A stretch of DNA of 61,386 nt, counting the filler, from Rhabdomonas costata (lineage: Eukaryota): NCBI GenBank assembly GCA_019059605.1. It is 21 parts of 21 records of this genome, joined end to end, with 100 filler letters (N's around TTAATTAATTAA, not from the genome) between each part and the next. Parts side by side here need not be neighbours in the genome. Positions count along the whole stretch, not along the records: positions 1 to 2,838 come from JAHMHO010001951.1; 20 more parts are not named here. One strand, given 5' to 3'. This document shows, in pieces, positions 1-61,386 of the stretch (the first letter of the stretch is position 1; each line of letters starts with the position of its first letter). A program made the position numbers and the translations under genes. The notes under the pieces were generated by a model that saw only the letters and a program-made list of their open reading frames with translations, was not told the origin of the DNA and did no database searches.

Positions 1-1372
1 GGGTTTTGGGAAATGGGTTGCAACGAACCGCTGGACGCTTCATATTTGCAACACAGGGGGGCGCATCTTCGCTCCGGGAGGGAAAGTAAAGAAAAAGGCA
101 CGAGCAGCACATATGCTCCAGGAGATGGGCCAGGCCCTGCCGGTCTCGAGGGTCTTTCTCAGAGCCCGAGCCCACAGCCATCGCTGCGCCGGCAGTCTCC
201 GCCGTGGGGTCGCTGCACAGAAACACTGTCAGCCCATTGGAAAGCACGTGAAGGCGGTACACCCGACCCGTGGAATCACCCATTGGAACATTGCTTCGTG
301 GAACGGGCTCATGGGAAGTGGGTACCAGTAGCCCCGGCAGACCGGCCAGGGCCACGCCCCATTCGTGAGTGCCCAAGGCAAGCAACGTGGCCGCCAGGGC
401 GAGCCCCACCACAAGCAAACCAACGCCAACCGCAAGAAACCGCGCAGATGGGCTGGAGCTGAGGGGGGCAGACAGCTCCGCTACCACGGCTCCTGTGCAA
501 AGAATGGGAATGGGACAGAACGGGCCTAGCGGCACTTAACCCGGCAAGTAAGGTCCCGAGAAAGCACGAAAAAAAAAATACAAATTCTGAACCAAGAAAA
601 CCAAACATCATTCAGGAATGCAGCGGTAAAAGAGGGACTGCGGAGTCCCAAAAGAGCACTATGTACAAAAGTATGAGCCAAGAAAGCAAAGAACGTTGGA
701 GCTGAAAAAATGAATTGGGCAAAAGCCGAACAAAATTGCGTTGCAGCACCGTCTGAGAACGTCGTGTTCGCAGAGGCGTTCATCCCCTTCGCTTTGATCA
801 GCACTTCAAGCTGCACGCAGACCGAAGGTCGCAGGCTATTTTCGGTTTCCATTTTGTGGAAAAAGACCTTCGGTTTACCAAAGGAGAGTGGTTGTGAGGA
901 GCCAGCCCAATTCCCAAAGGTCAGCTGTCGGAACCACCTCTCATTAGCGCAGGGTCGAACTGCACTCCACAGAACCACTGTTAGCGGTTACCCATGTCCC
1001 ACGCCCCACTTCCCTATCGGCGCACAGTCCCACTTTCATTCTCGTGTTTTGTGGTGCACCACACTCTGCTTTCCAACACTACACCACACTACTATATGAC
1101 TGAAGCCTCCTGACCTGCAATCGCCGCCAGACAACGCGTCCACATGAATAATATTGGTCGCAGCTGCCATCTAACCCCAAGTGACAACCTTTTCAGTTTC
1201 AACTATGCTCCAACTGTGTGGAGCTGGCCAGGTCGGGGGTGGGTTTGAATTTGGGTTTCTTTCAAGGCAAAAGGGGTCCATTTTCAATCTGAAGGCATGT
1301 GCCGCAAAGAGTCAAAAAAACGCTATAATTGATCGGATGACTCAGCTCCGGAGAGCTTGGGCTTCGGGATAC

Positions 1373-1848
1373 CAAGAGCCTGGCAGAGTTTGAACTGCCC
1401 CACAAAAGCCCGCTTCTGCGCCTCAACCGTGCACTTCGGGGAGAGCTCGGTGTAGTCTAAGCCAATTTCACCGATAGCCACAACGCAGCCGCAGCCGAGG
1501 TGAGGTTCCGCAGCAGCCACCAGCCGTTCCACACAGACGCCCGGTTCACCTGCATAAACGGAGGCAGCGCAAAAAAAAACTTGAAAGTTGAAACTTGATT
1601 GAACCCGGGTATGTTAGGAGTCCGCAAAAAACACACGCTCACAGACAGCTCGGTTTGCTTTTCGCTGTGTAAGCTTGGGATCAGGGTGGTGACGAAGTTC
1701 AATCTCCAGGGTTGACAACTCAAGGTAAGGGCCTTCAAGTTCAATTCAAACCAGAATGACCAGGGACGACAGCAGGGCAATACGGAGAGCGACGAGGAGC
1801 ACACAGAAAAGAATTATACCTCTTTTCGGTTTTGCGCAGCTACCGCAA

Positions 1849-1884
<36 letters not shown>

Positions 1885-2290
1885 CTTCAGAGAACGATTC
1901 ACCTCTTTCTTTCCAAAGGTGGGCAAGAGCTGGATGCAGCCCAACCGTGGTTTTCAACGCTGTCTGATAAGAAGGAGTGCGGCTCAAGGCGAGCGTTTGT
2001 TCGAGGGTTGGCAGATCACTCGCAAGACTCACAATTCGAGCAATACCCACTTGCTTCAACCGGGCCCACATGAGCTCAAAATCATCCGGCCGGATCCGAC
2101 TCAGAGACTCTGTGGAAGGAATCAAGGACTGAGGAGGTTCGATGGGCTGTGACTGCCGGCTGGCCTTGGAAGACTTCCCCTGTGGTTTGGGAGGGGCACG
2201 CCTCAGTCCCCGAAAGGTAGGGTCCATCAAATTTGCAGCGATGTCGATCAGAGGAATAGGTCCTGAGCGACCGGCAGCCTGCATATTCAT
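1373..2290 (-). CDS. TatD-family DNase, first two exons (2290-1903, 1549-1373); later exons not resolved
   Basis: Motifs LIDIAANLMD, TTVGLHP, VVAIGEIGLDY, AQKRAF..QF; a GT-AG intron joins the exons in frame (KER-G-EPG). Confidence 0.9.
1855..1884. repeat. (AC)n microsatellite in the TatD intron; similar tracts at about 4842-4860 and 48550-48566
   Basis: Visible dinucleotide run. Confidence 0.9.
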
Positions 2291-2405
2291 CCTAGCTGAA
2301 GCAGAAAAGCACTGCAGAGTAAACATTGAAACCAAACAGCTTGGCAACCTGGCAACGTCAAATACACCCTCAGCTTATGCGCAGCAACGACAACAGAATA
2401 CCTCC

Positions 2406-2599
2406 TTCCTGAAGTGTGTGATTGTTTTCGAGTTTCCACACACGCGAGCGCGCGCAAAGAGAAGAAAACCAAAAGGGAACTTCTTCAGCGAAACAAACCT
2501 GCACATGACACCAGTGAAGAGCGTCAGGCACAGTCGGTTTCTGTCCCCGGTACACACACAAGAACTGTACAAAATACGGTCACCCCTTTCCCCCGTCCG
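2406..2599 (+). repeat. Dispersed SL-like-headed repeat, copy A
   Basis: TTCCTGAAGTGTGTGATTGTTTTCGAGTTTCCACACACGCGAGCGCGCG...CAGCGAAACAAACC...TTTCTGTCCCCGGT, shared with copies at 9485-9689, 56832-56922, 54701-54750 and 42761-42857. Confidence 0.9.
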
Positions 2600-2838
2600 A
2601 CCTCCTCACTGAAACCTACTCGTCGGTCGCGGCCGTAGCGTTCGTTCCGCCACGGACTGGCAGACTGTGGAGGGTCAGCACCGTGGAGCTGAATCAACGC
2701 CTGGTCGCTGGCTCCGCGATCCTGGGCGGTTGAACCGCTGGTTGGTTGGGGACTCCACATCCTGGGGCGCCTCCCCCATCCTTGCGCAGTAATGCTCCTT
2801 GAAGGCGGTGGATCTTCTTTCGCCACATCCCACAACAC

Positions 2839-2938
2839 NNNNNNNNNNNNNNNNNNNNNNNNNNNNNNNNNNNNNNNNNNNNTTAATTAATTAANNNNNN
2901 NNNNNNNNNNNNNNNNNNNNNNNNNNNNNNNNNNNNNN
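2839..2938. other. Artificial contig linker (N44-TTAATTAATTAA-N44), first of 20. Others start at 5769, 8699, 11627, 14558, 17488, 20416, 23346, 26275, 29203, 32130, 35058, 37985, 40911, 43838, 46763, 49689, 52614, 55539, 58462
   Basis: Identical 100-nt spacer with stops in all six frames, recurring about every 2.93 kb. Confidence 0.99.
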
Positions 2939-3394
2939 GGGTGGGTGGTGGGTGCGTGCGTGGGTGCGTGCGCAGCGGCTCAGGCAGCAGCTCAAAAAAA
3001 AACGACCACCTGCGGTACCTTCCACTATGGTAATGCTCTTGTGGTTTTTGAGAGCCTCGATGTCCGTCCTTGTTAATCTTCAGGACTCGGCGATTTCTGG
3101 GCTTTCTGCAATTCCTGTAGTGCCCTCTGGGCTCGCATGGTTATGCTTATGCAATCGCTTCATCGTTTACCGCCTGTTGTGATGGGTGTCTTGCTGACCT
3201 CACCGATCCAGCTGTTCCTGTAAATGGACTGTTCCCAGTTAAGTATCTGTAATCCCGGTAGGGTGAGGTGGTCTTCTCAGTGAGGTTGGTGTGGCTGCTG
3301 GGCTTATCTTGGGTATCCACGCATGGTCGGCCTCGGCCCCGGGCATGCCAGCTGTCTGCAGCATTAGGGAAAGGCCAATGTTGAAATCACAGAC

Positions 3395-4991
3395 CGGTAT
3401 GGGAACTCTCTCAGGAAAAAGTCGTCCATCATTGCGATCTCTGGGGTGGTGACGACCACGTCGTATCCCAGGAAGGGGGCCGGTAGCCCTGCCCGAAGGC
3501 ACCTCAGAGCCTCAGGCACAGCGGCATCTCTGGGCAAAAAGGGCACAAGCAAGCGGGACAAACCGTTGCGGTCACCCCGGGCCAGGTGGCGGCATGAGTG
3601 GTGGGGGCAATGGCAATGAACGTGTATGCCAATTGTCCTTTGCCACCCTTTTCACACCACTCTGTGATTTGCGTTCCACGACACGCCTCTCTCCTCTTCC
3701 CCCCCCCCCCAACTCTAGAAAATTACGGTTGACGAGTACGCCCGGGGCAACATCAAATAAACCATCGCACACATTTACATGCGGGCGCACCGATCTACCT
3801 CAGTGTGGCCCGAGCCTCCGCCCCTCCGGTGTAGGCCAGGCACCTCAGCTGTGGGGCCACCCTGGCCAGCTCGTCCACCCAGCCCTGCACCACGCTCAAC
3901 GGGCATACCACTAGGGCCGTGGGTGGCGAGGGCTCGCCCCCTGACCTACTGGCCTGTCCCTGGCCCCGGCGATCGTGATGATGGAGATAGGCCTGCGGAA
4001 CACGAAGGAAAGTAAGAGAAATAGATGGAATGAAGGAAGGAGGTTCGGGTTGAGTTAGGTTCACAATGAGTATCGGAAACTTCTTTTGAGCAGTCTCCTT
4101 GCGAACTGGCGTTGGATCCAATTATGAATCGATGGCAAGCCGTCAAGACTGCACGAGAGCAACAAAGGCAGAGGGATCGAGAAATAGGTGGTGAGGACTT
4201 CAGAACATCCCTTGGCGGCACGTGCTGAAAACGGCATGACACCCGAGCGCAGTTATTACTTATTGGCAAGGCATCACGCGCAGAGTCATCTCACTCATCA
4301 TGATAAGGGAAGGAGTGGGGGACGGGAAGGATCTCCACCAAGAAAGCGATCGCCTGCAGAGTCTTTCCAAGACCCATCTCATCGCCGAGGATGGGGTTCA
4401 GGTTCCTATGATGCATTTGGATAAGCCAGTTGACACCTTGGAGCTGGTAGGGCTTGAGGGCGACACCTAAGCATAAAAAAACGGTTGGGAAGGCATCTCC
4501 ACACCTTTTTAGGGGCTGCAGGAGCTCCGGTTTCTCGCCCAAGCCAGTGGCAGCCTTACTCCATTGCAGAACTTTTGTGCAACTAACACACACACTCACA
4601 TTAACTGCAGCATTCAGAGGGGCACCGCCTTTCCAGTCGGCTACTGTTTTTTCTCTGTGCTCATTGCTCCACAGCAGGCAAGCCCACCACAAGAGCAATC
4701 CAATAGGAACGTGAGATACACCACCCCTCTTCTTTCGACAAAGAGAAAAAGAAACAAAAAAATCCCACAACAGTCGAACAGCAAAATTAATGACCAGTAG
4801 AACATGTGAGCTCGAAACGAGCGGTTCCACTCGCTCTCTCAACACACACACACACACACAACCAGTGATGTACGAGGGCTGGGTTGACAGGACTGGGGTG
4901 GAAGGAGCCCGCCCCGCTGCTGCTCGAGCCTCGACTTCTCCCAGAAAGTCAGTCACCGAGAGATGGGCTTGGGAGCCATCCGCGGACCCCT
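3395..4991 (-). CDS. SNF2-family chromatin remodeller, CHD1L/ALC1-like, partial; exons ~4991-4863, 4466-4339, 3992-3799, 3529-3395
   Basis: [39 protein letters not shown] (motif I), [12 protein letters not shown] (motif Ia), [10 protein letters not shown]; all introns GT-AG and phase-consistent. Confidence 0.92.
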
Positions 4992-6189
4992 CTGGAGAGT
5001 CACGGGGGCAATGCAATGACACAAACGTACAGTCATCGGATATGCACAGTGAGCTCGGTGTGAAGGGTATACACTCGTAAGGATACTGTCAGGCAACGAA
5101 ATCGGCTCGAATCCATATCACGGTCTAACACGCTGGCCTCGATTAGGCGTTAGGCTTAAGGCAAACTCTGGCCAGGAGGTGGGTGCCTGGTTGGGGTTGC
5201 CTGAGTTTCAAGCAGTCGCGAGACTTAAGATGATGACTGAGAAAGAAATATCTGTGTGGGTGCTGTCGTAAACTCTCCGCTGCGTGGGGCAAGAAGCGGC
5301 GCAAAAGGGTTACGAAAGAGCCGCCAAGGGGCACCACCACCGGCCGAGTGTGAAAGGTCGGGACTCTCCTGACCCCAAGGACCGGCCACACAGCGTTTTG
5401 GGAACCTGCTGTATATACAAAAGACCTCAGGCCTGCTTCGGCTTTTTGTTTTTTGAACTGAGATCTATCTCTCATAGATTATACACACAGACACACGCAG
5501 TTTTCTCACGCAGGGGTATCTACATTTGAAACACAATATTCCGGGTGACACCACCATTGCTTGAATGGTGTGCATACGTGTCTCCTCACCCGAGGTGATG
5601 TCCCTTTTCACTTTGCACCCCTCTCCTACAAAACTATCCACATTGGAAAGACTGGATAGGTTTCCCTTGGGTCCATTAGATTCGTTCCGATGGCACGTGT
5701 CATCTCAATATAAGAAACATTGGTTCTTGTCACGATACTGCCCCCCCCCCTGAGGAGGAGTCACGATANNNNNNNNNNNNNNNNNNNNNNNNNNNNNNNN
5801 NNNNNNNNNNNNTTAATTAATTAANNNNNNNNNNNNNNNNNNNNNNNNNNNNNNNNNNNNNNNNNNNNTGTGGTGGGTGTGGTTGGTTGTTTGTTTTTTC
5901 CTGTGACTCTGACATGAGTGTTGCCTGGCACTTTTGAATGGGTGATTTGTTTGGGTTGGTGGACCTGGAACACCATTTGACATGTTTTCTGTCTCAGGAC
6001 AGCTGTTTCTAGAGCACTTCTGCGGTGTTTGTTTTACGTCGTTTTCTCCTTTCCTTTATTGTGAAGTGCTGTAGGTTTGGAACATTGCTGCATGGTCTTC
6101 TGTCTTGTGTCATACTCCCCCACCTCCTTTCAGTGGCACATGGAACCGCGTGCGCGATCTTTTGTATTGCTTCTGCTGCTTTTGTCCAG

Positions 6190-6794
6190 GGCCGGCCGAG
6201 AGATGAGCCGCAGCGAGGCCACGCGGAGCTTCCAGAGCTCTGACGTGAGGAAGGATATGGCCGCCCGTGGGATTGTCGTGAAGGCGGGCAACAATGGCCT
6301 GTTATCTGAGGAGGCGAAGGGGGCGTACAAGAACGTCACACAAGTTTGCTCCGTTGTAGCTGTCTCGCTTTCGCGTATGATGGCTCTTCACGTTTTACCT
6401 CGCGGGCGCGCATCAGTGAGCTTGCGCATTATTTGTATCCTTCCACTGCAAGTGTGTGTTTTCTCAAATTGTGTGGGTGTCAGGTAGTTGGCCATATCCG
6501 CTGGCCGTGCCTCTGATGATCCGCCTGGCGTTGACATCTGAAATAGAGACCGACTGAACTCCGACCACCACGCATATGCGTTCTTCCTAGACATTTGCTG
6601 ATATCATGTCACTCCGTCACAACCGGTGGTTCACAACAAGCATCCACACAAGCAGGTTTTGGTGGAAGTGTTATGAGCACTTTGCTCACTTGTCGTTCAT
6701 CCGTCCGGCTGCTAAGGTTGTGGAGACATGTCACGAGGCTGGGATCTCGAAGCTCTGCTTCCGTCTGCGGCCATTGGTCGTGGTGAAGGGCTAG
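6190..6794 (+). CDS. RTCB: RtcB tRNA-splicing ligase, last two exons (6190-6343, 6717-6794)
   Basis: AGREMSR, LSEEAKGAYKNVTQ-VVETCHEAGISK...LRPLVVVKG-stop matches the RtcB C-terminus. Confidence 0.93.
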
Positions 6795-8045
6795 CGCTTA
6801 TTTGGGCTTGGACGGCGGTACCTGTAATTCGAGTGGGGCTTCTGGCGGAACTCCTTGCGGAACCCGAGAAGCTGTGCGTTGTGTTGTATCACTACCTCCG
6901 CGCACAGCCTTGCTGCTGCTTTCTTTCACCCGTTTTCACACGCGTGGACTTGCTCGCTTGGCTTGCCACTGATCATTGGTGCTTTCAGGGTGTGCCCCGC
7001 TGTACCAGTAGACCGGCACTGTTTCGGTGTGTAAAGTGTAGTATTTTGTATTTGCATTTTCAGGTGGTATGCAGCCACCAGCCGTCTGGCCAATTCAAGC
7101 TGATAGCGGCAAAGCCATTGTTCCGCGCTCTTTTGTGACCATTTTTGACTTAAAGTTTCCAGCGGTATTCCAGTACTCAAACCGCACAGTAGTCATCTTT
7201 GAGTTTTGTTGTTACCGTCAGTACAGTTTGTTTTTGGATTTGCGCTCCTAATTGCTGCTATCCCACACGAAATCCAAGCATTTAAACGAGAAATTGGCGG
7301 GCTCTGACTTTCTTTGTTGGGATAAGTTGTCTTGTCTGGTAGGCCTCAGGTGCGGCTGCACCGCTGGTAACAGATCCGCATTGGCTGCTGCTTCGAATGC
7401 ATATAAAAACGCACTCGTTGATATGTTTTCAAATCCGGTCAACCCATAGCACCCACTTAACACCCAGCGCCAACTCAAGCTTCACCAGCCTTTCGAGGCA
7501 CGCCGCCTTCGGCCGGTGAAGCACCACCGTTGCGATTCGGACAACGCCCTCCACGAACTTGCTGCTCCGGTTCATTTGCGCAACATTTTGTCTTTCAAGC
7601 GTTGTTTGAATTTGCGTCCCCGTTGCCCTCCTTTTGTGGTCATTGTTGTTTTTCCGCACCCTTGGCCTTGTGAAGTGTGAATTGCGCTACCCCGTTTTGG
7701 ACTGCCGATGCGCTCTTTCCCCGAAATTCTTTCAGAAGCACCTTGCTTCGACAAATAAGCGCTCAAAAAAACGCGGGTCATGGGAATGGTGGGGACATGG
7801 TGGAACACCCTTTCCTTTGGCCGCCGCAAGGCTCCGGGGTGCCCACCGCCTTACCGCGTTCCGTGCTCATCACGATTCACCCTCCCAATATAGACTAAAC
7901 TTAACCAATCAAACGCGGGACCCCGGAAGAGCCAAACAGTCCCAAACCAAAACCCTGGCAGCACATAAACCACAGCAGCGGGCCATTTTCCACAAACGCG
8001 GGCGCCATCTGCGCGCGGCACTTGGCAAGGCTGGAAAATGAGCGC

Positions 8046-8574
8046 TGTTACGGACCCCGCTCCGCACGGGAATCCGGGGGGGCTGCTGCGCACGGGCTTC
8101 ACACCGGCGGCGAACGGGAAGCAGGCTACTCGTCTTGGCGTGGCCGCCCCGGCCGGGTCCGGAAATCGTACCCGCGACCTTGCTGCCACAAGCCCCCTGA
8201 CCACTCAGACAAAAGACCGGCCATGGGGTTTGCCATACCCCCACGCTGCGCCCTAGGACGGGGGCGCCGCCCGCGGACACCGACAGAGGGACACAGGGCA
8301 CAGGACCCGAACCAGTCTTCTACCAGATGTTACGTGCCCCGCTCCACACGGGAATCCGCGGGGGCTGCTCCGCACGGCCCCCCGGCCCACTCCGCATGGG
8401 CTTCACACCGGCGGCGGACGGGAAGCAGGAGCCAAGACGGCTACTCATCTTGGCGTGGCCGCCCCGGGTCCGGGAATCGAACCCGGGACCTTGCTGCCAC
8501 GAGCCCGGCCCCCAGACCACTCAGACAAAAGACCGGCCATGTCTGATTCCTGGTTGCCTGCGGTGTCCGTGAAA
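8046..8574 (-). mobile_element. Non-autonomous miniature LTR retrotransposon (TRIM) with tRNA-like LTRs; LTRs 8328-8574 and 8046-8235
   Basis: Two related direct repeats ending GTAACA on the minus strand; PBS-like TGGTAGAAGACTGG 2 nt after the 5' LTR; G-rich tract before the 3' LTR; 5-bp duplication AGCGC at 8041-8045 and 8575-8579; A-box TGTCTGAGTGG and B-box GGTTCGATTCC inside the LTR. Confidence 0.82.
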
Positions 8575-8858
8575 AGCGCCAAGGCGCACCAAGTGGTACC
8601 ACGTTCTGGTCGTGGCCAACCAACCACCAGATGTTTCTCCCACCACCTCGTGGGCCGCACAATTTTGGCTGTTGAGGAGTTTTTTGTGGTTAAAAACCNN
8701 NNNNNNNNNNNNNNNNNNNNNNNNNNNNNNNNNNNNNNNNNNTTAATTAATTAANNNNNNNNNNNNNNNNNNNNNNNNNNNNNNNNNNNNNNNNNNNNGG
8801 TTTTTTTTTCTCTTGGATAATTTGATGGATTAGCAAACAAAAGAGCAAACCCGCGCTT

Positions 8859-9068
8859 TTGCTGGCGCTGCGCACCCTCCCCCTGCTGTATCTTTTCTCG
8901 CCCGGGATCCTCCTGATGTTCCTGAAGTCCTGGGAGGTCGAGATTGACCGCAGCCAGCTCGCCACGGTTACCGTGCATGGTAACTTGGCAAAGGTCTGCC
9001 ACGCGATGACCTTCTTCAAGCAGACCTGGTCGTACCTGGACCCCCTGCTGACCGCACTCAAGGAGCGG
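8859..9068 (+). CDS. Probable exon of an unknown protein (LRTLPLLYLFSPG...TWSYLDPLLTALKER)
   Basis: GC3-rich codon usage like the confirmed exons; ends at a GTTTGC donor; acceptor unclear. Confidence 0.5.
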
Positions 9069-9484
9069 GTTTGCGCGGGGTCCGCTCGCGCGTCGGGAAT
9101 GTAGTCAAAAAGGCACTACCAGTTCCAACACTTCTGCGTTCTGCAGTAATTGGCCTCTAGAAGCGAATCTTACTCCGCATTTTCATATGCGCAGCCGCGT
9201 CAGCCTCTGGTGTTTTCGAAGGTGAGTACGGGGGTGCTGGGATTTTTAAGGCGCTGACTGAGGCAATTCTGATACCAATGTCTGCTATTGTGGACTTCAT
9301 GCTCAAGCGGGAATACGTTAAGGCGAATGAGTGGTACGTCAAGATGGCTATCGGTATGCAGCGGCGACTCTGCATTTTACAGTTGCACGCACCCCTTTGT
9401 GCCTTTGTGAAGAATAAAATGGTATCACGGTGAGTGACTGGTAAAACTGTCAACTGTGCGCAAGATACCAAAAAAGTGAATTTT

Positions 9485-9689
9485 TGCTCCCGTCTTGAAG
9501 CGGTGACGTTGAGCGGACGGGAGGTTGGGTGGGTGACCACTTCTACAGTTCTTGTGTGGGGACCGGGGACAGAAACCTTCGCGCGCTTCTGTCGTGTAGG
9601 TTTGTTTCGCTGACGAAGTCCCCTTTGTTTTTTTGTCGTCGCGCGCTTGCGTGTGTAGAAACTCGAACGCCTTCACACACTTCAGAAAG
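9485..9689 (-). repeat. SL-like-headed repeat, copy B
   Basis: Reverse complement aligns with 2406-2599 over about 180 nt and adds a GTCACCGCTTCAAGACGGGAGCA tail. Confidence 0.9.
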
Positions 9690-11950
9690 AACGAACGGCA
9701 AACCAATGCAAACGATGAAGCGACGGGTTAAGTACAGTTCTAAACTGAAGAATGTATGTCGGAAAAACCGAACGACAACAAACCACAGGGAGGGAGGCTG
9801 GGACGGATGAAAGATATATTGAAGAGTATATTACGACCCATCGATCCCTCACTGCAGGCAAGAAATAACCCCTGGGAAAGGCTCGTGTCTGGTAGGTCCT
9901 CGGAGCAAAGCATCAAACGCTTGCCCTGTAGCAGGATTTTCGGAACTGGAGCACGTCTCACGGGGGCGGGATTACTGGAAGCCGCCCCAGGGTAAAGTTT
10001 CCACCAGTTCTCCACCTTTCCTTGTTTTGTTCATGTAAAAGGCAACGCGGCATGGCCTATGGGTGTCACTATGGTGGGCATTCACGAGCGCGCCGGACGT
10101 GAACGTGTCGAGTGCTCGAAAGTTGCTCGTATGCGCGCACGAGATTTCCGTCTTTTTCGGTTTGGTTTGGAGTTTTGGTGTCAGTATCATAATCATTTGT
10201 CTTTGCGTTTTTGCTCGCTTGCGCAGATATTCTGAATAACGAGACCCAGCGGAAGTACATTCAGGGGGTGAAGAGGTGTGCTCTTCTGCACTTTGTTTGC
10301 TGAATTGTAGGAGTGGTGGCAATGTAGCGAACGGTGTATGATTCTCATTTGGACAGTTTCTTCCACAATGGGTGCTTGCCATGGACTGTTTTCGTTTGTA
10401 TTCAGGTTGCTGACGCAAGCGCAGCGACTGTATCCCACTGACCCTTCCAAGTGCGTATGGATGTGAACACAAATGCTACTCTGCGCAATTTTACTGCGGT
10501 GCTGTAAATACACTGACAGTTTTGCCTGCCTTTGGCGGGATCTTGGTTGACTCCCCGCTGGTTTTGATCTTTGCGGAGTCTGCCGGAGTTTTGACGGTTC
10601 AGACTCGATGCCATGAGATCGAATGTATGCACCTGAGTTTATCTAAAAGTATCTAAAAACACTTTCCCTTTTCGGGTATGCCCCATATGCCCGTCAGGCG
10701 TTCATAAAATAAGCAAGCCGAAGGCGAAACCCTTACAAAAAGCACGAACGGCAGCGCACCCGCAGTCACACAGAAGGAAAAAGAGTGGGAGCCCTTCCGG
10801 GTCAAGGGATTGGGGCTGTGGGTGCCCGAAACGGTGTGCTTGTTGCGGGCCGCCGCACGGGGCCATGTGTGTCGGTACTGTTCCGTCCGCTCTGGTCATT
10901 CCACTTGCACCCCCCTGCCTTGGGCCAAGGTGCGCTAGTTGCGGGGAAGGGTGACGCCGTCGGCGCCACGCAGACCAACAACGAGGACCGGGAGCATTTC
11001 CCAATGATTTCCCCATTTCTGAAACCCGATCGACCGACGTTCTCTTTTTGAGCGCCGCGATTTGGTGCAAAGAAAATGGCGCTAGAAAAGAGGAGGCTTC
11101 CAATTCCCATCCTCCTCAATGGTCATGGGGATGCCCTCGTTTTTTTTTGGATTTGATATAAAAATAAGGATAGGAACGCAAGAGAGTTGGGGTTTTTGTC
11201 TTTCAAGGTCAAGGAAAAATCGCGGCTTCTATTTGCCCGCCAGCCTCTCCTTGAAGTTTTACTCCCTTAAATTCGGGTCTTTCCCCCTCCCCTTTGCATT
11301 TGACGCTTTTCGCCCATATAATGGGTTGGAACCTACCCTTTGGGCGCCAAAAAACGCGGAAATGGGGGAAAAAATGAAGAAGGGATGCTGCGAGTATCCC
11401 GGCCAAGCATCAATTGACGTAACACCCAGGACCGACATATTCACAATTTGCCCCCGTGCCACGTTCGACCAGGATACATTTATCTTTGCTGCCACTCAGA
11501 TCGTCTTTTGGACGTTTGGGAATCAGTGGTATTTTTCAGGTGCTCAGATTTTGGGTGCCGTGGTGAAGACGATCTCAGAAATCATTTGTGCCAATAAAGT
11601 TCCCGTCACACATGGGACCAAAAAACNNNNNNNNNNNNNNNNNNNNNNNNNNNNNNNNNNNNNNNNNNNNTTAATTAATTAANNNNNNNNNNNNNNNNNN
11701 NNNNNNNNNNNNNNNNNNNNNNNNNNGGTTGTTTTTGGGACGCCGCCCCAATGATGGGTACGCCATTTCAAAAGAAATAAGCTTTATGTTCTTCGTTCTC
11801 TCTCTCTGTGTGTGGCAGTTCTGTTTCGTTCGTGCAGTAATTACAGTGCTGACCCATGTTGCAGCAGAAGTGCCGTGGTCCTCCAACTTGAAAAATAATA
11901 AATAACAGATAAATTGCCCCAATAAAATTAATAAACAATAATGATGATAC

Positions 11951-12570
11951 ATCGTTGCTGGCACACCGGCGTAGAGGTGGGCGGACGGTGTGCCAGCCTA
12001 CAGTTCTTTCTCTTATCAGTATACAGGCCTGCAAAGGACCAAAAAGGGCCCTTGCAAGCCTGTATATATGCAAAAAGGGCTCAAAAACAACCCAAAATGG
12101 TCCTTAAATGGCATCATGCGTGGCGCTAAACCGAGCAATCCGGCCCACTCCGGTGCCAGCATGAAGTACTCCTGGGCTCTACCCTTATGTATGGTAAGCA
12201 GGCCCGGCCGAAAGCTTAGGCTCAGTATGCAGGCCTGCAAAGAATTAAAAAGGGCGCTTGCAAGCCCAGGTAAAGGCAGAAAGACCACAGAATAAATCGT
12301 TGCTGGCACACCGGCGTGCAGGTGGGCGGACGGTGCGCCAGCCTACAATTCTTTCTCTTATCAAAACCAAAGCCCGAGCAAAAGCAAGGGTGAAAAGGTC
12401 CTTGCAAGCCTGTGAAAAGGCAAAAAAAAAGGGCTCAGAAATATGGCCCTAAAATGGCCTCTGGTGTGGCCGGAAACACAAGCTTCCGGCCCACTCCGCT
12501 GCCAGCAGGAAGTACTCTTGGGCTTTACACTTATCCTAAGCAAGCCCGACCGAAAGCTTGGCTCAGCATG
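11951..12570. repeat. Two diverged tandem units (period ~346 bp) rich in inverted repeats
   Basis: ATCGTTGCTGGCACACCGGCGT... at 11951 and 12297; TCCGGCCCACTCCG...GCCAGCA at 12139 and 12486. Confidence 0.88.
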
Positions 12571-13004
12571 ACTAAGGTTAGATTACTTGCGCACTTGTGT
12601 CCGAGGAAATTTTATGATGCAGATGCAGGTGCATCTTGACTGTTCATGTTGACTGACCACACTTTGCAACAGCGTCGTTTTCCGCTTCTCCAACTCTGAC
12701 ACCACGTCGCACGCTTGGTTGACACTCACCACTTGCATTAGAGCTGCGCAATAAGGGGTGCTAATAAAACACGTTACTTCGTTAAGCAAAAACTTTTGGT
12801 TTGATGCAAAAAGGACTTCCAGCACCGGGAAAAGCCAGTGGTTGATAGTCGTCGTGAAATGCTTTTCGTTGCACCGACTGTGATCATTTCTTCGGTTTGG
12901 GTGTTCTGGAGTTTTTACCAGGTGGGCCTATCTAGCCTCTTCAGCCGGCCTCGGGGGTAAGGCCACTTATTTCACCCTTTTCGCTGGGTGACATCCGCCA
13001 TGAG

Positions 13005-13058
13005 CACTCCCGGATCGGGCCGGACTGGATCGGAGACCTAACCTTGACCTCAGAACTC
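13005..13058 (+). repeat. Short dispersed repeat; second copy on the minus strand at 24824-24881
   Basis: CACTCCCGGA...CCGGAC...CGGAGA.CTAAC.TTGACCTCA.AACTC shared between two contigs. Confidence 0.7.
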
Positions 13059-13279
13059 CAGTGTCGGGTTGGAGTTCACATTTAGAGGTTTGGCAATGCT
13101 CCTGAGTTGGGTTGGTTGGCCGCTTCCCGGCCGGGCGCCTTACGCCCAGATATGGCCCCCCAAGGTCCCATTCTGGCACTTTTCAGGGCATTTGCGACTT
13201 AGAAGAATTCAAGAGCCTGAGGGGTTCAAAAACAAACGGGGTGCAACAGTCAGCAACGGGAAATGAATGCAGCACCTAC

Positions 13280-14266
13280 CAGGCAGGCCCTTTACAGGCA
13301 TGTGGTAAGACGTGGAGTAGAAGAAGCTCCGGCTCACAGTCTCAGCTGAAGTCAACCCCATGGGGAGAGTGCACCCGGATGTCATCCATAAGCCCATGTT
13401 CCCCGAACCACACAGGTTTCTTTCACAACTGTAAACGGCGGCAGGGGCTAATCTCGGTTGCTCTCCGCGAATGACATCTGCTTCATGGGCGACAGAACGC
13501 CTCTGTTTTCGGCGAAGTAGCCACCGGGCCTGACGGTTTGCCGTGGCGTGGCGTGTGGGATGCTTCTTTTGGGGGCAGGAGATGGCACACTCGAGAACAC
13601 CCCCGTTTTCTGTGCAGGAGAGCTGAAAGAAGGGTGGGCCACATACCTGTACGAAACAGCCGCTGGGTTTGGGTTCACCAAAAGAAGAGTTGTTCGATAC
13701 AAGGTTCGCATTTGACTGAATGTTTCCAAGAACAGTCAGTGGAACAATCACAATACAACGGGTCAGGAGGTGCTCCATGAAATCATGCCCGCAGATGTTC
13801 AGGAGGTGTTGGAATTCGGGCCCCTTGACGATGTTGATAACAGGATTTATCCTCACAAGCACAAGACCTGATGAAAAATGAAAAAGATACCCCCATTTGA
13901 CTTCCCCCAGCCGCCCTGAATGCAAGGACGATACAATTAAGGCATACCTTCCACATGACCAAAATTGACCGACCCTGCTTCTCGAGCAGCAGCATAACCG
14001 CAGCAAAGAATGTTTCGCTGCCCCAACCTGCCACGAACCAGTCCACGAAGAATCCTATCCACTAGCTCATGCTGGGAGAGCACTGGGGGCCCGCGCTGGC
14101 GCTCCAACGGCAAACAAGAGGATGTACGGAAAGGAAGCATCTCGATAACCCGAGAAGAACCAAGAAAACTCAGTACATGCGCGGAAAGAACCCCAAAGTC
14201 GTCGGCGCGAAGAACTCCACACATGCAAGCGAAGTCCAAAATAGAGCAAGTTTTAGGGAAATCCAT
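13280..14266 (-). CDS. TERT: Telomerase reverse transcriptase, N-terminal (TEN) region and linker; exons 14266-13948, 13867-13280
   Basis: SQHELVDRILRGL, RNILCCGY, FQHLLNICGHDFMEHLLTRCIVIVP and CFVQVCGPPFFQL match human TERT motifs KELVARVLQRL, KNVLAFGF, LLRRVGDDVLVHLLARC and CAYQVCGPPLYQL in order; an 80-nt GT-AG intron (13868-13947) restores the frame. Confidence 0.9.
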
Positions 14267-14657
14267 TAAAGACAAAATGGGGATATTCCTACCAGCGGAA
14301 AGGAAACGGAAAGGGAGAAAAGCCGTCCGCAGACGGTCTCTATGTCCTTGTCCAAGCAAACTCAAGCAAAAAGACGACAAGAGGATCCCAAAGCATACTG
14401 GGCATCAAACGTACGTTGTACGTTGTGGGGTGCTGGCCTAAACCCTCACCGCGTCCGCTGCGTGCGGCAAGAAGCGGCGCAAAAGGGATTTGAAAGAGCA
14501 TCACAACCGACAGAGAGTGAAAGCTCGGGAAACCTCTGACTCCGGCTCCCAAAACCCNNNNNNNNNNNNNNNNNNNNNNNNNNNNNNNNNNNNNNNNNNN
14601 NTTAATTAATTAANNNNNNNNNNNNNNNNNNNNNNNNNNNNNNNNNNNNNNNNNNNN

Positions 14658-14769
14658 AAAAAGAGCATAAACTCACCAGGAACAAACTTTGTGTGAAATT
14701 GCGCAGTATGGGTTCGACCAACCTGGTGGAAAAGGCGCAAACCGTGACAGGGAGCCTCACTTGCGTTGC
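14658..14769 (+). repeat. 112-bp exact terminal direct repeat (also 17376-17487); the contig is a 2718-bp cycle
   Basis: Identical sequence at both ends of the contig. Confidence 0.97.
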
Positions 14770-15080
14770 TAGCCTTGTCCTCACCGTTTTAGCCATTTCC
14801 TCCGCCATGAAAACACAAACAGCGTCAAGCATCCACAACAAAAGGAGGACAAAAGGCGAGCACGGCACAAAACCGGTGCGAGTACACCCATAGTACCCAT
14901 ATTTTCTATCACAGCGTAGCGACCATCGGGACAACGGGGGTTACTGTTGACCGATCTTTCGCCATGGCTGGTCTGCCGCGTCGAGAGAAAGATAGAAACT
15001 AAATAGGAAGGAGAACTTTCTTAGTGCAAGCCAAAAAAACGCCGGAACAGGGCAAACATTACCACAGCCAGAAAACACAC

Positions 15081-15942
15081 CTGGAATCGAGTTAGAAGAT
15101 CTACAGCTGTGTATTCATCCATTGACGCAAGCTTGGCGTAACACTGCGCATTCAGAAAGTCCTCCTGGATGGCTCCAGTCTGCGCAAATGAAATATTCCC
15201 CCCTCCTAACCCACATACACCCTTTTGTCTAACACAACTATGCTGGAAAAAAGCAGCACCCAGAATGCAAAAGTAAAGTGCACTGTAGTTCACCCCCTCC
15301 GCAACCCAAAGCAGACGATGGCCACAATGTGAGGGTTTACGTGTTTCTCTGGCGTTCCACCATCCCCCGTTTCGCTATTGCACCTCCACAAGAGCTCGTG
15401 GAGGGGGTGGAAGATGAACGGAGGGAGGACGGACGGACGGACGGATTCTCACCTGCACCAGTGTGTCAATCTTCACCTTCACGGCGAAGGTCAGGCCACC
15501 GTGGGGACCTGCGACGGGCCATGACATGGAAGAGGTCAGGGTGGTTGACGATGACGACGACGGTGCTGTCCGCCCTGGGTTGGCATACCTTTTGCAGATA
15601 CCTGCGAGAAAGTAGAGGCCACTGGAGCGAAAAGTGTGATATTTGGGGATTTATCACAAGTGTTGACCTTGAAGAAGCAAATCTGACCGATGGAGTGTGG
15701 CCAGGAAAGCAGAAGGGCATCCCAGTGCGGCATTAGGAACCACGACCTTGAACTTTCATGAAAAGGATGGGGGTACGCCCTTAGAGCGACAGAGGTGTGG
15801 AAGCACGGGCGCATTGTGCATATGGTACAGCCTGGTGTACCATACCGATCAGGAACCCCCTCCTGTTGCGAATGGTGGAGAGGTCTGCCTCCTCGTATTT
15901 GCCCAAGATCTCGCAAGCCACTGCCTCCCCGAACTCAGCCAG
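15081..15942 (-). CDS. Protein with tandem hnRNP-Q acidic-like domains; exons 15942-15846, 15601-15453, 15179-15081
   Basis: LAEFGEAVACEILGKYEEADLSTIRNRRGFLIG-ICKRY...GLTFAVKVKIDTLVQ-TGAIQEDFLNAQCYAKLASMDEYTAVDLLTRFQ; phase-consistent GT-AG introns; resembles the hnRNP Q/R N-terminal acidic domain. Confidence 0.75.
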
Positions 15943-17122
15943 CTATGCGTTCGGGAAAAATGTAATCAACAAATTCCTGCACACACCAGCACAGATGGAC
16001 GAGGCGCGTAGCACATGGCCGCTTGCTTCGGGGTTTCGGCCCCACTCCTCTCTCAGCATCCCTTCCAATCAGTCCCTCCCCTCCCCTCGTCTTGTCCCCT
16101 GTTCCTGCTGCTGGTTTATATTGACTAATTTTGCGAATTGGAAAATCATTACATATCACGCACACTGAATGAGAAAGGGTGCCAGGCTCCTCTAATGAAA
16201 AACAAACACGGGATATTCCAATGGAGTGGCAGTGACATTGACGTACAGACAATTTTCGGTAAAATGTCGTGCTTTGACCATGCGTTGAGCGAAAGAAAGG
16301 TTGAGGCAGGGTTGAAAAAGCGAGATCCCAAGCGAGAACATTTGCATCTGATGAATTTTAGGTTGGAGGCAACGATAATTTCTCGGCCAAATCGCCGAAG
16401 GAGAAGCATGATACCAACGGCGGAAGCAATTAGTAACGCAAAAAAGGCCGCGGTATACGTGAAAACCAAAAATGGAATGGAGACAAAAGACCACAAGTCA
16501 AACAAAACATGAGGCTACCAGAAAGTTGGCCCAAGATATTGCCATTGTTTCTTTGCAAAAATTTCCCGCGTTGTACTCTTTCCAAAACCATCCAAAATCA
16601 AGAATCCAGAGCACCCACATGAATCCCAAATGATTTTTATTTAGCCGCGGCCCCAGTGAACGGGCCAATATTTCAGGAAACAATCTCTGTTTTTTGAGAC
16701 GTCCGTTCGGGTTTGCCTATCATTATTTTCAGGACGAATGACAAGGGCCCCAACAAGAACCAGGGGCAGCACGCAAACAACACAATCCCTTCCTCCTACG
16801 CGTTTTTCCTTCCTTTGCCTCCAACCTGTTGCTTTTTTGGGGGCCCTCCGTTCCCTTATTGCTTTCGTTCCCCGGGCCCCGATTTTCTGCGCCATTTGTT
16901 CGCTTTGCTCTTTGGGGTCCATTGCGTGTGCGTTGCGGCCTTGCCCAAAGTGTTTAGCGTTTCGTAGGGCGTGTTTCTCTTATGGAACGCGCTTGGTGAA
17001 ATCCATTCGGCTCGAAACGCGGCAACCCATAAAGCCAGATTTGTTCCATGGCTGGTGGCTTTGTTCCGGCGTTCTCGTTTTTGACGTTTCGCTTCATGAA
17101 AACGGGCGGGAACTGGCCATTA

Positions 17123-17311
17123 TCAACGGCACAAGATTTCGCGCTGGAAAAATACCGCAATCCCCCCACCTCCAAAAAAAGCAGCCATCTCTCTATGCCC
17201 TAGAAGACCTGGGGCTGAAGCTTGAAAATAATGAGCAGGATGAGGGGAAAGAGTGGTAGCCATGCCCAAGAAGAAGGCAGGCTTGTCTTGCACTTGGGAG
17301 AGATCCGCCGC
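17123..17311 (-). CDS. Next (possibly last) exon of the acidic-domain gene, reached by wrapping across the contig ends
   Basis: TAG acceptor then AADLSQVQDKPAFFLGM, which completes the domain begun in exon 15179-15081 in phase 0; open to TGA at 17123. Confidence 0.68.
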   Translation of the reverse strand, partial: AADLSQVQDKPAFFLGMATTLSPHPAHYFQASAPGLLGHREMAAFFGGGGIAVFFQREILCR

Positions 17312-17588
17312 CTATGAGATCCACCACAATCCATTAAGCGCGCTCCTCCAAACCGGCAACTGAGTACTGGCCATCAAAAAGAGCATAAACTCACCAGGAA
17401 CAAACTTTGTGTGAAATTGCGCAGTATGGGTTCGACCAACCTGGTGGAAAAGGCGCAAACCGTGACAGGGAGCCTCACTTGCGTTGCNNNNNNNNNNNNN
17501 NNNNNNNNNNNNNNNNNNNNNNNNNNNNNNNTTAATTAATTAANNNNNNNNNNNNNNNNNNNNNNNNNNNNNNNNNNNNNNNNNNNNG

Positions 17589-19825
17589 GTGTGGGTGTAT
17601 TGCAGCGCCTGGACGAGGGCTTACGACCTCACCAACGCCAGCAACACGTCCACTGTGGTGTACATGATGCGGGTCACCTTCAACCAGTCCTCCGGGGTGG
17701 TGGTGCAGAGCTTCTCCTTCCGCGCCCCCGGGCGTAACGCCACCACGCCGTGGGTGCAGGGCAACCTCACCTTCCAGCCCTCCTCTGTGCTGTACACTGT
17801 GAAGGTGGAGCTGATTGTCAGTGGCTTCAACCTGTCCGCCAACGGCTCCGTAGGCATGTTTGTGGTGGCGGAAAAGAATTGCTTGCAGTGCTGGTTTTTT
17901 CTCTGCACTGTTCAATGCGGATCATTGCATTGTATGTACCGAGGGGTATCGCTTTTCGAACGACCTGGAGTTGGTATGGAGTTGTACTTCATTTCAACAA
18001 GTCCGGTGATAGGTGGGTAAATGGACATCCGTTTTGTTAGAAGCGTGGCTTTGCAGTAGAGTATTTCTGAGCATCTTTTCCGCCGGATGTTGGATATGTT
18101 TTCGGTCTGGCTCTCATCCAGATTGGGATGACATCTCGGTGGTTCCCGATACGACCGACGTCTGCACCTGTGTCAATAGTCCTGGCACTTACTTCGACCG
18201 CAACACCACGGATGCGGTGACCAAGCAGCACTGCATCTGGTGTAACCCTTCCCCCAACACCCCACATACAGCATCGAACCTTTCTTTTTTTGCGTACTCG
18301 TGCCCACCTTTGGGAAGGGTTGGCGAGATTCATCCGTCTTCAAGCTCGCTCTCAACTTTTGGATTGTTCACACCAACCGAAAGGCAGCCGCGTGGGTGAG
18401 AATGGAAGTTGTTCTGAGTTGGACCTGAATGCACATTTGAATTAGCAGTAATAGCCCGCGTCACCCACATGAATACGAGCAACTATAATGACATTCAGGG
18501 TTAGGTAACGTTTTTCCCGTTTTCCCGATGTATTAATTGGTTTGGAGAGGTGGGGGTTCTGGCACAGGTGCCTCCCGAGCTACGCCTGCGTCGCGGGGCT
18601 CAAGCTGAAGTGCTCTGCAACAGAGATGTCGTTCGGGCAGTCCTCAAGCTGCATGGCCTGCCTTCCTGGGTGGCGGTGCACCTACACCGGGGTGCGTGCC
18701 TTATATCGCTTTCCATCATCCTCAACGTGTGAGGGGTAGAGAGAAGGGTGAAACAGAATTTGCATCTGAGGGTATAAGTATGTGGGCAATTTCAACCCAA
18801 AACATGGTTACCTCGGCCTGTTACGCCTGTATTGAAGATTTCCAATTATGACGATCTTTCGGCACGGTTGGGTCATGACCGCCTGGATCGGATGCGGCCT
18901 TAAGGTGCAGGACCGGCTCCTTTTCCAGCGCGCAATGAGGTAGATGTGAATCTGTTCGGGTAAGGGATGGGGGGGCATCCACTCTCGTTTATACACCTTT
19001 TAGGCTCTGCCTTGCCCCGCGCACAACTACCTGAATGCCACGGATAACCAATGCTACCCCTGCCCTCCGGGATTCAAATGCTCCGCGCTGCAGCTCCAGC
19101 CGTGGTTATTACATTGGGCAAGAGAAAGCAGGGGTTTGGGCGTTGCTCGTGGTACAGCTGTTGGGTTGACAAGATGTTGGAGGAATTGTTCAATTAGATG
19201 AGACACTGATCGTAGCCGTGTTTGTTGTATACGGTATGTTTTTGGCCGTAGTAATCTCGGTCTTCGAGTTAGTTTCACCGAAGGGCAGATGGCAAAGGCT
19301 GGAATTCATCCGCTCTTGCAGGTCTTAGCACAATGTAAGCTAATGTAAGCTGCTTGGTCACCACGCAATCGCTGCGCTGCATGTGCACGTGCTCTCTGTA
19401 TGATAGCTGGCCCGGGAGCTACGGCTATGGCGGGGAGGACTGTGTGTTGTGCCTGCCGGGCAGCTACAGCAACATCTATGGGGCGATGTTCTGCAGCCGC
19501 TGCCCTCCTGGGCAGACTTCCAATTACATGCGGACAGGTTCACTCCATGCAGGGATAGGTGAATTTCGGGCTGGGGATAAGGTTAATTTATTGGCCTGCC
19601 TGTCTGTTTATCTGTCTGTGTGTTCGCCTTGAATGCTTGAATGCGGCTGTGGTCTATCCGATGTACCGCGCGCCTCGTTGCCCGCTTCAGACTATTCCGT
19701 GAGAGTGTTTCTGCTCAATTGGTGAGCCGCCCTTTTTGAGATCTTTTGTGGTGCTGTGTGCGGCAGGATGTGAGGACTGCCCCGTCAATTACTATTCTCC
19801 GATCGGCGAGGAGTGCCTGCTGTGG
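17589..19825 (+). CDS. Cys-rich extracellular protein with GCC2/GCC3 (ephrin-receptor-like) repeats, multi-exon, partial
   Basis: Exons ~17589-17853, 18122-18239, 18568-18692, 19004-19104, 19408-19537, 19768-19823 encode repeated C.PG.Y / C..CPPG motifs and many NxS/T sites. Confidence 0.8.
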
Positions 19826-20544
19826 TATTTGCCACCTTAAACGTGCCCTGTTGACTTTTTGAGATGTAGTGGAGGCGTTATTTTCCTTGCAAGCGATACT
19901 TTCTAGAAAAATAGTAAAAAGGGCTTCAATGGAATTTTTGTTGAAATGATTCATTTGAGCAGCGTGGTTGTTGGGAACAGGAAACTTCGCTACGGCGCAC
20001 TGAAAAGGTTAGTTAATGGTTTTCTCAGATGGCACACTACTTTTTGGGGTATGGCCCTTTATTCGGTTTCCAATCGCCCGGGGTTATGAGTAACCTGACA
20101 GCTGATCCTGATCCTTCTTTTTTCCTGGGTCATTGGTTCCCGGTCATTTCTCATTCACATTGTCTGAACAGCAAGGCGAAGCTCCATAAATAATTGCATC
20201 GCCATTGTTCCCAAACTGAACATGACATTCGGATCCCATATCAGGCCACTTTTTCAGTTCTCCTCTTTGGCAGGCAAGTGACCATGTCCAGCCCTGACGG
20301 GCGTGGGGTAACCTACTTCTCCCCCGCCACTGCCGTGGGGACGGATATCTTCCTTGTCACCGTCACTGGGGTGGCTTCAAAAGTGAACTCCACCGTGCTC
20401 GTCGACCAACCCAACNNNNNNNNNNNNNNNNNNNNNNNNNNNNNNNNNNNNNNNNNNNNTTAATTAATTAANNNNNNNNNNNNNNNNNNNNNNNNNNNNN
20501 NNNNNNNNNNNNNNNGTGGTGGGTGTGGTTGGTGTGGTGGGGCA

Positions 20545-21018
20545 AAGTGAGTATGGGACAATTTCACGAGCGCATACAAGCGTACGAGGGCTGTTGAAGA
20601 GATGCAGCCAGTTAATGTACCCAGAAATAAAGTTCGCATCCGGAGAGATGGAATAAGGTATGGAACGTCACACTTCCTGAAAGGTGTTTTTGGAGTGGAA
20701 AATGCGGATGTGTGGTGATAAGAAATCAGAATTGCTGAGGCGACGCACTTCTGAGACCCAAAGAAAGATTACCAAGAAGACTAAGACGGCAAAGTAGTCA
20801 AGAGCTGTCGCTGGTGTTGGTGACACGGCATGATCAAGAAAGCTAGGATCAAACCAGATGCGCGTGCTAATGGAACTGGAACTGGGGGCTGGAATAGAAG
20901 ACATGGCCTTTACTGCATACCAATGCAAGTGGAAGGGTCCGATGGGAGGGCTGAGAGCACCTGCATGTGCGCCCACGCCAAAGCACAAATGCGCGCGGTG
21001 CTGAGACGTGGGGGACAA
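20545..21018 (-). pseudogene. Degenerate tyrosine recombinase of a YR (DIRS-order) retroelement
   Basis: FLWVSEVRRL..SD...IRIFHSKN...V-stop-RSIP resembles integrase box I (LRxSE) plus the catalytic-Lys strand; Arg mutated to Trp, internal stop. Confidence 0.6.
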
Positions 21019-22063
21019 GAAAAGGTGATAAGATAGGACTCAAAAGCAGAGAGAGCGGAGGCCGCTGTAAAAGCGATACAGAACAGGGTTGCGTGCTCCC
21101 GAGGTCAATTAATGAATGTAGACTTGTAGAGATGATGGTGCAAGGGAGAAGTGCGCAATTTTAGCGAAGGAAGTTGGCGTGGAGAGAATGGAACACAAGG
21201 TACCACACAAAGATGGATAAAAGGGTCAATAAACGTAAGGAGTGTGAAGGAAGTATGAGATACAAAAGTGATGGCGTCGGTGGGTTGTTTTGATGGCGGT
21301 GGAGTGGTGGTTATGGACGGGAGAAAGTGGAAAACTAGAGGGGAATTGATGGAGAAAGCATCCACTGTGAGTATGCAGCGGTTGAGGACAGATGTGGTAG
21401 ATGGAAAGACGTCCGGAGGGCTCGTGGAAGCCTACGACTTACCGATGGGCCGTGCAAAGACCTAACACTAGGCTAAATCAGCGTGCATTGCAACGCCAAT
21501 TTTAAGATCCGGCACATCTTGCACGTGATACGAGGCTGAAGCCTGACATCACGCATGTAGACCGGTCACGCCTAATAAAAAATACGCCCCAGATATTCAA
21601 CGAGGGCACATTACCGCAAAGGTGCAAGAGGTCAACATGATGCATTGGTGATCCCGGAGGCAGGGGAAAAAGCGGTACGGCGTGGTGCGGTGGGATAGAT
21701 GCTTGAATGAGGTAGAGATATATTTATATGGAGTCAGCTGCGGGGCGTGAACAGCCTCCTGTGCAGAGCGTGCTTGCAGCTTTGCTGGATGATGGCAATG
21801 TGGTGCTCTTCGACGATTGGAGAAGAGCAGCGATGGTGGTGAAAAATGGTGTGATGATTGGAGAAGGATTCAGTGGTCAGCTGTGAGATGCGTCAAAGAG
21901 TCCGGAGTGACGGATGAATGGTAATGAGTAGGTTGCGATGGACCAGGCCCACTAGAGGCAGCGCTACTCTCCAACGTCTCCACTTTAACGTAAAGGTTGG
22001 AGAGTTGGGCATCCAGAGTTTGAATGGAGGCTAAGATATCCTCGAAGTGGTTCCCGTCGTCTC

Positions 22064-22456
22064 GTGCAGCTTTCAGTGGAGGTCCAGCGTCCCGAAAAGA
22101 TGGATCTCATTGGTTCAAATACGATAATGGAGGAACAAAAACCCTGCATCATTACGGATAATTCATCTGCTTACTTTACGATGGTGCATGGCCATATCAG
22201 TGCTCACCCACCCGACCGCCTGCGCATCTTCCGCCGCATTGCACGTATGTGTGTCCACTTCCACTTCCAGCTACAAATGGCCCTGGTTCCTTCTGAAGAA
22301 AACATCGCTGACCCTTTCACCCGACCCGGGTCCCACACGTCCCTCCTTCAGCCCACCATCTTCTACCACTTCCGAGAAGCCTCTACCGTTATTACCCGTC
22401 TTTGGTGGACCGCGTTTCCCTGCCCTCTTTCCCCTCCATGTGGACAACAGTTATGA
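22064..22456 (+). mobile_element. RNase H C-terminal half of a YR (DIRS-order) retrotransposon
   Basis: IITDNSSAY...G...LVPSEENIADPFTR, typical DIRS-type RNase H motifs. Confidence 0.8.
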
Positions 22457-22736
22457 GTGATGTCTGGCACACCACCTTTTGTGATGGGAAGGAAACGGAC
22501 GTTTCCGGAGGAAACGGCTGTTTCCGACCCCAACTGCACAACCCCAGTCAACACACAAACCCATTTCACACTATCTCACTCCACACAAATTCCAGCAATC
22601 ATCTATATTTTTGTGGCCACCATCCCTCCATCCCCACGATTGCGAACCGGAAATGAGGTCACGAACAACAGTGATGAGTGATGTTTTGCACACCACCTTT
22701 TGTGATGTGAAGGAAACGGACATTTCCGGAGGAAAC
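22444..22736 (+). repeat. 72-bp direct repeats (22444-22515, 22665-22736) at the end of the RNase H ORF
   Basis: ACAACAGT.ATGAGTGATGT...GCACACCACCTTTTGTGATG.GAAGGAAACGGAC.TTTCCGGAGGAAAC occurs twice. Confidence 0.92.
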
Positions 22737-23460
22737 ACTTGGTTTTGCTTTTGAACAGCAGCGTCATCTCCCATGGTCTCGGTTCCTGAGACACCCCAAA
22801 AACATCACTAATAGAACGACGTGACAACAACTCCACGCCAAAAGCAAGTGATACTACGAAAATTGCTCAGTTATTCTTCCCTGCACTGTTGACTGAAAAA
22901 ACTACGGGCAGTGGTTCCAGGATTTTATTCTGACAAACCCTGCCCCCCGTTCTATGACTTTGCCATTGACGCCATTATGAACAGTTTTCAGTCGTGCGTT
23001 TTTTGCTGATTAAAACTGTTTTTTTCTGATTCGCGGCTTGACAAAAGTCTTTTCATCACAATGGGACCACGACAGTGCACCGGAAAAACTGGAACGATGT
23101 CTGTTTAAACCATTTTTATCTTACAAATGTCAATGGTGTTAAACTCGTCTGGTAAATTCCGTCATGCTTTGCCTTGCACAAACCACTCCACAGGATAAAC
23201 GCCGTTTTATCTGCTTGCAAACAAAGCTGCCGCTCAACGCGGCCTTATTTTTGTATTAATTTCTCTGGTCACAAGTGCGAGAAAAAGAGAAAACGTTCAG
23301 CGGCATAAAATGGCCTAAGCCTCTTGGAATACACCCAACACCAAANNNNNNNNNNNNNNNNNNNNNNNNNNNNNNNNNNNNNNNNNNNNTTAATTAATTA
23401 ANNNNNNNNNNNNNNNNNNNNNNNNNNNNNNNNNNNNNNNNNNNNGGGTGTGTGGTGTAC

Positions 23461-25450
23461 CAATGTTGCGCTTCTCCCTCACATACTCCCCCATGAGCCA
23501 CTCGTTAAGCTCAATGACACTATTGCGGTCGTTGGCATCCTCGATCTTCATGATTAGGTCTCCGGTGCAGTAGGCGGGAATGTCCGCGAAGTGCCTGAAA
23601 GGTGAGCACAAACAGGACCCAGGATACCAGGCTGAAGGAAAGCCAAATCTTCGTTGCTCAAAGCAACAGCACGGGTTTAAAAGCAAACGGTCCACCTGAA
23701 GGTCTAAACACCACTGTTATGTTGAGGTTCGACGGGTGTCCCGCAGCAGAAAGCGAAAAATACAAAGCACAGAAGCATAGCACGCTAGCAGGAAAGCGAT
23801 ATACAAAATGGGAACAATAAATGCAGAGAAATTCTGGAGACGCGCTCTAACCTGAGCTCACTAGTAGAATGGGGAACGGTGAGTGGGGACATCAGAAGCC
23901 CCAGAAACATCAAGCAGCCTTGGTGAAAGGTGAGGGGACGAGTGGGAGAACACGAGGGAAGAGGGACATAGAGCAGTCTTTCAGAAGAGACGGAAGCTCA
24001 AATATGGCTACTATATGCAGGTTTTGTTCCCACAGACAAAGTTCCCCTGAGTCCCCTTTGCTTTTTTGCTTGGTCTCGTGCGCGCTTGAGTAAAAGAAAG
24101 AGCAACCATCACAGAAAAAGAAGTTGAGTATGGCAGGCCGCGAGTGAACTGACCAAGCTTTTGGGGGGAGGAATCCCCCGGTCTGCTTCAAAAACCATCG
24201 CAACAAACAGATCTATTATACATGCGAAAAAACTGGTTGTGGAACAATGCGAAGAGTACAGGGTAGCAGAAGGGGGAGGGGGGGGGCAAACAAACATACT
24301 TGGAGATTAGATGCTGCTTCAGGGCACAGAGCTCTTTGTACATGCTGGTATTGATGCGGTCGATGATATTCTGCCTTCGGGCAAACTGATCCCCGCCCCA
24401 AAGAAAGGAAAACAGGTGCGGCGATAGCGGGCAAACATGAAGGGAGGTTACAAGTATGGCTATTAAAAGCAGCGAAGGCAGTGCTAGAAGTGTGAGCTGC
24501 CGTCAGTTCAAGCTGGTATTTCAATTTACCAGTTCCAAAATTTTGGTAACCACAGCGCTAGAGCACCGTGCATTTTTTGTATTGTATAATCGTATCGCAT
24601 TGTATGCCTGTGCGGCAAAAAAAATTCCATTTCCACTTCCGGCTCAATCCTGTGCCCGCATGAAGTGGATCTGCTGAGCAGGCCAGGCCGAAAATTCATT
24701 TTTTCATTGTCCATAATTTGCGACCCCAGGCCCTTTAATTTTCTAGCTCGAACAGACCCCAACAAAAGGCATTAAAACCTCAAGGGAGAAAATAGCCTCC
24801 AACCCAACCTGTCACTCTAGTTCGAGTTTTGAGGTCAAGTTAGCTCTCCGGTCCGATACGGTCCGGTCTCGTCCGGGAGTGATCACGAGGGAACGGGTTA
24901 ACGTTTTCGGCCGAGACAAGTGGTACCCCCATTTCCGGCAAGGTCTCTGACACTGGTAAGACCGAGGTCGGCTGAAGAGATCAGACACAGGGAAGGACCA
25001 GGGACACAAACACCATGTCAAGTTAAATGCTCTACATCACCCTTTTCCGTCACAGAATTCATATTTTCATACGAAGAAGTGGGCCCAAGTGGGATGAATT
25101 TATCTGAACATTCTCGCAGCGGGCATTGCAGTGGGCAGCAACTTATCATCAGAGTCTCGGACTGTTCCCAAAAGCTGAACTGGCGGAGGCTCGGGTCGTC
25201 ATGTGTAAGGAAGGATGCACCCACACATTCCCCTTGTAAATGTCCCGCTCGTTGGCCAGCGCCATTGCAGCGGCCTGGCACTCGGAGTGATTGGCGGGCA
25301 GGGTGTCGGAGACTGAAGTGCATGTGCTGCTCTTGCGAGAGGTCCCGCTGGACGCCGCCGAGACGCCCTTCCCATTGCCATTAGAAGATTTCGGCCTCTG
25401 GGGGTTCCTCTGGGGGTCGGAGAGGATTTTTGAGCGGGACACCTGGACTA
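23461..25450 (-). CDS. Unknown protein, partial; exons ~25450-25225, ~24374-24300, ~23595-23461
   Basis: Phase-consistent splicing gives ALANERDIYKGNV-QNIIDRINTSMYKELCALKQHLISK-HFADIPAYCTGDLIMKIEDAND; boundaries approximate. Confidence 0.6.
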
Positions 25451-27796
25451 CCGCCTGTTTAGGGCGGGAATAGTCGATGCAACAAAACCGCAGAGTTTGG
25501 CGTTGGGGCGCTTGGGGACTTTGATGGGGATGCTTGTCAAAACCAGTCCATATGTAGGGGACACCACGAAGTGGTGCGCGCTTCATGTTTAAAAAGCATT
25601 AAGTCGTTTAGCATCTCAAAAAAATGCAGTTAGCCTCACAATGACGTAACACCAGCAACACTCGTTGGGGGAAAAAAGTCGAGTGGACGGCAAGGTTCGC
25701 AGAAATCCCCCAAAACAGGAGCCAAAGCAGGAGTTTGGAAAGAGAAAAATGGTTAGCAAGCATCATGCCGCATTAGCACAAAATATCGAGCTTCATGACG
25801 TCAAAAGACATCGCCATATCCATATGCGTGTCGGGCACAAATCTACTCGCGCGCACCTTGAGATCCAGTGCACTCATCGTAGAGGAATTTACATCAGACG
25901 CTCATCATGCGAAAGAAAGAACACTGCAGCAAGGAATGCGACCGGAAGTGAACAACGTGCTGGCACATCCTGGAAACCTGGAGGTGATTTTCAGTGAAAA
26001 GGACAGGATGAGTGGCTTGAAAGGGAACTAGTACTGCAACGATGTTTGAGGTCTTGCCATAAGTGTTGTAGCTATAGGCTAAAGCAGTGCCACAACAGGT
26101 ATCCGGTAATCCCGCCCAGGTTGCAGATATCAGCAAAGCAAGCAATGCCCAATTTATTGATGCGTGTGAGTGTTTTGGGTGCATTGCGCGCTGGCTGTTG
26201 CCTTGATTGATTGTTGGTGACCACTGTGGACTGAAGGGCGCACGCGCTGTTGGCCACAGTGGTCACCCAAAAAANNNNNNNNNNNNNNNNNNNNNNNNNN
26301 NNNNNNNNNNNNNNNNNNTTAATTAATTAANNNNNNNNNNNNNNNNNNNNNNNNNNNNNNNNNNNNNNNNNNNNTGTGGTGGGTACAGTCATGATTCGCT
26401 TTTTTGAAAGGAGGGAGGGAGGGGGGTTGGTTTGGTCGCGCTATTGTTCTGCAATAAGCTGCCGCCCGGGATGTTTCGGCGTTTTGTCCGTCGGCTATAG
26501 GGCTAGCCACGGGACCAGGTATCGGGTTTTGTAGGATAGGTACGAGCGAAAAAAAACTGACTGAAGGTGTAGTTTGTACATTGCTGCCTGGTCAATTCTT
26601 CTTGCTCTCCCCCTCTGCCTCTGTTGCTGCTGCACCATTCCTGGATTCCCCCTCAATTGTGCCTGTGCCACACGGGCCATGCTGGGGATGGGGGCCCAGG
26701 TTGCGTCGTTCGCAGTCAGAAGGGTGTGTGCTTTTTTGTGTCTGCAGTCATCTCTTTTCATGCTTTCCGGGTCGTGGTGTTGTGCCGAGTGCTTTGGGTG
26801 ACCATCTGACGTCGTCATTTGGCACCGGGTCACCGACGGTTGCCTGGCGGGCGTCCGCGACTCACACTCCTGCGTGCAGTGTCCCATTCACCGGCCCTGC
26901 CCATTGTGAGCGGTGCTTTTCCCTTGCCTTGAGTGTGTCAGACACACTTCTCAGTGCTTCAGTTGCTTCAACTGGAAGGGATCCTTTAGGAGGTCTCTTC
27001 TTTTTGTGGTGTCTCGAGGTTCTCATGTGAGAGTTTGGGTGCGCATGTGAGTTCGTCACGGGCACTCGACGACCGCTTGGCGGGTCATACTTCGGCACCT
27101 TTTTGTGCGAAGTGAATGTGGTTTCGGCTTGATAAAGGCTGGGGAAGGTTTACAGCCGCTGTCTAATTTCTTGCCTTCACATTCCAATTTAAGTGCTCTT
27201 CATGCCCCAAATTAGGCGATTCCTGGATATTCTTCAGTGTCAGTATTTTTATGTAATGCTGGTGATAGTGGGGAAGATTTCGGTTGGTCCCTCGGTGTTT
27301 TGTTCGCATAAATGAGAGGGATGAAGAAAAGTCACGTCAGCCTTTCCCCTCGCTCTTTCTGATTGTTGAGGGCGCCATGCCCTGTTAGCACATTTCACCA
27401 CAGTGGCAAACATTGTTCTTCGGGTTTGAGGTCTGCTGGCCAAGGGTAAGATCAGTCTTGTGTTTACGAGCCAATTTTGAACTTGCGCAAACTATTCACA
27501 ACTCCACTCGCATTCGTGGTCGTTCTCTGCGCTATGCTGACGGGCATGACATTTCGTGACATTGGTATTGTTCCGATCAAAAAAAGAAATTGAGAAATTT
27601 GGAATATAGGAATCGTCTGTGTGAGCGTTGCCCCAGCTGGATGTGTGGTCTGATGAGTTCAGAAAAAAAGAGTGAATAGATATTTCCCCGCTATTTCCAG
27701 ATAATTGTTTGGGGTACCCCCCCAGCTGAGTATGTTGCCGAGCGGAAACTTGCTGTTCGCCATGGTTGTATGGGTAGCCTGCACGGAAGCTCACAG

Positions 27797-29202
27797 TTCG
27801 GTCGCTGTACTTTGAGTCCCATGGCCGCAATGATATGCGGCAGTGGCCCGCAGATGGGAAGAAGGGGGCACGGTATATCAAGATCGACTTTAATTTTCAG
27901 TCGGACCCGTGGACCTGTGCTCACCAAGAGCGGCTGTTGGCCCAAGTTCCCGACTCTTCCCTGCCCCCTCAGGAGCTGTTCCCCAACGGTTGCTTTCTCC
28001 TCACTCACTCGTACTGCAACGAGTCAGTTCATTTGAACACCACCGCTGATTTGTTGGCGCAACTTGTTGGCCTGGTCTGGACATCACCGCATCAAAGCCC
28101 TTCCTTGGTCCTTCAGTTGTGCTTTAAGAATAAGCCTCTTCTCTGTTCACAGAACGATACTGCAGCGCCGAAATGGCTCGCTCTTCTGGACGAATTTTAC
28201 GCAAGTGCCACGAAGGCTGTGGCTGGATTGGGGCCGAATGTTGCGTTTGTGCTGGACACGTTGGAATGGACTGAGGGGTGCGTTGTTGGGCGATGGCCGA
28301 AGTGGGCCTCGACCTGGACTGGTGAGAACACGACGGCGGCGTTTACTAGCGCCGCCTTGATGGTCAATATGGAATGGGAGAGCCCAGTGTGGAGGATGAT
28401 CGTGAGAGGTGCGTATCGATGGGCGATCGAATCTCCATTCGCGTACGTTGGCTGGGAACCTGCCCTGCAATCTCGTTTGGAGATCTTCTTCTCTCCGTTC
28501 CTGAATGATTCCACACCCGTTCACAGAGCGGGAGTGATTTCGGCCTACAATGGAGATCCCAGTATGTTTCACGTCTTTACCGCCAATCTTACTGGGCAGC
28601 ACAGCAATTTTCCGGTGGGTAGTTCGAATACCAAGGGATCGTTTTCGACGTACGTTGACGCGTGGGGTGTGCTAATTGTCTGCAGTGTGTTGCGGCAAGG
28701 AGCCATGAAGACAACAATAGAATGTACAGCGCTCGCACGGGGACAGAATGCAAGGTTCGACCCTGTCAGCGACTCGTCCATGTTCAGAGTCCATGGGCTT
28801 CCAACTGTGCTGAGCGTACTTGCCATGCCAACCACGGCGGATGACCACAGATCTTGGAGCAGAACCTCTCTTGTATTAGCTGGTGGCCGTGCAGTGTACG
28901 TTTTGACCGTGACCTGCAGTGGCTTCTTCCGAGGCACGCCCTCCTGGTGTCGCTTTGCTGACTCACGAAGCGTACCTCGGAGGGTGTTCTGGACTGTCGA
29001 TGTAAAAAGGTATCTGGTCGATGTCGGGTTGTGCAATGCAAACCCAGCCAGCCCTGTGGAGTTTTATGCCGTTTCCGGGCGAATTTCCCGCCATCCACCA
29101 CACGCATTGTTCGTGAACATATGGAAGGTGAACATAGGTATCTTGTCTTTCCATTCGGTTGTTAGTGACGTTATGATGACCCGCAATGCATTTGGGAATT
29201 CA
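27797..29202 (+). CDS. Large exon (>460 aa) of an uncharacterised protein, possibly with a PLC-like phosphodiesterase N-terminal domain
   Basis: 1.4-kb open frame after a CAG acceptor; SHGRND...KGARYIKID...GCFLLTH spacing recalls GDPD/PI-PLC-like folds (weak). Confidence 0.7.
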
Positions 29203-29852
29203 NNNNNNNNNNNNNNNNNNNNNNNNNNNNNNNNNNNNNNNNNNNNTTAATTAATTAANNNNNNNNNNNNNNNNNNNNNNNNNNNNNNNNNNNNNNNNNN
29301 NNGTGGGACGAGGGCCGACAGGAGCACTTCTCCCTCATTCATGAAGATCTACATTGGGCATTTCCTACAGTGTGGGCACTTGTTAAGGTGACGTTATCAA
29401 GAAAAAAGTAGTGTCAAGTAGGAGGTGTTTATCATCGATATAGGTGAGCGGTTGTGTGACATGGATATGCGTCAATGCGCCCGAATGGGTTTTTGCTGAT
29501 TCACTGAGACTCGGCCAGCGGGGTGGGGTTTCTTCCTGTTGTTGCCGTAACCACTGGGGCCTGGAGCAAGAGCTCCCTAGCCTCCATATAACATTGGCCT
29601 CAGGGGGTGGGCATTTCCACACCTGTTTGACCTCTTTCCCTCTTCCTCGCCGCTCTCTCTGTTGTGATTGACTGCTCCGTTCCTCTCATGTTTATTGTTC
29701 GCTCGCCCAGTCTATTTTGTTCTTCTTGGGCCTCTGCAATTTGTTTGCACCCTTATCTTTGCCATTCCGTTCTTTTTGAACTCAGTTGTCCGTTGTGTGG
29801 TGTCGTATGGAAGGAGCGGCGAGGTGTGTGGGGGGGTCATATCAGGGCTCAG

Positions 29853-31470
29853 GTGGCGCTGCTGCGGGACGAGGAGAAGGGCTACCAGTATCTCGAGGAT
29901 GTGGAGGACCCCAACCTGCTGTGCCCGCTGTGCTACCGCCCCTTTGTGGAGCCCATGGTGACACCCTGCGGGTGTGTACGTGCGAGTTTTAGTGGATGCT
30001 CACTGTCCAGCAGACTAAAAGTGAGGCACAAGCAAATCGGGAGGATTTTGTGTGGATCAGTGTGCGTCCATGTGCAGTAGCGGTGCGAAAGTGTCGGTGA
30101 GCAAGCAAATGGTCGGCAGTAACTTACAGAGGGTGAGGCAAGCGTGGATGACAGGAAAAAATTGGGGCAAAGTTAGAGGATGGGGTTTGAGATTTCGGTC
30201 AGGAGGAGGAGGAGTGGGTTTTGTTGCGCAGCATCCTGGAGACGCACGGGTAGCGCTGAGCAGCCTTTGTGGAGTGGGATGTTGCACTGGGCTCCTCTCC
30301 TTCTGGGAAGCTCAGTGAGTCATCTCCTAGGATGCCGGATGTGCCTGGGGATGGGGACTAAACTCCTTACTACTTGCACCCCAGTCTAAAGGAATAGGGT
30401 GGGGCAAGGTAGGGGTCCCGGGTAAGGCTTTCTCATCAAAGGTTACCCTTGCTTTCATCACAGCAGACTCAAGAGAAAACAAGTGGATCCTGCCAAAGTG
30501 TCAGCCATCAAGGGTTCAGGGCTTTGGAAACAAGGAAAAAAGATACTGTCATGGTTGAGGTTACCTTTCTTCTGTATGTTTACCTTGACTTTCATTACAT
30601 CACTCATGGGAAAGTGCAAGACAAGGATCGCCCCCCCCCCCAATTCTGAGACAATTTTCGCCCAAACGCTTACATAAAAGGCACACCTACTGTGCCCACT
30701 GCGTCACGGAGTCCCTGCGGCGGGTGGCCAGCAAGTGCCCCATCTGCGTGCGTCATCTGGAGAAGGAGCAGCTCAAGCCCGCGGATAAGGTGCCCCCATG
30801 CGCCTGGCGCACCACGTGCTCCTTTAGTCGCTCTCGGGTTTCATGGGGTTGCGTACTGATACACACAAAAATTCATTCCCCTAGCTGCCCCTCTCTTTTC
30901 TGCTGTTGCTCTCTATCGGTGCTGGAACTCCGAAAGGTGCGCTTTCCTGGTGGTCGTGTGTATGGGTTGTCGTACAGTTTAATTTTCAAAAATGGAGATC
31001 GGTCTCGTCCAGAGATGATTTTTAAGATGATTCTTGTATTAAGTTTCTTTTTATAATTTTCCTTAGCTGTGGATTCCGCTCGACTCCTTTTTCACTGTGT
31101 ATTCGGATGCGCACCCGCATACACCGCTCCCTCGTTCCCCACCACCATCACACTTCAACCTATCACCCCGGATGCAGAGTACACACAGCTTGCAAACGCG
31201 AAAAGAGTTATCGGGATTATGCGTACGAAGATTTTGGGTTGGGACTTAAGCGGAAAACCGAGCCGCCACCAGTGGCGCATAGTCATTCCAATGAGGTGGC
31301 TGGCTTTTTCTTTTCTGCCTGTGTCACAGGAGCTGATCTTGAAGCTGGACGGATTGGCGGTATGCTGTCCTCATGCCCAGGACTACGGCTGCAACTTTGT
31401 CTGTGACCGTGGCTCCATGGAGCTCCACCTCAGCACCTGCCCCTGCGAGCACCAGTACCAAGAGGACGAG
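29853..31470 (+). CDS. RING-HC plus TRAF-type zinc-finger protein; exons 29853-29971, 30681-30789, 31330-31470
   Basis: LCPLC...PCGHTYCAHC...CPIC, then CPH...GC......MELHLSTC. Confidence 0.9.
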
Positions 31471-31996
31471 GTGAGAGTTTGAGTGGGTGTGGGTGTGAGG
31501 TCCGAGGTCACAGCGTGCTCATAGGACGCGGAGATGGGTGGTGGTTCCTTCACCCTCGGGTTGTCCACTTCTGGAGTGAGTTGTTTGCCATGTTTTCAAC
31601 GGTACTTCTCTGGTCTAATTGCGGATCCCGAATCGGGACCTCGGGTTTTGTTATTCAAAATTTCCCTACAGAGAGAAAGCCCGTCTTCTTTTGTCGATGC
31701 TTTTGAATGTGGCTTCTTTCTGGCGAGAAGTGCCCCTGCCGAAAGGACCGGTGACGCAGAGAACGACGACATTTAATACGCGGTGTTCCAACTAAACTAA
31801 TAGCAGCTTGGTTGGTGAGAAAAGAGAGAGAGAAACTTTCTTGCAATTCTAGCCATGGCTTCAATTCCTACTGATTCCACACATGCAGACATTTTACGCC
31901 CATACATGTACAAAGGAAAGGTCACAGCCCCCTCCCACACACACACAACCAAATAATATTGTTCATATTTGCTGCCGACTTGCTTTTTAGGGTTCA

Positions 31997-32122
31997 GGGT
32001 TCAGCCATCCTAAAATATTGACTGCACCAGCTGAGATGTACTCTAAAGGAGGAGCTTTTAAATGCGATATTTTTTGGGGGGGAAGGTATGCCTGTGTATT
32101 TTCTTTTAGGATGGCTGAACCC
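31997..32122. mobile_element. 126-bp MITE-like element with 19-bp perfect terminal inverted repeats
   Basis: GGGTTCAGCCATCCTAAAA / TTTTAGGATGGCTGAACCC. Confidence 0.6.
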
Positions 32123-32544
32123 ACAAAACNNNNNNNNNNNNNNNNNNNNNNNNNNNNNNNNNNNNNNNNNNNNTTAATTAATTAANNNNNNNNNNNNNNN
32201 NNNNNNNNNNNNNNNNNNNNNNNNNNNNNGTGGTGGGTGTGTTTGGTTGGTTGGGGATACCTTTTATTCTGAGGTTTCTGATTCTGAGGTTTGAGAGAAA
32301 TTCGGGAATCCGCTCTTCCCGTTTTGTGCTTTGTTTCATTCTTCATCGAGTGGAAAGCGTTGAAAGTGCTGAGAGCCCGTTGCGAGGCTGTTACCACCAA
32401 CCCTCGCACTCACCCACAGTGCTCTTTTTTGTTTGCTGCTAACGTTTCTCCCCTTTGAGTATTCCGATGCGGTGTCACTGTGTCGTATAGTGTGAAGCAC
32501 GTTTTCCACTTCCCTTCTCCCATTTTTCTCTCTTCCCTGCACAT

Positions 32545-34880
32545 ATGGCAACCTTTTCGGAGCTTCGGGCACAGCTCCAGCAGCGCAAGCTTCAGCACTA
32601 CTCCGCCTTGCTGCGCGCCCAGCCCGGCGACCCCGTGTGCACGGCCTGGTTTGACCTCGTCGTACTGACCGCGGGAGACGCCTCCCAAGCGGCCCACTTT
32701 GAACACACTCTGGCCGAGCTCCTGCGGCAGGGCAGGCTGCCTGCTGCCCCCCGGTATGTGGTTCTGGGCGACCCCCCGGGGGTCCGGGTGGGGTGTGGGG
32801 GCTCCACGCTGAGGGTGTTGCAACACCTGGAGAGGGAGCTGGGGCGGCCAGAGCTGCTGCGGAGGAAGGTCCTTCTGATCCACGCAGGTTGGTGAGTGCG
32901 TGTATCTTCTTTTCTTTCGTTGCTTTGCTTTTGCACCATTCTCAGACTGTGGACCTGACGAAGCTTTTGCTGTTTTTGTGCTTTTTCTTGGGTGGTGTTA
33001 ACGTCCAATAAAAAGGAAACCTGTTTCTCAATTTTCGTACAACTTTTTCACCTTAATGGATAGAAAATCGCCCCGTTTCTACGGGGTTTTATCAAGGAAC
33101 CGCTGCTTGTGATGCAATTCCAACCCAGCGCTCACGCTTTTGTGGTGCATTTTATGTTCTTATGTTTTCTTCCAAATTCCTGCAATCGCGAGTCTGCCAT
33201 GGGGCTTCAACAGGTCGCGGGCGCTCATTCAATCATCATAGCAAGTCTGTGATGAAAATCCCTTTTTCTCTTTGACACACACAAACTAACATTCACCACG
33301 AGTCCGACATGACTTAGCCAGACAACACATCGCCGCATCCTTGTGCCATTCTCATGCCGTGCATGTGCGACAGTCACCCAACCTCACCCGTGCTGCAGGG
33401 GGGTACAGCAAGCGGCTGCCGCACCACAGCATCAGCGGGAAGATCTTCGCCACGGTCCCCCTGGAGCTTCCCAGGGCCTCGCCTTCAACCGCCCGACCTG
33501 TCCTGGCGACCATGCTGGAGGTAAAGCTGGTGATGCTTGCGGAGCTCCCCCCGAGACTGCCGCCAGGGGTCTTCCTGACTTGCTCCGATGATATCGTTCT
33601 GTTTGACGGCTCGGGGGATGACCTGAGAAGCTGCCAGGGCTTTGCCGCGCTGGGACACCCCTCTACGCTGGAAATCGGTCTTCCGTTCATCACCTTTTGC
33701 CTTGTGAAGGGATGGTCGCGTCTTTGTTTGAGGGATGCCCACCATTGTGCGTCCTCATGGGGAAGTTGAATCGGTTCTCTTAGAGTACACAGCAAAACGC
33801 ACACGCCAGCTGAGAACGCGAGGGGTATATTTGATGGGGATGGCTTCCGCTCCTCATATAGTGCGATTCATGTCAAAAGTGAGAGCTCTGACACCAAAAT
33901 TAAACACTTGCCTTGACAAAGGAAAAAAGCGACAGGTTCAGAAGGAACCAAAAGTGTTTTTATGTGCCTTTTAGTTTTAGGAATAATTTCTCAGTTTGCA
34001 GTTTTAAAGGTGAAGCAAACAACATTTTCGATTCGTTCATCTTGTCGAAAGGGGACTGCGGTGTGGCCTCCCGCCAATGGAGCAAGACCTGGAATCGAGA
34101 GTTCCGTTTCCAGCAAAAAAAAAAGGTTTTCGGTTGGGTTTCTGCTTTATCTAAGACTGCTTTATTTAAGACTGCAGGCCCCAATGGTTTCAACGGTTCG
34201 TGGGAAGGGAGGGGACGGGTGGTTTGTCACGCTTGTACAGGAACTGGCCACGGGGTGTTTGTCCTGCCCCCCACCCCCAGCGGCGTTTCGGGAAGTAGTC
34301 CCTCTCCTGGAGTGGTCCCATGCCTTCGGTTCCTGCACAAGCCCTCTCGCGAGGAGATGCGTGCTCAGGGCGCGGTGGTGGCGCTGCCAAGCAACGGCGC
34401 TGAAGACGCAGGGCACAGGTTGTTTGCCCCCCCCCCTCCCGATGCCATTTTCTTTGCGGACTTGCACTTGCGTGGTATTGTTGCTTCAAACCAGAAGATT
34501 AAAAGAAGGATGACTGCTGTTTTTTTTTTTTGAAGAGCTTCCTTTTGTTGGCCCCGCGTTTTCGATGCTTGCTAACTTGAGTTGAGTGCCTCCCGCCCCC
34601 TTGCAGTTGTTGTCATCCTTCTCACGCGCCATATCTCAGGCAGACCCATCGTGCCCCTCCTCCTATATAGTCTCCAAATGGCGAGGGGATCGCTCTTGCG
34701 TGATCTTATCGGCCTGCCCTCCTACTCTTGGGGTTGGATCGGATTCTTTCTCCCTTTCATTTGCTGCTGTGTGTTAGGGGGGAGGAAGGCGTGTACACGG
34801 ACAGCGCGTTCTTTTGGGGCTCCGCCGTCACCCCGAGGCTTCTGGAGGCAGCAGTGCTTCTGGGAGAGCTCCAGGGCGAG
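32545..34880 (+). CDS. Fucose-1-phosphate guanylyltransferase / fucokinase-family protein; exons 32545-32887, 33399-33677, 34241-34418, 34778-34880
   Basis: FDLVVLTA, DPPGVRVGCGGST, LLIHAGGYSKRLP..S..GKIF, GTGHGVF, FLHKPS, VYTDS. Confidence 0.9.
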
Positions 34881-37106
34881 GTACTAAGTGATTCTGTGTT
34901 GCTTGCCAACGCTTGTGGGAATGAGCTTCCTGGGTGCCACACTCGGAGTAGGTCGCTCGATGTCCTTACTATCATTTTTTGGCTGGTTCGAGCCTTTCTG
35001 AAGTTTGTTGCTCGTGGCAGGCAATGTCTTTGTGATGCCTCTGCCGCGGTTCGAGTGNNNNNNNNNNNNNNNNNNNNNNNNNNNNNNNNNNNNNNNNNNN
35101 NTTAATTAATTAANNNNNNNNNNNNNNNNNNNNNNNNNNNNNNNNNNNNNNNNNNNNTTGGGTTGATCTGGAATTAGGGTCGACCCGAAACTCGAAAGGT
35201 ACAAACAGCGAAGATTTCACAACCACACGAAGTGGCAGGGATATCCATACTTTGGCTCTGAACGGGGATCCCTACATGCTTGTGTGACATTTTCATGATC
35301 CTAATTGAGGGGAAAAGAAACTATGGGGATACAGTTTACAGTGCCTGCCCTCGCACGCGGATTGTGATGGCGCCGCAATGCATGCGTTTTTTCCTGGAGT
35401 CTGGGTTTTCGGCAAGGGCATCTTTAAAAAATCCTCACTATCGTTGCGTCAGAAATACTTCCACGGGCGATCCCAGGAAGGTCTGTTGGTCGGTGGTCAC
35501 CTTTTGGATCTCAGCACTTCTTCAGCACTTTGGGCGCTGGGTCAGGTGGCGATTCTACGCTTTTGATTGATTGCAGGGCATTTGTTTATGGCGGGGTTCA
35601 GGTGTTGTTGGTAAGATTCACCCCTTTGCATGGATTTTAAGGGGGATCTCTTTTCGGCGAACCGATCTTCCGAAAATTCAAAGGCGATGCAGAAAAAATC
35701 GATTCCTGGGCAATATTTTGACTTCCGGTTTTTTTTGCAATACGTTTTTGTGGGGGGGTCGGTCGGTTGGCCGGTTGCATTTTTTACCCTCCTCAGCCAT
35801 GGACCCCGGCAGCAGCAGCAGCACAGTCCTTTGGGATGTGCCAGGGTGCGGTGGTGGTCCCAGGACGGGTCCACACTGGGCCTCTCTGCACTGCCCCTCA
35901 TTTTGCGGAAGCGGGAACGTACTTCAGGGAATTTGCTGGCTATAGTATGGGTGTGAGCGTCATTGGCGGTCTGGAATATTTTGGTTTTTCAGGAGGGGAG
36001 GGGGGTGCGTTTAACGGTATAACGGGGCGGTGTGTGAACAAGAATATTTTTACCATTATGTGACAGGAACTTATTCCTTGCTGGGTGCTGGGCCTTTGCT
36101 AACAAAAAGATGAGGATTAGTTAGGGGCGGAGGCGCGGTCGGAGCGGCTGAGGCGGGGACGTTGCCTGGGGAGAGATTTCAATACTACCTTGCGATACAC
36201 GTCAAACCGAAGCATGTGCACTAGTGCTTAGATGGGCCTGTTCACCGTTGGCTTTGTTCGTCCTTCGTCTCATAACGCCTTTTTACCGTATAAATGCGTT
36301 ATACCGTTAACCCCACCCCCCATGCCCTCCAAACAGACCGGACCCCTTCTCTGGTTGCGCTGCTGGCGAAGCGGTGTGGTCCATTTTCAAAACGCTTCTC
36401 TGGAAGTGGCCTCATCAGCTAGTCAACTCGAGAGGCCCGTGGAAGACAGTGGTCGCCACATCCTATCCTGTGGTCGACAACAAAATTGTGAAAAATCGGA
36501 AAAAAGTAAACCCCCGTCGAAAATCGAAAAGGATCAAAGAAGTCGAAGGAGCCCATGCGGTCTCTTGCGTCGTGCAGTGCGCGCCGTGCACAGAGGAGCC
36601 GGGTTTCCTTTTGACTCTGAACAGGTTACTCGCCGCAAATGGCCTTCCATTGGGGCCCTGGAGGAGACGACTCCCAGCCTGCTCATTCTCTCATCCGGCC
36701 ATCCCCGTATCTTTCCTAGCCATTTCGCCCCTTCTGTATATTTTCTGCCCATTTAATTGTTGCTTTGCATGAGAAGACGGCACATCCTGTGAAAAGGAAT
36801 AAAAACATAATTCTCGAAAATTCGTCCCTCGCATACATGTGCGCTCACCACGCAGCAGGCCAAGGTCAGTAACTTTGGCAAGGCTGCAGGGCAAACCTGT
36901 CCTGCTAAATCTGTCGGGGCTATTCCCTTGTCGATGCGGGTGAGTTTGAGTTGGCACCCCCTCCCCCCTCACTGCGTTTCTTTCAAAAACCTAATTGAGA
37001 CATATTTGTAGATGTTCTTGAAGATTTTGACTCATTACAAAACGCCATTCCGTTGGGAATCGACCCTGAGCTTGGGGTGACCACCTCTCCTCCTTGCCTT
37101 CCCCAG

Positions 37107-37792
37107 AGACGAGACAGTCCTGAAGGACTTTGTGCTGAAGGCCCTGGTGGACCGCAAGATGGTTGTGGTCATGCCTTCTCCTTTGCTTTTTTGATGGAGT
37201 GGCTTTTTCTTCTTTTTCTTCTTCTTCTACTGCTGCCGATTTATTCGAAAACGTTGGTTCCGTGCACACGTGTACGCGGCGGTCCGGGGAGGTCGGGCCC
37301 GTCGACCCCCCCCCCCCCCGAAAAGCTTCTTAATTCACCGCTATCCTCACTCACTCCTCGTTTCGCGGCTCCTCAAATGTGCATCTGAAGGAAGCCAAAT
37401 AAGGTTTAAGAATCGTGTGGTTCCGTCTTCTGGTCAATCACGGCTAAATGTGTACATAGTAGGCCTGCCCTTTTTTACTCGCAGGAAAAACGTTACAGAG
37501 GAAACGTAAATTCCAGGGTCCCCAACAACATTGAAAAAAACGTAAAATGGCGAATCTGTAAATAGCTTGGGATCCAGAGTCCAAAAGGAATAGGGGACCT
37601 GGGTGCGCCCCTACCAGGGCTCTCACAAGCCGAGCCCCCTGATCACGGTGGCTGGGGAGGAGGGTGAGCCCGTGCTGCGGACCCGGGCCAAGGAGGCCAC
37701 CGTGGCGCCGGTGTGGAACGAGGTCTTTGGGCTGGCCGTGCCGCCCAAGGTGCGCTACCTTACCCTGCAGTGCTGGGACTCCAGCCTACCTG
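37107..37792 (+). CDS. C2-domain protein; exons 37107-37161, 37594-37792
   Basis: PSPLITV...RTRAKEATVAPVWNEVF...LTLQCWD. Confidence 0.8.
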
Positions 37793-38096
37793 GTACGTCT
37801 GGGGGCCGTTTGGGATGGGTGCGCTCATGTTTCCTAAAATAACTTGTGTATCTGGAGCTGGCACGCATTCCCACGGTGTAATGATGCAGGGTGAGCTGGC
37901 AGGGCGGAATGTCTGGCCTGCATCTCGTTCGAAAAGGGGGACCCAAATTTGAACAAAGCCAATCAAATTTACACCAAAACCACANNNNNNNNNNNNNNNN
38001 NNNNNNNNNNNNNNNNNNNNNNNNNNNNTTAATTAATTAANNNNNNNNNNNNNNNNNNNNNNNNNNNNNNNNNNNNNNNNNNNNCCCTCCACGCAG

Positions 38097-40413
38097 GTCG
38101 GAGTGGGCTCGGCCCACAACCAAGGCGCGGCGTACCGGCACCTGGTGGGTAACCACACCGTGTTCGCGGAGTTCCGCAGGCAGGGCTACGTTGTGGCCAC
38201 AGCGATCGCCGCCTCGGTGAACAACCAGCAGCAGCACCTCAACGGTGGCCTTAACAGCGGCGGGGGGAAGGAAGGGCATGTGGAGGGCAGTGGCCACCGC
38301 CGGTTGTGCCATGGGCATGAACAATGGAAGGAGGGTGTGGCTTTGCCAGGGTCGGTTGCAATTTAGTCAACTAGTCAACATACGGACGAGATGTGTTGGG
38401 GATTATGATGGTGATGGTGATGTCCTCGTTGTCATCAGACGCTTGCCCATCATCGCACATGGACCCATGCAGTGACATATGTAGTCAGTCAGTGTATGTG
38501 TATGTGGGTCTTTGAGCGGGTAGGAAGTGAAAATATAATAAAAAGGCACGACTAGATTCACAGCATTTTGCTACGTTTGGAGGCAGATCAACCCCGATCC
38601 TCGGTACACTGTGGAAAATACCTTAAACGCTGCGTGGCCGCTTCTTGGTGGTCTTTCTGACCTTTTTCTGACCTTTCATCCTCGACCGGTTGTGGCTCTT
38701 TCGTGTCCCTTTTACACCGCTTCTGGCCCGACGCAGCGGACCGTTTACAACAGCACCCACACCGTATTTCTATCTCAGCGTAGAAGAGTGGTGGTCATTC
38801 AAAGCGTGCGCGCACCACTGCAATGAACTGAGGGGTCGTGGTGGGCACACCAGTACCCGATCTATCACAGGCGACTTCTTTTGGCTCTTTTTTCGTCAGG
38901 CGCGGACGTGCCGATGGGGTCCCACCATGACCTCCTGGTGGGCCTTCCCCCGGTGGTGGCCTGGAAGGCCGTTAACGCTCCCAAGTGCTTTGGTTCCGTC
39001 TACTACGACGAGTTGGCCCTGAATTGGTGCGCATCACCACTCTGTTCATCAGTCCACTATTTTTTCATGTTGTCCACTTCCTCTGTGGATGAGTGCAGGG
39101 GCGTGGAGTATTTAGCTCTACATCCCATGGCGCAGGGAAAAGGCCATTTCGTTGAACGTGTTGGGTAGTTCGGGCCAAAGACCACAGAAGCACCCCTGTG
39201 GTGAAAATTAAATGGGGGGGGGTTAAGTGTTGAGCTGAGTTGACTGTCTTTTTCACCTTTGGACTGTGCTGGACGAATATAATTTGTGTAATTTCTAATT
39301 GAAACCGTGTTTCTTGTCAAACCCCTTCCATACCCTTCCCAGGTATTGCTGCGCCGCAAGCGCCCACATATTATTTGTAGTTTGCTCTCGGAGGTTGTTT
39401 TCGGACTTCTTCGGGGGCATCGAGTGCGTTTTGCTGAAAGACCGTGTTGCTTTTGTTTGTTGGTGGACGAGATTTTCTAAAGAGAGCGGCTGCTGTTTTG
39501 TTGTTTCCGTGCAAAAGGCTGGAGAAGATTGCGGCAGCGTACCGCCACTGCGTCCGGCCCTTGGCGCTTTTTGGCTACGGCTACCTTCCGCACAGTCCAG
39601 ACCTCTCGTATGGCCACCACTTGGATCCACCCCTGGCCCACCTGCTGAAGGTGTGTGCGTAGCGAACATCTCGAGTGTTACCTCTTTGGCATCGGGTGGC
39701 AGCCGGGCCTCTGCGGTGCCATGCAAACCCAACGGTGGACATGGTGCGAGTGAACTTACCTAATTATCTGTATTCACTGGATCGGGGTGCCTCTATTCGT
39801 CTGTTTGTGTGTCTGCGTGTTTGTCTGTCTGTTTCTATGTTTGTCTGTCTGTCTTTCTGTCTTAGGGACTGTTGTGCTGTAAGTTGCATAACGTTGCAAC
39901 GCAGCGCTCATCGGCAGATGCAAGAGTGATTCTCCTTGCTAAGATGTACACAACGCTCCCTGGCTTGGCTTTTTGATGCCACGTGAATGTCCGCTGTCGG
40001 TTTTTGTTCCAGATTTTGTTCTTTCGGAATGAGCCAATGATAGATTTTCGTGGCGGGATGTGTCCAAGTGCGGATGGACGCTCATTTACAACCTGCAAGC
40101 TTGTGGTTGTGGCTGAATGTGACAGGAGGCTGTTTTTTTTTCGGGGTGGGGGTATCACAGTCCCTGCTGGAGGGTGGGGTGCTGGAATCCGCGGTGACCC
40201 TGCTGTGGTCGGACCACGGGCTGAGCTACGGCTCGTTCTTCCGCAGCCCCTCTGGGCGTCGGGAGCACCGCAACCCATTTCTTGTCGCCGTGGTGCCTCG
40301 GAAGCTGCTGCGGCAGCACCCCGGCGCCGCCGCCGTGCTCCGCCGCAACCAAAGGGCCACCCTGTCGCCGTTCGACCTGCACGCCACCTTCCTGCACTTG
40401 GCGGCGGGCCTAG
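38097..40413 (+). CDS. DUF229 / alkaline-phosphatase-superfamily protein; exons 38097-38244, 38901-39027, 39518-39650, 40161-40413
   Basis: FRRQGYV, LDPPLAHLL, LWSDHG, GRREHRNP, LRRNQRATLSPFDLHATF. Confidence 0.85.
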
Positions 40414-41161
40414 GTGTGCTGCTCCAGCACAGCAGCACAGCAACTCACGGGGCAAGACTTTGGGGACAGACCATGGCGAATCACTCTTTCCCACGCAAAC
40501 ACATGACGCCTCTTTTTCTGTTGGAGTCGTGCTTCCTTCCTCGCATGCGTTGGCTTGCCGCTCCCCTCTACAATAAACGCATACAACAAGATTTGCCGTT
40601 GCACAGGAGGGAAGAGGGGAGAGAGCAAAGGGAGACAACAGCAACAGCACTGAAAGTCAAGGTCCAAGGCGCTTTTGCTAACAACACAATGTATGCACAT
40701 TGCAGAAGTGGGGGTGAGTAACCAAGACCACAAAAATCCTGGGAATGGGCGAAAACGTTGGCTTGTTGTCCAGCTTGTTGTCACGCCGACACAGAGGCAT
40801 ATATATACACGCAAACGCACACAAACAAGCAAGTATATAAACCAACTGAAAACACATTTTGGGGGTTGTAGGAGGCAACAAGAAGGATACATACAAGCCA
40901 GAGCGCTGGANNNNNNNNNNNNNNNNNNNNNNNNNNNNNNNNNNNNNNNNNNNNTTAATTAATTAANNNNNNNNNNNNNNNNNNNNNNNNNNNNNNNNNN
41001 NNNNNNNNNNGTTTTGGGTTGAAGGCAAAAGCCCAGATGCTGGGCAGATTTTGCCTTCCACCCAGGTCTGTAAGCGTGGCTAAAGTCCAATGCTCACGGA
41101 GCCAACGAACGTCAGCATGCCGCATAAAGGCGCGAGCAAACGCACAATGGAGAGAGGGTTC

Positions 41162-42542
41162 TCACTGGGAGGCTGCAGATCGACTGCCCTCCGGAGAAAG
41201 GAAGGGCGTGGCTGTGACGAAGAACCCGGCCCAGGTCGGGGGCCCGTCCAGCCCCCGGCCATCGGGGTGAGGGTCGTGAAGAAGGATGAAGCCTGGCCCC
41301 ATGCCGGCAGAGCCCACGGTGGCCACGACCACGTGGCGGTGCTCCCCCCGAGGGGACTTCCCCGCAATGAGGCATACCTGCGGGGCAAAGAGCAATCCCA
41401 AGTCCCTGAAACTGCCTTACCGCCGAACGAGGCCGATGAATGTCACGTGTCAAAGGTCCTACACATGGAACTACCGCAGAAGAAAAATGAGGCCGGCAGA
41501 AAAAATGCACTTCCCGCGATTGCGGGGACTTTCCAGGGGCAAGAAAAGGAGGTTGGCAGGGCCGGTGGCGAGGTTTGGAAGATGGGATACGGGAGCTGAA
41601 GAGTTGGGATTGAGACGGTCGATGCAGTGGGATTCGGGAGGAAAGCGGGAGTGCGGGATAAGGCACACCGTGTAGAGGAGAGAGGAGTAATCTTTCTAGA
41701 GTGGTGTGACATGCACAGGAAAAGAAACTGTGTGCATCTGCAAGTGTGTCCACATGTCTATGCGAGGGCGACCGCCATGGAGCAATTGTTTGGGATAAGG
41801 GGAGTGGCTGAAAATCAGGTACACTACATACAGTGCCTTGCCGCCGAGCTCGGCCGCCATCTCTTGGAAGAACGGAGCGAACCAAACAAAATACCTTCAC
41901 AGCAGCCAAGAATGAGAGAGGTACACCCGTCAGCAGGTGGAATGGGACTAAAACCCCCGAAGCGAGCCCGAACCCTCCCGCGACTGATAAAGCACGAGTT
42001 GGCTGTCCCGTCAATGCGGACATATACCACGTGCGCGGGAACATATGGTCGCAGCATATCTCGGCGATTGCTTTTGAAGCTGGGTAGTAAAGTTGGGGGG
42101 GTTTGTGCAGGACTGGTGCGACTGGTGGACCGATGCAAGATCCACAAACCGCATAAAAACAGGGGAGCGAGTCTAGGCGCAAAACTCCAGGGGTTTTCCA
42201 TTTCCTTTTCGATTTGCTCCCAGAGAAAGGGACGGTGTGATGCAACTCAGCCTCCACCCAAAACGCAAACCCCAACACCACAGCGCCACAGACCGCAGGG
42301 ATGCCCTCCAGGGGGAACTCCAGCCGCCCATCCCTCAGCCCGACCTTCAGGAAGGCCAACCCGCGAGGCCGAAGGAAGTCCTGCACTGCAGCCATATACT
42401 CAGGAGCACGAAGGAAGTTGGGCACGTCAGCTAAGGGGAGCCCAAGCACGGAAGCCACGCAGGCCTGCAGCGCGTTGCCGGTGCCTGGGGAGAAGTCATC
42501 CTGAAGCACCCGCACAATCCGCGGGGCCCCGCTGGAGTCCAT
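41162..42542 (-). CDS. Small papain-fold-like protein resembling phage/bacterial hypothetical proteins; exons 42542-42294, 41377-41162 (apparently complete, ~154 aa)
   Basis: GNALQACVASVLGLPLADVPNF ... GKSPRG..HVVV ... HDPHP; one phase-0 GT-AG intron. Confidence 0.8.
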
Positions 42543-42760
42543 CAGAGTCCTAGCCAAAGCGGCAGAGGCAGTAGTGGTAGCAGCAGGGGTTCCTCGACTC
42601 GGGTTCGAATGGTGGAGGAGTGCTTTGCAGAACAGAGGGAAAGGGGAAACAACCCTGCGAAGTGGGAAATTAAGGGGATGAGATTCCGGCGGTTGCCGAA
42701 AACAAATATTTGGGATGAGGGCCTGGAATGTGTTCTTTTACTGTTGTGGTTGCTTTTTCG

Positions 42761-42857
42761 TCTTCAGTAGAACCAAAACCTGCAGGCCACCCCTTTCCCG
42801 CCCAACACCTTACAAACTCCTACTACTACTCACAGTCACCGCCTCCAGGCGGGAGCA
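42761..42857 (+). repeat. Degenerate, internally deleted copy E of the SL-like-headed repeat
   Basis: TCTTCAG..AAAACCTGCA, CACCCCTTTCCC and GTCACCGCCTCCAGGCGGGAGCA occur in the same order as in copies A and B. Confidence 0.6.
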
Positions 42858-43993
42858 TCTACTCAGTTTACCCGCCTTTGCCGGAGGCCGGGTCGCAGAA
42901 CTGCTCGCAGCTTCTTCGGCAATCATCCCATCGGCGCTCCCTGACGAATCAGCTCGCACCCGAAGGCGCGGTGCCAACGGTGCGTTCTTCGTTCCTCCCT
43001 ACCCCGACTACTCAAATTTCGGAGTCGAGGCGCTATTCACGCCAAGGGTTGCAACCGCTTAGCAAAAACTCAAGAGCCAAAAAAGGGCATACACCAATGA
43101 TTGATGAAGCCTCAGCAATGTTTGCGAGCGAAGGCCAGCAGTGCGGAGACAAATCCTGGGTATGGGCTTGATCAAGCCCCTGAGTGCCATGCATATGTTC
43201 CCACGATGATTCCAATGTAGGCGCAGTTTAGCAGGCGAGCATCTGAGGGGGTGGGGCGACGCCCCCAAGCTCACACAATTGGAGCAGTAGTGAATGTTTA
43301 TGGGAAGAGGGCTCGTACACACATAGCTACAAACCCGGCTTGGTGTTGGACATGGAACAAGCTCTCCGGCCCAGGGACGTTTATTGTGACGTTTTGGATG
43401 AGGCCACCTCCTCCTGCTTAGCAGAAAGCCCCAAAGCCTCAAACAAACCCTGTTATTTCCGATCAGAACATCGGTGAAGCACGCCCATCCGCAAAACCAG
43501 GTCTGTGAAACGTTCTCCACACCAGCCAGGAGTGTCCACCGGCAAGGTCTACGCACAGCAACGAGAAGAAGAGTCCGATCAAAACAAAAAACCCAAAACC
43601 GCAATGCTGGTTCTGGAAAAACGCAGGAACACACGAGATAAGCGGTGCCTCAAGGCAACCCCCCCGTCACAACTAGATAAGTGGCCAAAACTGAACCGGT
43701 GCTCTTTTCGGGGTTTCCTAAGAGCTGGTCGTGGGGTTAGATCCGCAGAAGGACCTTCCCCAGCGTCTTCCCAGCCTCCAGGTAGGCATGCGCTGCGGCG
43801 GCCTCCGACAGCCCAAACTCCCGGTCCACCCCACAAANNNNNNNNNNNNNNNNNNNNNNNNNNNNNNNNNNNNNNNNNNNNTTAATTAATTAANNNNNNN
43901 NNNNNNNNNNNNNNNNNNNNNNNNNNNNNNNNNNNNNTGTTTGGGTTGTGTGCTTATCTTCTACACAGTTTGTCTGTTTGTACTGCTTTCCAG

Positions 43994-44972
43994 GATCCCT
44001 TCGCGAAATCTTTGCTGATAGTGCTCACGCTCACGTGGACGGTGCTCAGCAACGTGCTCCTGTTCAACCTTCTGGGTTTGTCAAGCAGCTCGGAGTGTTT
44101 TGCTTATCTCATCCAAAAGGGCAGGGTGGAAGGAGAGAGGAAACAGAAGAGATCTACACGGAGGCAGTTGCGCTCTGTTTTTAATAGACCGGAAGCCACT
44201 CACCCGCGCACCATGTATACGTTTGACAGTGCTATGGTTTGTTTGGGCTCTGACGTTCATCGGGTACATCACACTGCAGGGCAGGTCTTTAATTCTCGCC
44301 TATGAACAGGCTTAAAAAAACCGCCTTGGAAAAGCCCAAGCACCCGAAGCTGATGGAACTGTTACAGGTGGCAGCTTTGGAACCCCCGGAACACAGCCTT
44401 CTCCGACGCTGCAAGTAATTGGGCGGAGTGCTGCTGCGTCGTGCCCTTGTTTTAGTTTTCGGTCTCCTGCCAAATGGACATGCCAACTTCTTTTTGCCAA
44501 CTTCTGGGCTGGGCGTCATCCATGCGCCTTGGGGAAAAGGGCACTTAATGCCGCATTGATCGAGGAACCGTCTTGTGGCTTTCTGAATATTTCTTGATTC
44601 TAAATTTTGATGGTGCCCAAATGGTGGCGCCCTCGATGGTGGCTGCACTGCTGAACTCTGATTCTATGGGGCATCTCAGTGGCGATGATGAACACGACGT
44701 TTGAGAACATGTCCAAGAAGGCCACCCTGCGGTGGAAGCTGGAGAAGCTCCGGATTGTGCTTTCGCTGGAGAACGAGCTGCCCCACGACGAGGCGTACAA
44801 AATGTGCAACGCCCACTACCGGGTCAAGCGAGGGGAGCTTGGCCAGGGCCTGGGCCGGGTCGTGTCGACTTCCGGCAAGCCGCAGCGGCGGGGTTTCATG
44901 AAGAGCGTGGGCGACATGACGCGCAAGTTCACCTCCAGGTTCTCCGTGTCGAAGATGGCCATCGACGCAAAG
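43994..44972 (+). CDS. TRP-family (TRPV-like) cation channel, S6 and TRP-box exons 43994-44075, 44680-44972
   Basis: VLLFNLL-VAMMNTTFENMSKKATLRWKLEKLRIVLSLE. Confidence 0.85.
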
Positions 44973-45789
44973 GTGTGTCATAGCACACAGTCACGCGCCT
45001 TCGAGGGAAGACCAGATTCATATCATCCCACTATAACTTTTCCAGTGCGGCACAATACGGGTCACCGTTCCCTGGGTTACAGACATGTTGGCAGTGCTTC
45101 TTAGCCAATGAAAAGGAGAAAATTCCCTGAATAAATGGCATCTGGGGAAACCGCAAAAAGATCCCACTTGTCGCTGACTGATTTTTACGGGTCACCGTTA
45201 GAGATTCTTTGCCACCGCGATCTCTTCGGCTTTATAGCATGTGGTCGTTGCTCCCGTGCTCTCTCTCCCCGTCGCGGATGCCCCCCCCCCTCCATCGTTT
45301 TTTATCTGTCCTTTTAACAATATACAAGATACCCCTTCACCTGCACAAGTAAAGCCCACAGCAATGTTCACAGTTCGAAACGGGAAAACGTGTACAGTAC
45401 GACAGGATGCGCGCAAAAATAGGGGCTGCACATGACCAGCGGCACAGTGGTAAATGCTCTTCAGCGGTCACTCAGACAAGTGGGATATAGACGCATTAAT
45501 GTGCGCAGCACTGCGTCACCACAGTTCAGTGAATACTCCATGTAAAACACAGCAAACAAAGATACCGGGAGGTGGAACATAAAGCGCATGCAGGGCGCAG
45601 AACTGAAGGAAACACACCCTTGAGGGGTAAGGGTAAAAGCCTATGGGCCTTCTTGCATCACCCGGTTAGCAACCAATTGCCAGTGCGACTTCTCATCTTC
45701 GTATAATCCAAACGTGGAGAGCGTATCTGAATCTTGGCAGCCTCACCTATGGCTTGCCCAAACTGCCCACCAAAGCTCCTTCACCCTGA

Positions 45790-46760
45790 TGTCGAGGCTT
45801 GCCACCTCTGGAAGAGAAATAGTGATGATGACTCCGTCACGTTGTTATCCTGGGGTGACTGTGGTGTGATCTTGGTGGCGCACGATGTGGGATGGTATGG
45901 CCACTGACAATCATGCAGTGGTGTGGAGGACCTTGGTGCCGTCCTCTCAAAGATTCTCATTATCACTAACCCTGAGATACACAAGCGACCTCCACTTCTG
46001 TGTGGTTTGACTCTATGCCGTAGGCTTCTTGCGAGGAGAGTTCTTTCTTGGCACGCCTGAAGATTATATGTCGTCGATGCTGCGGCAAACCGCAGGGACC
46101 TTCCGGGTCTAGAGGGTATATCTCAGCCTTTCGAAAGGGGAGCATACCAAGTTGGCAGTCTGCGTGGCAGCGGTCATACAGCGGGTATCTACTTGACTTG
46201 TTGTTGAACTGACTTTGAAATCGTGCTCGATCAAGTAGGTCAGGAGTATTGAGACCAGGGCGCGATTGCAGCGCTTTTCCGTCTTGGCCTACCCCTCCGG
46301 GACGAGGGTTAATTCTATGGTGGCGCCGTACACCGTCATTCCAGAGTCCAGCTGAGTGACTAAGTCCAGCCGGCAGCTTCAATGGTCCGATCGATCATCT
46401 ACCTGAACTGGAAGGATTTCTTCATGGTACAATTGGATTGGACCGTCCTGGTGAAGGCATTCACGCTGTCGATGCCGCAGAATGCTTTGATCCACTCCTC
46501 CAACAGATCTTATCCTTCTCCATCAGGGCTTCCTCGATGTGCCTGACGATACGCACGAGGTCTAGTGGGCATCGTACGTGGTTTCTTGGGAGTGCCGGCT
46601 GGCTTTCTGGAAGCATCTCTTGGTTTAGGGCCTGACCCCGTTCCAGAGATGAACCGTAACTTGCTCTTGGTGGGCTTCCAAATGCCGTAATTACAGACGA
46701 TGCAAGTTTCAGATGTGAATTCAGCTCGTTCGATGAACTCTTTTGCCTCTTCCAACAAAC
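45790..46760 (-). pseudogene. Degenerate Penelope-like element reverse transcriptase
   Basis: Across frameshifts and stops: YGIWKPTKSKLRFISG, GIDSVNAF, LLTYLIEH, ATQTANLVC..FE, CRSIDDI, AYGIE, in the order expected for PLE RT. Confidence 0.72.
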
Positions 46761-47390
46761 CCNNNNNNNNNNNNNNNNNNNNNNNNNNNNNNNNNNNNNN
46801 NNNNNNTTAATTAATTAANNNNNNNNNNNNNNNNNNNNNNNNNNNNNNNNNNNNNNNNNNNNGAGGTTAGAGTAGGGGGGGGCTGCCGCTGGGCATGGGG
46901 TGACGGTCGTTTTGAAACGGGTCTGAGGTTGAGAGCCGGGTGCGGATGCTGAGGGAGAGAGCGGGCGTCGGATGCCTTTCTGGGTCGCTTTTGGAAAACG
47001 ATGCAACCCAGTATTTTCCTACGAGGGCCCTTCCCTCATACATCGCCCTGCCCCCATGCTTGCCGTTTCCACATTGCTGTGCTTGCTCGTCTGTTTTGGT
47101 CGTCCGCCTGGTCTTGTGATGTCGCGTTTTAAGGTCAGGATCGAGCTTTCCTTCCTAAGCTAGTGCCCCATTCCTTGCTCGCCCCCTCTGTTAGCATACG
47201 CGTCTTACCCTCACGCAGCGAAGGTAAAGCAGATACAATGCCGGAGTCCCCAAAAGGGTTTCCTCCACGAAGATCCTCAATGTCTTTCGTTCATTTTTGT
47301 CCTTTGTCTCAGGTGTTATGTGTTGTGTTCATCTTCGGTGCTGAAAGGCTTTTCATTGCCTCACAATTCGATTGAACAAATAAACATTAG

Positions 47391-49688
47391 GATCACGGGG
47401 AGGGAGAAGAGGCCCCATCCCAGGAGGTTCCGCTCGCTGCCCCACGCGGCACCCATCAAGCCGCGGTACGTCACAAGCGTATGCACGGCAAAGGAGTACA
47501 ACATGGCTGAACTGAAGCACTACTTCGAGTCCAGACACTTCCCCGTCATCGACTCCACAGAGGCCTGTGCCTGTCCTCATCTCTGGTTAAGGCGCCCCGC
47601 CAGTAAAGGGTTCGTAGCCCTTCAGAACTTCTGCATCACCCCTGCATCAAAACATTTCATCCCCAACGTAGTGTGTAGCCGCCGTTTCTAAGGCAGTCTC
47701 TATTTAGGGTGGAAAAAACAGTTGAAAGGTATATACGAGCAGCTAAAATCAATGCGATCACTGATCACCTAACCTTCGACGGCAATGCCACTTCGCTCCC
47801 TTTGAGTGGACCCCTTCCTACCAGGTAGTAGTGTTCAATGCTCGCCTCTGGGCGTCTGCGTCTGCGTCTGCGTCTGCCCTATTGAAACGTCTCACTGCTG
47901 ATGGGGATGATGAACCTTCCATGAATGGGTAGGGGAAGAGCGGTTCCTTTTTGTAGGTTCTGTACACGCGGTACACCACGACCACCCCGGCACCGGGCTC
48001 CACCACGGGGGCCACCACGCCCTCGCCGGGACACGCCGAGGGCGCCACAGAGGGTTACGGGGCGAGCAGCAATTCTCCCACGGTGTCGGACTTGGAGGTG
48101 GCGGAGGTGTTCTTCTTTCAGTACGGCGTCGTGGTGCGTCTGCTTGTGTGCTTCTGCAGAGTGTTTTTGGGTGAGAAGTGAAACGAGGGGATGTGATTGT
48201 AGTGAGTTGTAAGCAACAGTCCACCAGTCCACCTCCGGTACAGTTAGGTCAATCTGAAAGCCGATGCGAAAAAGAGGTGAGATAGAAAGTGGTTCGATTC
48301 CGTTGTGTGGCGAATGACCGTTTCGAACGTTTTGTTTCCTGTTGCGTCCTTTTTTTAAGAGGATAATGTAGGGTTTGGGTGGATGGCGGGGGTCCTCCAG
48401 GTGTGGTGGGGTCCCTCGGACTCCTGGGGGAAGCTGATGGTGCTGAGCTTGCTGAAGAAGTTCGAGGTGAAGCCTGAGGAGAGCTTGGACCTCGAGGTCT
48501 GCGACTACAGCTACGCCATGGTACGCTGACACACTCACGTACACGCACGCACACACACACACACACTTTTGTTGAGGACCAGATGCATCATGGACGCCTC
48601 ATCATTTCTGTTGTTTGCATTGACGCGGCCCTGGCGATCCCTGTCCTGGAAGATCACCAAGTTATTTACTGGCTGATCCCTGAGGCGCTGCTCTTTATCC
48701 CCAGGATGCACTGCTGTACGCCTGGTTCTTGCTTGGACAGCCCATTCCTTTCCTCCACTCCAAGCAAAACACGCAAGAACTTAAAACCCTTTCGGGTAAC
48801 GTGGAGATGGGACTTCGGCTTACAAGACATCCGTGACGCTGGCTCCGATCGGATGGATGGATGAACTGAAACTCTAACTCCTACACTCAGTGACGTTGTG
48901 TGGACAACACCCTATAGTAGCAGCTCCCGATACGGAAAGAAAGTTACGACGGTAATTCAGCCGCTTGTGCTGCAAAGTCTTTTGCTCGCACCACTGTGCA
49001 CAATGGTGTTTGTAGCGCCCAAATCGCCTATCCCATACCTAGTCCCTACTTATCTCATTCAACATGGACGGATTCCGTCGCCAAAAGGGTGCCACGTGAA
49101 ATCCATTGGAGGGCGCCACCTACACAGTTTCCAAAAATATTAGAATTCAGGAATGTAATTATATTGTCCGCGTCACCTCAAAAAGTCACAACTTACAAAA
49201 ATGTGCACTAAATCAGGCGTTTTCGGACTTAGAAGCTAAAACTGGTGGTGAAAAAACTGGGTTATCCTTATTCTTTCAAGCTGATTTTAACCTTCTACAC
49301 CTCACCTCTTACTTTTGAGGTGACGCGGGCCATATAAACTGGGGGGTCTTCTTTTTGCTTTTTCTTCTTCTTCTTTTTTCTTTTTTTCTTTTTTCGGAAT
49401 TCGCTCTGGGTCGTCGCATCCCCGCGCGTCGCATCCCCGGCCCTTAATCACTGCGAGCTTGGACAAAGCCAGTTTAACTTTACAAAAAAAACAATTACGT
49501 TACGTCAAATCGAAATCGGACAGACTGAAGCGACCGGAGACGTAGCCTCCCCGAGGTATCTTCTCTTTTTATCTCTCGGAGATTCACCCGCTTCCTCCCC
49601 TCGCCTCATCTCAGGACTACAGCCCGCACTCCGGGGACAAGATGGGCACGGACTCGGAGGAGGTCGAGGAGGCCGATCAACAACCCCC
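47391..49688 (+). CDS. RMD1/RMD8 (DUF155) family protein; exons 47391-47562, 47957-48132, 48400-48520, ~49615-49688
   Basis: VTSVCTAKEYNMAELKHYF, EVFFFQYGVVVWWG, LKKFEVKP. Confidence 0.85.
49159..49337. mobile_element. ~180-bp MITE in the RMD1 intron
   Basis: Imperfect 28-bp TIRs TTATATTGTCCGCGTCACCTCAAAAAGT / ACTTTTGAGGTGACGCGGGCCATATAA; TA-rich ends. Confidence 0.72.
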
Positions 49689-49829
49689 NNNNNNNNNNNN
49701 NNNNNNNNNNNNNNNNNNNNNNNNNNNNNNNNTTAATTAATTAANNNNNNNNNNNNNNNNNNNNNNNNNNNNNNNNNNNNNNNNNNNNCCGCACCAATAA
49801 CGGGTAGCCTAACACAATGGGAATTGCAG

Positions 49830-50660
49830 TCTCTATTAGGTATTCGTTTTGGGTACACGTAGGCTTATGCTTAGGTTTGTAGGTGGTGGGTGGGTAGTGT
49901 TTATGTGTGTATCCTGAGTTGGCATCCTGAGGTGGTAGGGTATGTGCGTAAGGTGTAGTGGTAGGGGTAGAGTGCATGTGGTATCCTTTGGTAGGCGTAG
50001 GTGGGTAGGTGGTGGGCTTAGGCTGAGGCATCCTGGGTGGTAGTGGGCGTATCCTGTGTGGGTTCTGAGGGAGTGTGGTGTGGTTGTCATGGAGGTTAGA
50101 GGCTGAGGGGAAGGGTATTCTGGTGGATGTGGGCTTAGGCATCTAGGGGTGGCAGGGTCTTGGCATTCATGGGTAGTAGGGTTGTCATGCTGAGGGTAGG
50201 GTGGTAGGGTTAGTGGTACGTAGGGGTGATCACGTAGTGTGCACCCCGTAGTAGGTAGACATCTGGTGCACCATGGGGGCGTATGGGGGTTATAGTCTTA
50301 AGGGTAGTATTTTTACCCCTTGGGTATTTGGGTTTCGAATTCTGGGTTCTGGATTTGGGTATTCGGTATTCGGGGTTCTGGTCTTGGTATTCGTGGTTCG
50401 TTTTTCGGTATTCGGTATTCGGGGTTCTGAATTCGGGGTTGGTATTTAGGGGTTTTGGATTCGAGGGGTTTGGTATTTGGGGTTGGTCTTTGTATTCGGT
50501 GTTAGGGTATTGGATGTTGGTATTTAGTGCTCCCAAGTAGAGGATTTTAGTGAGTCGGGTTTTCTGCCTTTGGGTTTGGGTTTTTTGTGTCGGGGTTTTT
50601 CTTCGGAGGTTGGGTTCTTGCCTTCGGTATTCGTATTCGCCTTCGGTATTCTCATGGATT
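49830..50660 (+). repeat. G/T-skewed degenerate tandem array; ~7-nt units (GGTATTC, GGGTTCT, GGGTTTT) from about 50320
   Basis: Visible periodicity and strong strand skew. Confidence 0.8.
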
Positions 50661-52407
50661 CGCGGAAGTCACTCGAGATCTCCAAACGGGGAAGGCCGGA
50701 AAGACCATGGAAGCTTTACTGAGACTGCCATATCTGGCTGAAATCATGAGTTAAACCACCTCTCTACGGACACGTGAACCCACCGCTACGCTGGCAGCAT
50801 GTGGGGCCCACATGTGAGAGCCGTGATTCCTACTGTGTTGAACTACGACCCATGCATTTGAATGAAACTGGCAGGCTGGAATCCACACGCCCCCACGCAC
50901 ATGAGGCAACGCTAAAGTAAGCAAGCAGAAGGCCACTGGGAGATGGCGATACGAAGGCTGTACGTGAACGGCACATGTTACTCAAGCGTACGTGCTGACG
51001 TTGAACCAAGTGGTAAATGGCGAGCCATTGACGTACACCACATGTTGGCACACGTCACATGGCCCTTTACGACCAGAGACACTACACCACAATGTACGTG
51101 TGGGTATGACCAACCTATGGTATGCTGTCATGGTAGTAGTTGTATTGCATGTAGGTTGAAGGGTAGGAGTAGTGCGCAAGGGTAGTGACAGTGCAACGCT
51201 GATCCCTACACCTGATGCTATACCCTATTCTATGGTGGTCATGGCAGTGTTGGTACAGACAGTGGTATCAGCATCTGAACCCTGTAGTGGAATGGGCGTA
51301 ACACACCATGTAACACCACGCATAAGGTTAGCATGTTGGTACGCTGATGTGTCGATGCTATTATGCCATCCGGTGGTCAGGGCATGGTTGATCCTGGTAG
51401 AGATGATGCCTACCGGTGTGCTGCATGATGGTGGAAGTGCCGTAGTGGATGGTGCAGAACCCAACATTATGATATGGATGCCTCAGTCACTCCCACTTAC
51501 AGCATCAACGCTTCAGAGGAACCATGCGTATGGTGTCAGGGTGTTGGCTGTCAACCCAACCAAAAGAAGACAAAGGCGTACTGTATGCCATGACTCATAC
51601 TCTAGATTAAGGCTACACGTCGACAACCACACTCAGGCAAGGTAAGGGCGTAATGTTGACTCTGATGCAGATGTAGCGTTGATGCGTAGGCTGATACCGA
51701 TGCAGATGCTGACACCGAACCCCTCACCTTTCCCCTACACTCCAACACAGCATGAACCCATCGTAGAAGGGAGGATGCGTGTAAGTTTCCAGGATGATGC
51801 CTGTGGTGGTGAGATGATGCCATGCACTGAGAGCTGAGGCACATGTGGACCGAGAGTGTTTGTGTCGGCATTCGCGATGCTCATGCATCATAGGTGCGTG
51901 GTTCACTAGCTCCACCGCTACGGGCTTACTATCGTTCATCTTCTACTTCATGACGTCGGCATTCTCGGTACCTCGAATACTTCCTCTGTTGGTGTGGTTC
52001 GTTCCACCGCCATGAGGCGCTTCCACTCACCGGTCGTCGCTTCGCTCGAGTCCCTCTCTACGTCCTCCAGACGTCACTCACTCACTGCGTTCGTTCGTTC
52101 CTCTGCATCTCTCTGTTGATCACGTTGATGTCTCACATTCGTTATCGACACTGCGTTCCTTGTACTCATGTTCACTGGTCACTCCGACTCTCACTCCCTT
52201 CGGTCGTTCGTGTCTACGTTCCTTGGTCGTCACAGTCGCTCCTTGCTGCGCAGTGTCGCTCCTGTTCCTCCATGGTCACTTCGACTCTCACTTCGTTCGT
52301 GTCTTCGTTCCTAGGTCGACTCTCAACATTCGCTGCGCTCATATTTCGTGTATCCTACGCTTAATGATGGTTGTCGTCATTCACTACGTTCTTTCCTCCA
52401 TTCATTA

Positions 52408-52602
52408 CTAAAAACAACTTGACAGGCATTGGCCCAAGACTCCACACCAAACTGACAAATGCGCCACAACCCATTCACCACTCGCCACTCTAACCGTCAG
52501 AGGTTGCTTTAAAGGAAATTGCTGCAACCCCAACTCCCCCACCACATCCAAACTCACAAAAGAGTCTGACGCCCCCGAATCCAGTGGCGCTATCACCTGC
52601 TT
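52408..52602 (-). mobile_element. Ty3/gypsy-type aspartic protease fragment
   Basis: APLDSGASDSFVS...LGL...PLTVRVASG. Confidence 0.82.
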
Positions 52603-53209
52603 CTGTCCCCCAANNNNNNNNNNNNNNNNNNNNNNNNNNNNNNNNNNNNNNNNNNNNTTAATTAATTAANNNNNNNNNNNNNNNNNNNNNNNNNNNNNNN
52701 NNNNNNNNNNNNNGTGTGGTGTGTTTGGGTTTGTGGGGAAGAATTGCTCTGAAAGGGTGAAAGGGTCCTTCTCCCCATTTTTCCTTTCGCCTTTGGTGGT
52801 GCAGCTTCGGTATCACGCGAGAGTTGCCCTTCGCAAGCAGCCCGTTAATGCGTCGCGGCGGGCCAGGCCTCCTTCACCCCCGGGGCTGCCGCAAAGCCGT
52901 GCTGCGGTGTCTGAGGTTTTTAGTTGTTTGCGGATGTCTGTTCCTGAGTCGAATGTGTCTGATTATTTGGATTGGATTCCGCAGTGGTTGGAGCCTTCAA
53001 GTAACGGCACACCATAGTGTGCTTTGTCAGAGGCAAAAGGCAATCACACTTCAGGCCCTTTGCCATGGTGCTGAACTGGTTCGAACTTCTGCTCGAGTCA
53101 TGCTCACCATCATACATAGAAGGGTCTCGATGAAGATGGATTCGTCCACTATTTTTTTTTGCATGTTTTGTTTGCCATGCTGGTTAGGTTTGTTATTGTG
53201 TGTTGACAG

Positions 53210-53482
53210 ATTTCCGCAAACGCGTCGGATGAGGCCTTTCCCGCTGCGGGCGCGTTTTCTCGGGACGCCGATGTGAGCCAGACTCCCACGGAAGCGCATC
53301 CTGGCGCTGGGGATCAGAGCGAACTGGATGACTTGCGATGGGAGGAGGAAAGCCTCCGGAAAGTTGCGGGGTTCAACGCGAAGGAGCAGTACCACCGGCT
53401 TGTGGCAATGCTCAAGAGGCGGAAGGCACAGAAAGCCGCGGCTAGCTCCTCTCCTCGGGTTGCGACGCACCGAGCATCCTGA
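53210..53482 (+). CDS. Possible terminal exon of an unknown protein
   Basis: CAG acceptor then an open frame ELDDLRWEEESLRKVAGFNAKEQYHRLVAMLKRRK; no family recognised. Confidence 0.35.
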   Translation: MSANASDEAFPAAGAFSRDADVSQTPTEAHPGAGDQSELDDLRWEEESLRKVAGFNAKEQYHRLVAMLKRRKAQKAAASSSPRVATHRAS

Positions 53483-54700
53483 GCGTTCACTCCTTCTGCC
53501 GTCCAGATCCTATCAAAACATTTCCCTGCCACGCATCGGAGCTGCTGAAAAGGCAAGCACTTTCACTGTCTACATCGGCTGACTTCCGGAAGTGCGGTGG
53601 AGCAGTAACCTTCAGTCATTCGTTTTGTTGGCCTGTTGACCTTTTCGGAAGTCACGAAAAGGAAATGTGTGCTTTTTTTTTTTGCTCTTTTTAAACATTT
53701 CCTTATTTTGCAAATGAGCTAAATGGATGCCCGTTTTATTCCATTGCCCTCACTCTGCAATGAAATGTCTACTCCTCTCCCTTTTACTGCGTGACTATCC
53801 CGTTTCATATCTATTATTTCTGATGGATGAATCTGCCTTTGCTTTCCCTATCATACGTGCAACTTGTGGATGGTTCCTACTCTAACTCGTTTTCTGATTC
53901 TGGTACACAACACGACAAGGAAGGAACGGGAGGAGCAACTTCCACTCCCACGCCCGAAAGGCGATACACAAAAACAAAGAAAACAACCGGATAGCGGTCT
54001 GCTCTCGGGTACCTGGGGGTCAATTTGCGGGGTGGGTTCCGGCCCTTCCTTCCTTCATCTTCCGCCCAGCATCAAGGATTCACCAGAACAACTTCAAACC
54101 AGGTTTTGTGAAGCACAGTACAGTCACATTCATTCCGTGGACGCCCTGGCTTCAAAGGAGCTGGGCGAACAACGAACACCCAATCCATAGGAAATGCGAA
54201 AGTATCCGAGTAAAAGGTACAACACTCTGTGACTGTGACAACAACACGGACCAGCCCCTCCCATCCGAGATGGAACCCACGCGGAAGGAAGGAGTGCGGA
54301 AAATCTCTACTCACAATGTATCGTTCTTTAATTATCGAAAAAGGTGCCCACACAGTAAACGCATGCTATTTTGTGCGTGTCTCGCATTAGTGTACGATTG
54401 GAAACCCGATGAGTGATGAGTGAGCGTGAGCGCGCCGTGTGCGGAGTGTCTGTTGTTGTGCGCGGTGAAAATGCATGAAGAATCAAAAACAGCTTCCATC
54501 ATATGACTGACAACACCCTCCCCGCCAGCAAAGCCCGGGAGTTCCACCCTCGATTTTGGCGATTCATGAAGAATCAAAAGACTCTGAGATGAGGAGCGCT
54601 GCCAATTGTTTTTTATGATAGGCAGCTTAACAACCAGTCGCTAGGCGTTCCTCTCTTGCTGCACAGATTTAGATTACTTGACGTTCTTTGATTTTGGTGG

Positions 54701-54750
54701 TTTCTGAGGTGTGTTATTGTTTTCGAGTTTCCACACTCGCGAGTGCGTGC
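54701..54750 (+). repeat. Head-only copy D of the SL-like repeat, 24 nt upstream of an ATG
   Basis: TTTCTGAGGTGTGTTATTGTTTTCGAGTTTCCACACTCGCGAGTGCG. Confidence 0.78.
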
Positions 54751-54774
54751 GTTTGGCTGGTTTTCTGCCACTAA

Positions 54775-55538
54775 ATGTCAGGTAAAGGGAGTCGATGGGG
54801 AAACCCAAAGGACGAGATGAAGAAGGCGCAACCAAAGAAACCGCAGATGGCTGAAGATGAAGAGGACGTCAAGAAGAAGAAAAAGGAGGTCGCCAAGAAG
54901 GGGCGCCGGCGCGGAGATGACAGTGAAAGTGACGACCGAAAGGGAAAAGCTCGCGGAGATACGAAGCCTGCGCAGCCTGCAGCTTCCGCGGATGCCGGTC
55001 GGAAGGGCAAGCCTGCCAAGCCTGCTGAAAAGAAGGCTGGTGGAGGCCGCGAGGATGACAGTGACGAGGGTGCAGCGAGAAAGAAGGGTGCAAAGCCCCC
55101 CCTGAAGAGCTCGAAAGCCGCCAAAGGAGACTCCGAGTCAGGAAGCGAAGATAGCACGGAGGCTCGGAAGAAGAGGCAGAAGGAGAGATCAAAGGCAGCT
55201 CGCGGCGACAGCGATGATGATGACAGCGGCGAGGAGGAGAAGGAGGAAGTGCCCAGGGGTCGCAAAGGGAATGAAAAACAATCAAAAGCTGCTCCCTCCA
55301 AGAAAGACAAGGGTAAAGGCGATGAAGAAGAAAGTGAAGTCAGCTCTGATGCAGGCGCGAAAAAACGAGCGTCCAAGAAATCTTCACAGGCTGCTAAGCG
55401 CACGAGCGACGACGATGAAGAAGAAGAGGAGGTGGCGCGCAAAACCAAATTGCCGCCAAAGAAAGCAGCTGTCCGCGGAAGGAAAGATGAGTCAGAGGAA
55501 GATGATGAGGATGAAGGCAAGGGTCGCAAAACAAACCC
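54775..55538 (+). CDS. N-terminus of a Lys/Asp/Glu-rich low-complexity protein, truncated by the contig end
   Basis: Open frame of about 254 codons from ATG with alternating basic and acidic DSD/SEE blocks. Confidence 0.8.
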
Positions 55539-55643
55539 NNNNNNNNNNNNNNNNNNNNNNNNNNNNNNNNNNNNNNNNNNNNTTAATTAATTAANNNNNN
55601 NNNNNNNNNNNNNNNNNNNNNNNNNNNNNNNNNNNNNNGGGTG

Positions 55644-55934
55644 GTGTGAAATGGCCTTTTCAGCGCATATTTGGCTTCTTTGCGCGTTTTCGCTCCACAC
55701 GTCTTCACACATTGGCCCAGCCTTTCCCACACTCCCAAATAATATCTCGTTTCTGGCAACGCGAAGAGATTTGTTTTGGGTCACTGGTCATGTGAAGAGT
55801 ATTGTATCTTTCATGTGCGATAGGAAAGTTTGCACAGTAAACAAGGGCTTTATAGTTACCAGCCCCGCTCCGTGCAAAGCTATGGCGGAAGCACACAAAT
55901 AAGCCAAATATGCGCTGAAAAGGCCATTTCACAC
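55644..55934. mobile_element. ~290-bp MITE / foldback element with 34-bp perfect inverted repeats
   Basis: GTGTGAAATGGCCTTTTCAGCGCATATTTGGCTT (55644-55677) and its exact reverse complement (55901-55934), with imperfect inward extension. Confidence 0.75.
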
Positions 55935-56831
55935 TGTCCTGCACATCACCTAATAATAATTTTCCCTCTTAAAAATTAGACAAAACTCTCAAACGTGTGA
56001 CCCCAGCAACACTTGCAATAAGCAATGTAACCAATGAAATGAAGCATTAACGGCCGGAAACAAAAGATGAAAGGAAACCCTGTTGCGTCATTTTTTCGTC
56101 CGCTTTGATAGTTCGTGCGTAATCGCTGTTCTCCTTCTGCTTATGCTCTGAATCTATTTTGTGCCAATGCTGCTTTTTGTGCACAACTTAGTTGGTATAC
56201 AACTTCGATTTTTTATTTTTTTTGAACGGATTTTTATAAAGCTGTGAATGTCTGCTTTGGGCAAGCCATATCGGAAACCGTTGCAAACAATCATTAAGAT
56301 CAGCACTCTACCCACTGGTTTCGAAGAAATGATCGAAGAAATAATAGAAGAAAAAACACCCGTAAATTAGTACAAAACCGGCATGTTATGACTCCTTCCC
56401 GTGGCCCTCCCTTGCCCCAATGCCGCAGTCGCCATTTGTGCAAGGGTTTTTTACGACAGAACTGGCCACACCTAAACGAACGACAAACGTATGTAGCATT
56501 GAAATCCTGGAAAGGTGGGTGCACCACATGGGCACCGCAACTCCGGTATGGTACCAGAAAGGGACAATATGCCTTGATTGGCGTGCCCCACAACACAACC
56601 TCTCCGGAGCAGCAACGTGTCTTCCACCACAATACTGCCCTTCGTTTTTCTTTTGCTCTGGGGAATTTCCATCATTAGGATTTGTAGAGTATATTTCTTT
56701 GTAAAGGCAAATAGACTTTCCCAACTTAAACTTTCCCATTTAAGGTTTGCGACGTGCCTTTTCGTCCACGGAGCGGCGGATCGTGCTGGAGGAGCGCCCG
56801 AAGCGTCTGCGCCATAAACGTGGGTGCGATT

Positions 56832-56922
56832 TTTGTTTCGCTGCAGAAGTCCCCCTTTGGTTTTCTTGTCTTCGCGCGCGCTCGCGTGTGTGGAAACTCG
56901 AAAACAATCACACACTTCAGAA
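56832..56922 (-). repeat. SL-like-headed repeat, copy C
   Basis: Near-identical to 2406-2497 in reverse complement. Confidence 0.92.
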
Positions 56923-58568
56923 CGTATAATGAACCGTCGTGGCTTCTTCTTCTCTTCTTCTTCTGCCTCTGCTGCCTTGGGCTGCTTCTGGGGGTTATTC
57001 GGCTTCTTAGGCTTCGTGTTCCGACTCTTCCTTATGAGGCCCTTGTCGCAATCACGGCGCCGGTCAACGGGACCAAAAAAAACTGCCTTTATCCATTTCA
57101 ATTTCGTCTGGGCTTCCCATTTGCCAACAAACTTGTCCAAGAATACCGAAAAAAAACGGGCACCCCGATGACACCAGCCCTCGTCCGACTCAAGGGGAGC
57201 AATGGGCACCCCGATTCTCGGAACCAGGCCGGTTTTCGACATCCTCAAAAAGGAGTTTACTCCAGAAGATTTTGTCGAAGTAATGCCGCTGCGTATCAAA
57301 GGTCAGAAGAGAGATTATTAGATCTCGCAGGTGGTTACTATGAGTTGTACCTGGAGGGGAGGTCCGGTGGGGGAACCGTAGGTTCCATCCACGGGAACTT
57401 GTTTCGTGTTACACAGCTCTTTACCATGTTTACTGTTGATGATCTGATTGCGCTTTGCTCTGATCAAGATGCTTTAAACAACATCTCACCCCTTGCCCCT
57501 GGAATGCGATGATCGTGGTAGGGTTACGCATCAGGTTAGGAACAGCAGGGTATTGGTATTCTGTCTTCACCCCATGGCAACATCACCACTTCACCACTAT
57601 CACACTCGAAGGTGGGATGGGTGCCCTTGACAGAGAGCAAGACATGACAACACAGGGTAAGGAAGGCATTGAGGTGAGGATGACACCAAGAGGAGGAAGT
57701 TTGACGTTTCATGTCGGGCTCGGAGCCCTCCACTACGCGTAACTCCCAACATCAGGGTCAACGCATCACCCGGTCTGCCAAAAACACGACCTGGGATGTC
57801 ACGCCTTGACCACCAATGGCATCACAACATCCACACCCAGTCACTGGACTCACACGGTTGGTACACCGATGCCAAGGGAAGAGGATGCCATGACACCACC
57901 AATGTGAGAAGAGACGAAGTGACACCATGCTACTACCACAAGCGCCACCACACAGACGAATGGTTTACGGGGTTGTGACACCACTACCTTAGTACAGTGT
58001 AGGATGTTGGGCCCTCGCTGGGTTGCCAACATTGCCACTACCACCTGATAATCACCAATAACGTCACTCCAACGGTAGGAGCACACACAGATGGTTAGAC
58101 AGCCAATGCCTAGCACTCGATGGATAACCACCACCGAAGGAGGAACTCTGCCGTTGACCACCACCGGATGATAACAGCATGACAACACCTACGCACAGAC
58201 TAACCCACCTGCTGCATGTGGTGCTGTAACGTAAGGGTAGCCGATGCCACTACCACCACATGACATTGAGGTTTGGTGGTCAAAACATGCACGCTTTCTG
58301 AGCACAGAGTGCTAGATCAAACGATGGTACAATCATTCGAAAGCATGATCAATTAACGACCCCCTGAGCTCCTATTCAAAATCAAACGAGAGCAAAATAC
58401 CATTTTCTGGCCTTCAGAAACCGCACTAGAAGATCCCCCACAGTTTCTCCAGAGGTTGCCGNNNNNNNNNNNNNNNNNNNNNNNNNNNNNNNNNNNNNNN
58501 NNNNNTTAATTAATTAANNNNNNNNNNNNNNNNNNNNNNNNNNNNNNNNNNNNNNNNNNNNGGTGTGT

Positions 58569-58841
58569 GGTACAAAGGCAAAATTGTTGAATAGGTGCGA
58601 GTATTCCGACGCTAAACCAGGACAGGGATTATCTCGGAGTAATTCCCGAGTGGTTGAATAAGGAAGCTGCATACGTTGTGCAGCGTAACCAAAAACAGAG
58701 TCCTAGTAAAGCGAACGAAGGAGTGAGGTACAAAGGCAAAATTGTTGAATAGGTGCGAGTATTCCGACGCTAAACCAGGACAGGGATTATCTCGGAGTAA
58801 TTCCCGAGTGGTTGAATAAGGAAGCTGCATACGTTGTGCAG
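58569..58841. repeat. 115-bp exact tandem duplication (58569-58683, 58727-58841) covering an exon/intron boundary
   Basis: Identical sequence, period 158. Confidence 0.92.
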
Positions 58842-60197
58842 GTGCTGCAGCGTAACCCAAGATCCCTGCGACCACCCGCTCACAAAGAAATCCGTCACTT
58901 CGACCCCTCTGCGTGCAACAAGCTGCTGTGCAGCGCAGTAGAAGTCCCAGTTCGCCTGCAGCGTGCTCCCAAGAACGAGGAAGCTGTCTGGAAGATCGGA
59001 GTCCCCGCGGCCGAAGTAGTCCGCCGCGATCACCACGTACCCATGAGCCGCGAACGTCGCTAGCGCCAAACGCGTCTCCGCGGAGTTCTCGGGCTGCGAG
59101 GGCACGTACGACTTGTCGAACACCGTGCCGTGCTGGTACGACACCATGGGCAGCCGCGTGGAGGCGATCAAAGGGAAGGCCACCAGCCCCGTGGCGATGG
59201 TCTCCTTGTTGCCCATCTCAGGCACGACGGAAAGGTAACTCACCTTCACCAGCCGGACCTGAAACAAAATGGACCCGGGGCGTACCTCTCTGGCCCTGAC
59301 GGCTGTGGTCGGGATTTTTTAGATGGCAGGAGGGTCGCGGTACACCGCATCCTTCTTCCGCTTGAACTCGACCCGGGAAAAACTGGCTCGGGCGGGCGGG
59401 GAGGATGGGCGTCGCCCAGAACGTGGACGGGCGCTGTGCTGATCGAGATAGTTGAAGCTAAGTCAGAAATTCTCTATCCCTGGTAATTGTCGAACCGCGA
59501 CCAGAAATAATCGTGGACCCCCCCTCTCCCTTTTCCCCGGAATACCATCGGGCCCCAGGGTGTACTATGCGGTATAAGCAAGTGATGGATTAATTTTTTC
59601 TGTGACCACCGGGAACACAAAGGAACAATCCACGCGCGGAGATCGTAATGGATGCAAAAAATACGATTTTCTTTTCTAATGTTTGGCGGCAAATTTCCCT
59701 TGTTTAAACGTTCAAACGTTTGACCCTTGTCAAAGTAAGCTCAGAACTGGACCATCTAACCTTCACCCAAAAGCCGTCCGTCACAGAATTCATAGCTCGC
59801 TACAAGACAAACTTTCCTATTCAGACACCAATGTAGAATGTGCAAGGTTCACTTTGACCTGCATCGCTACGTAGGGTCGAAATCTACTCCCCAGGTAACC
59901 TAACTTTAATTTAACCCCCCCGCATTGCATTAAAAGGCGGCCGTGGTGGTGGTAGGACACCTGGTACTTCGGGTCAGGAAACTTCCCTCGAAAGAAGGTG
60001 TGCATCGGAGAGCCCGCCATGAACTCCTCAAGCTCTGGGCCAGTGATGTTCTTCAGGCGGACGAGGTCATACGTGGTGAGCACTTCAGCGGTGTACTGCA
60101 CCATTGGGCAGGGGGAGCTTGCCTTTATTCCACGAAGAGAGCCCATCGTCAGCAGCGGAAGAAATGACAGGAACAGGAGAGGGCAGAGAGACGCCAT
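58833..60197 (-). CDS. Secreted alpha/beta-hydrolase (bacterial-type lipase); exons 60197-59961, 59258-58833, partial
   Basis: Signal-peptide-like N-terminus, SYQHGTVF, GYVVIAADYFG.G.S, nucleophile elbow GWSQG; phase-0 GT-AG intron. Confidence 0.9.
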
Positions 60198-61386
60198 GGC
60201 GTCGAAAGCTGCCATGCTTGGGAACCGCAGTCACCAAGGCAAATCTAAAATGAGAAACACAACCCACGCACGCACGCAAGCACGCACGCACACACTCACA
60301 CTCCACACACGGCGGAAATACAAAAATATGGGCCACCCCCATCCACCCAACGCACTCGGCCAGCTGGAACCGTGAACGTCCGTTAACTACAACAAAAGCG
60401 TGTGCGGGCGCCGGTGCGAACATTTCTTCCAACAGGTTGTCCACCCGTTGTGGTTATGCCCTTTTTGTGATTTTTGGTGATTCTCCGTCATCCTTGCAAC
60501 CGCAAAAGTGAGATCGAGGGGAACGCCTGCAGAATTTGCGGCAGCCATGACCTGACCTCCAGTCCGTGCAATTGCAAAAACTTTATGGCATGCTTAGGGT
60601 ACTGTTGTTACGGGTAAGTAAATTAAGCCCTAAACCGTCATACGACTCGAGCTCTCACAATTCGCCATTATGGACAGTTTCAGACACTGACGCCTTTCCA
60701 CAATTCCAACCAATGAAGATTACTGCTCCTCATTCAAACACATTCTCCACTGCCTCCACACGTGAAACTGTGCTCGTCATTGTCCATGCCCAGGAAGGTG
60801 CTCGTGCCCTCGAAACAAACTCTTTTCAAAATGGCGAACCTATCATTGGGGTGGCGTATCCCTCCGGGTCACGTTTTCATCCTTTCATTGTTCTCTTTAT
60901 TCTCCTTTTCTTTCGTTGTGACCAGTGCTGAGCTGACATTGCAACTGCACTCAATTGAATACTTAACTCTGGACAGTCAAACTCGCTTCACCGCAAATTC
61001 GAACCGGTCAAACACATCAAGACGGTGGTAAGATGGTTTTTTGACGACCAACACTTTAGTAGCAAGTTGTTTGCATCACCGCTTTTCTCCGTGAAGCCAG
61101 GCAAATGCTAGGAATGCCATTACAGCAGTAACTTCCACCCTGCATCCCATTCATAAACAACTCATAAGCGGTGGCATCGTAAAAGCAGACTTCAGGGAAA
61201 AGTCCCGAATCAACGGCAGTACGCAACCAGGACAGAGGAAAGACATTGCCATTATCTTAGTGAGCAAGAATACATCAAAGACGTCATATGACGGAGGTGG
61301 GCACCGAAGGCTCACATAGCAAAGCGGTGCGAGCGATCGAGCCACCACCAAACACACATAACCAAAGGAAGCGTAGCAGAACCCAA

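Follow-up and report, generated by a model that had tools for sequence, protein, structure and literature searches.

Why should a repeat scattered through the draft genome of Rhabdomonas costata start, in copy after copy, with bases that call to mind the spliced leader (SL) of euglenids, and does the resemblance betray its ancestry or mislead as to which end of the unit comes first? The window in which the question arises, i.e. the whole stretch of DNA that was analysed, is 61,386 bases long and comprises 21 contigs of 2823–2838 bp each with N/TTAATTAATTAA spacers between them, ~58.6 kb of it being non-N sequence, with a GC content of ~0.46–0.54 per 2-kb segment. An excerpt of PMC8219788 describes the R. 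costata draft as very fragmented, with a largest contig of 8 kb and 51.6% GC, a picture with which the look of the window agrees, though that is no proof. The genes of the window are broken into short exons and, since these go together with an intron that could be placed and with many small contigs, the DNA is that of an intron-rich eukaryote in a highly fragmented assembly.

Six copies of the repeat, A to F, lie on six contigs. The five that a preliminary description of this DNA had reported all exist: A (2406–2599, plus strand, 194 nt), B (9485–9689, minus strand, ~204 nt and apparently full length), D (54701–54751, plus strand, 51 nt, made up of the head and 26 nt only) and E (56825–56923, minus strand, ~98 nt) are recovered by BLAST and nhmmer, and C (42736–42857, plus strand), which is diverged and has two internal deletions, by a chained alignment. 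To these is added a newly found and diverged sixth, F (approximately 24013–24121, minus strand, ~110 nt), for which a model of A, B, D and E that leaves F out gives E=0.0011. The leader-like head of the repeat is TTTCTGAAGTGTGTGATTGTTTTCG; it occupies 2406–2430 in A, where GTGTGTG stands at 2414–2420 and CACACAC at 2437–2443. With up to 3 mismatches the head string occurs at 2407–2430 (+), 54702–54725 (+) and 56899–56922 (−), and none of 100 shuffles contains any match. BLAST identities are 94% over 89 nt for A and E, 90% over 50 nt for D and E and just 77% over 168 nt for A and B, even though a 16-nt block, GGTTTCTGTCCCCGGT, is identical in the last pair. The head of B is diverged in its 3′ half.

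Copy C deserves separate comment. BLAST with A or B does not detect it and the A/B/D/E model gives it only E=6, while an alignment chained to A, with long gaps made cheap, scores 45.1, which 0 of 1000 shuffles reach and which compares with a 99th percentile of 35 for random segments of the window. Because its four collinear blocks, namely the head (here TTTTACTGTTGTGGTTGCTTTTTCG), TCTTCAG..CCTGCA, GGYCACCCCTTTCCC and the terminal GC hairpin, score beyond all shuffles, C is a true, if diverged, member of the family. At E<0.3 the window holds no additional copies, including none that keeps the far part without the head. Degenerate head patterns together with the conserved block GGTTTCTGTCCCCGGT... 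had 0 matches in metagenome, viral and prokaryote genome contigs, the translated element used as a probe for ORFs called across other copies found nothing, and the open literature has no report of the head string, its one match there being an unrelated fungal SSR primer.

The two ends of the unit behave quite differently. In all six copies similarity sets in no more than a few bases from TT(T/C)CTGA, and the 100 nt upstream, aligned at the head, have no motif common to the six; the sharp start that had been described is thus borne out, with unrelated flanks in every case. Having no upstream motif in common, these are therefore transposed copies and not genes with a conserved promoter. The head end is kept in 6/6, and it is the far end that varies, at 51 nt in D, ~98 in E, ~110 in F, 194 in A and ~204 in B and C, which share an endpoint: the far end of B is a GC hairpin followed by GGGAGCA, and both B and C reach ...GTCACCGCYTCMAGRCGGGAGCA and diverge directly beyond. 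The unit accordingly has two defined termini ~204 nt apart, and every shortened copy retains the head terminus. No inverted copy of the head is present at the far end or elsewhere in the window, nor is there a terminal inverted repeat. Two other classes of element were considered and set aside, a MITE since the terminal inverted repeat is absent, and a solo LTR since similarity begins 4 nt ahead of TG.

Just outside the constant end there is some further regularity. An extra (G/C)TTC stands directly outside the start in B, C and F, and more generally an in-phase NTYC unit lies just outside the last head unit in four of the six copies (A, B, C and F), with two such units in B, where GTTC GTTC precedes TTTC. 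The arrangement, outside units first, is CTCC-TTCC in A, GTTC-GTTC-TTTC in B, GTTC-TTTTAC in C and CTTC-TTTTTC in F. Across the window NTYC occurs at a frequency of 0.037, and the binomial probability of its occurring in at least four of six copies is 2.6e-5, for a pattern that was picked after seeing the data. Read on the opposite strand, the same units amount to a short tail of GAAN repeats, (GAAN)n, the length of which varies. Poly(A) is absent there, and the truncated ends likewise show no A-rich tails.

Do target-site duplications flank the copies? They were sought by comparing 23 nt around the head start with 25 nt around the end of homology, the null being 5000 random pairs of sites in the window. 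The preliminary description had seen none; that stands for B (p=0.76), E (5 nt, p=0.33) and F (p=0.11), where nothing is significant, and gives way to candidates at A and D. For A this is ACCTCCT at 2400–2406 and 2600–2606 (+), with p=0.033 under the position-constrained null, and for D it is TTTGGTGG at 54693–54700 and TTTGGCTGG at 54752–54760 (+), with p=0.010. Both sit exactly at the ends of homology, D being a 51-nt insert between direct repeats, and the right-hand repeat of D runs on into TTTTCTG (54761–54767), which matches the first bases of the head, TTTCTG, a microhomology of 6–7 nt. Without position limits none of the candidates is significant, that of A being matched by 432 of 1000 shuffles. 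With two of the five copies tested (A, B, D, E and F) in support and three not, the duplications are suggestive only.

Target-primed reverse transcription begins at the 3′ end of an RNA and often fails to arrive at its 5′ end, and the copies to which it gives rise share the 3′ end. Since the end shared here is the head, the RNA is more naturally taken to be the strand opposite to it; a constant 3′ end with variable 5′ truncation fits 6/6 copies only if that is so. The reading that we favour, with a probability of roughly 45%, is accordingly that the family is a short, SINE-sized non-autonomous non-LTR retroposon of ~204 nt whose RNA is the strand opposite the head. The family, its one constant and one variable end, the additional units and the candidate duplications are observations; the choice of RNA strand and of enzyme, and the manner of priming, that we now set out are inferred. 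The 3′ end of the RNA would read ...GUGUGUGGAAACUCGAAAACAAUCACACACUUCA and then have one, two or three units of GAAN type. From there, at a nicked target whose own 3′ end may anneal to the RNA tail, a reverse transcriptase provided in trans would begin to copy, and early cessation of copying would yield 5′-truncated copies that keep the tail and have short target-site duplications on either side. The microhomology at D (TTTCTG / TTTTCTG) would be the kind of trace expected of target priming on the RNA tail. What had looked like a spliced-leader head would then be the reverse complement of a 3′ tail, with its likeness to the leader due to chance or to a cause not yet seen, and a partner LINE would be expected to have the 3′ end ...CACACTTCA(GAAN)n.

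The absence of a shared upstream promoter and of a terminal inverted repeat, and the difference between B and C beyond ...GGGAGCA, speak for the retroposon; what weighs against it is that no partner LINE or pol III features are seen, that the hairpin is no stabler than shuffles and that there are six copies only. Neither a reverse transcriptase nor an endonuclease domain turned up in the 49 ORFs scanned with Pfam, about one-third of the 150 of at least 110 amino acids (the two lists were drawn slightly differently). No tRNA was found, and by eye no A/B-box-like promoter was seen on the opposite strand of the element. Runs of T4–T7 are present inside the element on both strands; such runs would stop RNA polymerase III. 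As to the description of the repeat as structured, the 7-bp pairing of GTGTGTG with CACACAC does exist and appears in most of the six predicted folds of 55 nt, but neither strand gives folds stabler than those of dinucleotide shuffles (z from −0.75 to +1.53), and across three sequences the stem is invariant except for one GC-to-GU change, with no compensatory pair to attest covariation. The description thus lacks support.

How good, then, is the likeness to the leader, which the retroposon reading must put down to coincidence? An excerpt of PMC3621762 gives the 28-nt Eutreptiella leader as ACACUUUCUGAGUGUCUAUUUUUUUUCG and states that E. gracilis has the identical sequence, and the Euglena sequence that the preliminary description had put forward agrees with it; the R. 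costata leader appears in the excerpt of PMC8219788 as ACATTACTGGGTGTAATCATTTTTTCG. The head agrees with the Euglena/Eutreptiella leader at 20/24 positions plus one indel, sharing, in unchanged order, TTTCTGA, GTGT and a run of T closed by CG, so that the resemblance first proposed holds against the sequences as these excerpts of PMC3621762 and PMC8219788 give them. It differs in that the head is identical to neither ACACUUUCUGAGUGUCUAUUUUUUUUCG nor ACATTACTGGGTGTAATCATTTTTTCG and in that the head of B has no T-run; heads also vary among themselves, B having 4 changes and C and F many. The likeness starts at base 5 of the 28-nt form, with a C residue at the base-4 position in four of the six copies.

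When leader bases 5–28 were aligned semi-globally at every position of both strands (~117,000 positions), D scored 14, A and E 12 each, B 6 and F 4. The background at score 12 consists of one further separately listed site (27574), the tally being 4 positions at 12, and several background sites score 10–11. Composition-matched shuffles of the heads reach the scores of the three best copies 0, 0 and 1 times in 5000; the head of C is nearer to the R. costata leader, its score of 9 being reached by 12 of 5000 shuffles. The heads are the window's best matches to both published leaders, neither of which is itself present in the window at up to 3 mismatches. As a matter of sequence the likeness is real, and improbable at any one site chosen in advance. 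It was spotted post hoc and is meaningful only if the host is a euglenid. Allowing for the ends, strands and leaders tried, the retroposon reading requires a coincidence of roughly 1e-3. A 10-mer at 56089–56098 that equals the 3′ end of the R. costata leader was discarded, ~0.1 chance matches being expected and its upstream bases scoring low, and no listing of further euglenid leaders was found in the open literature.

That the likeness is something other than chance we hold to be doubtful: either the family would derive from an SL-RNA-type small RNA of a euglenid, with copying halted at modified cap-proximal bases, or a 3′ tail would have evolved antisense to the leader, for example as a leftover from a time when the element targeted, or was primed on, the DNA of leader genes.

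The first of these deserves to be spelled out, for among the rivals it survives best. Read in the direction of the head, the copies would be retro-pseudogenes, or a SINE, from an SL-RNA-type small nuclear RNA, an abundant RNA of ~204 nt with a leader-like 5′ end, a possible donor at CGA|GUUUCC in the loop of a 5′ hairpin and a 3′ terminal hairpin. Reverse transcription would proceed as far as the modified bases next to the cap, and the product would be inserted, in many cases shortened at the 3′ side. Mammalian snRNA pseudogenes of the classical 3′-truncated type, with direct repeats on either side, arise in this manner. The resemblance to the leader itself, its start at base 5 and the C residue before it would suit such an origin, as would the endpoint common to B and C, 5 nt past the GC hairpin, and the identity of GGTTTCTGTCCCCGGT between A and B, elsewhere 77% alike. 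So too would the sequence that follows the head, AGTTTC(C/T)ACAC in A, B, D and E just as had been described: AG does stand directly after the leader-equivalent CG, but GT comes one base on (CGA|GTTTCC) in these four copies, not in C or F, and the caveat that AG and not GT follows the head is softer than it was made out to be.

Nevertheless an origin from SL RNA, or from a trans-spliced transcript, is disfavoured, because the head end is constant and the far end truncated, the reverse of what target-primed reverse transcription leads one to expect for an RNA with the head at its 5′ end, and because the NTYC units and the microhomology are at the head end and there is neither an Sm site nor an Rfam match. 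Of the earlier proposal of a dispersed retroposed family built from SL RNA or from a trans-spliced transcript, it is the first half that stands: the copies, on six contigs, begin sharply at a shared end, have no flanking sequence in common and are in part truncated, and candidate target-site duplications adjoin two of them. An Sm-type site, AAU3-6GG/U in the consensus quoted in PMC6053224, was not seen by eye in A or B, in agreement with the earlier caveat on this point. Rfam has no match at gathering score across the window, and at E≤10 around A and B, on both strands, it returns noise only. Moreover, the truncated ends are without A-rich tails, nothing in such an origin accounts for the extra GTTC GTTC of B, neither published leader is identical with the head and the element is about twice as long as a typical SL RNA. 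On balance we regard descent from an SL-RNA-type molecule as unlikely. That any copy is a functional SL RNA gene was rejected, as the copies share no promoter, have no Sm site and have decayed differently.

Improbable, by comparison with the foregoing, is that the repeat is a gene-proximal regulatory or 5′-UTR sequence spread at the DNA level, or the end of a so far unrecognised element, a DNA transposon or one like a Helitron. The company that the copies keep is what commends it: A, C, D and E are within ~200 nt of likely gene starts, A being 115 nt from the ATG of a TatD-like gene (2290–2288), which is oriented away from the head, C ~190 nt from an in-frame Met of a minus-strand ORF, and D and E just upstream of ATGs. 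But apart from the TatD-like case none of these gene calls is more than an ORF, with no protein family to back it; the flanks have nothing in common up to the very edge of the repeat and D is an insert between candidate direct repeats. Nor is there any inverted copy of the head or terminal repeat in the window, which tells against a DNA-transposon end, a possibility that the preliminary description had raised.

Weaker still than the small-RNA version, because a single body follows all the heads and the heads differ, and in our estimation very improbable, is the notion of retrocopies of one SL-capped trans-spliced transcript to which the leader was re-added in each RNA generation, for though the head is leader-like, AG- after it would fit any body joined at an acceptor and D and E lie ~30 and ~25 nt upstream of same-strand ATGs, one body of 26–180 nt and not a variety of gene bodies stands behind every head, neither poly(A) nor a run rich in A marks the 3′ end, the truncation is at the far end, the heads are unlike one another to the extent given above and both published leaders are missing from the window at up to 3 mismatches.

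By anatomy the repeat is a short non-autonomous retroposon, and it is instructive to set it beside known systems. SINEs of the stringent type, and short retroposons derived from LINEs, depend for their mobilisation on a particular 3′ end that bears a stem-loop and a tail of short tandem units. With them the repeat has in common a length of ~200 nt, dispersal, one constant terminus, variable truncation at the other, apparent short tandem units at the constant one, microhomology at a junction and candidate target-site duplications of 7–16 nt; it differs in that no partner LINE, no tRNA-, 5S- or 7SL-like head and no pol III boxes are seen, in that its stem is no stabler than shuffles and in that the reverse complement of its tail is leader-like. 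The retro-pseudogenes of human U1, U2, U3 and 7SK are 3′-truncated with direct repeats on either side, and the repeat, if read in the direction of its head, would be like them in that its 5′ end is complete, its 3′ end varies and candidate direct repeats adjoin it; unlike them it has no Sm-type site and its density, six in ~58.6 kb, is far higher. Other Euglenozoa have retroposons associated with the leader gene or with the flanks of genes, among them SLACS, CZAR and CRE, which reside in SL RNA genes, and SIRE, SIDER and RIME/NARTc. By description only, the repeat may be likened to these as a short non-autonomous element, abundant near genes, in a trans-splicing lineage, but it is inserted outside SL RNA genes and has no poly(A) tail.

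Dinoflagellates furnish another comparison, the known parallel of the proposal that the repeat is a retrocopied trans-spliced transcript. According to excerpts of PMC5585692, PMC6050394 and PMC12014239, the genomic retrogenes of these organisms have relicts of the leader at their 5′ ends that are a mark of retroposition. The repeat shares with them, as so described, a leader-like genomic sequence of the sort taken to mark retroposition in a trans-splicing organism; the dinoflagellate relicts, again as those excerpts present them, precede many gene bodies and come from polyadenylated mRNAs, whereas the repeat has one non-coding body. Varied gene bodies with a trace of poly(A) were not found in the six copies.

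What hangs on the choice? If the repeat is an ordinary retroposon, it is one more abundant short one, in a protist-like genome with little annotation, useful for repeat masking and in explaining the fragmentation of the assembly. Were its origin in the leader, the trans-splicing machinery would be tied to genome-wide retroposition outside dinoflagellates, SL RNA would be added to the few small RNAs from which SINEs have arisen, and there would be a genomic marker with which to date retroposition in euglenids; were SL RNA itself the ancestor, no SINE or retro-pseudogene family before this one would have been founded on a spliced-leader RNA.

Several features of the DNA around the copies merit a record of their own. 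Pfam matches in the window comprise the start of an SNF2 gene, a TatD-like exon, an M16 exon, a C-terminal RtcB exon and two pieces of a fucose pyrophosphorylase. The TatD-like DNase is represented by its first exon (1817–2290, minus strand; PF01026 at 16.2 bits, which is below cut-off, with atlas matches to TatD clusters at 0.91–0.92); it has an insertion of ~50 residues, and the ORF enters a (GT)n/(CA)n microsatellite at 1844–1892, where an intron probably starts. The M16 exon is of the insulinase type, with no euglenozoan chain among its matches to solved structures. The fucose-pyrophosphorylase-like gene (33290–34530, plus strand) has two exons joined as ...LEIG|TGHGVF, and the intron between them (33678–34240), the sole one placed by homology, is ordinary GT–AG, so that it supplies no euglenid-type marker.

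Two open frames are of a different sort. One, of 475 codons (27778–29202, plus strand), is unbroken to the end of its contig and has six relatives in public data, of 713–756 amino acids and 36–46% identity; it has no Pfam domain, and atlas leads, also with one of the relatives as the query, are only weak and PI-PLC-like (0.77–0.83). As it appears intron-less within an otherwise intron-rich window, contamination or gene transfer may account for it. Homology comparisons of this frame, of the TatD-like exon and of the M16 exon singled out no lineage. The other, rich in Lys, Glu, Asp and Ser (54775–55538, plus strand, 254 codons), starts ~25–30 nt downstream of copy D and also reaches the contig end; both strands are open there and its coding status is uncertain.

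Other repeats in the window are of more local character. The contig at 14658–17487 has terminal 112-nt stretches (14658–14769 and 17376–17487) that are 100% identical and on that account it may represent a circle of 2718 bp or a single unit from a tandem array; two of its ORFs (15233–15733 and 16660–17256) have no Pfam match. At 8046–8541 multiple blocks are in direct repeat with a spacing of 282–316 nt, and by eye a T-arm motif resembling GGTTCGA can be made out among them, in minus-strand orientation, with no tRNA found there by ARAGORN and nothing in Rfam at E≤1. Multiple repeat blocks of 77–93% identity are spaced at 206 and 345 nt in 11947–12534, and a 122-nt pair, 98% identical with 158 nt between its members, stands at the start of the last contig (58562–58841). 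Finally, a G/T-rich tandem array of ~3–4 copies with a period of 21–28 nt occupies 50340–50440.
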